From: an uncultured Gammaproteobacteria bacterium
GTDB lineage: Bacteria > Pseudomonadota > Gammaproteobacteria > Arenicellales > JAANXG01
Assembly (NCBI GenBank): GCA_947258785.1
Contig: CAMYJT010000005.1
Coordinates: 26,993 to 90,992, forward strand
Direction of reading: 5' to 3'
DNA: 64,000 bases
Positions 1 through 64,000 of this stretch are shown here, in pieces (the first letter of the stretch is position 1; each line of letters starts with the position of its first letter). A program made the position numbers and the translations under genes. Below the pieces are notes generated by a model. It saw nothing but the letters and a program-made list of their open reading frames with translations. It searched no databases and had not been told where the DNA came from.

Positions 1-911
1 TGTACACGGTGAACTTTTCCGACGAGTATTGGAACCGTGTCTTTGCACGATTTCTGGACGAGTACCGGGCCGGGCGCACGCCCAATCCGGATGTTCTGTG
101 CAACAGGGATATCAAGTTCAAGTCGTTCCTTGCCAGGGCCCAATCATTAGGTGCGGATTATATCGCCACGGGCCACTACGCCGGCATCGAGTCCCACCGT
201 GACGAATGGTCCCTGGTGCGCGGTTCCGACCGCAACAAAGACCAAAGCTATTTTCTCTATATGCTGAATCAGCACGCCCTGAGTAAATCGCTGTTCCCTC
301 TCGCTGAACTGCACAAACCCGATGTTCGGCAGCTTGCCGCAAAGCTCGGCCTGAGGGTCCACAACAAGAAAGACAGCACCGGTATATGCTTCATCGGCGA
401 GCGGCGCTTCAAAAATTTTTTGAGTCGTTACCTGCCGCCCCGGCCCGGCAACATCGTCAATCTCGACAATTGCGTCATTGGCCACCACGACGGACTGATG
501 TACTACACCATCGGGCAGCGGCAGGGTCTCGGTATCGGTGGACCCGGCGGGCCCTGGTACGTGGCCGACAAGGATCCCACCACTAACCGATTGATCGTCG
601 TGCAGGGTCGCGACCACCCGTCACTGCTGAGCACCAGGCTCACCGCAAGCTCCCTCCACTGGGTGCGCGGAAGTGCTCCCGGCACACCGTATCGCTGTTC
701 AGCCAAGACTCGTTATTCCAGTTCCGACGAGCCCTGCGTGATCGAGCGGATCGCCGCCGGGACCGCGACGGTGCGCTTTACCGCCCCACAGCGGGCCGTC
801 ACCCCCGGCCAGTCCGTGGTCTTCTACCGCGGCCGGCGGTGCCTGGGCGGGGGCACAATCACCGCCGCCGGTGCGCCGGCCCGGGGCACGGCGGCCGGCA
901 ACGCGGCTTGA
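1..911 (+). CDS. mnmA: tRNA 2-thiouridine(34) synthase MnmA, 5' end outside window
   Basis: The ORF is open from the window edge in the frame of the 9..911 track ORF. The sequence NFSDEYWNRVFARFLDEYRAGRTPNPDVLCNRDIKFKSFL...ATGHYA matches the MnmA/TrmU central and C-terminal regions. Confidence 0.9.
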   Translation, partial: YTVNFSDEYWNRVFARFLDEYRAGRTPNPDVLCNRDIKFKSFLARAQSLGADYIATGHYAGIESHRDEWSLVRGSDRNKDQSYFLYMLNQHALSKSLFPLAELHKPDVRQLAAKLGLRVHNKKDSTGICFIGERRFKNFLSRYLPPRPGNIVNLDNCVIGHHDGLMYYTIGQRQGLGIGGPGGPWYVADKDPTTNRLIVVQGRDHPSLLSTRLTASSLHWVRGSAPGTPYRCSAKTRYSSSDEPCVIERIAAGTATVRFTAPQRAVTPGQSVVFYRGRRCLGGGTITAAGAPARGTAAGNAA

Positions 912-918
912 GTCCGGC

Positions 919-3139
<2,221 letters not shown>

Positions 3140-3145
3140 TCCCGC

Positions 3146-3643
3146 ATGACGAGTCAGGCGATTCACACCGAGACTCGTGACGCGCTCGATGAGACCCTGG
3201 CCGCCTTACTGGAACGGGCACGGCAGCGGGTATTGATGTTCGGCGCTCGACTGGAATTGCCGGTATTCAATTCAGCCGCCACCCACGATCTGTTGGCAAG
3301 TCTGGTCGCCCGCCGCCGGCAGAATCAAGTACATTTTATCATCGGCGATGAGAGATACTTCTTGTCGCAGAATCGGCGGCTGCTGGATCTGTGCCGGCGT
3401 TTCAGCAGTTTTATCGAAGGCAGAATACTTCCAGATGAATTCAACACCGGGGATGATCTGTTCGTCGTCATCGACGATTGCGGATACCTGCATCAACCCC
3501 GGGCCGAGCACCCAGCAGCCGTCGCCCATTTCGATAACCGCGCAAGGACCGCGCCGTTGATCCGGCGCTTTTACGACGTCTGGGAATTCAGCATTCCGAT
3601 CACAGAAGTGTCGGTACTTGGCCTGGGCGGGCCACCGGCTTGA
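3146..3643 (+). CDS. hypothetical protein
   Basis: The 165-aa ORF is tightly packed between purB and rluF on the same strand. No motif was recognised. Confidence 0.5.
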
Positions 3644-3690
3644 CGCCGGGGGTGTCCAGACAGATGCAAGCACCACGGCTACCCGGAACC

Positions 3691-4413
3691 ATGCGCCTGT
3701 CCCGCCTCATGTCGATGCGCGGTTTGTGTTCGCGTCGCGAAGCGGATCGCCTCATCCAACTCGGCCAGGTCCAAGTCGACGGTATAGCGGTAACGGAACT
3801 CGGCACCCGGGTCAGTCCGGACTGCCGAATTTCCGTGTCTCCGTCGGCCCAAAGCGATCAGCGCCAGCGGGTGACCATCCTGTTGAACAAGCCGGTTGGC
3901 TACGTCTCGGCTCAACCGGAACGCGGCTACCTGCCGGCCACATCCTTGATCTCGAGACACAACCAATATCGCGGTGATCGATCCGCACTGCGCTACCGGC
4001 CCAGACACCGGCACAACCTCGCTCCGGCCGGGCGGCTGGATATCGACTCGCAGGGCCTGCTGGTGCTCACCCAGGACGGGCGCATTGCACGCCGGTTGAT
4101 CGGTCCGGGCGCAGCGGTGGAGAAAGAGTATCTGGTGCGTGTTCAGGGAGAGCTAACCGAGACCACTCTGCAGGGCCTGCGCGGCACCTTGAGCTTGGAT
4201 GGCCACCAACTGAAACCCGTGCGCGTCGAACAAGTCAATACCGAGCAGTTGCAATTTGTACTCATCGAAGGGCGCAAGCGGCAAATTAGACGCATGTGTG
4301 CAATGGTCGGACTGGCAGTCACCGGGCTGAAACGCGTGCGCATCGGTGCAGTGACCTTGGGTGCACTACCCGAGGGACAGTGGCGGTATTTGGGCAGGCG
4401 CGAGCGCTTCTAA
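3691..4413 (+). CDS. rluF: 23S rRNA pseudouridine synthase, RsuA/RluF family
   Basis: The S4-like N-terminus is [22 protein letters not shown]. Further motifs are [34 protein letters not shown] and RQIRRMC. I prefer the ATG at 3691 over the track start at 3640. Confidence 0.8.
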
Positions 4414-4513
4414 GCTTAGTTGCTGCCGCGTGCGTCATTGAATGTGATATCTTTCCAACCACCGAGCACGCATTAGTGGGAGCATCGCTATCAGAGCATT
4501 TCCCGTTCTTTAC

Positions 4514-5596
4514 ATGTTGATCCGCCCGCTGCTGTTCGCTCTCGACCCGGAATTCAGCCACAATCTTGCCATCTCCGCTCTAACCCGCCTCTCGAAAAGC
4601 GGTTCTTTTCTGAGACTTCTGCACCGCTCTGCTGCAACACCGGAAGCTTGCCTCGCTGCGTCGGTCATGGGGCTGCGGTTCGCCAATCCCTTGGGACTGG
4701 CCGCCGGATTTGACAAGCACGCGACGGCATTCCCGGCGCTGGGAGCGATGGGATTCGGCTATGTTGAAGTGGGCACGGTGACGCCCGAACCGCAACCGGG
4801 AAATCCAGCCAAGCGCATGTTCCGTCTGCAGCGTGATCTCGCACTGATAAACCGTATGGGTTTCAACAGTGTTGGACTGAATCGCGTAGTCGCGAATCTA
4901 CGCGCCGTTTCGTGTCCAACGCCGTTGGGTGTCAACTTAGGCAAGAACGCAGCTACTCCAATCGAGCAAGCGACACAAGACTATCTGAAGGGCCTCGTGG
5001 CGGTTTATCCCCATACCGATTACGTTGCCATTAACGTATCCTCTCCCAATACCGAATCGCTTCGTGAACTGCAGAAAGACCGCCGCCTTGACCGTCTGCT
5101 GTCTGCGTTGACTGAACGCCGAACCGAACTGAGCGATCGGCATAAGCGATTTGTTCCAATTGCGCTGAAAATTGCCCCGGACCTCAGCGACTATGAGCTG
5201 GCGCACATCGCCGATCGTGCGGTGAGGCATCGGCTCGACGCCATCATCGCCACCAACACAACGGTTCAGAGATCGGAGACCCTACGCTCACGATCCGCTT
5301 CCGAGGGGGGCGGCTTGAGCGGCAGGCCTCTCAAGCCACTGGCCACTCTTACCATCGGCAAACTCTATCGGGAACTGAAAGGCGAGCTACCGATCATCGG
5401 TGTCGGCGGCATTGAAACGGCGGAGGATGCCTGGGAAAAACTTGTCGCCGGCGCAGACTTGTTGCAACTATACACCAGCTTTGTATTTCGGGGGCCGGAA
5501 GTGGTCAATGGTATTCTGTCCGGTCTTGCAACACGGGTGAAGAGTATGCACAGTACGGACATCGCATCGGCGGTTCGACAACTGAGGTCACACTAG
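4514..5596 (+). CDS. pyrD: dihydroorotate dehydrogenase (quinone), class 2
   Basis: The 360-aa ORF has the motifs GLAAGFDK, GFNSVGL, NVSSPNT and IGVGGI. Confidence 0.93.
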   Translation: MLIRPLLFALDPEFSHNLAISALTRLSKSGSFLRLLHRSAATPEACLAASVMGLRFANPLGLAAGFDKHATAFPALGAMGFGYVEVGTVTPEPQPGNPAKRMFRLQRDLALINRMGFNSVGLNRVVANLRAVSCPTPLGVNLGKNAATPIEQATQDYLKGLVAVYPHTDYVAINVSSPNTESLRELQKDRRLDRLLSALTERRTELSDRHKRFVPIALKIAPDLSDYELAHIADRAVRHRLDAIIATNTTVQRSETLRSRSASEGGGLSGRPLKPLATLTIGKLYRELKGELPIIGVGGIETAEDAWEKLVAGADLLQLYTSFVFRGPEVVNGILSGLATRVKSMHSTDIASAVRQLRSH

Positions 5597-5611
5597 TACC
5601 ACCGGCAAGTA

Positions 5612-6385
5612 ATGAAGGCGTTCGCAAACCTGAGTAAGGTCGAACAGCATGCGTTCCCTGGTGCGCAGTTCACCTATCCCGAACCACCCCAAATTCGTTG
5701 CACCGATGTAATCTGGATGACTGCGCGCGACAGCGACGGCGATTGGATATCAGGTCTGTTCGCGCCCGGCGACCCAGACAACGACGTCTGTGTCATCCAC
5801 TTCTATGGAAACAACGAAACCCTCCGAGGTTCCGAGTACGTCATCGATGCGCTACGTTCGCGAGGCGTATCCGTGCTGATGTTTGATTATCGCGGTTTCG
5901 GTGCAAGTGGTGGAAAACCACGGGAATCGTCGTTCTATTCTGATGCGGAATTAGCCTATGAGTGGTTACGGGAACGGTATCCCAAGCTGCGTTCGGTGGT
6001 GTCCGGTTGGGCAGTGGGCAGTGCCGTGGCAACCTATCTCGCACAAAAAAAGCAAGACATTTGCGGATTGATATTGTACTCCGCGCCCACCAGCATGGTT
6101 GAAGTCGTCCGTCATGTGTTTCCGCCCGATCAGATCATTATCGAAGAAGCGATGCCGTTCCAATTTGACACCCTCGAACGAATTCGCAAAGTGCAGTGCC
6201 CGATTCTCCTGGTACACGGCAAAAACGATACCGTTGTGCCGCACGGTATGAGCACTCAGCTCGAGGCGGCGGTCAAGAGCAGCCTCAGCCGATATGATGT
6301 ACCCGGCGCCGGGCATCGGGACCTGTTCACCAAAGGCGGTGAGAGGCTTTGGGACCGTGTGATCGAATTTATAGACAGGTTATAG
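5612..6385 (+). CDS. alpha/beta hydrolase
   Basis: The 257-aa ORF has a nucleophile-elbow-like GWAVGS, YRGFGASGG, and a distal D...GAGH. Confidence 0.7.
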   Translation: MKAFANLSKVEQHAFPGAQFTYPEPPQIRCTDVIWMTARDSDGDWISGLFAPGDPDNDVCVIHFYGNNETLRGSEYVIDALRSRGVSVLMFDYRGFGASGGKPRESSFYSDAELAYEWLRERYPKLRSVVSGWAVGSAVATYLAQKKQDICGLILYSAPTSMVEVVRHVFPPDQIIIEEAMPFQFDTLERIRKVQCPILLVHGKNDTVVPHGMSTQLEAAVKSSLSRYDVPGAGHRDLFTKGGERLWDRVIEFIDRL

Positions 6386-6405
6386 GGTTTCCGAAGTGCT
6401 GTCCG

Positions 6406-7011
6406 TTACGCTGGCGGCGGCGTTTTACACCACCATATTGACCGGTTGTTCGCCGGCATGGGGCGGTCATTCTCCAGCTGCAGGCCGTTTTGCAAGGCCA
6501 GTTCGTTTACGGCATCGAAGTCTCGAATTCCACTGTGTCCGTCGCGCTGCTTCAGCCATCGATCGAAATTCTCGTTGCTTGTCTCCAGGGGGCGATGCGA
6601 ATACCTATAAGGGCCATAGACAAAAAGAACACCGCCGGCCGGTAATAATTTCGCTGATCCGGCGAATAGATTAGTTACCAACGCCCAAGACACAATGTGT
6701 ACACAGTTTATACAGACCACGGCATCGGCATTCACAACCGGCCAGTCCGTGCACCTCAAATCCAGACCGATCGGTTCGAGCAGATTGCTCAATCCGCTCT
6801 TCTGCCGATACGCGTTGATACTCGCCAACTGATCCGGCAAATCCGAAGGCTGCCAGCGCACATGTGGTAGATGTCGACTGAAATAGCTCGCATGCTGTCC
6901 GGTACCGCTTCCAATCTCCAACACATTGTGCCGGCCCTGCAGGATCCCACGCAAGACACTGAGAATGGGAACTTTATTTCGTTCGCACGCTGGAGCAAAA
7001 TCTTGCATCAT
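6406..7011 (-). CDS. DUF938-type class I SAM-dependent methyltransferase
   Basis: The 201-aa ORF has the N-terminus FAPACERNKVPIL and the SAM motif VLEIGSGTGQH. Confidence 0.7.
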   Translation of the reverse strand: MMQDFAPACERNKVPILSVLRGILQGRHNVLEIGSGTGQHASYFSRHLPHVRWQPSDLPDQLASINAYRQKSGLSNLLEPIGLDLRCTDWPVVNADAVVCINCVHIVSWALVTNLFAGSAKLLPAGGVLFVYGPYRYSHRPLETSNENFDRWLKQRDGHSGIRDFDAVNELALQNGLQLENDRPMPANNRSIWWCKTPPPA

Positions 7012-7034
7012 GACATTACATGAGACATTCAGAT

Positions 7035-7379
7035 ATGCCTTATTTGAAACTACAAACCAATCAAACGCTTACCGGTGAGGAAAAAATCGGCCTGTGTAAA
7101 ATCACTTCCGAATGCATTGCGGAGAGTTTAAACAAATCTGAAAAGTACGTCATGGTGACCATCCAGTCCGATCAGATCATGACATTCGCCGGTACCAATG
7201 AAGCGTGTGCGTACATTGAACTTAAGTCCATAGAGTTGCCCCGCGACCGCGTGTCGGAACTGTCCACCAAACTGTGCAATATGATCCAGCGTAATGTGGG
7301 CGCCGCGCCGGAACGCATCTACATTGAGTTCACGGATTCCTCGAGGGACATGTGGGGGTGGGATGGCAAGACATTCTGA
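7035..7379 (+). CDS. MIF/tautomerase-superfamily protein
   Basis: I chose the ATG at 7035 so that the protein begins MPYLKLQTN, which gives the catalytic Pro1 typical of tautomerases. The length is ~114 aa. The track ORF starts 5 codons earlier. Confidence 0.65.
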   Translation: MPYLKLQTNQTLTGEEKIGLCKITSECIAESLNKSEKYVMVTIQSDQIMTFAGTNEACAYIELKSIELPRDRVSELSTKLCNMIQRNVGAAPERIYIEFTDSSRDMWGWDGKTF

Positions 7380-7409
7380 TGGAAGACAGTGCCTGTCGAA
7401 GCCGGCTAA

Positions 7410-7653
7410 ACCGCAATTTGCACCAGGACGGCAGGAAGAAGAGTTAACATCTTGTTTGGCACAAGATATGCAATCAATGCCTAGCGTAACACTTTGTGCC
7501 CAGGCAGGCGCCTATCCCGGCGCTGGCTCAGTCCCGAACGCCTGGACTTGCGCTTCACTCAATCCATAGCTACGGCTATGCATTCGTTCCAGAACGGCGG
7601 CCTCACCGCCCGATCCCTTTGCCATCATCCGGATCCTCGGTGCAATAGGCGGG
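7410..7653 (+). mobile_element. MITE-like element, copy A (244 bp)
   Basis: The imperfect terminal inverted repeats are accgcaatttgcaccagg (left) and cctcggtgcaataggcggg (right). The flanks are CTAA (7406-7409) and TTAA (7654-7657). The ~150-bp core aligns with copies at 13037-13279 and 47568-47839. Confidence 0.75.
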
Positions 7654-7833
7654 TTAAAAGCCTTGGTTTGTCGCGCCGCCGGTACCCATTAGCCAGCAGT
7701 AAGTGACCGGCGGATTCGGCGGGTACCGACATCGGCCGGGAAACCCTCACCGGGCAGACACCGGTGATTGCGCCGGTGCGCAACACGTTATACTCATCAG
7801 AATCGGTCTTGAATCCCTGGGAAAAAGCGATTT

Positions 7834-8877
7834 ATGGAATACGACTATCTCGGCGCCAGCGACATAAAGGTGAGCAAGATCTGCCTGGGCAGCATGACCT
7901 GGGGGGAACAAAACTCAGAGACGGAGTCTCATCAACAGTTGGATCTGGCGCTGGATCGCGGCGTAAACTTCATCGATACCGCTGAAATGTACTCTGTGCC
8001 GTCGCGCGAACCGACCTGCGGCGCCAGCGAGACTATAATCGGCAACTGGCTGGCCAAACACGGTGCCCGCGACCGGGTCGTTATTGCCACCAAAGTAGTA
8101 GGCCCGGCGGCGAGTTGGATGCCCTACATCCGTCAGGCTAACACCCACTTGGACAGAGCCAATATCCACAGCGCGCTCGACGGCAGCCTGAAACGCCTGC
8201 AGACCGAGTACATCGACTTGTATCAGGTGCATTGGCCGGAGCGCGACACCAACTACTTCGGCAAGTTGGGATACGAGCCTACGGGCCGCGAGCCCGAAGT
8301 TTCGCTGGAAGAAACACTGCAAGCTCTTGACGACTGTGTTCGGTCCGGAAAGGTCCGCGCCATCGGTGTTTCCAATGAAACGCCTTGGGGTGTGATGCGC
8401 TATTTGCATCTGTCCGAATCCCTGGGAATTTCCAGAATCGTCAGCGTCCAGAACCCATACAGCCTGCTCAACCGAACCTTTGATGTCGGTTTGGCCGAAA
8501 TCGCGCTTCAGGAAAAGGTGGGCTTACTGGCCTATTCACCCTTGGGATTTGGTGTGCTGACCGGAAAGTACCTGGACGGAGCGCGGCCCGCAGGGGCGCG
8601 ATTGACCTTATTCGACCAGTTCAAACGCTACCAGAGTCAGCAGGCCCGCACCGCGACGGCGGAATATGCACAAATCGCGTCACGCCACGGACTGAGTCTG
8701 CCGCAGATGGCTCTGTCCTACGTGAACAGCCGATGTTTCCTTACCAGCACCATTATCGGCGCAACAAATCTGGAACAGTTGGCGGAAGACATCGACAGCA
8801 TCGAACTGCGGCTGGCTGAAGAAGTGTTAGCGGATATTGAACGCGTCCACAATGCTAATCCGAACCCCGCGCCTTAA
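7834..8877 (+). CDS. tas: NADP(H)-dependent aldo/keto reductase, Tas-like
   Basis: The 347-aa ORF begins MEYDYLGASDIKVSKICLGSMTWGEQNSE...GVNFIDTAEMY and has YQVHWP. Confidence 0.85.
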   Translation: MEYDYLGASDIKVSKICLGSMTWGEQNSETESHQQLDLALDRGVNFIDTAEMYSVPSREPTCGASETIIGNWLAKHGARDRVVIATKVVGPAASWMPYIRQANTHLDRANIHSALDGSLKRLQTEYIDLYQVHWPERDTNYFGKLGYEPTGREPEVSLEETLQALDDCVRSGKVRAIGVSNETPWGVMRYLHLSESLGISRIVSVQNPYSLLNRTFDVGLAEIALQEKVGLLAYSPLGFGVLTGKYLDGARPAGARLTLFDQFKRYQSQQARTATAEYAQIASRHGLSLPQMALSYVNSRCFLTSTIIGATNLEQLAEDIDSIELRLAEEVLADIERVHNANPNPAP

Positions 8878-8920
8878 CCACCCCGACGCTGTCTTTTTGA
8901 ACCCGGGTCAGTACAGAGTC

Positions 8921-9769
8921 CTAATATTCGTATTTCAAATTCAATCCCCACGCATGACGCAGGTAGGAGACTGGGGTATCTTCGAAATCCTCATTAGCGT
9001 ATGTGAAATGGAGGCTGCCGGTCAGCCGCTTGCTGAAGGAACGATTTATTCCGGCACGAAAGCTCAATCGATCGCTTTGCAGGTCCTGCAATCCATTGTA
9101 CTCCGGGTAGCTAAGGCGGCTGTACCTCGCCGCTACGCTTGCGTCGACTCCCTCTCCTAATGGAAAACGGCCGCGCACATTGACGCGATGCCCCTCCACG
9201 TAGTCGTAGATCTCTTCGCTACTTCCCTGTTCAAATTCGTAGCCCAACTGTACCTCGGCTTCTCGCTCGGTGATGTACCACGTCTGCGCTAAACCGGTGC
9301 GGGAAAGCTCGGAGTTGGTGCCCAGACTCAATCGCCAATCGTCTCCGAGCATGCTGTCCCGGCTGACACCGTAGTAGATTCGCGTAGTCGACGCTGCGGT
9401 CAGTGAAATCTGCGGTCCGATAACAAACGACTGGGAATGCGTATTCGGGGACAGACCCCACTGCTGGTAGCGATAATCGACGATCGCTGATAACGGCCGC
9501 GATCCCAACCACAACGGATGCCTTACCGACCCGCCCAATTCGCGACCGACGGCCGGTGCCGTCTGACGCCGCCATGGCGGTACGGTCTGGGTATCCGTCG
9601 GAGAGTAGAGATCAGCGGCCCAGTGCTGCGACAAGACGGGCCGGGTAGTCTGGGCGTCCAGATCGGCGCGGAACTCTGCCACAACAATCGGTTCCTGGTC
9701 CGCCGATAACGCGCCACTCACCACGCATAATGATGCGACAATCCAGACATGTCGGTTACATCGGCGCAT
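8921..9769 (-). CDS. putative outer-membrane beta-barrel protein
   Basis: The signal peptide is MRRCNRHVWIVASLCVVSGALSA. The sequence has an alternating amphipathic pattern and ends in the C-terminal aromatic residues NLKYEY. Confidence 0.55.
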   Translation of the reverse strand: MRRCNRHVWIVASLCVVSGALSADQEPIVVAEFRADLDAQTTRPVLSQHWAADLYSPTDTQTVPPWRRQTAPAVGRELGGSVRHPLWLGSRPLSAIVDYRYQQWGLSPNTHSQSFVIGPQISLTAASTTRIYYGVSRDSMLGDDWRLSLGTNSELSRTGLAQTWYITEREAEVQLGYEFEQGSSEEIYDYVEGHRVNVRGRFPLGEGVDASVAARYSRLSYPEYNGLQDLQSDRLSFRAGINRSFSKRLTGSLHFTYANEDFEDTPVSYLRHAWGLNLKYEY

Positions 9770-10014
9770 GGTTTATACCTCAACAGCAAGTTCCCACGCG
9801 TTTTCACGTCTGCCGGCAGTTGACCCAGCACCTCTTCTACTGACTTCGAGGCCTGAACAGGGGCCGTGACCTGTGGCGGCGGACGCCACCCACGTAGCGG
9901 TTAATGTCAAGTTTAGCGCTTAATTGACCGGCTGAGAAGACCGTTGACAGGCCAGAATCCGGAACATTAACACCTCGACAACACCGGGGTAACCGCGAAA
10001 CAACCGCACAGATA

Positions 10015-10335
10015 TCAGTTCGCCTTACCTTTTACGGTGTAGGCACCGCCGCTGAATTCGTCGAACAGTATCGACACGAAAGGATGATTAATGGGCTCAT
10101 TCTGAACCGAGTCCGGCTCCAGGTTGCGCTCGGCGACATAGGTCTGGTGGGTCGCATCGTGAACCAGTACATGATACCAGGGCTGGTCCTTTGGTGGCCG
10201 CGAACGGGCCACAGTGTCGTACCACTGCTCGGTACCTTGAAATTGGGGATCGACGTCGATAATCACACCGCGGTAATCGAACAGGCGGTGGTGCACGATC
10301 TCACCGATCGCGAACTTGGCACGATGCGTGCTCAT
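10015..10335 (-). CDS. hspQ: heat shock protein HspQ (YccV hemimethylated-DNA-binding domain)
   Basis: The 106-aa ORF contains AKFAIGEIVHHRLFDYRGVIIDVDP...PWYHVL. Confidence 0.85.
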   Translation of the reverse strand: MSTHRAKFAIGEIVHHRLFDYRGVIIDVDPQFQGTEQWYDTVARSRPPKDQPWYHVLVHDATHQTYVAERNLEPDSVQNEPINHPFVSILFDEFSGGAYTVKGKAN

Positions 10336-10340
10336 GACCG

Positions 10341-11273
10341 CTAACCGCCCGGCACCAATCCGTACACGGCAACACGATAATGGTCGATGAGCATCAGCGC
10401 GAACAACATCGCCAGATATTGAATGGAATATCCAAACATCCGTTTGGCCAACGCATCAGTGTAATGTTGACACAGCCTCACCGCATACCATACGAATCTC
10501 GCGCTCAAGCCAACCGCGCCGATCAGATAGAGCCATCCGGACATTTGAGTGGCAAATGGCATTACCGCCACTCCGGTGAGTAATAAGGTGTAAAACAGAA
10601 TGTGCAGACGGGTAAACCGTACACCATGAGTAACCGGCAGCATTGGTATACCCGCTTTCGCGTATTCGTTCCTCCGGTACAGCGCGAGGGCCCAGAAATG
10701 GGGAGGCGTCCAACAAAAAATAATGAGGAACAGCAACAACGCATCCGAGGAGACTTCTCCAGTCACCGCCGCCCACCCCAATACCGGCGGTGACGCCCCC
10801 GCCGCACCGCCGATAACGATGTTCTGTGGCGTCCAGTGTTTTAAATAAACCGTATAGACAACGGCATAGCCGATCAAAGAGAGAAAGGTCAGGATCGCGG
10901 TCAAAGTATTGACCCACATGACAAGAATAATCATCGAACAGACGGTCAGTAGCACGGCGAATGCAATAGCCTGCGCCGTCGTCAGCTCACCGCTGGGAAG
11001 AGGCCTGCCTTTGGTGCGCGTCATCACGACGTCCGCGCGTTGATCCAGCACGTGGTTTATCGCAGCTCCCGCCGCCGCCGAAAGACCTATTCCCAACACC
11101 GCGGCGAGCAGCACATCCAGCGGCACCATACCGGGGATAGATAAAAACATGCCGACGATGGCTGTGAACATGATTAATGACACCACCCGGGGCTTGGTCA
11201 ACTCGTAGTACAGCATGAGCTGGGCGACAAGAGGTAATGTCGATTGGGTTGAGCTTATTGTCGTTTTCATCAC
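10341..11273 (-). CDS. cyoE: protoheme IX farnesyltransferase (heme O synthase)
   Basis: The 310-aa polytopic UbiA-family ORF contains [10 protein letters not shown] and [23 protein letters not shown]. Confidence 0.92.
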
Positions 11274-11274
11274 A

Positions 11275-11883
11275 CTAACCTATCTGCGAGACTTTCAGCA
11301 GCCGTCTGAGATCCTTGCGCATGGCAGTGGGATCCGCATCCGGCGGATAACTCATCATTAAATTTCCCAAAGGATCGACAACGTATATGCGTTGGACGTC
11401 ATCAAGCGGTGTCTGGTTCCCAACCTCGAACTGTTCCACCAATTGTTCGAATGCCGCATCAACCCCAAACAGGGTGACGACACCCGGGTATCGTTTAATC
11501 AATTCCTGTAAACGCTGTCCACCGGCGCTGGCCCGCAGCAGATACACACTCTGTACGCGGTGCGTATTCTTGTTTTGTGCCAACCGCACTCGCTGTATCT
11601 TGTACAGGCTTTCCTCACAGACACGATCGCAGAGCTTGTTTCCGACATAGATCAAAGTCCATTTCCCGCGCAGAGCGCTGAACGCAAATGACGTTCCGTC
11701 CATTCGTTGCAAGCCGACGTCCTGAATCACTCGGGCAGGTTGCAGCAGATCGCCATAGTTGATTTGACCGGAAGGCTTCCACAAAAGCGCAGCCGCCACC
11801 GGTAAAACAAATACCAGTCCGATCATCAACAGCTGCCAGCGGCCGGGTCGACCGGTGGATTGCATTAGCTCAGAACGGCTCAT
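11275..11883 (-). CDS. SCO-like thioredoxin-fold cytochrome oxidase assembly protein
   Basis: It has an N-terminal TM helix and [21 protein letters not shown] (a CxxxC motif as in Sco1/SenC). I chose the start MSRSEL at 11883, which abuts the surf1 stop. The track ORF extends to 11970 inside surf1. Confidence 0.6.
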
Positions 11884-12623
11884 AAGCGGATTTTTTGAGC
11901 GGGTTGTTTCATCGGCTGAATATTGACCAAAACGTAAATAATCACCAGTGCGGCAGACAGTGCAAACCATTGAAACGCGTAACCGCGGTGCCGCTCCACC
12001 CAGCTGTCACGATAATCGGGCCATTCGCGGACAAATCCACCTGCCTCGACCGCATTGCCGTCCAGTTCCAAGATCAGCGGCTCTACCGGAAATGCCACCA
12101 CCCGCTGATAACGGGCCAGATTCAAGTTCTGCCAGACGTCTTGGGGCGGGGGTCCGGATTCGTCCTCCAGCGTAAAATAGTCGGTCGCAGGGCGCCGCAA
12201 TCGACCCGAAACCACCATCTCATATGATGGCGTATCAAACGACGGCAGGACATGCCGTTCCGCACTCCATGGGATCCAACCCCGGTTGACCAGGATACGG
12301 CGGTCGGTGCCCTCGAGGTGCAGCGGGGTTAACACATGAAAACCAGGCTGACCATGATGAACACGATTGTCGAGCAGTATTTGATGAAGAGGTTCGAACC
12401 TGCCGCGGCCTGTAGCTCGACGTAAATCATCCAACTTCGGGTCCAACCGTTGACCCCCCAACTCCAATGGGCTCATCTGACCGCGTTGCAGATAATCCCG
12501 CTGCAGCGCCTGCTTCTGCCCCGCGCGGTCCAACTGCCAGAATCCCAAACCGACCAACAGCGGCAAAAGCACCAGCACCACCAGGGTCGGGACGAGAGTT
12601 AGCTTGAATCGATAACTGGCCAT
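11880..12623 (-). CDS. SURF1-family cytochrome oxidase assembly protein
   Basis: The 247-aa ORF has TM helices at both the N- and C-termini. It contains GFWQLDR and NRGWIP and sits in the cox cluster. Confidence 0.85.
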   Translation of the reverse strand: MASYRFKLTLVPTLVVLVLLPLLVGLGFWQLDRAGQKQALQRDYLQRGQMSPLELGGQRLDPKLDDLRRATGRGRFEPLHQILLDNRVHHGQPGFHVLTPLHLEGTDRRILVNRGWIPWSAERHVLPSFDTPSYEMVVSGRLRRPATDYFTLEDESGPPPQDVWQNLNLARYQRVVAFPVEPLILELDGNAVEAGGFVREWPDYRDSWVERHRGYAFQWFALSAALVIIYVLVNIQPMKQPAQKIRL

Positions 12624-12699
12624 GTGTGTTTGCGGTCAAGCACGGTCGAGGCGGTGAATTCTGCTACAATGCTGCGTCTTCGCCCGCTGTTTAAAGTTC

Positions 12700-12939
12700 A
12701 TGTGGATCAAAGTCATCGTCCTGGCGTTACTGGCACTCATGCTGTACAGCCTTTTTTCGGGTTTGTTTTTCCTGGTCAAAGATCGTGGACAAGGCAGCCG
12801 CACACTGCGAGCGCTCACTGCGCGCATTTCTATCTGGGTCGTCCTGTTTGTCCTGCTGTGCGCAGGCATATACACCGGGGTAATCACCCCCTCGAACTCC
12901 CTGCGCCCGACGACCGTCCAGTCGCCCGTGCCCCGATAA
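12700..12939 (+). CDS. twin-transmembrane-helix small protein (DUF2909/HIG1-like)
   Basis: The 79-aa ORF has two hydrophobic helices. It occupies the position between coxC and surf1 that is conserved in proteobacterial cox clusters. Confidence 0.7.
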   Translation: MWIKVIVLALLALMLYSLFSGLFFLVKDRGQGSRTLRALTARISIWVVLFVLLCAGIYTGVITPSNSLRPTTVQSPVPR

Positions 12940-13036
12940 AGCCCTGGCGGCCAACCGGCCGCAAAGGCATCCGCGTTAAGAGTGGCCACCGCCTTATCAC
13001 ACAGCTCGCAGGAAAGGCCGCGAAGCGGATGCCTAG

Positions 13037-13279
13037 CCTGCATATTGCACCAAGGCGGCGAAATAATGGTGTATCAACATGATTGTGCTCAATGATTCGG
13101 TCTTAGGTGATTAGTACAGTTTGTGCTTCCGCAATCGCCTATCCCGGCCCTGGCTCGATCTCGAACGTCTGCACTTGCGCTTCACTCAACCCATAGCTCG
13201 CTATGGGTTTTGTTCCAGCGCGGCGTACAGACGCCCGATCTCTTCGCCAGCTTCCGGGATCCTTGGTGCAATATGCAGG
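13037..13279 (+). mobile_element. MITE-like element, copy B (243 bp)
   Basis: The perfect 19-bp terminal inverted repeats are cctgcatattgcaccaagg (13037-13055) and ccttggtgcaatatgcagg (13261-13279). A direct CTAG flanks both sides (13033-13036 and 13280-13283). Confidence 0.85.
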
Positions 13280-14161
13280 CTAGAACACGTACACAAAAAT
13301 AAACAGGCCGACCCACACCGTGTCTACAAAGTGCCAGTACCACGCACCGGCCTCGAACGCGAAGTGGTTCTCCGGCTTGAAGTGACCGCGCAGACAGCGC
13401 AGCCAGACGACCAGCAGGATGATCGCACCGACCGTTACGTGGAGCCCGTGAAAACCGGTCAACATGAAAAACGTTGCGCCGTAGACACCCGTGCCCAAAG
13501 TCAATCCGAGTTCTTGGTAAGCGTGGGCGTACTCCTTGCCCTGTAAGAACAAAAACATTGCGCCCAGCACCAATGTGATACCCAACCACACAATTAGCTT
13601 GCGCCGCTCATTCATCTTCAAGGCGTGGTGAGCGATGGTGACGGTGACACTGGACAACAGCAGTAGCCCGGTGTTGACGACCGGAATGCCCCAAGCGCCG
13701 ATCGTGGAAAACTGCCGGCTGGGATCGGCGACCACGGTGTCGGCTTCGATGGGTAACGGTCCTTTAGGTCCGGCGGTCGGCCATCCTCCCTCGTAGCCCG
13801 GCCACAACAGATCGGTATCCGCCAACCATGGTACAGCCAAAGATCGGGTGTAAAACAAAGCGCTGAAAAACGCCGCGAAGAACATCACCTCCGAGAAGAT
13901 GAACCACATCATGCTCATGCGGAAGGACAGGCCGACATGGTCATTGTACATGCCACCCTCGCTCTCCCGGATCACCCTGCCGAACCACCCGAACATCATG
14001 AAAATGATGGTTGCCGCGCCAAATCCCATCAACCAGGGCCCGGTTTTGCCCTCGTTGAGAAACAACATTAATCCCAACAGCGTGGTAAACAGCCCGATGG
14101 AACCGATGATGGGCCAGGCACTTGGATTCGGCAGGTAATAGCCATCTCGCGAGCCACTCAT
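13280..14161 (-). CDS. coxC: cytochrome c oxidase subunit III
   Basis: The 293-aa 7-TM protein contains FHGLHVTVG and WYWHFVDTVW. Confidence 0.93.
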   Translation of the reverse strand: MSGSRDGYYLPNPSAWPIIGSIGLFTTLLGLMLFLNEGKTGPWLMGFGAATIIFMMFGWFGRVIRESEGGMYNDHVGLSFRMSMMWFIFSEVMFFAAFFSALFYTRSLAVPWLADTDLLWPGYEGGWPTAGPKGPLPIEADTVVADPSRQFSTIGAWGIPVVNTGLLLLSSVTVTIAHHALKMNERRKLIVWLGITLVLGAMFLFLQGKEYAHAYQELGLTLGTGVYGATFFMLTGFHGLHVTVGAIILLVVWLRCLRGHFKPENHFAFEAGAWYWHFVDTVWVGLFIFVYVF

Positions 14162-14193
14162 TTTCTGTCTCCCCTGAACGATAACCCTTGGTA

Positions 14194-14805
14194 TCAGTTG
14201 GTGTTTTTTGCGGTATCGGGCCCTGTCGCACTGCGCCCCGCCGGCGGCGTTCCGGCGTACGCCTCGGCGTTAAAAAACGCGTAAGACAAGGTGACCGTGC
14301 GGATGTCCCGCGGTAGATCGTGTTCAACGACGAAGCGCACCGGCATTGCTTTCGTCTCGCCCGCCTGCAGTGTTTGTTCGGTGAAGCAAAAACACTCGGT
14401 CTTCTTGAAGTGAGCCGCCGCCTTACCGGGCGTCACACTGGGTATCGCCCGCCCCACGATCGGCCGCCCGGCCGTATTGCGGGCGATATAGACCGCCGCC
14501 GCGACTTCCCCGGGGCGCACCTGCATCGAACTCACTTGAGGACGAAACTCCCATGGCAATCCGTTGGCGGTGTTGCCGGTGAACTCAACGGTGACCATAC
14601 GACTGGTATCTACGTCCGCGGCCCGTATTGATCTCGCGTCGGCGATACCGGTCTTGCCGTTCAGGCCGGTGATCTCGCAAAATACGTCGTACAACGGCAC
14701 CAACGCAAATCCGAAACCGAACATCGCGAACACCAGCAACACCAGGCGCGCGATGAGGCGTCGGTTGGCCCTGCTGTCACCGCGGACTGTCGGCTCGTCG
14801 ATCAT
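14194..14805 (-). CDS. ctaG: cytochrome c oxidase assembly protein CtaG/Cox11
   Basis: The 203-aa ORF has an N-terminal TM helix, the motif LYDVFCEITGLNG and the CFCF copper motif. Confidence 0.9.
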   Translation of the reverse strand: MIDEPTVRGDSRANRRLIARLVLLVFAMFGFGFALVPLYDVFCEITGLNGKTGIADARSIRAADVDTSRMVTVEFTGNTANGLPWEFRPQVSSMQVRPGEVAAAVYIARNTAGRPIVGRAIPSVTPGKAAAHFKKTECFCFTEQTLQAGETKAMPVRFVVEHDLPRDIRTVTLSYAFFNAEAYAGTPPAGRSATGPDTAKNTN

Positions 14806-14933
14806 GTGGACGACTGCAGAACGAACAAAACCAGAAAACCCAGCGCCACGCCGACGAGGATCAAAGCCAAGCGGACGTTTGACCGCGCCCGTACCCGTTG
14901 TTCATCTCTCGTATCGACATTCGTGCCAGTCAT
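14802..14933 (-). CDS. 43-aa single-TM small protein between coxA and ctaG (cytochrome oxidase small assembly protein-like)
   Basis: I translated it by hand because it is below the track cutoff. The peptide is MTGTNVDTRDEQRVRARSNVRLALILVGVALGFLVLFVLQSST. Its stop overlaps the ctaG start as ATGA. Confidence 0.55.
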   Translation of the reverse strand: MTGTNVDTRDEQRVRARSNVRLALILVGVALGFLVLFVLQSST

Positions 14934-14944
14934 CGGATTCTATT

Positions 14945-16519
14945 TCAGATCACTTTGGGCGGGGTCTCGAAGGTGTGGTAAGGCGCCGGCGACGGAACCG
15001 TCCATTCCAAACCGCGTGGCCGTTCCCAGACCTCGTCCGTCGCTCGCACCCCACTGCGTACACACTTAACGATGATGTAGACGAACAACAGCTGCGACAA
15101 ACCGAGACCGAAGGCGCCGAGACTCGAAATCACGTTGAATTCCGTGAACTGTAACGCGTAGTCCGGTATGCGCCGCGGCATACCGGCCAGGCCCAAGAAG
15201 TGTTGCGGAAAGAACGTGACGTTGAAGAATATCGTGGTCAACCAAAAGTGAATCTTACCCAATTTCTCGTCGTACATGTGACCGGTCCATTTGGGCAGCC
15301 AGTAGTAGGCACCGCCCATCATCGCCATTGCCGCGCCGGAAAACAACACGTAGTGGAAATGGGCAACCACGAAGTAAGTGTCGTGATACTGAAAGTCGGC
15401 GGGTGTGATGGCCAGCATCAGCCCGGAAAATCCGCCGATCGTGAACAGAAACACGACCGCCACGGCAAATAGCATCGGGGTCTCAAAGGTCAATGCACCA
15501 CGCCACATGGTGGACACCCAGTTGAACACCTTCACGCCCGTAGGAACCGCGATCAGCATGGTCGAATACATGAAAAACAACTCTCCCGCCAGCGGCATGC
15601 CGACGGTAAACATGTGATGAGCCCAGACAACGAAGGACAGAAAGGCGATGCACGCGGTCGCCAGCACCATAGTCGTATAACCGAACAGTGGCTTGCGTGA
15701 GAACGTCGGAATAATCTCAGAAATGATCCCGAAGGCCGGCAGAATCATGATGTACACTTCCGGATGCCCGAAGAACCAGAAAATGTGTTGAAACATCACC
15801 GGATCTCCACCGCCCGCGGGATCGAAAAATGCGGTCCCGAAATGGCGGTCCGTCAACAACATCGTCACCGCTCCGGCCAGCACCGGCATCACCGCGATCA
15901 ACAGAAACGCCGTAATCAGCCAGGTCCAGACGAACAACGGCATTTTCATCAGGCTCATCCCAGGCGCGCGCATGTTGAAGATCGTCACGATGATATTGAT
16001 CGCACCGAGAATCGAAGATATGCCCATCATGTGTATGGCGAAAATGGTCATGTCCACACTCATGCCGCCTTGGATAGTCAACGGCGCGTACAGCGTCCAA
16101 CCCGCCGCGGGCCCGCCGCCGGGCACGAACAGGCTGGACAACAGCATGGTGAATGCGAACGGCAGTATCCAGAAGCTCCAGTTGTTCAACCGCGGTAACG
16201 CCATATCCGGAGCCCCGACCATCATGGGAATCATCCAGTTGGCGAACCCCACGAAACCCGGCATGATCGCCCCGAAAACCATGATCAGGGCGTGCATAGT
16301 GGTCATTTGATTGAAGAAGTGGGGATCGACAATCTGCAGGCCGGGTTGAAACAACTCGGCCCGGACCACAAGGGCCATGAAACCACCGATCAAAAACATG
16401 GTCAACGAAAAGCACAGGTATAGCGTGCCGATGTCCTTGTGGTTGGTGGTGGTTAACCAACGCATGATTCCGGTGGGATGATGGTGCCCCTCGTGGGAGG
16501 CGACTTCTGCAGTGGCCAT
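14945..16519 (-). CDS. coxA: cytochrome c oxidase subunit I
   Basis: The 524-aa ORF contains WFFGHPEVYI and HHMFTVGM. Confidence 0.97.
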   Translation of the reverse strand: MATAEVASHEGHHHPTGIMRWLTTTNHKDIGTLYLCFSLTMFLIGGFMALVVRAELFQPGLQIVDPHFFNQMTTMHALIMVFGAIMPGFVGFANWMIPMMVGAPDMALPRLNNWSFWILPFAFTMLLSSLFVPGGGPAAGWTLYAPLTIQGGMSVDMTIFAIHMMGISSILGAINIIVTIFNMRAPGMSLMKMPLFVWTWLITAFLLIAVMPVLAGAVTMLLTDRHFGTAFFDPAGGGDPVMFQHIFWFFGHPEVYIMILPAFGIISEIIPTFSRKPLFGYTTMVLATACIAFLSFVVWAHHMFTVGMPLAGELFFMYSTMLIAVPTGVKVFNWVSTMWRGALTFETPMLFAVAVVFLFTIGGFSGLMLAITPADFQYHDTYFVVAHFHYVLFSGAAMAMMGGAYYWLPKWTGHMYDEKLGKIHFWLTTIFFNVTFFPQHFLGLAGMPRRIPDYALQFTEFNVISSLGAFGLGLSQLLFVYIIVKCVRSGVRATDEVWERPRGLEWTVPSPAPYHTFETPPKVI

Positions 16520-16552
16520 ACTGTTATTCTCCTTTAGTACGACAAACGCGGA

Positions 16553-17668
16553 TTATCGAAGCGCCGAGATCTGCGACGGCAATACGGCATCACCGATGTC
16601 GTTGCCGAAGGCGTTTCGCTGATAGGTAATGACGGAGGCGACCTCTACATCAGTCAGTTGATCCTTGAACGCTTGCATGGAAGTACCCGAGCGGCCGTTC
16701 ATGACCACGTCGATGTGCCGATCGACCGGCCCGGTGACGATCGAGCTTCCAGCAATCGCCGGGAATCCGCCCGGCGTGCCGCCGCCGTCGACACCGTGGC
16801 AGCCGGCGCATTTTGAGTACACCTGGCCGCCCTCGGCCATCAACCGGTCATTAGTCCACTCAGCGGCGGCGGTGTCCGGCTTCGCGGCCGCCGATTTCTG
16901 CCCGGTCAGCCAGGCGTCAAACTCCTCCGGTGTTTTCGCCTCCACGACGACAGGCATGAAGCCGTGGTCCTTACCACATAATTCGGTACACTGGCCCCTA
17001 TACGTGCCCGGCTTCTCGATTAACGTCCAAGACTCGTTGATATAACCCGGGATGGCGTCTTTCTTGGTGCCGAATTTGGGGACCCACCAGGAGTGGATCA
17101 CGTCGTTCGCGGTGAACAGAAAACGCACTTTTCGATCGGTCGGCAGTACCAACGGATTGTCAACCTCCAGCAGATAATGCTCGCCCTTCGGCGCCTTGCC
17201 CTCGATCTGCGCACGCGGCGTCGACAGGGTGCTGTAGAAGCCGACGCCGTGTTTCTGATACTCGTAGTGCCACTTCCATTGGTAACCGGTGACCTTCACG
17301 GTTAGGTCGGCCTTGGAGGTGTCCTCCATGTTGATCAAAGTGGCAGTCGACGGGATCGCCATACCGATCAGGATAAAAAACGGGATGATCGTCCATACCA
17401 GCTCCAGAGAATTGCTGTGCGAGAACTGGGCGGCGGTGCTGCCTCTACTCTTGCGGTGGGCCCAAATCGAGTAGAACATGAAACCGAATACGACGAAAAA
17501 GATGATCAGGCAGATGAGCAGGATCAAATTGTGAAGCTCAAGGATCTCCTGGCCGATGGGCGAGACCGGCGGTGGCAGATTGAGGTCCCAGGCGGCGCCG
17601 GCACGACCGGTCATCGCAAACAAGGTGGCGCCGCCGAGCAGAACGACCTTTCTTAAGTGCGTTAGCAT
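16553..17668 (-). CDS. coxB: cytochrome c oxidase subunit II with C-terminal cytochrome c domain
   Basis: The CuA site is HSWWVP...CTELCGKDHGFM. The C-terminal heme-binding motif is CAGCH. Confidence 0.95.
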   Translation of the reverse strand: MLTHLRKVVLLGGATLFAMTGRAGAAWDLNLPPPVSPIGQEILELHNLILLICLIIFFVVFGFMFYSIWAHRKSRGSTAAQFSHSNSLELVWTIIPFFILIGMAIPSTATLINMEDTSKADLTVKVTGYQWKWHYEYQKHGVGFYSTLSTPRAQIEGKAPKGEHYLLEVDNPLVLPTDRKVRFLFTANDVIHSWWVPKFGTKKDAIPGYINESWTLIEKPGTYRGQCTELCGKDHGFMPVVVEAKTPEEFDAWLTGQKSAAAKPDTAAAEWTNDRLMAEGGQVYSKCAGCHGVDGGGTPGGFPAIAGSSIVTGPVDRHIDVVMNGRSGTSMQAFKDQLTDVEVASVITYQRNAFGNDIGDAVLPSQISALR

Positions 17669-17708
17669 TGTTTATTTACTCCCTCCAGGTGTCTCAACAT
17701 TCAACCAT

Positions 17709-18203
17709 TTAATGCCTACAGCGACGGTGCAGCGCCTCGCGAATGCGCCGCCCCAAGTCGGCCCTGGCCGCACCGGTCAAGGCATCACCGACGGCAACAA
17801 AACGTCCGTGCGACCCGATCAGCAGCTGTTCCGAGTGCGGCCCAGCGGTGTCCGGCAAACCACGCACCATGGTCCAGTACCGCTGAAATTGATGCGCAGC
17901 CAGGCGTTTGCCCTGCCGCTGGGTAATCATTACTCGATCACCGTGAATGACGATCAGTTCATAGTTCTTACTGTGCTGCCAGTTCACAGTGAAGCCCACC
18001 ACAAGGGCAATCAGCTCCAGACCCGTAAAGGGAAGAATCGGCCAATAACCGAGCGCAAAAAAACTCAGTCCGATCGTTAGCGCGAGTAAGCTGAAGCAGA
18101 TGACCGTAACCGCCATGGTCCGCGGCGGCATCGAGCGGTATGGGCGTACAAACTCCCCGAATTCTTCTCCGGCGGCCCCGCTGGGACTCACCGTACCCTT
18201 CAC
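17709..18203 (-). CDS. DUF2244-type integral membrane protein (cox-cluster associated)
   Basis: The 164-aa ORF contains RPYRSMPPRTM followed by two TM helices. It lies upstream of coxB. Confidence 0.6.
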   Translation of the reverse strand: MKGTVSPSGAAGEEFGEFVRPYRSMPPRTMAVTVICFSLLALTIGLSFFALGYWPILPFTGLELIALVVGFTVNWQHSKNYELIVIHGDRVMITQRQGKRLAAHQFQRYWTMVRGLPDTAGPHSEQLLIGSHGRFVAVGDALTGAARADLGRRIREALHRRCRH

Positions 18204-18394
18204 GCCGTTACATTCCCTAGCAAGGCGCGCAAAGTATCACACCAATATATACCCTTCAACACTGTCAACTTTAGGTTTTTTTCGTCCGCCATACACGGGG
18301 GGGTTTGACTGCACAGCCGTTCGCAAGTTCCGCAGCGGACGCTTAACATGCTCGACCCACCGCGCGTTAAACCGTCCGCCGGGCGGCTTCGAAT

Positions 18395-19945
<1,551 letters not shown>

Positions 19946-19956
<11 letters not shown>

Positions 19957-20704
19957 GGCCTCGATGTGTCAGGGTTACGAAATCTTCGGTATGGGTGATG
20001 AACGGCGCGTGCCCAGCCGTCAGCAGCGACAGCTCCGCATCGGGAATGCGCTGCACCAAATACTCGGCGGCTGCCGGTGGCGCAATACGATCCAAGCGGC
20101 CGTGAATGAGTTGGGTGGGTACGCGCAGCCCAGCGACCTGCGGGCGCAGGTCGCTGCGTGTCAAGATCGACAGACTGCGGCGCAGCGCCGCCGGCCCGGG
20201 TGCGCCGCAGCTATTGATCATTTCGCGCATCTGGCGGGCCGCCGCGCGGCCGCAGTTCAACCGTCCCGACTGCAGAAGCAGAAAGCGCGTGATCGCAGCC
20301 GGATAGTCGGCGGCCAAATCACGGCACATCCGCTGCATGTATCCAAGGGCGACCCCGTGCGGCCATTCGGGGTCGGCGACAAACTTGGCGTTGGCGCCGA
20401 CCAGCACCAATCGTGTGACCCGGCCGGGCCGGCTCAGCGCGACCTGCATTGCGACCAGGCTGCCGAGGGACCAGCCGACCCAGACGGCGGCCTCCTCGAC
20501 ACGGTCCGCAACCTGCTCCGCAATCGATCCAAGATCGTCGGCCTCCCGCAACACCCCGGCCTCGCCGTAGCCGGGCAAATCCAACGCTAACACCCGGTAG
20601 TGCGGGCGCAGGCGATCGACCACCGGCGCCCAGATACAGCGGTTCACCCCCCAACCGTGCAGCAAGACCAAGGTGGGTCTGTATCGGGCCGTCACGCTTG
20701 GCAT
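19946..20704 (-). CDS. bioH: pimeloyl-ACP methyl ester esterase
   Basis: The 252-aa alpha/beta hydrolase has LVLLHGWG and the nucleophile elbow GWSLGS. It lies between bioF and bioC. Confidence 0.85.
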
Positions 20705-21906
20705 TCGGACAGCGCAACCGCCAAGCCGTCGAGCAGCCGGTCGACGTCCTCATCGGTATGGGTTGCCGAAAACGTGACCCGCAGGCGGGCGCTGTGCGGC
20801 GGCACCGTCGGCGGCCGAATAGCGGTTACCAGGATACCCCGACTCTGCAGCGTCCGGCTGGCGGCCACTGCCCGTTTGGACTCACCGACTATCACGGGCT
20901 GAATGGGAGTGCCGGACTCGCCGATCGGCAAACCCAACTCAGCGGCGCCGCGCCGGAACCGGGCAACCATGGCGCGCAACCGCTCCCGCCGCCACGATTC
21001 CTCCCGAACGATGCGCAACGACTCACAAGTCGCCGCCGCGAGCGCCGGTGGGGGTGCAGTTGTGTAAATGTAGGTGCGCGCCTCTTGAATCAGCGTTTCG
21101 ATCAACAGCGCCTCCCCCGCGACAAAGGCGCCGAAAGTTCCCAAGGCTTTCCCAAGCGTGCCCATCATAATCACCGGCGGCACTAGCGGTATCGCAGACT
21201 GCTCGAGCGAGCCGCGGCCGCGATCGCCCAGTACCCCGAACCCATGCGCGTCGTCGATGATCAGCCGGGCGTCGTGCGCCGCCGCCAGTGAGATCAGCTC
21301 GGGCAGCGGCGCAAGGTCGCCGTCCATACTGAACACTGCGTCAGTCAAAATGAGTGTTCGGCCGCGGCTCGCGGTGCTCAATAACCGCCGGACCTCTGTG
21401 CAGTCGGCGTGTGCGTAACGTCGCAGTTGTGCCCGCGCCAGCAGACCGGCATCGATCAGGGATGCGTGATTCAAGCGGTCCTCAAGCAACAGATCGCCGC
21501 GCCGCGACAAGGCGTTGACCACTCCCAGATTCGCCATGTAGCCCGTCGAGAACACCAGGGCTTTCGGCGCACCGAGGAATTCCGCCAGTGCCGCCTCCAG
21601 GTCCTCGTGCGGCGCCAGGTGGCCGGTGATCAAATGCGACGCACCGGCGCCCACGCCGTAGCGGTCGGCCGCCCGCTGCAGCGCACTGACCAGGCGCCGG
21701 TCGTTGGCGAGACCGAGGTAATCGTTACTGCAGAAACTCACATAAAGGCGGCCGTCGACCTGGACGCGGGACGACTGCGGCCCGTCCACGGTGATGCGTC
21801 GTCGCAACAGGCCTTGCATTCTCCGCGCGTCGAGACGGCGTTCAAAATCAACGGTCCACGTCATCGGTGATGGCGCCGCCGCGTCAGTGCTCGGCCGACC
21901 TTGCAC
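20692..21906 (-). CDS. bioF: 8-amino-7-oxononanoate synthase
   Basis: The 404-aa ORF has the PLP lysine context GTLGKALG and DDAHGFG. Confidence 0.92.
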   Translation of the reverse strand: MQGRPSTDAAAPSPMTWTVDFERRLDARRMQGLLRRRITVDGPQSSRVQVDGRLYVSFCSNDYLGLANDRRLVSALQRAADRYGVGAGASHLITGHLAPHEDLEAALAEFLGAPKALVFSTGYMANLGVVNALSRRGDLLLEDRLNHASLIDAGLLARAQLRRYAHADCTEVRRLLSTASRGRTLILTDAVFSMDGDLAPLPELISLAAAHDARLIIDDAHGFGVLGDRGRGSLEQSAIPLVPPVIMMGTLGKALGTFGAFVAGEALLIETLIQEARTYIYTTAPPPALAAATCESLRIVREESWRRERLRAMVARFRRGAAELGLPIGESGTPIQPVIVGESKRAVAASRTLQSRGILVTAIRPPTVPPHSARLRVTFSATHTDEDVDRLLDGLAVALSECQA

Positions 21907-21921
21907 GTCACGTCGCCGCCG

Positions 21922-22956
21922 TCAACCGCGCACCCTGTCCACGCCGCCTTCGTCTACTGACCCAGTGTCAGCCGCCGGTTGCGGGCGTATGCCGAGGCGT
22001 GCGAACAACGCCCGGTCGTGGTCGGTGGTGGCGTTGCCGGTGGTCAGCAACAAGTCCCCATAGAAGATTGAGTTGGCGCCGGCAAAGAAACTCAAGGCCT
22101 GCAGTTCATCACTCATGGACTGGCGCCCCGCTGACAGGCGGACGTGGGTGGTCGGCATGGTGATTCTGGCCACCGCAATCGTACGTACGAACTCGAACAC
22201 GTCCAGATCCTCAGTTCCGTACAACGGCGTGCCGGGCACCTGCACCAGCATATTGATGGGCACACTGTCCGGACATTGAGGAAGACTTGCCAGCTCCGCG
22301 ATCAAGGCAACGCGGTCCGCCCGTGTTTCCCCCATCCCGACGATCCCGCCACAACACACGCGGATGTCCGACGCGCGCACGTACTCCAAGGTCTGCAACC
22401 GATCCTCATAACGGCGGGTCGATACGATCCGGTCGTAGTAGGCCTCCGAGGTGTCCAGGTTGTGATTGTAATAATCAAGACCCGCGTCTTTGAGACGCCG
22501 GGCCTGTTCAGACGTCAACATCCCGAGGGTGGCGCAGGTCTCCAGACCCAGCGCTTTGACTCCTGCCACCGTCTCCACGACGCGATCCAAATCGCGGTCC
22601 CTGGGGCTGCGCCACGCCGCGCCCATACAGAAACGGGTGGCACCCGCCCGTTTGGCTGCCGCTGCGGCGGCCACGACGTCTGCGGTCTCCATCAGTTTTT
22701 CCGGAGCGACCCCAGTGGCGTGATGGGCACTTTGAGGACAATAGCCGCAATCCTCGGAACAGGCCCCGGTTTTGATGCTCAGCAGAGCACTCAATTGCAC
22801 CTCGTTGGGATCGAAGTGTTGCCTATGGGTGGTGTGAGCACGGAAAATAAGATCGTTGAAAGGCAACTCGTACAGGGCGCCGACCGCTGATTCGCGCCAG
22901 CGGGGCGCCACGGAGGCCCGTTCGCGTTCGGTGTGGTCAGTGTTCATGGAGGCCAT
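21922..22956 (-). CDS. bioB: biotin synthase
   Basis: The 344-aa ORF has the radical-SAM motif [11 protein letters not shown]. Confidence 0.95.
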
Positions 22957-22977
22957 GGCAGGTCAAGGAGTCAGGGT

Positions 22978-23709
22978 ATGCGTCAAGACGGAAGGATGCC
23001 ACGGATTGACAATTGTGTAAAAAACGCACTCAACTGGCTGTACCCTGCGAAGTGCGCGGTCTGCCGGAGCGCGGACACGGGGGACCTGGGGCTGTGTGAG
23101 GGCTGCCTGACGGATCTGCCCCGCTGGCCGCAACAGTGTCCCCGTTGCGCTGGACACGGGCACCCGGACACGTCGTGCGGCCGCTGCCAGCAGACACACC
23201 CGGCCTTCGACGTCACGCTGGCGCCCCTGGTTTACGGCCCACCCCTGGACCGCTTGCTCCGCGAGTTCAAATACCAGCGCCGGTTCCGCTACGCCCGGGT
23301 CTTAGGTCAGGTGTTGCGGCACGAGATCGAAGGTCGCCTCCGACAACCGCCAGAGGCCGTCGTGCCGGTGCCGCTGCACGCGAGCCGGCTGCGGCAGCGC
23401 GGCTTTAACCAATCTCTGGAACTGGCGCGACCGATCGCAGCAGCCCTGGGCATCCCCATCCTGCGGCATTGTGTTGAACGCGTTCACAACACCACGCCAC
23501 AGACTCGGCTGCCGCTGGCGCGTCGGCGGGCCAACGTCAACGGGGCCTTTGCGGCACGCCTGACCATGACATTTGAACGCGTAGCGATTGTGGACGACGT
23601 CATGACCAGCGGCCATACTGTTAACGACTTGGCGCGCTGCCTGAAACGGGCGGGCGTCGGGCACGTGCAAGTTTGGACACTGGCGAGGGCGCAGCCGACA
23701 AAGACCTGA
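22978..23709 (+). CDS. comF: ComF-family protein (phosphoribosyltransferase domain)
   Basis: It has an N-terminal Cys-rich zinc-ribbon-like region (CAVC...CEGC...CPRC...CGRC) and the C-terminal PRT motif VAIVDDVMTSGHT. The start is uncertain and could be 22933, 22978 or 22996. Confidence 0.8.
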   Translation: MRQDGRMPRIDNCVKNALNWLYPAKCAVCRSADTGDLGLCEGCLTDLPRWPQQCPRCAGHGHPDTSCGRCQQTHPAFDVTLAPLVYGPPLDRLLREFKYQRRFRYARVLGQVLRHEIEGRLRQPPEAVVPVPLHASRLRQRGFNQSLELARPIAAALGIPILRHCVERVHNTTPQTRLPLARRRANVNGAFAARLTMTFERVAIVDDVMTSGHTVNDLARCLKRAGVGHVQVWTLARAQPTKT

Positions 23710-31622: not shown

Positions 31623-32737
31623 AGAACAGGCCATTTAAAGAGTTCGCGCGGGACCTCGCCAGGACAACACTGGGGCCGGCCCTGGCGGTTGGAGTATCAA
31701 TTTACCATCGTGTAAATGTCCGACGAATAGCGGAGCAATCCGTAAATGAGAAGGTGGCCAACCAAGCATCCAGCCCGTTCCCGATAGACGCCGTTTATAC
31801 GTGGGTGGACGATTCAGACAGCAGCTGGCTGGCCAAAAAGCAACGCTACGATAGATCGCCCGTGGACACATCCGCGTCCGCACTGGGTTCCAGGCATCAA
31901 ACGAAATTCCACAATCGCGATGAATTGCGGTATTCGTTACGCTCGATCGAACGCTTCGTCCCGTTCATCAGAAACGTCTACATCGTTACCGATGATCAGA
32001 GGCCCCACTGGCTCGACGTCAGCCATCCGAAGATCAATGTCGTTTCCCATCATCAGATCTTCCCAAACACTGATGCCCTGCCCACTTTTAATTCGCATGC
32101 CATTGAGGCGTGCTTACACCGCATTAACGGTCTCAGCGAGCGATATCTGTACCTCAACGACGACTTCTTTTTCGGAAGGCCGGTTGCCTGGTCTTATTTT
32201 TTCACCTCCGACGGCCGTGCCCTCGTTTACCTGTCGCCTGCGACAGTTGATAATTCAGCGCCCCATGCCGGCGACACGGGTCTCGAGTCGTCATTCAAGA
32301 ACGACCGATTCCTGCTCCAGTCGACTTTCGGGAAAACCATACACAACAAGGTTCTTCATGCTCCTTATGCGCAGAGCAAAACCGTTGTCAACGAAATGGA
32401 AGACCGTTATCAGGAGATGTTTGAAAAAACCAGATTCAACAGGTTCAAGGACACTTCGGATATATCGGTTGCGACCGCATTGGCTCAATACTATGCGTAC
32501 TACACCAACCGTGCTGTGCTGAAGCAACTCACAGACTCCGCCCTGAAGTTCAAATACATCAATGTCGCGAGTCCGTTACTGAGGCCCACGTTGAAACACA
32601 TTCTGGGGAGCCGGTCCTTTCACTGTTTCTGTATCAACGAACCCATCAGTGAATACGTAGACACGGATTATTTCGACCATATCGTCACGGATTTCTTACG
32701 GGATTATTTCCCGGATAAGAGCAGCTTCGAGCTGTAA
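31619..32737 (+). CDS. Stealth-family hexose-1-phosphate transferase (capsule phosphotransferase type)
   Basis: All four Stealth conserved regions are readable. CR1 is IDAVYTWVDDSDSSW. CR2 is NRDELRYSLRSIERFVPFIRNVYIVTDDQRPHWL. CR3 is LPTFNSHAIEACLHRINGLSERYLYLNDDFFF. CR4 is the HAPYAQSK region. The TTG start overlaps the upstream stop. Confidence 0.8.
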   Translation: MKNRPFKEFARDLARTTLGPALAVGVSIYHRVNVRRIAEQSVNEKVANQASSPFPIDAVYTWVDDSDSSWLAKKQRYDRSPVDTSASALGSRHQTKFHNRDELRYSLRSIERFVPFIRNVYIVTDDQRPHWLDVSHPKINVVSHHQIFPNTDALPTFNSHAIEACLHRINGLSERYLYLNDDFFFGRPVAWSYFFTSDGRALVYLSPATVDNSAPHAGDTGLESSFKNDRFLLQSTFGKTIHNKVLHAPYAQSKTVVNEMEDRYQEMFEKTRFNRFKDTSDISVATALAQYYAYYTNRAVLKQLTDSALKFKYINVASPLLRPTLKHILGSRSFHCFCINEPISEYVDTDYFDHIVTDFLRDYFPDKSSFEL

Positions 32738-32976
32738 GCCCAACCGTTGGCCGCTCGGGCCGACCCTTCAGCCAACCCGCCGCCGCAAACGACCTTTCGT
32801 GTGACAGAGAATTTCGGGCACACACAGTGCCCAGGGACCGTGCCTCCACCGGCCGCGCCCCACGCCCGCTTGCAACCACCACCCGCGCCTGCCTCGGCGT
32901 GGGCGGCCCGCGCCCGCGATCCCGATTGCGGGCGTAGACAGCGGCCGGCCGGGGTGAACAGGCCGACCGCGGCGGC

Positions 32977-33004
32977 TTGACAAGTCCGGCTAAACGGTTA
33001 TGTT
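32977..33004 (+). promoter_or_regulatory. sigma70-type promoter of wHTH gene 1 (near-leaderless)
   Basis: The promoter is TTGACA-N16-TATGTT. The -10 element ends 7 nt before the ATG at 33012, and there is no SD. Confidence 0.5.
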
Positions 33005-33011
33005 ACTTGTA

Positions 33012-33587
33012 ATGACACATAAAAGTACTAAAAATACAAACGTATTTGGTGGGCTTGTCACCTCGAAAATACGCATACAGATTCTCATGCGCTTGCTCTT
33101 GAATCCTCAAAACAAGGCCTATCTGCGCGGAATGGCCAAGGAATTCGGCGCCTCCCCAGGCCAGCTGCGAGACGAGCTCAACCAGCTCGCAAACGCCGAC
33201 ATCCTCAAAACCGAACGAGTCGGGCGCCAGGTGTTTTACCAGGCCAATCGCGAGCACGCGTTGTTTCCCGAGCTCAACTCCATGGTGCGCAAAGCACTGG
33301 GTATGGATCGTATCCTCGACAGTATCCTCCGGCGCCTGGGAGACCTCGAGCGCGCTGCCCTGATCGACGACTATGCGGAAGGCAGGGACAGCGGGCTCAT
33401 CGACCTGGTGCTGCTCGGCAATATTGACCACGACAACCTCTCTGATCTGACGCGCAAGACGGAGAAGTACCTGAGCCGGCGGATCCGCACCCTGGTCTAC
33501 GAATCCGGCGACGAGCGGGCGTTTGAAAACCTGCTGAAGGGGAGACCGAGCCTATTGCTCTGGAAAAGGGGCACCGATGACAGATAG
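33012..33587 (+). CDS. ArsR-like winged-HTH regulator with C-terminal degenerate nucleotidyltransferase-like domain, paralog 1
   Basis: The wHTH region is FGGLVTSKIRIQILMRLLLNPQNKAYLRGMAKEFGASPGQLRDELNQLANADIL. The C-terminal region contains DSGLIDLVLLG. I chose the start at 33012 because MTHKSTKNTNVFGG aligns residue-for-residue with MNNKLNKYQNLFGG of the paralog at 42313-42912. Confidence 0.6.
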   Translation: MTHKSTKNTNVFGGLVTSKIRIQILMRLLLNPQNKAYLRGMAKEFGASPGQLRDELNQLANADILKTERVGRQVFYQANREHALFPELNSMVRKALGMDRILDSILRRLGDLERAALIDDYAEGRDSGLIDLVLLGNIDHDNLSDLTRKTEKYLSRRIRTLVYESGDERAFENLLKGRPSLLLWKRGTDDR

Positions 33588-34446
33588 CCGCCGGGCTCCC
33601 GAACTGCCGGAAGTCATCTACACACCAGAGAGCCGCATCAAGCATCCGGTCGAGATGTTGCGCGACATGTGGCGTGACATACTGGCGGCCAGGGAGCTCG
33701 GTTGGCGTCTCACGGTACGGGACATCAGTGCCCAGTATCGCCAGACTTTTCTGGGTTACTTCTGGGCCTTCGTGCCGGCGCTGGTTACCGGCGCCACCTT
33801 GTCCATCGCCAGCCGCAACCGGGTGGTCGATTTCGGCGAAGCCGACATCCCTTACACGGCCTATGTCATTATCGGCATGGTGCTGTGGCAGACATTCATG
33901 GAGTCGATGACACTCCAAATCCAGGCGATGAGTAAAGCGAGGGAGATGCTAGCCAAAATCAATTTTCCCCGTGAAGCCTTGATCCTGTCCGGTCTAGGGC
34001 AGACCCTATTCAACTTCGGAATCAAAATCCTGCTGCTCGCCGCGACATTCGTCTGGTTTGACCTGTCGGTACCCGCTACCATCCTGCTGGCGCCTTTTGC
34101 GCTGGTGTTGCTGCTGGTACTCGGAACCGGCCTAGGGGTGCTGCTCGCACCGCTTGGTGGGCTTTACGAAGACGTCGGGCGTGGCATCATCTTCAGTGCA
34201 ATGGCGTTGTTGATCGTTACACCTGTGGTATTCGTCCCGCCGGATGGCGGAACCTTCGCCGAGATTGTGGCCCTGAATCCGATCACGCCGCTTTTGGTGA
34301 CGACACGGGATCTGATGACCACCGGCACCATGACCCATCCATTGGGATTCTTCCTGGCCTCGTTATTCGCTGTACTACTGCTGTTGGCTGCGTGGACCGC
34401 CTACAGGTTGGCGATGCCGATCATTATCGAAAGGATGAGCGCATGA
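33577..34446 (+). CDS. wzm: ABC-2 type polysaccharide export permease (Wzm)
   Basis: The 289-aa 6-TM ORF contains RDISAQYRQTFLGYFWAFVPAL, which is typical of Wzm/TagG/KpsM. It is translationally coupled to wzt through an ATGA overlap. Confidence 0.85.
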   Translation: MTDSRRAPELPEVIYTPESRIKHPVEMLRDMWRDILAARELGWRLTVRDISAQYRQTFLGYFWAFVPALVTGATLSIASRNRVVDFGEADIPYTAYVIIGMVLWQTFMESMTLQIQAMSKAREMLAKINFPREALILSGLGQTLFNFGIKILLLAATFVWFDLSVPATILLAPFALVLLLVLGTGLGVLLAPLGGLYEDVGRGIIFSAMALLIVTPVVFVPPDGGTFAEIVALNPITPLLVTTRDLMTTGTMTHPLGFFLASLFAVLLLLAAWTAYRLAMPIIIERMSA

Positions 34447-35645
34447 GCGGCGAAGTCCTAGTTGAAGTCGACAACGTTTCGAAGAAGTTCTGCCGGGACC
34501 TCAAACGGTCGTTGTGGTACGGCGTCAAAGACTTGAGCGGAGAGCTGACCGGAAGAACGCAACATGACGCTCTTCGTGAAGGCGAATTCTGGGCCGTCAA
34601 AGATGTCTCGTTTCAGGTCCGACGCGGCGAAGTGCTGGGTTTAATCGGACCAAACGGCGCCGGCAAAAGTACATTGCTCCGAATCCTCAACGGACTAATT
34701 AAACCAGACCGTGGCAAGATAATTATCCGCGGGCGTGTCGGAGCTCTTATTGCTCTTGGAACCGGATTTAATCCGATACTTACCGGCAGAGAGAATGTCT
34801 ATAACGCTGGTGCGGTATTGGGGTTGAAGAAGAAGGAAATCGAAGACAGATACGAGTCAATTGTCAAATTCTCAGAACTCGAAGAGTTTATGGAATCCCC
34901 GGTTAGGAGCTACAGCTCTGGTATGAAAATCAGATTGGGATTCGCAATTGCTGCACAAATGCAGCCTGATGTATTGATTCTGGACGAAGTGCTGGCCCTG
35001 GGTGATGTTGCGTTCAAGGCTAAAAGCTTTAATCGCATCTACTCTATGACTGAGCACGCCGCAGTAATTCTAGTAAGCCACTCAATGGCACAGATCTCCC
35101 GAGTGGCGACTAAAACATTGGTCATACGAAATGGTAAACAGGCTTTTTATGGCGCAAGTGTTGGTGAGGGGATATCAGAGTATTACAAAGATGCTCCAAA
35201 TAAATTACCGGCAAATGACTTTGTCAGCGATCTCGCAAGAATCGATCGCGTGGAAATTGAGATCAACGGTCAGCAAGGCCTGGAGACTGTGCGATCTTTA
35301 GACCATGTTGCGATAAAGATATTGGCAAGGATTGACGGCAGTGTGGATAGGTTTTCGCTAAATATAGTATTTTTTTCCGAAGAGTTAATAAATTTCATGT
35401 CGTGCAATTCGTTCTTCGATGGCGTTACGTTTTTAAATTCGAATTGTTCTAATGAAATTGTACTAGAAATTAGAAACTTGAACCTCAACCCGGGCAGGTA
35501 CTACGTATGGATCGCCGTTCTACGGAACGATTTCGGTGAAATCCTCGCGCGGAATGCAAGTGCCGGCATGATAAATATCGTCGGACCGCACAAGGGGAAC
35601 GAACCAGTGCGTCTCAAAGGGCAGTGGACTCACAAGCAAGTGTAA
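34443..35645 (+). CDS. wzt: ABC polysaccharide export ATPase (Wzt) with C-terminal glycan-binding-type extension
   Basis: Walker A is GPNGAGKST, the signature is YSSGMKIRL and Walker B is VLILDE. About 150 further residues (DRVEIEINGQ...GRYYVWIAVL...) resemble the Wzt_C beta-sandwich. The start at 34443 overlaps the wzm stop. Confidence 0.8.
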   Translation: MSGEVLVEVDNVSKKFCRDLKRSLWYGVKDLSGELTGRTQHDALREGEFWAVKDVSFQVRRGEVLGLIGPNGAGKSTLLRILNGLIKPDRGKIIIRGRVGALIALGTGFNPILTGRENVYNAGAVLGLKKKEIEDRYESIVKFSELEEFMESPVRSYSSGMKIRLGFAIAAQMQPDVLILDEVLALGDVAFKAKSFNRIYSMTEHAAVILVSHSMAQISRVATKTLVIRNGKQAFYGASVGEGISEYYKDAPNKLPANDFVSDLARIDRVEIEINGQQGLETVRSLDHVAIKILARIDGSVDRFSLNIVFFSEELINFMSCNSFFDGVTFLNSNCSNEIVLEIRNLNLNPGRYYVWIAVLRNDFGEILARNASAGMINIVGPHKGNEPVRLKGQWTHKQV

Positions 35646-38600
35646 TGACCAGGGAAATCGTCATTCTTGGTATGCATCGTTGCGGAACCTCCCTGCTTAC
35701 AAATTTGGTGGCGGAAATGGGAGCGTATCCAGGCGAACAAGATGACTTGATAGGTGAGAACAAGAGCAACCCTAAGGGCCATTGGGAAAGAACCGACATT
35801 CGCCAGCTGAATGACGCAATTCTGGCCGAGTGGGATTGTGATTGGAACAAAGTCTCTAAACTCTGCATTGACGGTGCGAACTCGAAGCACACGTCGTTAC
35901 AAGCCAAACAGACGGCGGTTGAAATTCTAAATGCGCTCAAGTCTAAAAACAAAGATATCGTCATAAAGGAACCGCGATTGAGCTTATTGCTTAGCTTTTG
36001 GGGTCGAATACTGCATGCACCGATATTCCTGATCGCGTACCGTGATCCTGTAGAGGTAGCGAGTTCACTTGACAGCCGGAATCATATTCCCATGTCTGTT
36101 GGAATGGCTCTTTGGGAAATTTACTTACGTGCAGCAATCCAGGGAACCATCAACCATCCTAGAATGGCCTTATCATACAACGACCTGTTGCAGAATCCGG
36201 AACAGGCGGCGGAATGCATATTTACATTCCTGCGAGATCACGGTGCATCGAGTGTTCGCAGGCTGACTGACGCGAAGGTACAGCGAATTGTTGATCGACG
36301 GTTGCACCGGGAACAAAGATCGTTAATACGAAATGTACCAGATCTTTCGCATTCACAGAAAATCTTATTCGAGTCGCTGCAGAAAGATGATTTCTCCAAA
36401 CTGGACTGCGACGATTCGAATTATCATTCCTTGAAAGATCTCTTGGAATTGTATGAAGAGTCTTCTGTTCTTCGCGACTTTACGGAGCAATTTGTTCAGT
36501 GTCATAACCGTATACAAAAAACATACCACTATCGGCTCACCAGCACTTTAGTGAGCTGGTTGAGATCAATGATATTTCAAACGCCGGCGCGCTCCCGTCC
36601 TGAACAAGACGCGGAGCACGTGCTTCGCGAATTTTGTGTCAAACGGGTCACAGAGTGGAGCTATATCAGTCGTTCAGACAGAAGGGAGCGTGAAGAGCCT
36701 CCTCTGCCGATTCCCCACGGCATTGTCGACATTTTGGTCACTGTCCACAATGCGCTTGACTATGTAAAAACCTGTTTAGCATCGCTGGAACGTACCCGTT
36801 CGGAATTCCGTCAACTCATCCTGGTAGACGATGCGTCTGAAGAGCCGACCGAAATGTATCTGCAGACTTTCTCGAACGAGAGACCATGGTGCCGTCTCAT
36901 AAGAAACCAACACAAGTGTGGCTACACCAAGACTGCAAATACGGGACTGCGTGCGTCGAACGCAGATGTGGTAATTCTTTTGAATAGCGATGTCGAGGTC
37001 GGGAGCAAGTGGATCGCTAGAATAATGGGCTGCCTGACGTCGGATTCCAGCATAGGCATCGCCAGTCCACTGTCAAACGCCGCGTCCTGGCAGTCCATCC
37101 CGGATGTGTTAGATGCCTCGCAAAGATGGGCGGTCAATGAGATGCCCGGTGGCTGGACGATCGAGTCGATAAATCAGAGTTTGCAATATCTCTCGGAGTG
37201 CAAGTATCCACTCGCCCCTGTCCTGAATGGCTTTTGTTTCGCGATCAAAAAGGAGGTGATTCAGCAGGTGGGGTATTTCGACGAGAAGAACTTTCCATCC
37301 GGATACGGAGAAGAAAATGACTACTGCTTGCGCGCGCAATCGAAAGGATATTCCTGCGCTGTGGTAGACGATGCGTACATTTATCACCACAAAACAAAAA
37401 GCCATGCGAAGGAAGAACGTCTGAGACTGGCCAGTGCGGGGAACGAGGCCCTGAAGGTGAAGTACGGCGCATCCATTCATACGCGAATTGCGGACAGCAT
37501 GAAAAATCTGTCTGCATTGAGAACGACACGAAAGCGTATGAAAAAGGCGTTTTCTCGCCAACTATATCCAGACACTGTTACCAAGAGGAAGATATTGTTC
37601 CTGCTACCTTGCCTGCCCGGGGGTGGTGGTGTGAATTCAGTAATTCAGGAGGCAGGTGGACTATGTGACCTGGGCTGTGACGTGGTTATTGCGATTCCAG
37701 CGTGCCACAAAAAGAACTATGAGCGAATGTATAGTACTACTGATACACAGTTGATGTACTTTTATATTTGCGACGAGGAGTTGCTGCTGCTGGCCAAAAG
37801 ATTCAGCACAATAATTGCGACGTACTATAAATCAGTGTACTTGCTCAAGAAGATTGTCAAACAACAGCCATCAGTCACGCCCGTATACTACATACAAGAC
37901 TATGAGCCATGGATTTGTGGACACAACTTATTGCAAAGGTACTTCGCGAAAAAGTCATACACTGCAGTCAAGGAGATGTTATGCATTGCGAAGACGGATT
38001 GGTTGTGTGAGATCGTCAAGAAGAAGTGCGGCGTCAATGTGGAAAAGATAATACCTAGTATTGATCACCATATTTACCATCCGAACGATCCAACAACTGC
38101 TTCGAGTAACGAAAAAACAATCATTGCGGCGATGGTTCGACCGCGGACAGCCAGGAGGAATGCACGGGGAACTATGCAAATTCTTCGGCGCATTAAACAA
38201 CGATATGATTCCAGGGTGGACATTGTTATCTTTGGTTGCGGCGATGACGAGATTTCACAACACAGCCTGGAAGAGAGATTCGAATTCAGGAATCTCGGAA
38301 TACTGCCGAGAAGCAAGGTTGCAGAGGTACTCAGAACTGCGAGCATCTTCTTGGATATGTCGAGCTATCAGGCATTCGGACGGACGGGAGTTGAGGCAAT
38401 GGCATGTAGATGTGTCCCCGTCCTGCCCATTTTAGGGGGAGCTGGCGAGTATGCGGTGGACGGTAAAAACGCCTGCCTGGTTGACACATCCAAGGCTGAC
38501 CAAGTCTGTGATGTGTTGGCGGCATTGATTGATAACACGGATAAAAGGCAGGAAATGTCGATGCAAGGTATCCGTGACGCAAAACGATACTCTGCACAGC

Positions 38601-38656
38601 GTTCTGCTTACTCGATGTACTTGGAAATTGCGGCTTTCTACGCGTCTAAGTGCTGA
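35645..38656 (+). CDS. trifunctional fusion: N-terminal sulfotransferase, central GT2, C-terminal GT4-like domain (1003 aa)
   Basis: The sulfotransferase has the 5'-PSB-like motif ILGMHRCGTSLL and the 3'-PB-like motif YRDPVEVASSL. A ~100-aa linker follows. The GT2 region is DILVTVHNALDY...LILVDDASEEPT...NSDVEV...GYGEENDYCLRA. The GT-B C-terminus is GRTGVEAMACRCVPVLPILGGAGEYAVDGKNACLVD. The start overlaps the wzt stop as TAATG. Confidence 0.7.
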   Translation: MTREIVILGMHRCGTSLLTNLVAEMGAYPGEQDDLIGENKSNPKGHWERTDIRQLNDAILAEWDCDWNKVSKLCIDGANSKHTSLQAKQTAVEILNALKSKNKDIVIKEPRLSLLLSFWGRILHAPIFLIAYRDPVEVASSLDSRNHIPMSVGMALWEIYLRAAIQGTINHPRMALSYNDLLQNPEQAAECIFTFLRDHGASSVRRLTDAKVQRIVDRRLHREQRSLIRNVPDLSHSQKILFESLQKDDFSKLDCDDSNYHSLKDLLELYEESSVLRDFTEQFVQCHNRIQKTYHYRLTSTLVSWLRSMIFQTPARSRPEQDAEHVLREFCVKRVTEWSYISRSDRREREEPPLPIPHGIVDILVTVHNALDYVKTCLASLERTRSEFRQLILVDDASEEPTEMYLQTFSNERPWCRLIRNQHKCGYTKTANTGLRASNADVVILLNSDVEVGSKWIARIMGCLTSDSSIGIASPLSNAASWQSIPDVLDASQRWAVNEMPGGWTIESINQSLQYLSECKYPLAPVLNGFCFAIKKEVIQQVGYFDEKNFPSGYGEENDYCLRAQSKGYSCAVVDDAYIYHHKTKSHAKEERLRLASAGNEALKVKYGASIHTRIADSMKNLSALRTTRKRMKKAFSRQLYPDTVTKRKILFLLPCLPGGGGVNSVIQEAGGLCDLGCDVVIAIPACHKKNYERMYSTTDTQLMYFYICDEELLLLAKRFSTIIATYYKSVYLLKKIVKQQPSVTPVYYIQDYEPWICGHNLLQRYFAKKSYTAVKEMLCIAKTDWLCEIVKKKCGVNVEKIIPSIDHHIYHPNDPTTASSNEKTIIAAMVRPRTARRNARGTMQILRRIKQRYDSRVDIVIFGCGDDEISQHSLEERFEFRNLGILPRSKVAEVLRTASIFLDMSSYQAFGRTGVEAMACRCVPVLPILGGAGEYAVDGKNACLVDTSKADQVCDVLAALIDNTDKRQEMSMQGIRDAKRYSAQRSAYSMYLEIAAFYASKC

Positions 38657-39849
38657 CTGTGCAGGCAGATGAACTCAAGGTTGTACTACTATCACATGAC
38701 GTGGCCCACAACGGGGTATCGCGCGCAGATACACTGGCCAACGTCATAGACCGGTTTGCAGCTGCGAGCATCGTCGGGTTCGACCCGGTCGGCCATGGTG
38801 TATGGGCACCCCTTAAAAATGCTGAGCACAAGATCGATGTCGTTGATAAGAGAGCCGGCAAGCTGGGTTCGGTAAAGGCGCTGCTCAAGACGCTGCGCAG
38901 CCACAAGTGCGACCTGCTAATTTCGTGCAAGCCGTATCCACTATCGTTTGGCGTCGCACTTATGGCGAGAAGACAATTCAATGTGCCAGTCATTCTCGAT
39001 ATTGATGATTGGGAGTGGGGACTATTCAAGCAACGCCGTATTCTTGGAAAGATCAGACGTGCAGCGAATATCATGGATATCGCGATGAATCCTATTTACG
39101 CCGCTTTACTGTCGAGCCTGCACAAAAGAGCGGACAACATACTTGTTTCCAATAGTCGGTTACAGGCGCTTTACGGCGGGACTATTGCCTATCACTATCG
39201 ACCTACGACACGGCCTGAACAGGCGGGCAACGCTGACGAACTCAAACGCAGATTGCTTCTTCCAGTTGACAAAAAGATCATATTGTTCTTTGGAACGCCG
39301 CGGCTGCACAAAGGTATAGAAGACCTGTTGAACGCATTCATGAGTATAGACCGCAGAGACTACATTCTCGTGGTTGTAGGAGCTAGTCAAGCTCAGGTTG
39401 AGCGGTTACGCGGGGCGCTGCCGTCACACGGCGGGGGAATCTTCATATTGAGAGAACAGCTGTTCGAAGAACTGACTTCGATTCTATCGCTGTCGGAAAT
39501 AGTGGTCATTCCCCAAAAGGCGCTTCCGGGCGCTGCAAGACAATTACCTGCGAAGCTCATCGACGGAATGACAGCGGGGAAGGCTGTCGTGTCGACGGAT
39601 GTCGGCGACATTAAAGAGATTTTGTCAGATGAGTGCGGACTGGTGGTAAAGCCGGGTTGTGTTGCGGAATTGGCGAAGGCGCTGTCAGACCTCATGGAGA
39701 ACGATGAGTTTCGCTATAGGCTGGGAAAAAATGCATGCGCCAGAGCCCGAAGCCGCTTTAGCTATGAAGCCGGAGAGAAAGTCTTGCGGCGGGTTTTCGA
39801 TGAGACTCTGGCAAATCACGCTAGCACGGTGAAGATGGCCAGCACCTGA
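38650..39849 (+). CDS. GT4-family glycosyltransferase
   Basis: The 399-aa ORF has a GTG start that overlaps the upstream stop. Its GT-B C-terminal half contains ILFFGTPRLHKGIEDLL and LPAKLIDGMTAGKAVVSTDVGDIKEIL. Confidence 0.7.
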   Translation: MLTVQADELKVVLLSHDVAHNGVSRADTLANVIDRFAAASIVGFDPVGHGVWAPLKNAEHKIDVVDKRAGKLGSVKALLKTLRSHKCDLLISCKPYPLSFGVALMARRQFNVPVILDIDDWEWGLFKQRRILGKIRRAANIMDIAMNPIYAALLSSLHKRADNILVSNSRLQALYGGTIAYHYRPTTRPEQAGNADELKRRLLLPVDKKIILFFGTPRLHKGIEDLLNAFMSIDRRDYILVVVGASQAQVERLRGALPSHGGGIFILREQLFEELTSILSLSEIVVIPQKALPGAARQLPAKLIDGMTAGKAVVSTDVGDIKEILSDECGLVVKPGCVAELAKALSDLMENDEFRYRLGKNACARARSRFSYEAGEKVLRRVFDETLANHASTVKMAST

Positions 39850-39871
39850 ACAAAGATCAGAAACTCCTTAG

Positions 39872-40588
39872 ATGTCAATAGATGTAGAGAACGTCGACTT
39901 CGTTGATTTTGGCACGAAGACTGGTCGAAGCTTCGCGATCGGCTACAGGCTTGGCGGTACTCGCGGTCTGGGTATTGATATTCGCCCACGCATGGTTGAG
40001 CAGGCCGTTGCAAATGGATTGAATGTCATGCAAGGCGATGCAACAGAACTTGATATTCCTGACAATTCTGTTCGCTTCTCGGTATTGAATCATTTCCTTG
40101 AACACCTCCCATCGCTCGATGACGTGCGCAAGGCAATCGGCACTGCTGTTCGAATCTCAACGGATTGTGTTTATCTTGGCGGACCGGTCTTTGACGACGA
40201 AGAGTATCTGGCATCACTGAATCTGAAGACCTTCTGGTCTGATTGGACCGGACATCCCTGTCACCTCACCTGCCAGCAGGTCGAAGAGATTTTGAGTGAA
40301 CTTCAGATATCTAAGGAGTCGTATCGGATGCACCGATATAAGCATTTCAATGACTCAATGAGTGAGTTTGTTCATCCAATCAACGCCCCTCCCGATCAGC
40401 ATGAATACGATGCAGATGTTCATCCGCCAAAACCACAAATTCGCTTTGATCGCACTTGCTATCGGGAATGGCAGTGCATAATTAGCCTTAATGGCAGCAA
40501 GCATCACTATCGCTGTCTTCATCAACGAGGAGTGCAGAAACTCATGCAAAAGGCAGGTAGGCTGATCGAACGCATGGTGGGCAGATGA
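39872..40588 (+). CDS. class I SAM-dependent methyltransferase
   Basis: The 238-aa ORF has the motif I-like FVDFGTKTG, GLGIDI, and MQGDATELDIPDNSVRFSVLNHFLEHL. Confidence 0.6.
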   Translation: MSIDVENVDFVDFGTKTGRSFAIGYRLGGTRGLGIDIRPRMVEQAVANGLNVMQGDATELDIPDNSVRFSVLNHFLEHLPSLDDVRKAIGTAVRISTDCVYLGGPVFDDEEYLASLNLKTFWSDWTGHPCHLTCQQVEEILSELQISKESYRMHRYKHFNDSMSEFVHPINAPPDQHEYDADVHPPKPQIRFDRTCYREWQCIISLNGSKHHYRCLHQRGVQKLMQKAGRLIERMVGR

Positions 40589-40635
40589 AATATTTTTCCC
40601 GGTACGAAGTCGTCAGGAACGGTTGGGTAAAAGTG

Positions 40636-47839: not shown

Positions 47840-48805
47840 TTAGCCTCCCCAGGCGGCGCTGAGCATCGCCACACCCTGAGCGCCTGCGTGTTTTGCCTCG
47901 GACAGGTGATCCAGGTCCATCCCACCTAAGGCAAAAACCGGTAAATTCGCACCGTGGCACAAAACCGCGAACCGCTCCCAACCCAGCGGCACGGCTCCCG
48001 GGTGGGACTCGGTCTCGAACACTGGTCCAAGCACTGCGAAATCCGCATCGATCCGCTCGGCCATAGCCAATTCCTCCGCGTTGTGGCAAGAAGCGGCCAC
48101 CCAATACGAACGCGGCAGAGGACGGTGCTGGCAAGCCCGCAACCGCGCCGACGTCAAGTGTATCCCGTCGACGTCCATGCCGAGCGCGGTCTCTGGCGCT
48201 GCGTTAATCAACACCCTAGCCCCACAAGCCCGGCAACGGCCCGCAACTACGCGCACGAACTCATGCCAAGCGTAGTCATCCATATGCTTCTCGCGCACCT
48301 GGACCAGGCCACCGGGCTGCAGCCCTGCATCGAGCGCCGACAGGATCCTGGCACACCCGAACCTTGCCGCCGCAGTGATCAGGTAACGATCCGGCAGCTG
48401 CAGCGATTTCACGACCGGCCGGTTTCCGCTCAACAGATCGACCGTTGCGAGGTCATCCGGGGCCAGCCACTGCAGGGCCTGACCCTCCCGTCCCACAGCT
48501 ACACCCCGATACGCGGTTACCCGCAATACATTCAGCGTGACCTTGCGCTCCGGGTAGTCGTGGCGCACGGTGATGAGTGGCTCAGTGCGGGACACATAAA
48601 TCCCCAACTCCTCCAGGCACTCGCGCCGCAAAGCCTGCTCGACAGTTTCGCCGGGTTTGAGTTTACCACCCGGGAATTCCCACTTGCCGAACTGATGGTG
48701 AGGGTAATTGCGCTGCGCGACGAGTACCCGTCCGGAGTGGTCCGTAATGATGCCAGCTGCGACTTCGATTCGATCAGCTGCGGTATTCCGCGTTGATACG
48801 GACAT
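47840..48805 (-). CDS. Nudix (MutT-like 8-oxo-dGTP diphosphatase) fused to ThiE/TenI-like domain
   Basis: The Nudix box is GKWEFPGGKLKPGETVEQALRRECLEELGI. The C-terminal half (HLTS...SCHNAEEL...ADFAVLGPVFET...VFALGG) is like thiamine-phosphate synthase. The start MSVSTR at 48805 would overlap argJ by 32 nt. The track ORF extends further upstream. Confidence 0.8.
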   Translation of the reverse strand: MSVSTRNTAADRIEVAAGIITDHSGRVLVAQRNYPHHQFGKWEFPGGKLKPGETVEQALRRECLEELGIYVSRTEPLITVRHDYPERKVTLNVLRVTAYRGVAVGREGQALQWLAPDDLATVDLLSGNRPVVKSLQLPDRYLITAAARFGCARILSALDAGLQPGGLVQVREKHMDDYAWHEFVRVVAGRCRACGARVLINAAPETALGMDVDGIHLTSARLRACQHRPLPRSYWVAASCHNAEELAMAERIDADFAVLGPVFETESHPGAVPLGWERFAVLCHGANLPVFALGGMDLDHLSEAKHAGAQGVAMLSAAWGG

Positions 48806-49994
48806 ATTCGTTCGACAAATCACAGGTCCAGACCTCGGCTTGCTGATCGCCCATGCCGAGGTCAACCGTGACACGCAAATCCACCGGCGCCATGGCCGCC
48901 TGACCCAATTCTTCCCGATAGGCCGCGGCCACGGCACCGCGATCGAAAATCTCCAGTCCGTTGATGACCAGGCGGACTTTCTGAAAATCGAGTCCGGCAA
49001 CACCGGCACGGCCGACCGCGGCCAGCAGACGCCCCCAGTTTGGATCACTGGCGAAGAAAGCGGTCTTGACCAACGGCGAATGCGCTATGGTGTAGGCGAC
49101 CGACAAACAGTCCTCTTCGCTTGCCCCGCCAACCACATTCAGCGTCACGTATTTGGTCGCACCCTCGGCATCACGTACAACGGCCTGCGCCAGCTTCCGG
49201 GCCACATCGCAAACCGCCGCGGCTAGTCGATCGTACGCCGGGTCATGCGGGGAAGAAATCTTACTATTGCCGGCCGCACCTGTGGCGAGCAGCACACAGG
49301 CATCGTTGGTGGAAGTATCGCCGTCCACGGTGATGCGGTTGAAGCTGCGCCCCACCACCCACCGCAGGCAATTCTGCAGCAGGCTTTGCTCCACCGCCGC
49401 GTCGGTGGCCAGGAAAGCGAGCATGGTCGCCATGTCGGGGCGAATCATCCCGACGCCCTTGGCAATGCCCGTGACGGTGACCGGTTGTCCGTCCACATCG
49501 ATGCGGGCGGTCGCGCCCTTGGGAACGGTGTCGGTCGTCATAATCGCCCTTGCGGCGTCTTCCCACGCGTCGGGACGCAGCCGTTGAACGCACTGTCCAA
49601 TCCCTTCCAACATACGCGTCACGGGCAGCCGCTCCCCAATCACGCCCGTTGAAAACGGCAGCACTTGTTCGGGATCCACACCGATAAAAGCCGCCGTCCC
49701 GGTACAGATTCGCCTGGCGTCATCGACACCCAGCTGACCGGTACCCGCATTTGCACACCCACTGTTTACAACGAAAACACGCGGTTGCCTGCGTTGCAAA
49801 TGTTCCCTGGCCACCAATACGGGCGCCGCATAGAATTGATTCTGAGTAAACACCGCCGCGCAGTTCGTATCCGGTGCACACTCCAATACCGCGACATCGT
49901 CGCGCGACGATTGACGAATCCCAGCGCGTGCTACGGCCCAGCGTACCCCCGGCACGAGTAGCAATGCCGAGTCCTTTGTGTCATCTACAGACAT
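48774..49994 (-). CDS. argJ: bifunctional ornithine acetyltransferase/N-acetylglutamate synthase ArgJ
   Basis: It has the autoprocessing-site context PDMATMLAFLATDA and the C-terminus NAEYRS. The start MSVDD at 49994 gives ~406 aa. The longer track ORF runs into secA. Confidence 0.9.
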   Translation of the reverse strand: MSVDDTKDSALLLVPGVRWAVARAGIRQSSRDDVAVLECAPDTNCAAVFTQNQFYAAPVLVAREHLQRRQPRVFVVNSGCANAGTGQLGVDDARRICTGTAAFIGVDPEQVLPFSTGVIGERLPVTRMLEGIGQCVQRLRPDAWEDAARAIMTTDTVPKGATARIDVDGQPVTVTGIAKGVGMIRPDMATMLAFLATDAAVEQSLLQNCLRWVVGRSFNRITVDGDTSTNDACVLLATGAAGNSKISSPHDPAYDRLAAAVCDVARKLAQAVVRDAEGATKYVTLNVVGGASEEDCLSVAYTIAHSPLVKTAFFASDPNWGRLLAAVGRAGVAGLDFQKVRLVINGLEIFDRGAVAAAYREELGQAAMAPVDLRVTVDLGMGDQQAEVWTCDLSNEYVRINAEYRS

Positions 49995-50037
49995 TTCCCG
50001 TGCGCTTTGCCGACCCACCGCCCGCTCGCTGAAACGA

Positions 50038-52749
50038 TCAGGCGTTGAGTCTCCCGTGACAGTGCTTGTATTTCTTCCCCGAGCCACAGGGACAAGGTTC
50101 ATTACGGCCGATTTTCCGCCCCGATCGTACATAAGGTTTCGATGGGGCCGGTGTTTGCGTCGCTTCAGCACCCCCGTCGGCCGCTGCCTGCTGCTCCATA
50201 GATGGGTGCAGAAATTCCATCGATTGCTGAGTACGTTGCTGTGCCTCCAGTTCCTCCACCTCCCGTTCGGCGCGGATCTGGATCTTCGACAGAATCGTCA
50301 CAACTTCGAGCTTGACCCGCCCCATGAGGTCTTGAAACATTTCGAAGGCCTCGCGTTTATACTCCTGCTTGGGGTTTTTCTGCGCATAACCCCGCAGGCC
50401 GATGCCTTGGCGCAGATAATCCATCATCGCCAGATGTTCTTTCCACTGCGAGTCCAATACCTGCAGCATCACGGCCTTCTCCAGGTGCCGCATGACCGGT
50501 GCTCCGACGTCGGTCTCCTTGGCCTGATAAGCCTGATTGATCCGTTCCAAGATGCGCTCGCGCAGGGTTTCCTCATGCAGGTCGGGCTCCTCGTCCAACC
50601 ACTGTTTGATGGGCAACCGGCTTCCGAACTCGTGCTCAATCTCGTTTTCCAGCCCGTCGATGTCCCACTGTTCCTCGAGACTTTGCGGCGGAATTCCCCG
50701 GTTGATGACGTTGTTAACAACGTCTTCGCGCAGCACCTGTAACCGGTCGGATATGTCGTCGACTTCCATCAACCGGTTGCGCTCTTCGTACACGATTTTA
50801 CGCTGCTCGTTGGCCACATCATCGTATTCGAGCAGCTGTTTACGGATGTCGAAGTTTCGGCCCTCGACCTTACGCTGCGCGTTTTCTATGGCCCGGGTCA
50901 CCCAGGGATGTTCAATGGCCTCACCCTCTTCCATACCGAGCTTCTGCATCAAACTGGAGACGCGGTCCGATCCGAAGATCCGCATCAGGCTGTCCTCCAA
51001 AGACAAATAGAACCGGGACGACCCCGGATCGCCCTGTCGGCCTGATCGGCCGCGGAGCTGGTTGTCGACGCGCCTCGATTCATGGCGTTCGGTGCCAATC
51101 ACGTGCAGACCCCCTGCGGCAACTACCTGTTCGTGGCGTTCCTGCCAATCCGTGCGGACTCGGGACTTTTCCTTTTCGTCATCATCGGTCTCCTTTAGCT
51201 CCATCTCTAAGTTACCGCCCAACACGATGTCCGTACCACGGCCAGCCATGTTGGTAGCGATGGTGATCGCCCCGGGCCGTCCAGCCTGGGCAATGATCTG
51301 CGCCTCCTTTTCATGATGCTTGGCGTTCAGTACCTGGTGTTCGAGACCTGATTTCTGCAGCAGTCCGGACAGCAGTTCGGACGTTTCGATAGAGGTCGTA
51401 CCCATCAAGATTGGTTGACCGCGCTGGTTAGACTCCCGAACACCCTCGACAATCGAGTTAAATTTTTCGTTCATGGTCCGGTACACCAAGTCGGCGCGGT
51501 CATCACGGATCATCGGTTTGTCGGTCGGAACCACAACCACTTCCAATCCGTAGATCTGTTGAAATTCCTCGGCCTCAGTATCGGCCGTACCGGTCATTCC
51601 GGCGAGTTTGTCATACAAACGGAAATAGTTCTGAAAAGTAATCGACGCCAGCGTCTGATTTTCCTGCTGCACCTTGGCACCTTCCTTGGCCTCCACCGCT
51701 TGATGCAGGCCCTCGGACCAACGCCGACCCGGCATCATACGCCCGGTAAATTCATCGATGATTATGACCTGGTCGTCGCGGACAATGTAATCGACGTCTC
51801 TTTGAAACAATGTGTGTGCCCGCAGCGCCGCGTTGAGGTGATGGAGTAATGAAATGCTGGCGACATCGTAGAGGCTGTGATCCTCGTCCAGCAAACCGAA
51901 TTCGGCCAGCAACTGTTCAGAAGTCTCATGCCCTTGTTCCGTCAAGTACACCTGCTTGCTCTTCTCGTCGACACTGTAGTCCCCAGGGCCGTCCTCCGTT
52001 TCCTGCGGTGTGAGGCGCGGGATCAGTTTGTCGATTTTGATGTACAGGTCGGTGCTTTCCTCAGCGGGCCCGGAAATGATCAATGGTGTACGCGCCTCGT
52101 CAATCAAGATGGAATCCACTTCGTCGACAATGGCATAGTCCAATCCCTGCTGCACACGGTCCTCAGCAGAGAAAGCCATGTTGTCACGCAAATAGTCGAA
52201 CCCGAATTCGTTATTCGTGCCGTAGACGACGTCCGCGGCATAGGCGTCGCGTTTCGCACGCGGATCCTGACCGGTGGTGATCACACCGACAGTGAGCTCC
52301 AGAAAACCGTAAATCTGTCCCATCCAGTCAGCATCCCGGCGCGCCAGATAGTCGTTCACGGTGACTATGTGCACCGACCTACCGGCAAGACTGTTGAGAT
52401 ACACAGGCAGTGTGGCGACCAAGGTCTTGCCCTCCCCAGTGCGCATCTCCGAAATCTTGCCCTCGTACAAGACGATGCCGCCGAGGATCTGCACATCGAA
52501 ATGGCGCATGTTCAAGGTGCGCTTCGCGGCCTCGCGCACCACCGCAAACGCTTCAGGAAGCAGGTCGTCCAGATTGGCGCCGTCGCCGACGCGACCGCGG
52601 AATTCGCTTGTTTTGGCCGCAAGCTGCTGATCTGAGAGCTGACTGATTTCGGCCTCCAGCGAATTAACAACCGCAACGGTCTTTGACATTCGCCTGAGCA
52701 GCCGGTCATTGCGAGTACCGACCAGCTTCTTCATTACCGATCCGAGCAT
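50038..52749 (-). CDS. secA: preprotein translocase ATPase SecA
   Basis: The 903-aa ORF has the DEAD-like motor motif MRTGEGKTL and the C-terminal zinc motif [14 protein letters not shown]. Confidence 0.97.
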
Positions 52750-53078
52750 ACCTATTCCTTATCTCAATCTGGGGAGGTGATTTTCCACAAGCAGTTAGTA
52801 TGAATGGTTACCGACCTAATGAAAACTCATGCCGGTGGCCGGGGACGGAGCTATCCGGTGCGCCGGAGACATCCGGTATCCCGAGGGACGGCCAGCCCTA
52901 CGGGCACCGCAACACATGCAGTTCCCAATGTGGCTTGATGCCGGGTTAGCCGCTGCTCGGTGCGCAACTCATTGCGGCATTCCGTAGATCAGGAGCCTGT
53001 CCGAGTATTCGGTGCCCTGATTCCCAGTTTCTCGCTACGGGTGGAATATTGGCACAGGCGCCAAGCCAAACGATGGTA

Positions 53079-54014
53079 TCAGCGGGATGCTTTTAAATAG
53101 CGCCGGGGATTCATGGTCTTTCCTTGTTTGAGAACTTCAAAATGCAGGTGCGGACCGGTGGATCGCCCGGTATTGCCGACCACCGCCACGACTTCGCCCT
53201 TTTCGATTCGATCGCCGACCTGCGTGTTGGTGGACAAGGCATGGGCATATCGGGTTGCATAACCGTTTCCGTGATTGACCTCCACCGTCAGCCCGTACCC
53301 GGGCTTGATGCCCGAGTGGCTCACAACCCCTGCCGCGACCGCCTTGATCTGGCTCCCTGCCTTCCCGGCGATGTCAACGCCGCCGTGAAAGTCACGCCGA
53401 CCGGTAAATGGGTCATTGCGGTAACCGTAGCTCGAGGAAATCCACCCGCCGACGACCGGCCATCCGTTCGGGAACTGGCGCTTGTGCAGTGTGCGATCCA
53501 TCAACAGGGTCTGCAAAGCACTCAGCCCCTCGTGCTTCTCCTCCATCTCAGCTTCAAGCAGATCCAGGGTTTTGGTCAGTTCAGTGTGAATCTGGGCAGG
53601 CAACGGATTCACGGACAACGGCCCCCCGACCGCGGGCTCCTCATCGAACCGGAACTCCTCCGGGTCCAGCCCCGCCATTTCCGTCAGCCGTTGGCCCAAA
53701 GCGTTGATGCGCGATACTTGAGCCTGTAAACGACCGAGATTGCGTCCCAGCGCGTCGAGATGATCGCCGACTTGTATCTTGGCCTCGGTAATCTCCTGCT
53801 GCTGAGCATTGAGTGCCTCTTCAATCAGCCGTCCATAATCCGGTAGTTGTTGATCGTTTATCGGATATTGCAACGAGCGAAGGAAATATCCACCGGCACC
53901 TAACAGCAGTGGGAGGAAAAGCAACACAGCCACCATTGACGCTATGGCCTGTCGCCGTGAAAGACACTTGCTTAAACGTTTGCCGGTGCCGCTGGGAACT
54001 AAGATAATGCGCAT
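53079..54014 (-). CDS. M23-family peptidoglycan metalloendopeptidase
   Basis: It has an N-terminal TM helix, a coiled-coil region, HGGVDIAG and GPHLHFEV. Confidence 0.85.
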   Translation of the reverse strand: MRIILVPSGTGKRLSKCLSRRQAIASMVAVLLFLPLLLGAGGYFLRSLQYPINDQQLPDYGRLIEEALNAQQQEITEAKIQVGDHLDALGRNLGRLQAQVSRINALGQRLTEMAGLDPEEFRFDEEPAVGGPLSVNPLPAQIHTELTKTLDLLEAEMEEKHEGLSALQTLLMDRTLHKRQFPNGWPVVGGWISSSYGYRNDPFTGRRDFHGGVDIAGKAGSQIKAVAAGVVSHSGIKPGYGLTVEVNHGNGYATRYAHALSTNTQVGDRIEKGEVVAVVGNTGRSTGPHLHFEVLKQGKTMNPRRYLKASR

Positions 54015-54054
54015 GAGTTGGTGTGCCCTCTGGTGCTCGTTGGTTCAAGAACTC

Positions 54055-54507
54055 ATGTCATCCAGATCATCCACCTTTCAGTCCATTAACGCGCTGCTCG
54101 ACGCGAATCGTGCCGGCCGTATGTCCATCGCCGGCATGATGCAACAACTGAAACGTATGCAGACCGCGTGGGCCGCCGTTGCGCCGGCGGACATCGCCGA
54201 ACACACACGGCCCAGCCATTACGCGCGCGGCCGGTTGACCGTCATCGCCGAGTCCGCAGTGTGGGCGAGCCGGGTGCGACACAGCCAGGTAACACTCGCG
54301 CGCCAACTGCGCCAGCACGGCCTTACCGATCTGGTCTCCATCCGAATCCATGTCTTTCCAGAGTATAGACGGAAACCCGGCGGTACCTTACGGCGTAGAC
54401 CTCCATCCATAAACGTTCAAACGGCCATCCAGACCACCGCAAGCACGATTTCAGACCCGGAACTCAGAGCCTCGCTTTTAAAACTCAGCCGGTCAATGAA
54501 AAACTAG
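54055..54507 (+). CDS. DUF721/DciA-like protein
   Basis: The ~150-aa ORF contains ARGRLTVIAESAVWASRVRH, which is typical of DUF721. It lies in a secA-lpxC neighbourhood like that in pseudomonads. I chose the start at 54055 to avoid overlap with the M23 gene. Confidence 0.6.
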   Translation: MSSRSSTFQSINALLDANRAGRMSIAGMMQQLKRMQTAWAAVAPADIAEHTRPSHYARGRLTVIAESAVWASRVRHSQVTLARQLRQHGLTDLVSIRIHVFPEYRRKPGGTLRRRPPSINVQTAIQTTASTISDPELRASLLKLSRSMKN

Positions 54508-54594
54508 TTTACAACCCTTGCCCACGGCGCCCGTGCCGAGATACTCATAACAGTAACCGAACAGTGACCGATTCGCCGATATCGGGGCGTCTAT

Positions 54595-55509
54595 TTACGG
54601 CGTCGCCTGAGCGGTTCGTACAAACGCGATTGGTGCCTGCTGCGGATCGTCGAACGATACCAGTTCCCATGCATTTTTAGATCCGCACAGTTTGCGCAAC
54701 AATCGGTTGTTCAGGGCATGTCCTGATTTGTACGCGCTGAACGCACCAATAAGCGGGTGTCCCAATAAGTACAAGTCGCCTATTGCATCCAGGATTTTAT
54801 GTTTCACGAATTCGTCTTCGTAGCGCAGGCCGTCATCGTTGAGTATGTGATATGAATCCATGACAATGGCATTGTCTAGGCTACCACCACGCGCGAGTCC
54901 CGCTTCCCGTAGCGCCTCCAGTTCCTGCATAAATCCGAACGTGCGCGCACGACTGACTTCCTTGACAAAGGAAGTGGTTGAGAAATCGACACTCGCCCGT
55001 TGTGTCGAGCCGTTGAATATCGGATGATCGAAATCGATAGCAAACGAGACTTTGAATCCATCCAGCGGATCGAAGCGCACCCATTTATCCCTATCTTTGA
55101 TCTGCACGGTCTTACGGATACGGATGAACTGTTTCGGTAGAGATTGCTCCTCAATGCCCGCGGATTGAATCAGGAATACAAACGGGCCCGCACTTCCATC
55201 CATGATCGGTACTTCACCGGCGGTCAGGTCCACGTATGCATTGTCAACGCCTAGGCCGGCGAGGGCGGACATCAGATGTTCTACCGTAGAAATCTTGACG
55301 CCGTCCTTCTCCAGGGTTGTTGAAAGCCGGGTATCGCCGACGTATTCTGAACGCGCCGGCACCTCCACGGCTGGGTCGAGGTCGACACGGCGAAATACAA
55401 TGCCGGTATTGGGTGCCGCGGGCCGCAAGGTCAGATAGACCTTATCGCCAGTATGCAGCCCGACCCCGGTAGCCCGAATAACGTTTTTAAGGGTGCGTTG
55501 CTCGATCAT
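54595..55509 (-). CDS. lpxC: UDP-3-O-acyl-GlcNAc deacetylase
   Basis: The 304-aa ORF begins [31 protein letters not shown]. Confidence 0.96.
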
Positions 55510-55641
55510 GTCTTTGTTTTTAAATCGGTTTTTCTGAGACGCGCAGCCTGAATCCGGCTAGAATGGCCCTCCCTGATCGCGCGAATGCTACACGATTCGA
55601 GGGCGTTTGTGTAGCCACTGCCGGACACCGGCAATGTACCG

Positions 55642-56781
55642 TCAGTCGGCCTGACGGCGGAGAAACGCGGGAACATCGAGATAATCCATATTCTTATCAT
55701 CCGGCAACGCCGGCAGGTCCTGGTCTAGACGGCGATTCCTGATTACCGTTGGGGCCTCATAGTCCTCGTAATTCACAGCTTTCGGCGCGGAGTGTACCAC
55801 TTTGTACGGATTCGCCGCAGTCTTACCCATTCCGATCCCGGTGGCCACCATCGTTACCCTTAGACTGCTCTGCATCTCTGGATCCAGGACCGTCCCGATC
55901 ACGACGGTGGCGTCATCGGAGGCCAACTCCCGAACAAGGTTACCGACCTCTTCGAACTCACCAATCGCCATGTCCATGCCGGCGGTCACATTCACCAGAA
56001 TTCCCCGCGCGCCAGAAATGTTGGTGTCTTCCAACAGTGGACTCGATATGGCGGCACGCGTCGCCTCGGTCGCCCGTTCGACGCCGCTCGCGGTGGCGGA
56101 ACCCATCATGGCCATCCCCATCTCGGCCATCACGGTGCGCACATCCGCGAAGTCGACGTTGATCAGGCCGGGCCGTGTGATAAGTTCGGATATTCCTTGC
56201 ACGGCGTTCAGTAATACTTCGTTAGCCTTGGCGAACGCATCCAGCAGGGACGCTTGCTTACCCATCACGTCGAGGACGCGCTCATTGGGAATGGTAATCA
56301 GCGAGTCTACGTGTTCGGCCAGTTCGCGTATCCCCTGGTCCGCCACCGCCATCCGCTTGGAACCCTCGAACGGAAACGGTTTGGTAATAACCGCTACGGC
56401 CAGCGCGCCTTGTTCCCGGGCCAGCTGAGCAACTATCGGCGCGGCACCAGTACCGGTACCTCCACCCATACCGGCGGTGATAAATATCATATCCGCACCC
56501 TGCAAGGTCTCCGCGATTCGATCCCGGTCTTCCATCGCTGCCTGCCGTCCAACGTCGGGATTCGCACCAGCACCCAAGCCCTTGGTAAGGTTGGATCCAA
56601 GCTGCAGAATCGTGTTGGCACCAGATCGGTTCAACGTCTGAGCATCTGTGTTGGCGTTAATGAATTCAACACCGTCAATACTTGCGGCAACCATGTGGTC
56701 TACAGCGTTGCCGCCGCCACCACCGACACCCACCACCTTAATAACCGCCTGCTGGTCTACCATATCTATCAGTTCAAACAT
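55642..56781 (-). CDS. ftsZ: cell division GTPase FtsZ
   Basis: It has GVGGGGGNAV and the tubulin signature GGGTGTGA. Confidence 0.97.
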   Translation of the reverse strand: MFELIDMVDQQAVIKVVGVGGGGGNAVDHMVAASIDGVEFINANTDAQTLNRSGANTILQLGSNLTKGLGAGANPDVGRQAAMEDRDRIAETLQGADMIFITAGMGGGTGTGAAPIVAQLAREQGALAVAVITKPFPFEGSKRMAVADQGIRELAEHVDSLITIPNERVLDVMGKQASLLDAFAKANEVLLNAVQGISELITRPGLINVDFADVRTVMAEMGMAMMGSATASGVERATEATRAAISSPLLEDTNISGARGILVNVTAGMDMAIGEFEEVGNLVRELASDDATVVIGTVLDPEMQSSLRVTMVATGIGMGKTAANPYKVVHSAPKAVNYEDYEAPTVIRNRRLDQDLPALPDDKNMDYLDVPAFLRRQAD

Positions 56782-56876
56782 GAGAGTACTCCCGTGCCTG
56801 CTAAGCTTTGATTGACTGGGAAATTGTATTTGTAACCGACTCCGATTTGCCTAATCATGTAGTGCATACCTTTTGT

Positions 56877-58112
56877 CTAGAAGCTGCCTTGAAACCAACT
56901 TTTCATGCGTTCAAGAACCGCTTTGAATCCCGAACCACTCGGCTGTTCGGTGAGCTTGGGACCTTGATTGTGGTGCCCGAATTGGATCAATCCCACTCCC
57001 GTCGAGTAGATTGGATTCCGGACGACTTCGCTCAATCCGCCCATATATTTGGGCATGCCCAGACGAACCGGCATGTGGAACACCTCTTCAGCGAGTTCAA
57101 TCATTCCCTCCATCTTCGCGGTGCCGCCGGTCAGCACGACACCGGATCCAATGAGTTCTTCGAAGCCACTGCGACGCAACTCTCCGCGGACCAGTTCAAA
57201 CAGCTCCTCGACCCGTGGCTCGATGACTTCCGCAAGCGTGGGCCGGGACAGCCGGCGCGGCGGCCGGTCGCCGACGCTGGGCGCCTCAATGCCATCGGCG
57301 CTATCCGCCAACTGAGTTAACGCACAACCGAATTTCTTTTTTATTTCCTCCGCCGACTGCGTGGGCGTGCGCAGCGCCACAGCAATATCGTTGGTCACCT
57401 GGTCACCGGCGATCGGTATGACGGCGGTGTGCCGAATCGCACCTTCGGTGAACACTGCGATATCGGTAGTACCACCACCGATGTCGACCAGGCAGACCCC
57501 AAGGTCTTTTTCGTCCTCGGTCAACGCTGCCTGGCTGGAAGCAAGTTGTTCGAGAATGATGTCATCGACTTCCAACCCGCATCGTCTGATGCATTTGATG
57601 ATGTTCTGCGCTGCACTCACGGCGCCGGTGATGATATGGACCTTGGCTTCCAGGCGAACCCCGCTCATACCTATTGGCTCCCGGATTCCCTCCTGGCCGT
57701 CAATCACGAACTCTTGCGGCATGATATGGAGTATTTTCTGATCGTTAGGAATCGCCAGAGCCCGGGCTGCCTCAATGACCCGATCAACATCCCCGGTATT
57801 GACCTCCTTGTCCCGGATCGCCACCACTCCGTGGGAGTTGAAGCTATTGATGTGCGCTCCCGCAATGCCTGCATACACTGAATAGATCTGACATCCCGCC
57901 ATCAACTCCGCCTCTTCCACCGCCCTTTGTATCGACTGCACAGTGGACTCAATGTTGGCAACCACCCCCTTACGCATACCCCGCGCCGGGTGATGTCCGA
58001 CACCGATGATTTCGATTTCACCAATCGGTGTGACCTCGCCCACTATAGCCAACACCTTGGAGGTGCCGATGTCGAGCCCGACAATCAGTCGGTTATCGTT
58101 CTTTTTGGTCAT
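56877..58112 (-). CDS. ftsA: cell division protein FtsA
   Basis: The 411-aa actin-like ATPase has GLDIGTSK and DIGGGTTD. Confidence 0.96.
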   Translation of the reverse strand: MTKKNDNRLIVGLDIGTSKVLAIVGEVTPIGEIEIIGVGHHPARGMRKGVVANIESTVQSIQRAVEEAELMAGCQIYSVYAGIAGAHINSFNSHGVVAIRDKEVNTGDVDRVIEAARALAIPNDQKILHIMPQEFVIDGQEGIREPIGMSGVRLEAKVHIITGAVSAAQNIIKCIRRCGLEVDDIILEQLASSQAALTEDEKDLGVCLVDIGGGTTDIAVFTEGAIRHTAVIPIAGDQVTNDIAVALRTPTQSAEEIKKKFGCALTQLADSADGIEAPSVGDRPPRRLSRPTLAEVIEPRVEELFELVRGELRRSGFEELIGSGVVLTGGTAKMEGMIELAEEVFHMPVRLGMPKYMGGLSEVVRNPIYSTGVGLIQFGHHNQGPKLTEQPSGSGFKAVLERMKSWFQGSF

Positions 58113-58945
58113 GTCTTTGCATCCAGATCAAGGTTGCTCGGGAGGCCATCGCCCTGCCGGAGCGAAATGGCGAGACCGTTGGGATAGCGGAGATCCACGC
58201 GGCGCAGCGAATGCGTTTGCTTGAATAATACAGAGCGATAAGAGCGAATAAATCGCCGCAGGCGCTGATCCAAATCTCGGTTTCCCAACACCACGTCGAA
58301 CGATTCGGAAACAACGTCACCGGCGTCTGAAGCGGCCCAAGCCATGGGTACGACGGACAAGGTCCACGCGCGCCGTTGAGTCAGTACAACACGCTTGATC
58401 TGCAATCCTGCCACAGCCAAAGGCGCCCGCCAGTCGCGGAATTGCGCCATCACATTACGTGAGGTGCCCGGCGGGCCGGTCAGACCCACCAATCCCTCGA
58501 GGTCAGGGGTCGGCCGCAACGTGACGACTTCACCGTCGACGTTCAACCAATGGCCCGGGCCCCAGCGCGCAACGGGCTGCTGCTCGACAACGCGGATATG
58601 TATGCTGTCCGGCCACACCCGTCGCACCGTCGCCTGGTAAACCCAGGGCAGATCGCGCACCGCTTGCTCGATCCGTTGCAGGTCCACGGCGAAGAAGTTT
58701 CTGTCCATCGCAGACATCACGACCTCGTTCAGCACCTCCGGGTCGAGATGTTGAAATGAGCCTTCTAACCGCACTTTACCGACCTGAAACGCGCTGGGCA
58801 CGAGCAGCCGATCGGCCACAACCGCCGCGGCGGCCGTCAACGAAAGCACAGTCGCAGTGACCAGCAGCGTAGACCTCCTGAGACGGATGCGGCGCAGGGC
58901 CTTCTTCCGCCGTTGGCGTTTGCCCAGCTCCCGATACATCATCAT
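58109..58945 (-). CDS. ftsQ: cell division protein FtsQ
   Basis: The 278-aa ORF has a single TM helix followed by a POTRA-like region. It lies between ddl and ftsA. Confidence 0.88.
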   Translation of the reverse strand: MMMYRELGKRQRRKKALRRIRLRRSTLLVTATVLSLTAAAAVVADRLLVPSAFQVGKVRLEGSFQHLDPEVLNEVVMSAMDRNFFAVDLQRIEQAVRDLPWVYQATVRRVWPDSIHIRVVEQQPVARWGPGHWLNVDGEVVTLRPTPDLEGLVGLTGPPGTSRNVMAQFRDWRAPLAVAGLQIKRVVLTQRRAWTLSVVPMAWAASDAGDVVSESFDVVLGNRDLDQRLRRFIRSYRSVLFKQTHSLRRVDLRYPNGLAISLRQGDGLPSNLDLDAKT

Positions 58946-59847
58946 CCGGTCTCCAGGATCCGCATCACAAGTTCTCCGAAGTCCAGGCCATGAATCCGGG
59001 CGGCCATCGGTACCAGACTGTGATCGGTCATGCCGGGAACCGTGTTCACCTCCAGGAGATAGGGTTCTTCATGTCGATCCAGCATCAAGTCGACCCGCCC
59101 CCAACCCGAGCAGTCGAGCAACCGGAATGCACCCAGGGCCTGATCCTGCAACGCCAACTCCAGCTCCTTGTCCAGGCCGCAGGGGCAGTGATAGACAGTT
59201 GCATCGCTCTCGTATTTCGCGGCATAGTCGTAGAACGCGCGCGGCGTCTCCAGCTTGATGATGGGTAGCGCTTCCTCACCCAACACCCCGATAGTCAGCT
59301 CCGGTCCGTCGACGAAACATTCGGCCAACACCGTGTCGTCGTACTGGCGGGCGGTGTTCCAGGCTGACTGCAAGTCGTTCAAGTTCTCGACCTTGGTCAC
59401 CCCGATACTCGATCCCTCTTGCGACGGCTTTACAAACATCGGGAACCCGAGTTCGTCGGCGGCCTCCCTCAGCGAGTCGTCATTAGATAGGATCCGATAA
59501 TCCGGAGTCGGCACACCGGCTCCCCGCCACAACGTCTTAGTGCGATGCTTGTCCATCGCCAACGCCGATCCCAACACACCGCTGCCGGTATAGGGTATCC
59601 CCGCGACTTCCAAGGCACCTTGAATCACCCCATCTTCTCCCCATCGTCCGTGCAGCGCGATAAAGGCACACCCGACATCGAGGGTCGCCAGCTGTTGCAT
59701 GACCGTTCGATTCGCGTCTACTGACACTGCATCGACCTTTCGATCGCGCAGGGCAGACATAATCCGGTTGCCACTTCTTAACGACACCTGACGTTCAGCC
59801 GACAAGCCACCCATCAACACTGCCACCGTTTTGCCATCACTGCTCAA
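58942..59847 (-). CDS. ddl: D-alanine--D-alanine ligase
   Basis: The 301-aa ATP-grasp ORF contains ALHGRWGEDG and EVNTVPGMT. Confidence 0.94.
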   Translation of the reverse strand: MSSDGKTVAVLMGGLSAERQVSLRSGNRIMSALRDRKVDAVSVDANRTVMQQLATLDVGCAFIALHGRWGEDGVIQGALEVAGIPYTGSGVLGSALAMDKHRTKTLWRGAGVPTPDYRILSNDDSLREAADELGFPMFVKPSQEGSSIGVTKVENLNDLQSAWNTARQYDDTVLAECFVDGPELTIGVLGEEALPIIKLETPRAFYDYAAKYESDATVYHCPCGLDKELELALQDQALGAFRLLDCSGWGRVDLMLDRHEEPYLLEVNTVPGMTDHSLVPMAARIHGLDFGELVMRILETG

Positions 59848-60770
59848 GAGGAATCACCGATAATTCGCACCTCGGGCTCCAGCCGGATGCCGTGATGAAT
59901 TTCCACCTCACGCTGAATCCGTCTGATCAGCGTCTCAATTTGCGCGGCCGTAGCGCCGCCGCGGTTAACAATGAAATTTGCGTGACGCTCCGAAACGCAC
60001 GCATCACCTTCATTGGCCCCTTTCAGTCCACAGGTTTCGATTAGCCGGGCCGCATAGCCGCCGGGCGGATTTCGGAATACGGAACCGGCATTGGGCGTCT
60101 GAATCGGTTGGGTCTGGGCGCGGCGGGCGAGCAACTGCTTTATCCGTGTCCAACCCGACTGCACATCGCCCCGGGTCAACTGAAACTCCGCAGCGATAAA
60201 CCATTCTTCGCTCACGGGAGATACAACCTTACGGTAACCAACCTGGAACTCATCGGGCAGGCGCCGCCGAATATGGCCGCTTCTATCGATGGTCTCGACG
60301 GACGCCACCACGTCCCAGGTCTCCGAACCAAACGCACCGGCATTCATCGCCAAGGCACCGCCCAGGGTGCCGGGAATGCCGGCGAGAAATTCAACGCCAG
60401 CCAGTCCTCCGCGCACTGAAAACCGGGCAATCTTGGCGCCCGGAACACCCGATTCCGCATACAGCAGCTCGGCGCCGACGCGGCGGATATCGGCCAGACC
60501 GCGATGCGTACCGATCACTACTCCTCGTATGCCCCCGTCGCGAACCAGCAGATTGCTGCCCAGACCGATCCAGATCACTGGAGTCTCGGGAACCAGGTTG
60601 AAGAGAAACTCAGCCAGATCCGACCGGTCTCGTGGTATAAAGAATTGATCGGCCGGCCCCCCAACACGCCAACTGGTATGTTTGGACAACGGCTCGTTAT
60701 ATCGCAGTTCGCCTCTCTGCATGATGGCTGCCCACATTGGTACTTCCGTGGATGTCGTGATCATCGGCAC
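59844..60770 (-). CDS. murB: UDP-N-acetylenolpyruvoylglucosamine reductase
   Basis: It contains [21 protein letters not shown] and a [13 protein letters not shown] motif. The start is ambiguous between 60770 and 60722. Confidence 0.92.
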
Positions 60771-62164
60771 TGTTGATTGACGCCTGTTTGTGCGAGACCC
60801 TGCGATGCCTGACCGATATCGCCAGCACCCAGCGTCACAATGACATCGCCGTCACGAACGATAGACGCCAACACACCCGGCAACTCAGACAACGCCTGGA
60901 CAAAAACCGGGTTAGTCCGACCGCGAGCTCGAATACTCCGACACAGCGCACGGCCATCGGCGCCGCTGATGGGAACCTCCCCGGCGGGGTATACTTCGGT
61001 AACAATCAGCGGGTCGTATTCGGCCAGAATCTTTGTAAAATCATCCAGCAGGTCTCGTGTACGCGTGTAGCGATGCGGTTGAAACACCACCACCAATCGA
61101 TGGCCCGGCCAGCTTCCAGACACCGCTTCCAGGGTCACCTGGATTTCCCGGGGGTGGTGCGCATAGTCATCCACGAGCTTCGCGGTTCCACCGCCAACCG
61201 CGATCTCCCCGTGCAGATGGAACCGCCGCCCGATACCCTGAAAGCTGCCCAACCCCGACTGGATCGCTGTACCGGGGATACCCAGCTGCTCACCAATTGC
61301 TACGGCGGCGAGGGCGTTGAGGACGTTGTGCCGCCCAGGTAAAGCAAGCTCGATGGGGAGGACTTCCGGAGACCGGGTGCCGGTTACGTCAAAGCGCATA
61401 TTCGGGCCCCGTTGTCGAATATTGATGGCACGAAAATCCGCATCGGTGTCCGTGCCATAAGTAACGATAGGCTTGCGTATGTGTGGGATGGTTTTCCTCA
61501 CGATGGGATCGTCCACACACAGTACCGCCAGACCATAAAACGGAAGATTCTGCAGAAAATCAATGAATGCCCGTTGCAATAATTCGAAATCTCCGTCATA
61601 GGTCGCCATGTGGTCCGCATCAATATTTGTCACAACGGCGATCAATGGTTGCAGGTGCAAGAACGATGCGTCACTCTCATCGGCCTCGGCAACCAGATAC
61701 TCACCGCTCCCGAGCCGCGCATTGGACCCTGCGCTGTTGACTCGGCCGCCGACCACAAAAGTCGGGTCCAGACCGCCCCCGCCCAGAACACTGGCCACGA
61801 GGCTCGTGGTGGTGGTTTTACCGTGAGTTCCTGCCACCGCAATACCTTTGCGAAAGCGCATCAACTCGGCGAGCATTTCCGCCCGAGGGATGACCGGCAC
61901 TTTGGCTTGGGCTGCCGCAACAACTTCAGGGTTGTCGGCGTCCACAGCGGTGGAGGCCACGACTACGTCGCAGTCCTTGACCAGGGAGGCATCGTGACCG
62001 ATGTGCACCGCTGCACCGCATTCCTGCAGCCTTCTGGTCCCGGCGCTTTCGATCAGATCCGACCCGGACACCTGATAACCGAGATTCAACAACACCTCTG
62101 CGATACCGCTCATACCGCTCCCGCCGATTCCGACAAAATGAATTCGCTGCACATGGTCACGCAC
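60761..62164 (-). CDS. murC: UDP-N-acetylmuramate--L-alanine ligase
   Basis: The 467-aa ORF contains [15 protein letters not shown] and GTHGKTTTT. Confidence 0.95.
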
Positions 62165-63227
62165 ACATGACCTCCATGCAGATATCGGCCACTCGCACCG
62201 CCGCGTCAGGCCTGGCGAGCTCGCGTGCGCGTCGGGCCAGTTCCAGGACGAGGCCGCGATCGCGGGCCAGTTTGGCGATCACGCCGCGCAACCGATGAGC
62301 CGTCAGGTCCCGTTGCGAAATAAGCATCGCTGCGCCGTGATTTACCAGGTGGCGGGCATTCGCAGTCTGGTGGTCGCTCACTGCGTGGGGGAACGGCACG
62401 AATATCGTTGCCACTCCTGCGGCGCTCACTTCCGCCACCGTCATGGCGCCAGCCCGGCAGACCACTACATCGGCCCACCGGTAGGCTTCGCCCATTGAAT
62501 CGATAAATTCGTCGACACGAACGGACAGACCGGCGTGTCGGTACGCACTCGACACCGGCCCGGCTCGCCCACGCCCGCTCTGGTGCCAGACGTCGGGTTC
62601 AGGTGTAATCCCGGCCACCGAGTCCGGCATCAGTTCGTTGAAGATCTGTGCGCCTTGACTGCCGCCGATTACCAGCAGCCGTAGACGCCGACCGCGGCCG
62701 GCCAGGCGTGCTTCGGGCTCGGGTAACCGGGCAATATCATCGCGTACCGGGTTACCGACATGTTCGGCACTGATGCGTGGGACGAAGGTATCCGGAAATC
62801 CCGTCAGGACCCGGCACGCGAAGCGTGCCAGTACGCGATTGGTAAATCCCGCAACGGCATTGGCCTCGTGTATCATAAGTGGCCGGCGCAGCAACCACGC
62901 CACCAATCCCCCGGGACCGGCAACGAAACCACCCATGCCCAGCAACGCGGTGGGTCGTCGGCGCAGGACTACTCCCACGGTCTGAATAACGGCAACCAGT
63001 ACGAAGAAAGGGGTTCGAATCACTCCCCACCATCCCTTGCCGCGCAGCCCGTAGATCGTAATCCACTCCATGTCGAAACCCGCCGCGGGTACCGCGTCGG
63101 CCTCCAGGCCGTACTTGGTCCCGAGCCAGACAACATCAACACCCCGATGGCGCAGGTTTTCGGCCACCGTGAGTGCTGGAAACACGTGTCCTCCCGTACC
63201 ACCGGCCATAATGAGCAATGTGCTCAT
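62157..63227 (-). CDS. murG: undecaprenyldiphospho-muramoylpentapeptide beta-N-acetylglucosaminyltransferase
   Basis: It begins [19 protein letters not shown]. The start at 63227 overlaps the ftsW stop as ATGA. The track ORF starts 22 codons earlier. Confidence 0.93.
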
Positions 63228-64000
63228 CGCTGCGTCCCCGGTACAGGTTGGACCTCTCGATCCACCGACAGCAGCAATCCTAATGCTACACAACTTGCGA
63301 CCGTACTCGAGCCCCCGTAACTGAGCAATGGCAACGTCAATCCCTTGGTGGGCAGAACCCCCATATTGACACCCATGTTAATCATGGCCTGCACCACGAT
63401 GAGTAGTCCGATGCCCTGGGCCAGCCGCGCGGCATAGATCTTACCGACCAGTTCGGCCTGACGTGCAATCGCGAATGCCCGCCAAAGTAAAATTCCAAAC
63501 ATCACAATCACCGATAGCACTCCAATCAAACCAAGCTCTTCGGCGATTACCGCCAGTACAAAATCCGTACTTGCGTGCGGAAGATAGTAGAGTTTCTGTA
63601 TGCTGCCACCGAGACCAACTCCATGCCATTCGCCGCGACCAAACGCGATCAGCGCCTGTACCAATTGAAACCCGCTGTCGTATGGATCTACCCACGGATC
63701 CAGAAAACTCATCACCCGCTGCATGCGGTAAGGCGAAACAATAGTCAACGCGATCATGGCGATGACCGCCACGACGACACACAACATGAAATGCCAGAAC
63801 CGGATACCGCCGAGAAACAACATCAGTCCAACAGTTGCGGTAATCACCACGACGCTCCCAAAATCGGGTTCCATGAGCAGCAGCACCGCAACCACCGACA
63901 ACACCATTCCGATCATCAATACTCCATGGGTAAAATCACCCAACTCCTCTCGTTTCCGGGTGAGGTAGCCGGCGGCGTAAATCACCATGAAGACCTTCGC
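63224..64000 (-). CDS. ftsW: peptidoglycan glycosyltransferase FtsW (SEDS family), N-terminus outside window
   Basis: The polytopic C-terminal part contains LPTKGLTLPLLSYGGSS. The ORF is open to the window end. Confidence 0.9.
   Translation of the reverse strand, partial: AKVFMVIYAAGYLTRKREELGDFTHGVLMIGMVLSVVAVLLLMEPDFGSVVVITATVGLMLFLGGIRFWHFMLCVVVAVIAMIALTIVSPYRMQRVMSFLDPWVDPYDSGFQLVQALIAFGRGEWHGVGLGGSIQKLYYLPHASTDFVLAVIAEELGLIGVLSVIVMFGILLWRAFAIARQAELVGKIYAARLAQGIGLLIVVQAMINMGVNMGVLPTKGLTLPLLSYGGSSTVASCVALGLLLSVDREVQPVPGTQR

What the first reader, a model, noticed from the sequence alone, without database searches (positions are those of the whole stretch)
13037..13279. A MITE-like element family has three copies with 19-bp terminal inverted repeats and YTAR-type 4-bp flanks
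**Seen.**
- Copy B (13037-13279) has perfect 19-bp TIRs, cctgcatattgcaccaagg and its reverse complement. A direct CTAG lies on both sides.
- Copy A (7410-7653, same orientation) has degenerate versions of the same ends, with flanks CTAA and TTAA.
- Copy C (47568-47839, inverted) also has degenerate versions of the same ends, with flanks TTGG and TTAG.
- A ~150-bp right-hand core is clearly alignable among all three copies, for example ctatcccggcg..ggctc...cgaac..ctg.acttgcgcttcac. The left ~90 bp is divergent apart from the TIR.
- No transposase gene lies in the window.

**Established.** Short TIR-bounded non-autonomous elements with target-site duplications are MITEs. A 4-bp YTAR target is characteristic of IS5-group elements.

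**Inference.** This is an IS5-related MITE family, and the parent IS lies elsewhere or has been lost.
Basis: partly seen in the sequence, partly recalled or inferred. Interest (0 to 1): 0.6.

Follow-up and report, generated by a model that had tools for sequence, protein, structure and literature searches.

The report
New hairpin-forming MITE family, YTAR targets
The three ~250-bp repeats are copies of a small non-coding jumping element (a MITE) that is common in uncultured Gammaproteobacteria, inserts at YTAR sites and folds into a long, evolutionarily maintained hairpin. It is a new family of an ordinary kind of element, and its transposase is still unknown.

Summary
Three copies lie at 7410-7653 (+), 13037-13279 (+) and 47568-47839 (-). 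Copy B has perfect 19-bp TIRs and CTAG on both sides; A and C are decayed.

They belong to a large family. The same 19-nt TIR occurs on 89 metagenome contigs, including AT-richer relatives and 34-180-bp deletion derivatives.

Mobility is shown by a precise filled/empty pair (L049 vs L034). It is also shown by presence/absence differences between the window and syntenic MAG loci, and by a tandem pair sharing TTAA. The flanks are direct 4-bp YTAR duplications: the outer positions co-vary directly and there is no signal at a fifth position.

The element is non-coding. It forms a long rod with strong covariation (29/55 pairs changed on both sides). The fold is markedly better on one strand (G·U 132 vs A·C 16; that strand is more stable in 70/72 copies).

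No transposase was found in the window, in about 1.3 Mb of related loci, or through the protein database. The "IS5-related" label therefore rests only on the YTAR/4-bp signature.

Verdict: a new member of a known kind (a MITE without a known parent), with an unexplained strand-specific fold.

The parts
13037..13279 (+). Copy B, the intact family member (243 bp)
   Evidence: Profile hit at E 2.7e-57. The fold z-score is -7 on the plus strand and -12 on the minus strand. It lies inside the cytochrome c oxidase operon, between COX3 (13280-14161, -) and SURF1 (11880-12623, -).
13037..13055 (+). Left TIR of copy B (cctgcatattgcaccaagg)
   Evidence: It is the exact reverse complement of 13261-13279.
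13261..13279 (+). Right TIR of copy B
   Evidence: This is helix H1 of the consensus structure, with 12 of 17 pairs changed on both sides across the family.
13033..13036 (.). Left target-site duplication of copy B (CTAG)
13280..13283. Right target-site duplication of copy B (CTAG); its complement supplies the TAG stop codon of COX3
   Evidence: The COX3 ORF 13280-14161 (-) ends here.
13139..13260 (-). Conserved rod (helices H2-H6), which folds best on the minus strand
   Evidence: Pairs include CCCGG/CCGGG, TGGC/GCCA and CTGNAC/GTNCAG, plus the tip hairpin.
13190..13207 (.). Tip hairpin of copy B (cccatagctcgctatggg)
   Evidence: This is helix H6. Five of its 9 pairs change on both sides across the family, for example CAUAGC/GCUAUG versus GGUAGC/GCUACC.
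13116..13144 (.). Conserved junction motif ACAGTTTGT...CTATCC (minus strand GGAUAG...ACAAACUGU) next to the rod
   Evidence: CTATCC is invariant in 38 sequences. GGATAGGACAAASTGTA is kept in the AT-rich relatives.
7410..7653 (+). Copy A (decayed), lying between the MIF-like gene (7020-7379) and the aldo-keto reductase gene (7834-8877)
   Evidence: Profile hit at E 2.4e-49 and z about -2. The syntenic locus L058 has the same two genes with a ~110-bp spacer and no element.
7406..7409 (.). Left flank of copy A (CTAA)
7654..7657 (.). Right flank of copy A (TTAA)
47568..47839 (-). Copy C (decayed, long-left-arm subfamily), lying between the convergent genes coaE (+) and NUDIX/TMP-synthase (-)
   Evidence: Profile hit at E 7.6e-40 and z about -1. 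Gene identities come from Pfam.
47564..47567 (.). Flank of copy C (TTGG), probably a mutated TTAG
   Evidence: The coaE ORF now runs through it and stops 30 nt inside the element.
47840..47843 (.). Flank of copy C (TTAG); its complement supplies the TAA stop codon of the NUDIX/TMP-synthase gene
   Evidence: The ORF 47840-49048 (-) ends here.

Best explanation
The three sequences are copies of a non-autonomous DNA transposon, a MITE of about 245-290 bp. A transposase encoded elsewhere (inferred, not found) recognises the conserved 19-bp terminal inverted repeats. It inserts the element at 5'-YTAR-3' with staggered cuts, which are repaired into a 4-bp direct duplication. YTAR contains TAG/TAA, and such sites are scarce inside GC-rich genes. 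Insertions therefore pile up at or just after stop codons and in spacers. The interior is not a gene. It is a long, imperfect foldback (rod) whose base pairing has been kept by compensatory changes across deeply diverged subfamilies. It pairs much better on one strand. I infer that a single-stranded form of that strand, RNA or DNA, matters for the element's success: either for its mobilisation or for being tolerated next to host genes. Shown: copy family, TIRs, duplication, insertion polymorphism, non-coding nature, covarying strand-biased fold. Inferred: a DDE-type transposase acting in trans, and the role of the fold.
For: Family size:
- 125 profile hits.
- 89 metagenome contigs carry the exact TIR. 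These include about 20 full copies and many shorter TIR-bounded derivatives.

TIRs: they are present in nearly all full copies. They differ between subfamilies but stay mutually complementary.

Duplication:
- Flanks are CTAG/CTAG in 22 of 61 copies.
- Non-palindromic pairs are direct, never inverted: CTAA/CTAA in L074 and L060, TTAG/TTAG in L094, and TTAG/TTAG in L058 (read in L058's own plus orientation). Five more such pairs occur in metagenome copies.
- Outer positions match directly (p = 0.0002 and < 0.0002), with no signal one base further out.

Mobility:
- L049 reads GGATAG[element]CTAGACC, while orthologous L034 reads GGATAAACC.
- The window lacks the copies present in syntenic L058, L007 and L059, and L058 lacks copy A.
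- A tandem pair shares TTAA.

Non-coding:
- Variability shows no 3-base periodicity (0.51/0.46/0.52).
- The frame is broken in copy B's subfamily.
- There is no Pfam hit.
- The database holds only 37-81 aa hypothetical ORF calls.

Fold:
- 96.7% of cells are paired, against 87.0% in shuffles and about 35% in slid controls.
- 29 of 55 pairs changed on both sides.
- The covariation score is 0.307 against 0.131, reached by 0 of 500 shuffles.
- Intact copies score z = -6 to -12.

Consistency with the literature: MITE transcripts characteristically form stable stem-loops (PMC10969869). IS5 makes YTAR duplications (PMC5009759).
Against: - No autonomous partner was found. There is none in the window. 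None lies in about 0.87 Mb of genome loci or 0.47 Mb of metagenome loci. None was found in PLSDB plasmids.
- No long protein shares the element's open frame.
- A purely DNA-level, transposase-binding model does not predict the strong strand asymmetry of the fold: G·U 132 vs A·C 16, and the minus strand more stable in 70 of 72 copies.
- It also does not predict invariant bases in internal loops.
- The left outer flank base is more variable than the right one (C in 31/61 vs 51/61). A simple 4-bp duplication does not explain this.
Confidence: 0.75

Rival explanations
1. The element is mainly a functional structured RNA module, for example an mRNA 3'-end stabiliser, processing site or terminator-like hairpin. 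It happens to be mobile. Selection acts on the RNA of the better-folding strand and on what it does for neighbouring genes.
For: - The rod covaries and is strand-specific, with conserved G·U pairs and purine-rich internal loops (GGAGCGA / GAGUGA, which can form tandem G·A pairs).
- In some copies the tip hairpin is replaced by a longer A-run/stem/T-run hairpin.
- Copies sit at gene ends.
- Copy B is intact and lies inside the cox operon with its well-folding strand in the mRNA sense.
- The MITE literature proposes such roles (PMC10969869).
Against: - There is no Rfam family, even at E <= 1.
- No sigma-70-like promoter or intrinsic terminator was detected in the two intact copies scanned: window copy B and L084.
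- Between co-directional genes the weaker-folding strand is usually the sense strand (23 vs 4, crude gene calls). That is the opposite of what a useful mRNA element would show.
- Dozens of copies per genome, decayed copies (A, C) and deletion derivatives fit a selfish element better.
Confidence: 0.15
2. The element moves as single-stranded DNA. Its fold on one strand would be the substrate of a host-encoded nicking/HUH or recombinase enzyme. The analogues are REP sequences with RAYT, IS200/IS605 ends, and folded attC sites.
For: - There is a strong one-strand bias of the fold, including within the TIR helix (G·U 39 vs A·C 6).
- No IS-borne transposase was found despite wide sampling.
- The 19-nt TIR is extremely conserved across GC-rich and AT-rich relatives.
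Against: - Direct 4-bp duplications and terminal inverted repeats are the signature of staggered-cut (DDE-type) integration.
- By my own knowledge of these families, REP/RAYT and IS200/IS605 elements make no duplication and have no TIRs.
- No candidate enzyme gene was seen next to any copy.
Confidence: 0.06
3. The conserved core encodes a small protein: the 38-aa frame MMAKGSGG...SEAQVQ..PG* on the minus strand.
For: The frame is open, with ATG and TAG, in several subfamilies. Gene callers have annotated it as a hypothetical protein 71 times.
Against: - Variability shows no codon periodicity.
- Amino-acid changes follow stem covariation (HSRSYG to GSRSYH) rather than conservation.
- The start codon is absent and the frame is shifted in copy B's subfamily.
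- There is no Pfam match.
- Open frames are expected in GC-rich DNA.
Confidence: 0.02
4. The sequences are conserved, immobile intergenic regulatory DNA that was inherited vertically.
For: Some insertions are shared between species-level MAGs at about 90% flank identity (L016/L088 and L022/L076).
Against: - The copies lie at unrelated loci next to unrelated genes.
- A precise empty site exists, along with presence/absence differences in syntenic regions.
- Flanking direct repeats are present.
Confidence: 0.01

Closest known systems
MITEs and ISs of the IS5 family (IS5 group: 4-bp YTAR duplication; IS711/IS427 group: TA within YTAR)
   Same: The target is the YTAR consensus, with a 4-bp direct duplication as for IS5 (PMC5009759). 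The element is short, TIR-bounded and non-coding.
   Different: No IS5-family transposase or IS with matching ends was found. The TIR does not resemble E. coli IS5's end; that comparison was recalled from memory and is a lead only. IS711 duplicates only TA (PMC2266754), whereas here all four positions behave as a direct repeat.
IS701 family
   Same: The target duplication is exactly 4 bp (PMC2266710).
   Different: The published end consensus ---YACT-Y--YR is not matched by CCCGCATATTGCACC in any register. No IS701-type transposase was seen.
Correia elements of Neisseria (own knowledge)
   Same: Both are 100-150-bp-class TIR elements with no known transposase and many copies at gene ends. Their transcripts fold into hairpins. 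Both have a palindromic TA-containing target.
   Different: Correia elements duplicate TA only, are shorter, and pair essentially through their TIRs. Here a ~120-nt internal rod covaries and is strand-biased.
ERIC/IRU imperfect palindromes of enterobacteria (own knowledge)
   Same: Both are long imperfect palindromes in transcribed spacers. Behaviour depends on orientation.
   Different: ERIC elements have no clear TIR/TSD signature. The host range and sequence are unrelated.
BrickBuilt MITE of Porphyromonas gingivalis (PMC4596501)
   Same: Both are MITEs that carry an internal minisatellite of ~22-23 nt units. Here the unit is GCTTGTCCCCGCACCGCAGGGG x4 in some copies.
   Different: Here the minisatellite is an optional insertion at one point of the rod, not the body of the element.

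Membership tests
MITE (miniature inverted-repeat transposable element) | Small size (tens to a few hundred bp) | tested here: met
   Window copies are 243-272 bp. Full copies elsewhere are 240-390 bp, and derivatives are 34-180 bp.
MITE (miniature inverted-repeat transposable element) | Terminal inverted repeats | tested here: met
   Copy B has 19/19 complementary TIR bases. TIRs are present across the family and co-vary between subfamilies.
MITE (miniature inverted-repeat transposable element) | Flanking direct target-site duplication | tested here: met
   The duplication is 4-bp YTAR. The direct association of both outer positions gives p <= 0.0002. At least 8 non-palindromic identical pairs were seen and none inverted.
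MITE (miniature inverted-repeat transposable element) | No coding capacity for a transposase | tested here: met
   The longest conserved frame is 38 aa, with no periodicity, no Pfam match and no long homologue.
MITE (miniature inverted-repeat transposable element) | Multiple dispersed copies and insertion polymorphism | tested here: met
   There are dozens of copies per MAG. Filled and empty orthologous sites exist.
MITE (miniature inverted-repeat transposable element) | An autonomous IS with matching ends that can mobilise it | tested here: not met
   None was found in the window, in 198 related loci (about 1.3 Mb), in PLSDB or through the protein database. Whole host genomes could not be scanned, so absence is not proven. 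Many accepted bacterial MITEs also lack a known parent.
IS5 family (derivative of) | YTAR target with 4-bp duplication (IS5 group) | tested here: met
   the literature basis is.
IS5 family (derivative of) | TIRs homologous to those of an IS5-family element | not testable with these tools
   ISfinder is not available. A search with the TIR against PLSDB gave only chance-level hits.
IS5 family (derivative of) | Cognate DDE (DDE_Tnp_1-type) transposase in the same genomes | tested here: inconclusive
   phmmer with IS5 InsH (sequence recalled from memory) against all ORFs >= 100 aa of the window plus 109 loci gave no hit. Pfam on about 55 window ORFs found none. Only a few per cent of each host genome was sampled.
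IS701 family (derivative of) | Exact 4-bp duplication | tested here: met
   the literature basis is.
IS701 family (derivative of) | End consensus ---YACT-Y--YR | tested here: not met
   CCCGCATATTGCACC does not fit this consensus in any register (sequence, consensus). The paper notes that the consensus does not represent the whole family.
IS630/Tc1-mariner-type MITE | TA-only duplication (often within CTAG) | tested here: not met
   The outer flank bases behave as direct repeats: L0=R0 and L3=R3 are significant, and CTAA/CTAA and TTAG/TTAG pairs occur. A TA-only model does not predict this.
Known structured RNA family (Rfam) | Match to a curated covariance model | tested here: not met
   There was no hit at gathering thresholds in the window. 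There was none at E <= 1 in seven family-bearing loci.

The most novel reading that the evidence does not exclude
The element may be more than a passive MITE: a mobile module whose whole-length fold on one specific strand is the selected unit. That fold runs end to end, from the TIR helix through a ~120-nt rod with conserved G·U pairs and purine-rich loops, to a conserved GGAUAGG..ACAAACUGUA junction. This would mean it is mobilised or maintained through a single-stranded intermediate, either ssDNA recognised by a host-encoded, non-IS enzyme in the manner of REP/RAYT, or an RNA. That would explain why no IS parent can be found although the 19-nt ends are kept identical across very different hosts.
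Probability: 0.15. Interest if true: 0.7.

Novelty: new member of a known kind. Interest (0 to 1): 0.4.

Why it matters
The finding gives a named, testable repeat family for a poorly known group of environmental Gammaproteobacteria. The hosts include MAGs labelled Woeseiaceae and Ectothiorhodospiraceae.

Practical consequences:
- Gene callers currently annotate copies as 37-81 aa 'hypothetical proteins'. These calls can be removed.
- The copies alter gene ends. coaE in the window is extended by 10 codons. Stop codons of COX3 and the NUDIX/TMP-synthase gene lie in the duplicated YTAR.
- The copies are useful markers of insertion polymorphism between related MAGs.

The more interesting point is mechanistic. 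The fold is conserved by covariation over a wide divergence and is clearly better on one strand, yet the ends and duplication look like a classical DDE element with no parent in sight. If the strand bias reflects a single-stranded intermediate or an RNA role, the family would be a good model for how parentless bacterial MITEs, such as Correia elements, spread and persist.

Tried and rejected
1. Small protein, or N-terminus of the parent transposase. I suspected a DUF4096-like 'LSEAQ' motif. Pfam at E <= 10 gave nothing. Variability showed no codon periodicity. Rejected.

2. Known RNA family. Rfam gave nothing at gathering and at E <= 1, for both GC-rich and AT-rich variants.

3. Parent IS.
- Left-half fragments in L069 and L060 are truncated copies next to host genes.
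- A weak InsH hit in L022 is a CCA-adding enzyme region.
- There were no repeats >= 450 bp between non-orthologous loci.
- PLSDB searches with the element and with the TIR found nothing useful.
- A metagenome scan with the TIR gave apparent 1.85-kb and 2.6-kb TIR pairs. These are neighbouring small copies.
- ORFs beside unpaired TIRs look, by eye from their translations, like porin, M23 peptidase, FlgL, GyrB, FtsH, an HD-GYP protein and a P4-type integrase. These were not run through a family scan.

4. TA-only duplication with a G...C terminal pair (IS630-like). Rejected on the flank statistics.

5. Internal promoter or terminator. None was found.

6. I first took L091 4597-4851 to be the orthologue of copy B. 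Its flanks differ, so it is only the closest relative.

7. Literature. No paper in the library contains the TIR string.

8. The look-up of encoding contigs with the window's PilC found no record, so the source genome is not in that collection under that exact protein.

Full report
**1. What is in the window**

The three sequences are exactly as described.
- Copy B (13037-13279, +) has perfect 19-bp terminal inverted repeats and CTAG on both sides.
- Copy A (7410-7653, +) has worn versions of the ends, with flanks CTAA and TTAA.
- Copy C (47568-47839, -) also has worn ends, with flanks TTGG and TTAG.

The right-hand ~150 bp aligns in all three copies, and the left ~90 bp differs. Chance is excluded:
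- A two-block core pattern hits only these three places (0 expected).
- A family profile finds them at E = 1e-40 to 1e-57 and finds nothing else in the window.

Only B still folds well (z = -7 / -12). A and C are decayed (z about -2 and -1).

Pfam scans of about 55 predicted proteins show an ordinary core chromosomal stretch. It contains mnmA, purB, a cytochrome c oxidase operon, bio genes, pilSR/pilA and a glycosyltransferase cluster. It continues with pilBCD-coaE, argJ, secA, lpxC and ftsZAQ-ddl-murBCG-ftsW. There is no transposase or integrase.

**2. It is a large family**

- 91 matches have the family spacing. All but a few lie in uncultured Gammaproteobacteria MAGs. These include MFD09779, MFD05684, MFD03551, Co_bin.66, FCS_M_Gamma_073/074/077 and ES_Gamma_065. 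Others are labelled Ectothiorhodospiraceae (ES_M_Gamma_051), Woeseiaceae, Lysobacterales and (one, L064) Chloroflexaceae.
- The 45/48/50-nt matches are unrelated coding sequences.
- A profile finds 125 hits in these blocks, often several per 8 kb.

A metagenome scan with the 19-nt TIR gave 89 contigs. They carry the following:
- about 20 full copies;
- AT-richer relatives (GC 0.43-0.50) with the identical TIR and the same architecture;
- many shorter TIR-bounded derivatives of 34-61, 122 and 163-180 bp.

The window's three copies belong to three subfamilies. This is why their left parts look unrelated.

**3. It is mobile, and the duplication is 4 bp**

The flanks are overwhelmingly YTAR: CTAG/CTAG in 22 of 61 copies. 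Because CTAG and TTAA are palindromes, I tested a 4-bp duplication against 'TA plus a G...C terminal pair'.
- The two outer positions match directly between left and right flanks (p = 0.0002 and < 0.0002 by permutation).
- The next position outward shows nothing.
- Non-palindromic flanks are always direct, never inverted. Examples are CTAA/CTAA in L074 and L060, TTAG/TTAG in L094, TTAG/TTAG in L058 (its own plus orientation), and five more in metagenome copies.

A precise filled/empty pair exists. L049 reads GGATAG[element]CTAGACC where the orthologous L034 reads GGATAAACC, and there the TAA is the stop codon of the upstream gene.

Against syntenic MAG loci, the window lacks the copies present in L058, L007 and L059. 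L058 in turn has the MIF and aldo-keto reductase genes with a ~110-bp spacer and no copy A.

Other footprints of activity:
- a tandem pair sharing one TTAA (L059);
- a half-element ending at an internal pseudo-end (L083);
- one site occupied in opposite orientations in two species (L034 vs L049).

**4. It is not a gene**

A 38-aa frame (MMAKGSGG...SEAQVQ..PG*) is open on the minus strand in several subfamilies. However:
- Copy B's subfamily lacks the start codon and is frame-shifted.
- Column variability has no 3-base periodicity (0.51/0.46/0.52).
- Pfam finds nothing.
- A profile search of the 5.8-billion-protein collection finds only 71 ORF calls of 37-81 aa, and no transposase-sized protein with this N-terminus.
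- Where the peptide changes (HSRSYG to GSRSYH), the changes are those that keep a hairpin paired.

**5. The interior is a covarying rod, better on one strand**

On a MAFFT alignment of 33 non-redundant copies, the consensus structure has six helices, H1-H6. H1 is the TIR helix. Four helices form the rod: AUCCCGG/CCGGGAU, UGGC/GCCA, a 13-bp helix and GCGCU/AGCGC. H6 is the tip hairpin CAUAGC-loop-GCUAUG.

Pair counts on this structure:

| Measure | Observed | Control |
|---|---|---|
| Cells forming standard pairs | 96.7% | 87.0% shuffled; about 35% slid |
| Pairs changed on both sides | 29 of 55 | n/a |
| Covariation score | 0.307 | 0.131 (0 of 500 shuffles reach it) |

The structure was derived from these same sequences, which inflates 'percentage paired'. 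The double changes are less affected, and so is the persistence of the same architecture in AT-rich relatives whose rods have diverged strongly.

The fold is strand-biased. 'Minus' means the complement of copies A and B as they lie in the window.
- RNAalifold gives -67.9 kcal/mol for the minus strand against -21.8 for the plus strand on the same columns.
- In the same pairs there are 132 G·U but only 16 A·C. This corresponds to 96.7% paired on the minus strand against 90.3% for the mirror image. The bias also holds within the TIR helix (39 vs 6).
- Copy by copy, the minus strand is the more stable in 59/61 GC-rich and 11/11 AT-rich copies, by a mean of 14.5 and 18.1 kcal/mol.
- Two adjacent pairs are kept as G·U or U·G across subfamilies.
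- The invariant internal loop GGAGCGA/GAGUGA can form tandem G·A pairs only on that strand.

The pair list came from a minus-strand prediction, which biases the G·U/A·C count. The copy-by-copy energies and the WC-majority subset (77 vs 21) point the same way.

There is no Rfam family. No sigma-70 promoter or intrinsic terminator was detected in the two intact copies scanned.

**6. Orientation**

I picked flanking genes by third-position GC, which is crude. On that basis, copies between co-directional genes have their plus (weaker-folding) strand in the mRNA sense 23 times and the minus strand 4 times (the simple longest-ORF method gave 27 vs 11). Flank GC skew is slightly positive in the plus orientation (+0.014, p = 0.03). 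I cannot separate transcription from replication with MAG fragments.

Copy B is one of the minority. It sits inside the cox operon with the strongly folding strand in the transcript, and it is the one intact copy in the window.

**7. The parent**

Nothing was found in any of the following:
- the window;
- about 0.87 Mb of genome loci;
- 0.47 Mb of metagenome loci, where every ORF next to an unpaired TIR looks like a host gene;
- PLSDB;
- the protein search.

From the literature:
- IS5 gives YTAR duplications (PMC5009759).
- IS711 duplicates TA within YTAR (PMC2266754).
- IS701 members make an exact 4-bp duplication, but their end consensus does not fit (PMC2266710).

'IS5-related' is therefore a reasonable guess but not a result.

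**8. Verdict**

This is a bona fide MITE family. It is new as far as Rfam, PLSDB and the paper library show. It has 4-bp YTAR duplications and no known autonomous partner.

- How it works, most likely (0.75): trans-mobilisation by a DDE-type transposase that binds the 19-bp ends.
- Unexplained: the conserved rod, its one-strand bias, the invariant loop and junction bases, the orientation bias and the asymmetric outer flank base.
- These features keep open a minority reading (about 0.15). In it, a single-stranded DNA or RNA form is central to the element's spread or persistence.

Novelty: a new member of a known kind. Interest: moderate.

Noticed in passing
L102 6362-6449; L012 6415-6512; also L039, L014, L006, L019, L026: Some copies carry a 22-nt minisatellite (GCTTGTCCCCGCACCGCAGGGG, 4-4.5 perfect copies). 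It is inserted at one fixed point of the rod, after ...CCAGCGCGGCG. Fragments of the same unit also occur outside full copies (for example L056 1081-1200 and L102 2807-2929).
   Followed up: partly
L019 400-723, L026 3202-3554, L105 7530-7788, L057 7228-7483, L049 6692-6969: In these copies the usual tip hairpin (CATAGC-TACG-GCTATG) is replaced by a longer one (AAAAAACGGGGTCGGAG...CTCTGACCCCGTTTTTT). It has A- and T-runs on either side, like a bidirectional intrinsic terminator.
   Followed up: no
window 46956-47597 and 47564-47597: The coaE reading frame runs through the TTGG flank of copy C and ends at a TGA 30 nt inside the element, adding 10 codons (...GWPASCTKDPG*). The flank was probably TTAG, giving the original stop. 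The stop codons of COX3 (13280-13282) and of the NUDIX/TMP-synthase gene (47840-47842) lie in the duplicated YTAR.
   Followed up: partly
window 33000-33587 (+) and 42313-42912 (-); repeat arms 33237-33418 / 42506-42687: Two paralogous genes without a significant Pfam family lie in inverted orientation (182 nt, 71% complementary). They bracket a ~9-kb cluster that includes glycosyltransferase genes, an ABC-transporter (Wzt-like) gene and a cytidylyltransferase gene.
   Followed up: no
L059 3228-3722: Two copies lie in tandem and share a single TTAA between them, as expected if the second copy inserted into the duplicated target of the first.
   Followed up: partly
L034 3018-3332 vs L049 about 4400-4665: The same orthologous TTAG site is occupied in two species by copies in opposite orientation. 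The L049 copy is truncated and filled with short tandem repeats (GTGCTTGTGCTGGTGCC...). This could be independent insertions into a hot spot, or an inversion.
   Followed up: no
L083 3077-3199; L046 1821-1985; L162 566-626; L180 6005-6065; L185 1616-1662; L129 4374-4407; L148/L176: There are deletion derivatives. One is a half-element ending at the internal pseudo-end CTATCCGGG|CTAG, which resembles the true right end. One ~165-bp copy lacks the core. The 34-61-bp minis consist of little more than the two TIRs.
   Followed up: partly
All full copies in L001-L109 (flank statistics): The first base of the left 4-mer is much more variable (C 31, T 19, A 7, G 4) than the first base of the right 4-mer (C 51, T 9, G 1). 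Both should be equal in a simple 4-bp duplication. This is unexplained. Possible causes are selection on stop codons of convergent genes or an asymmetric target preference.
   Followed up: partly
window 12636-13043 (-): The 135-aa ORF between copy B and SURF1 has its first ATG inside the left TIR of copy B (13041-13043) and no Pfam family. The real gene, if there is one, probably starts further in. A rival ORF lies on the plus strand (12624-13082).
   Followed up: no
L146 1214-3023: A 122-bp TIR-bounded mini-element lies just upstream of a gene that looks, by eye from its translation, like a P4-type tyrosine integrase. It is probably the edge of a genomic island and is not evidently connected with the element.
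   Followed up: no
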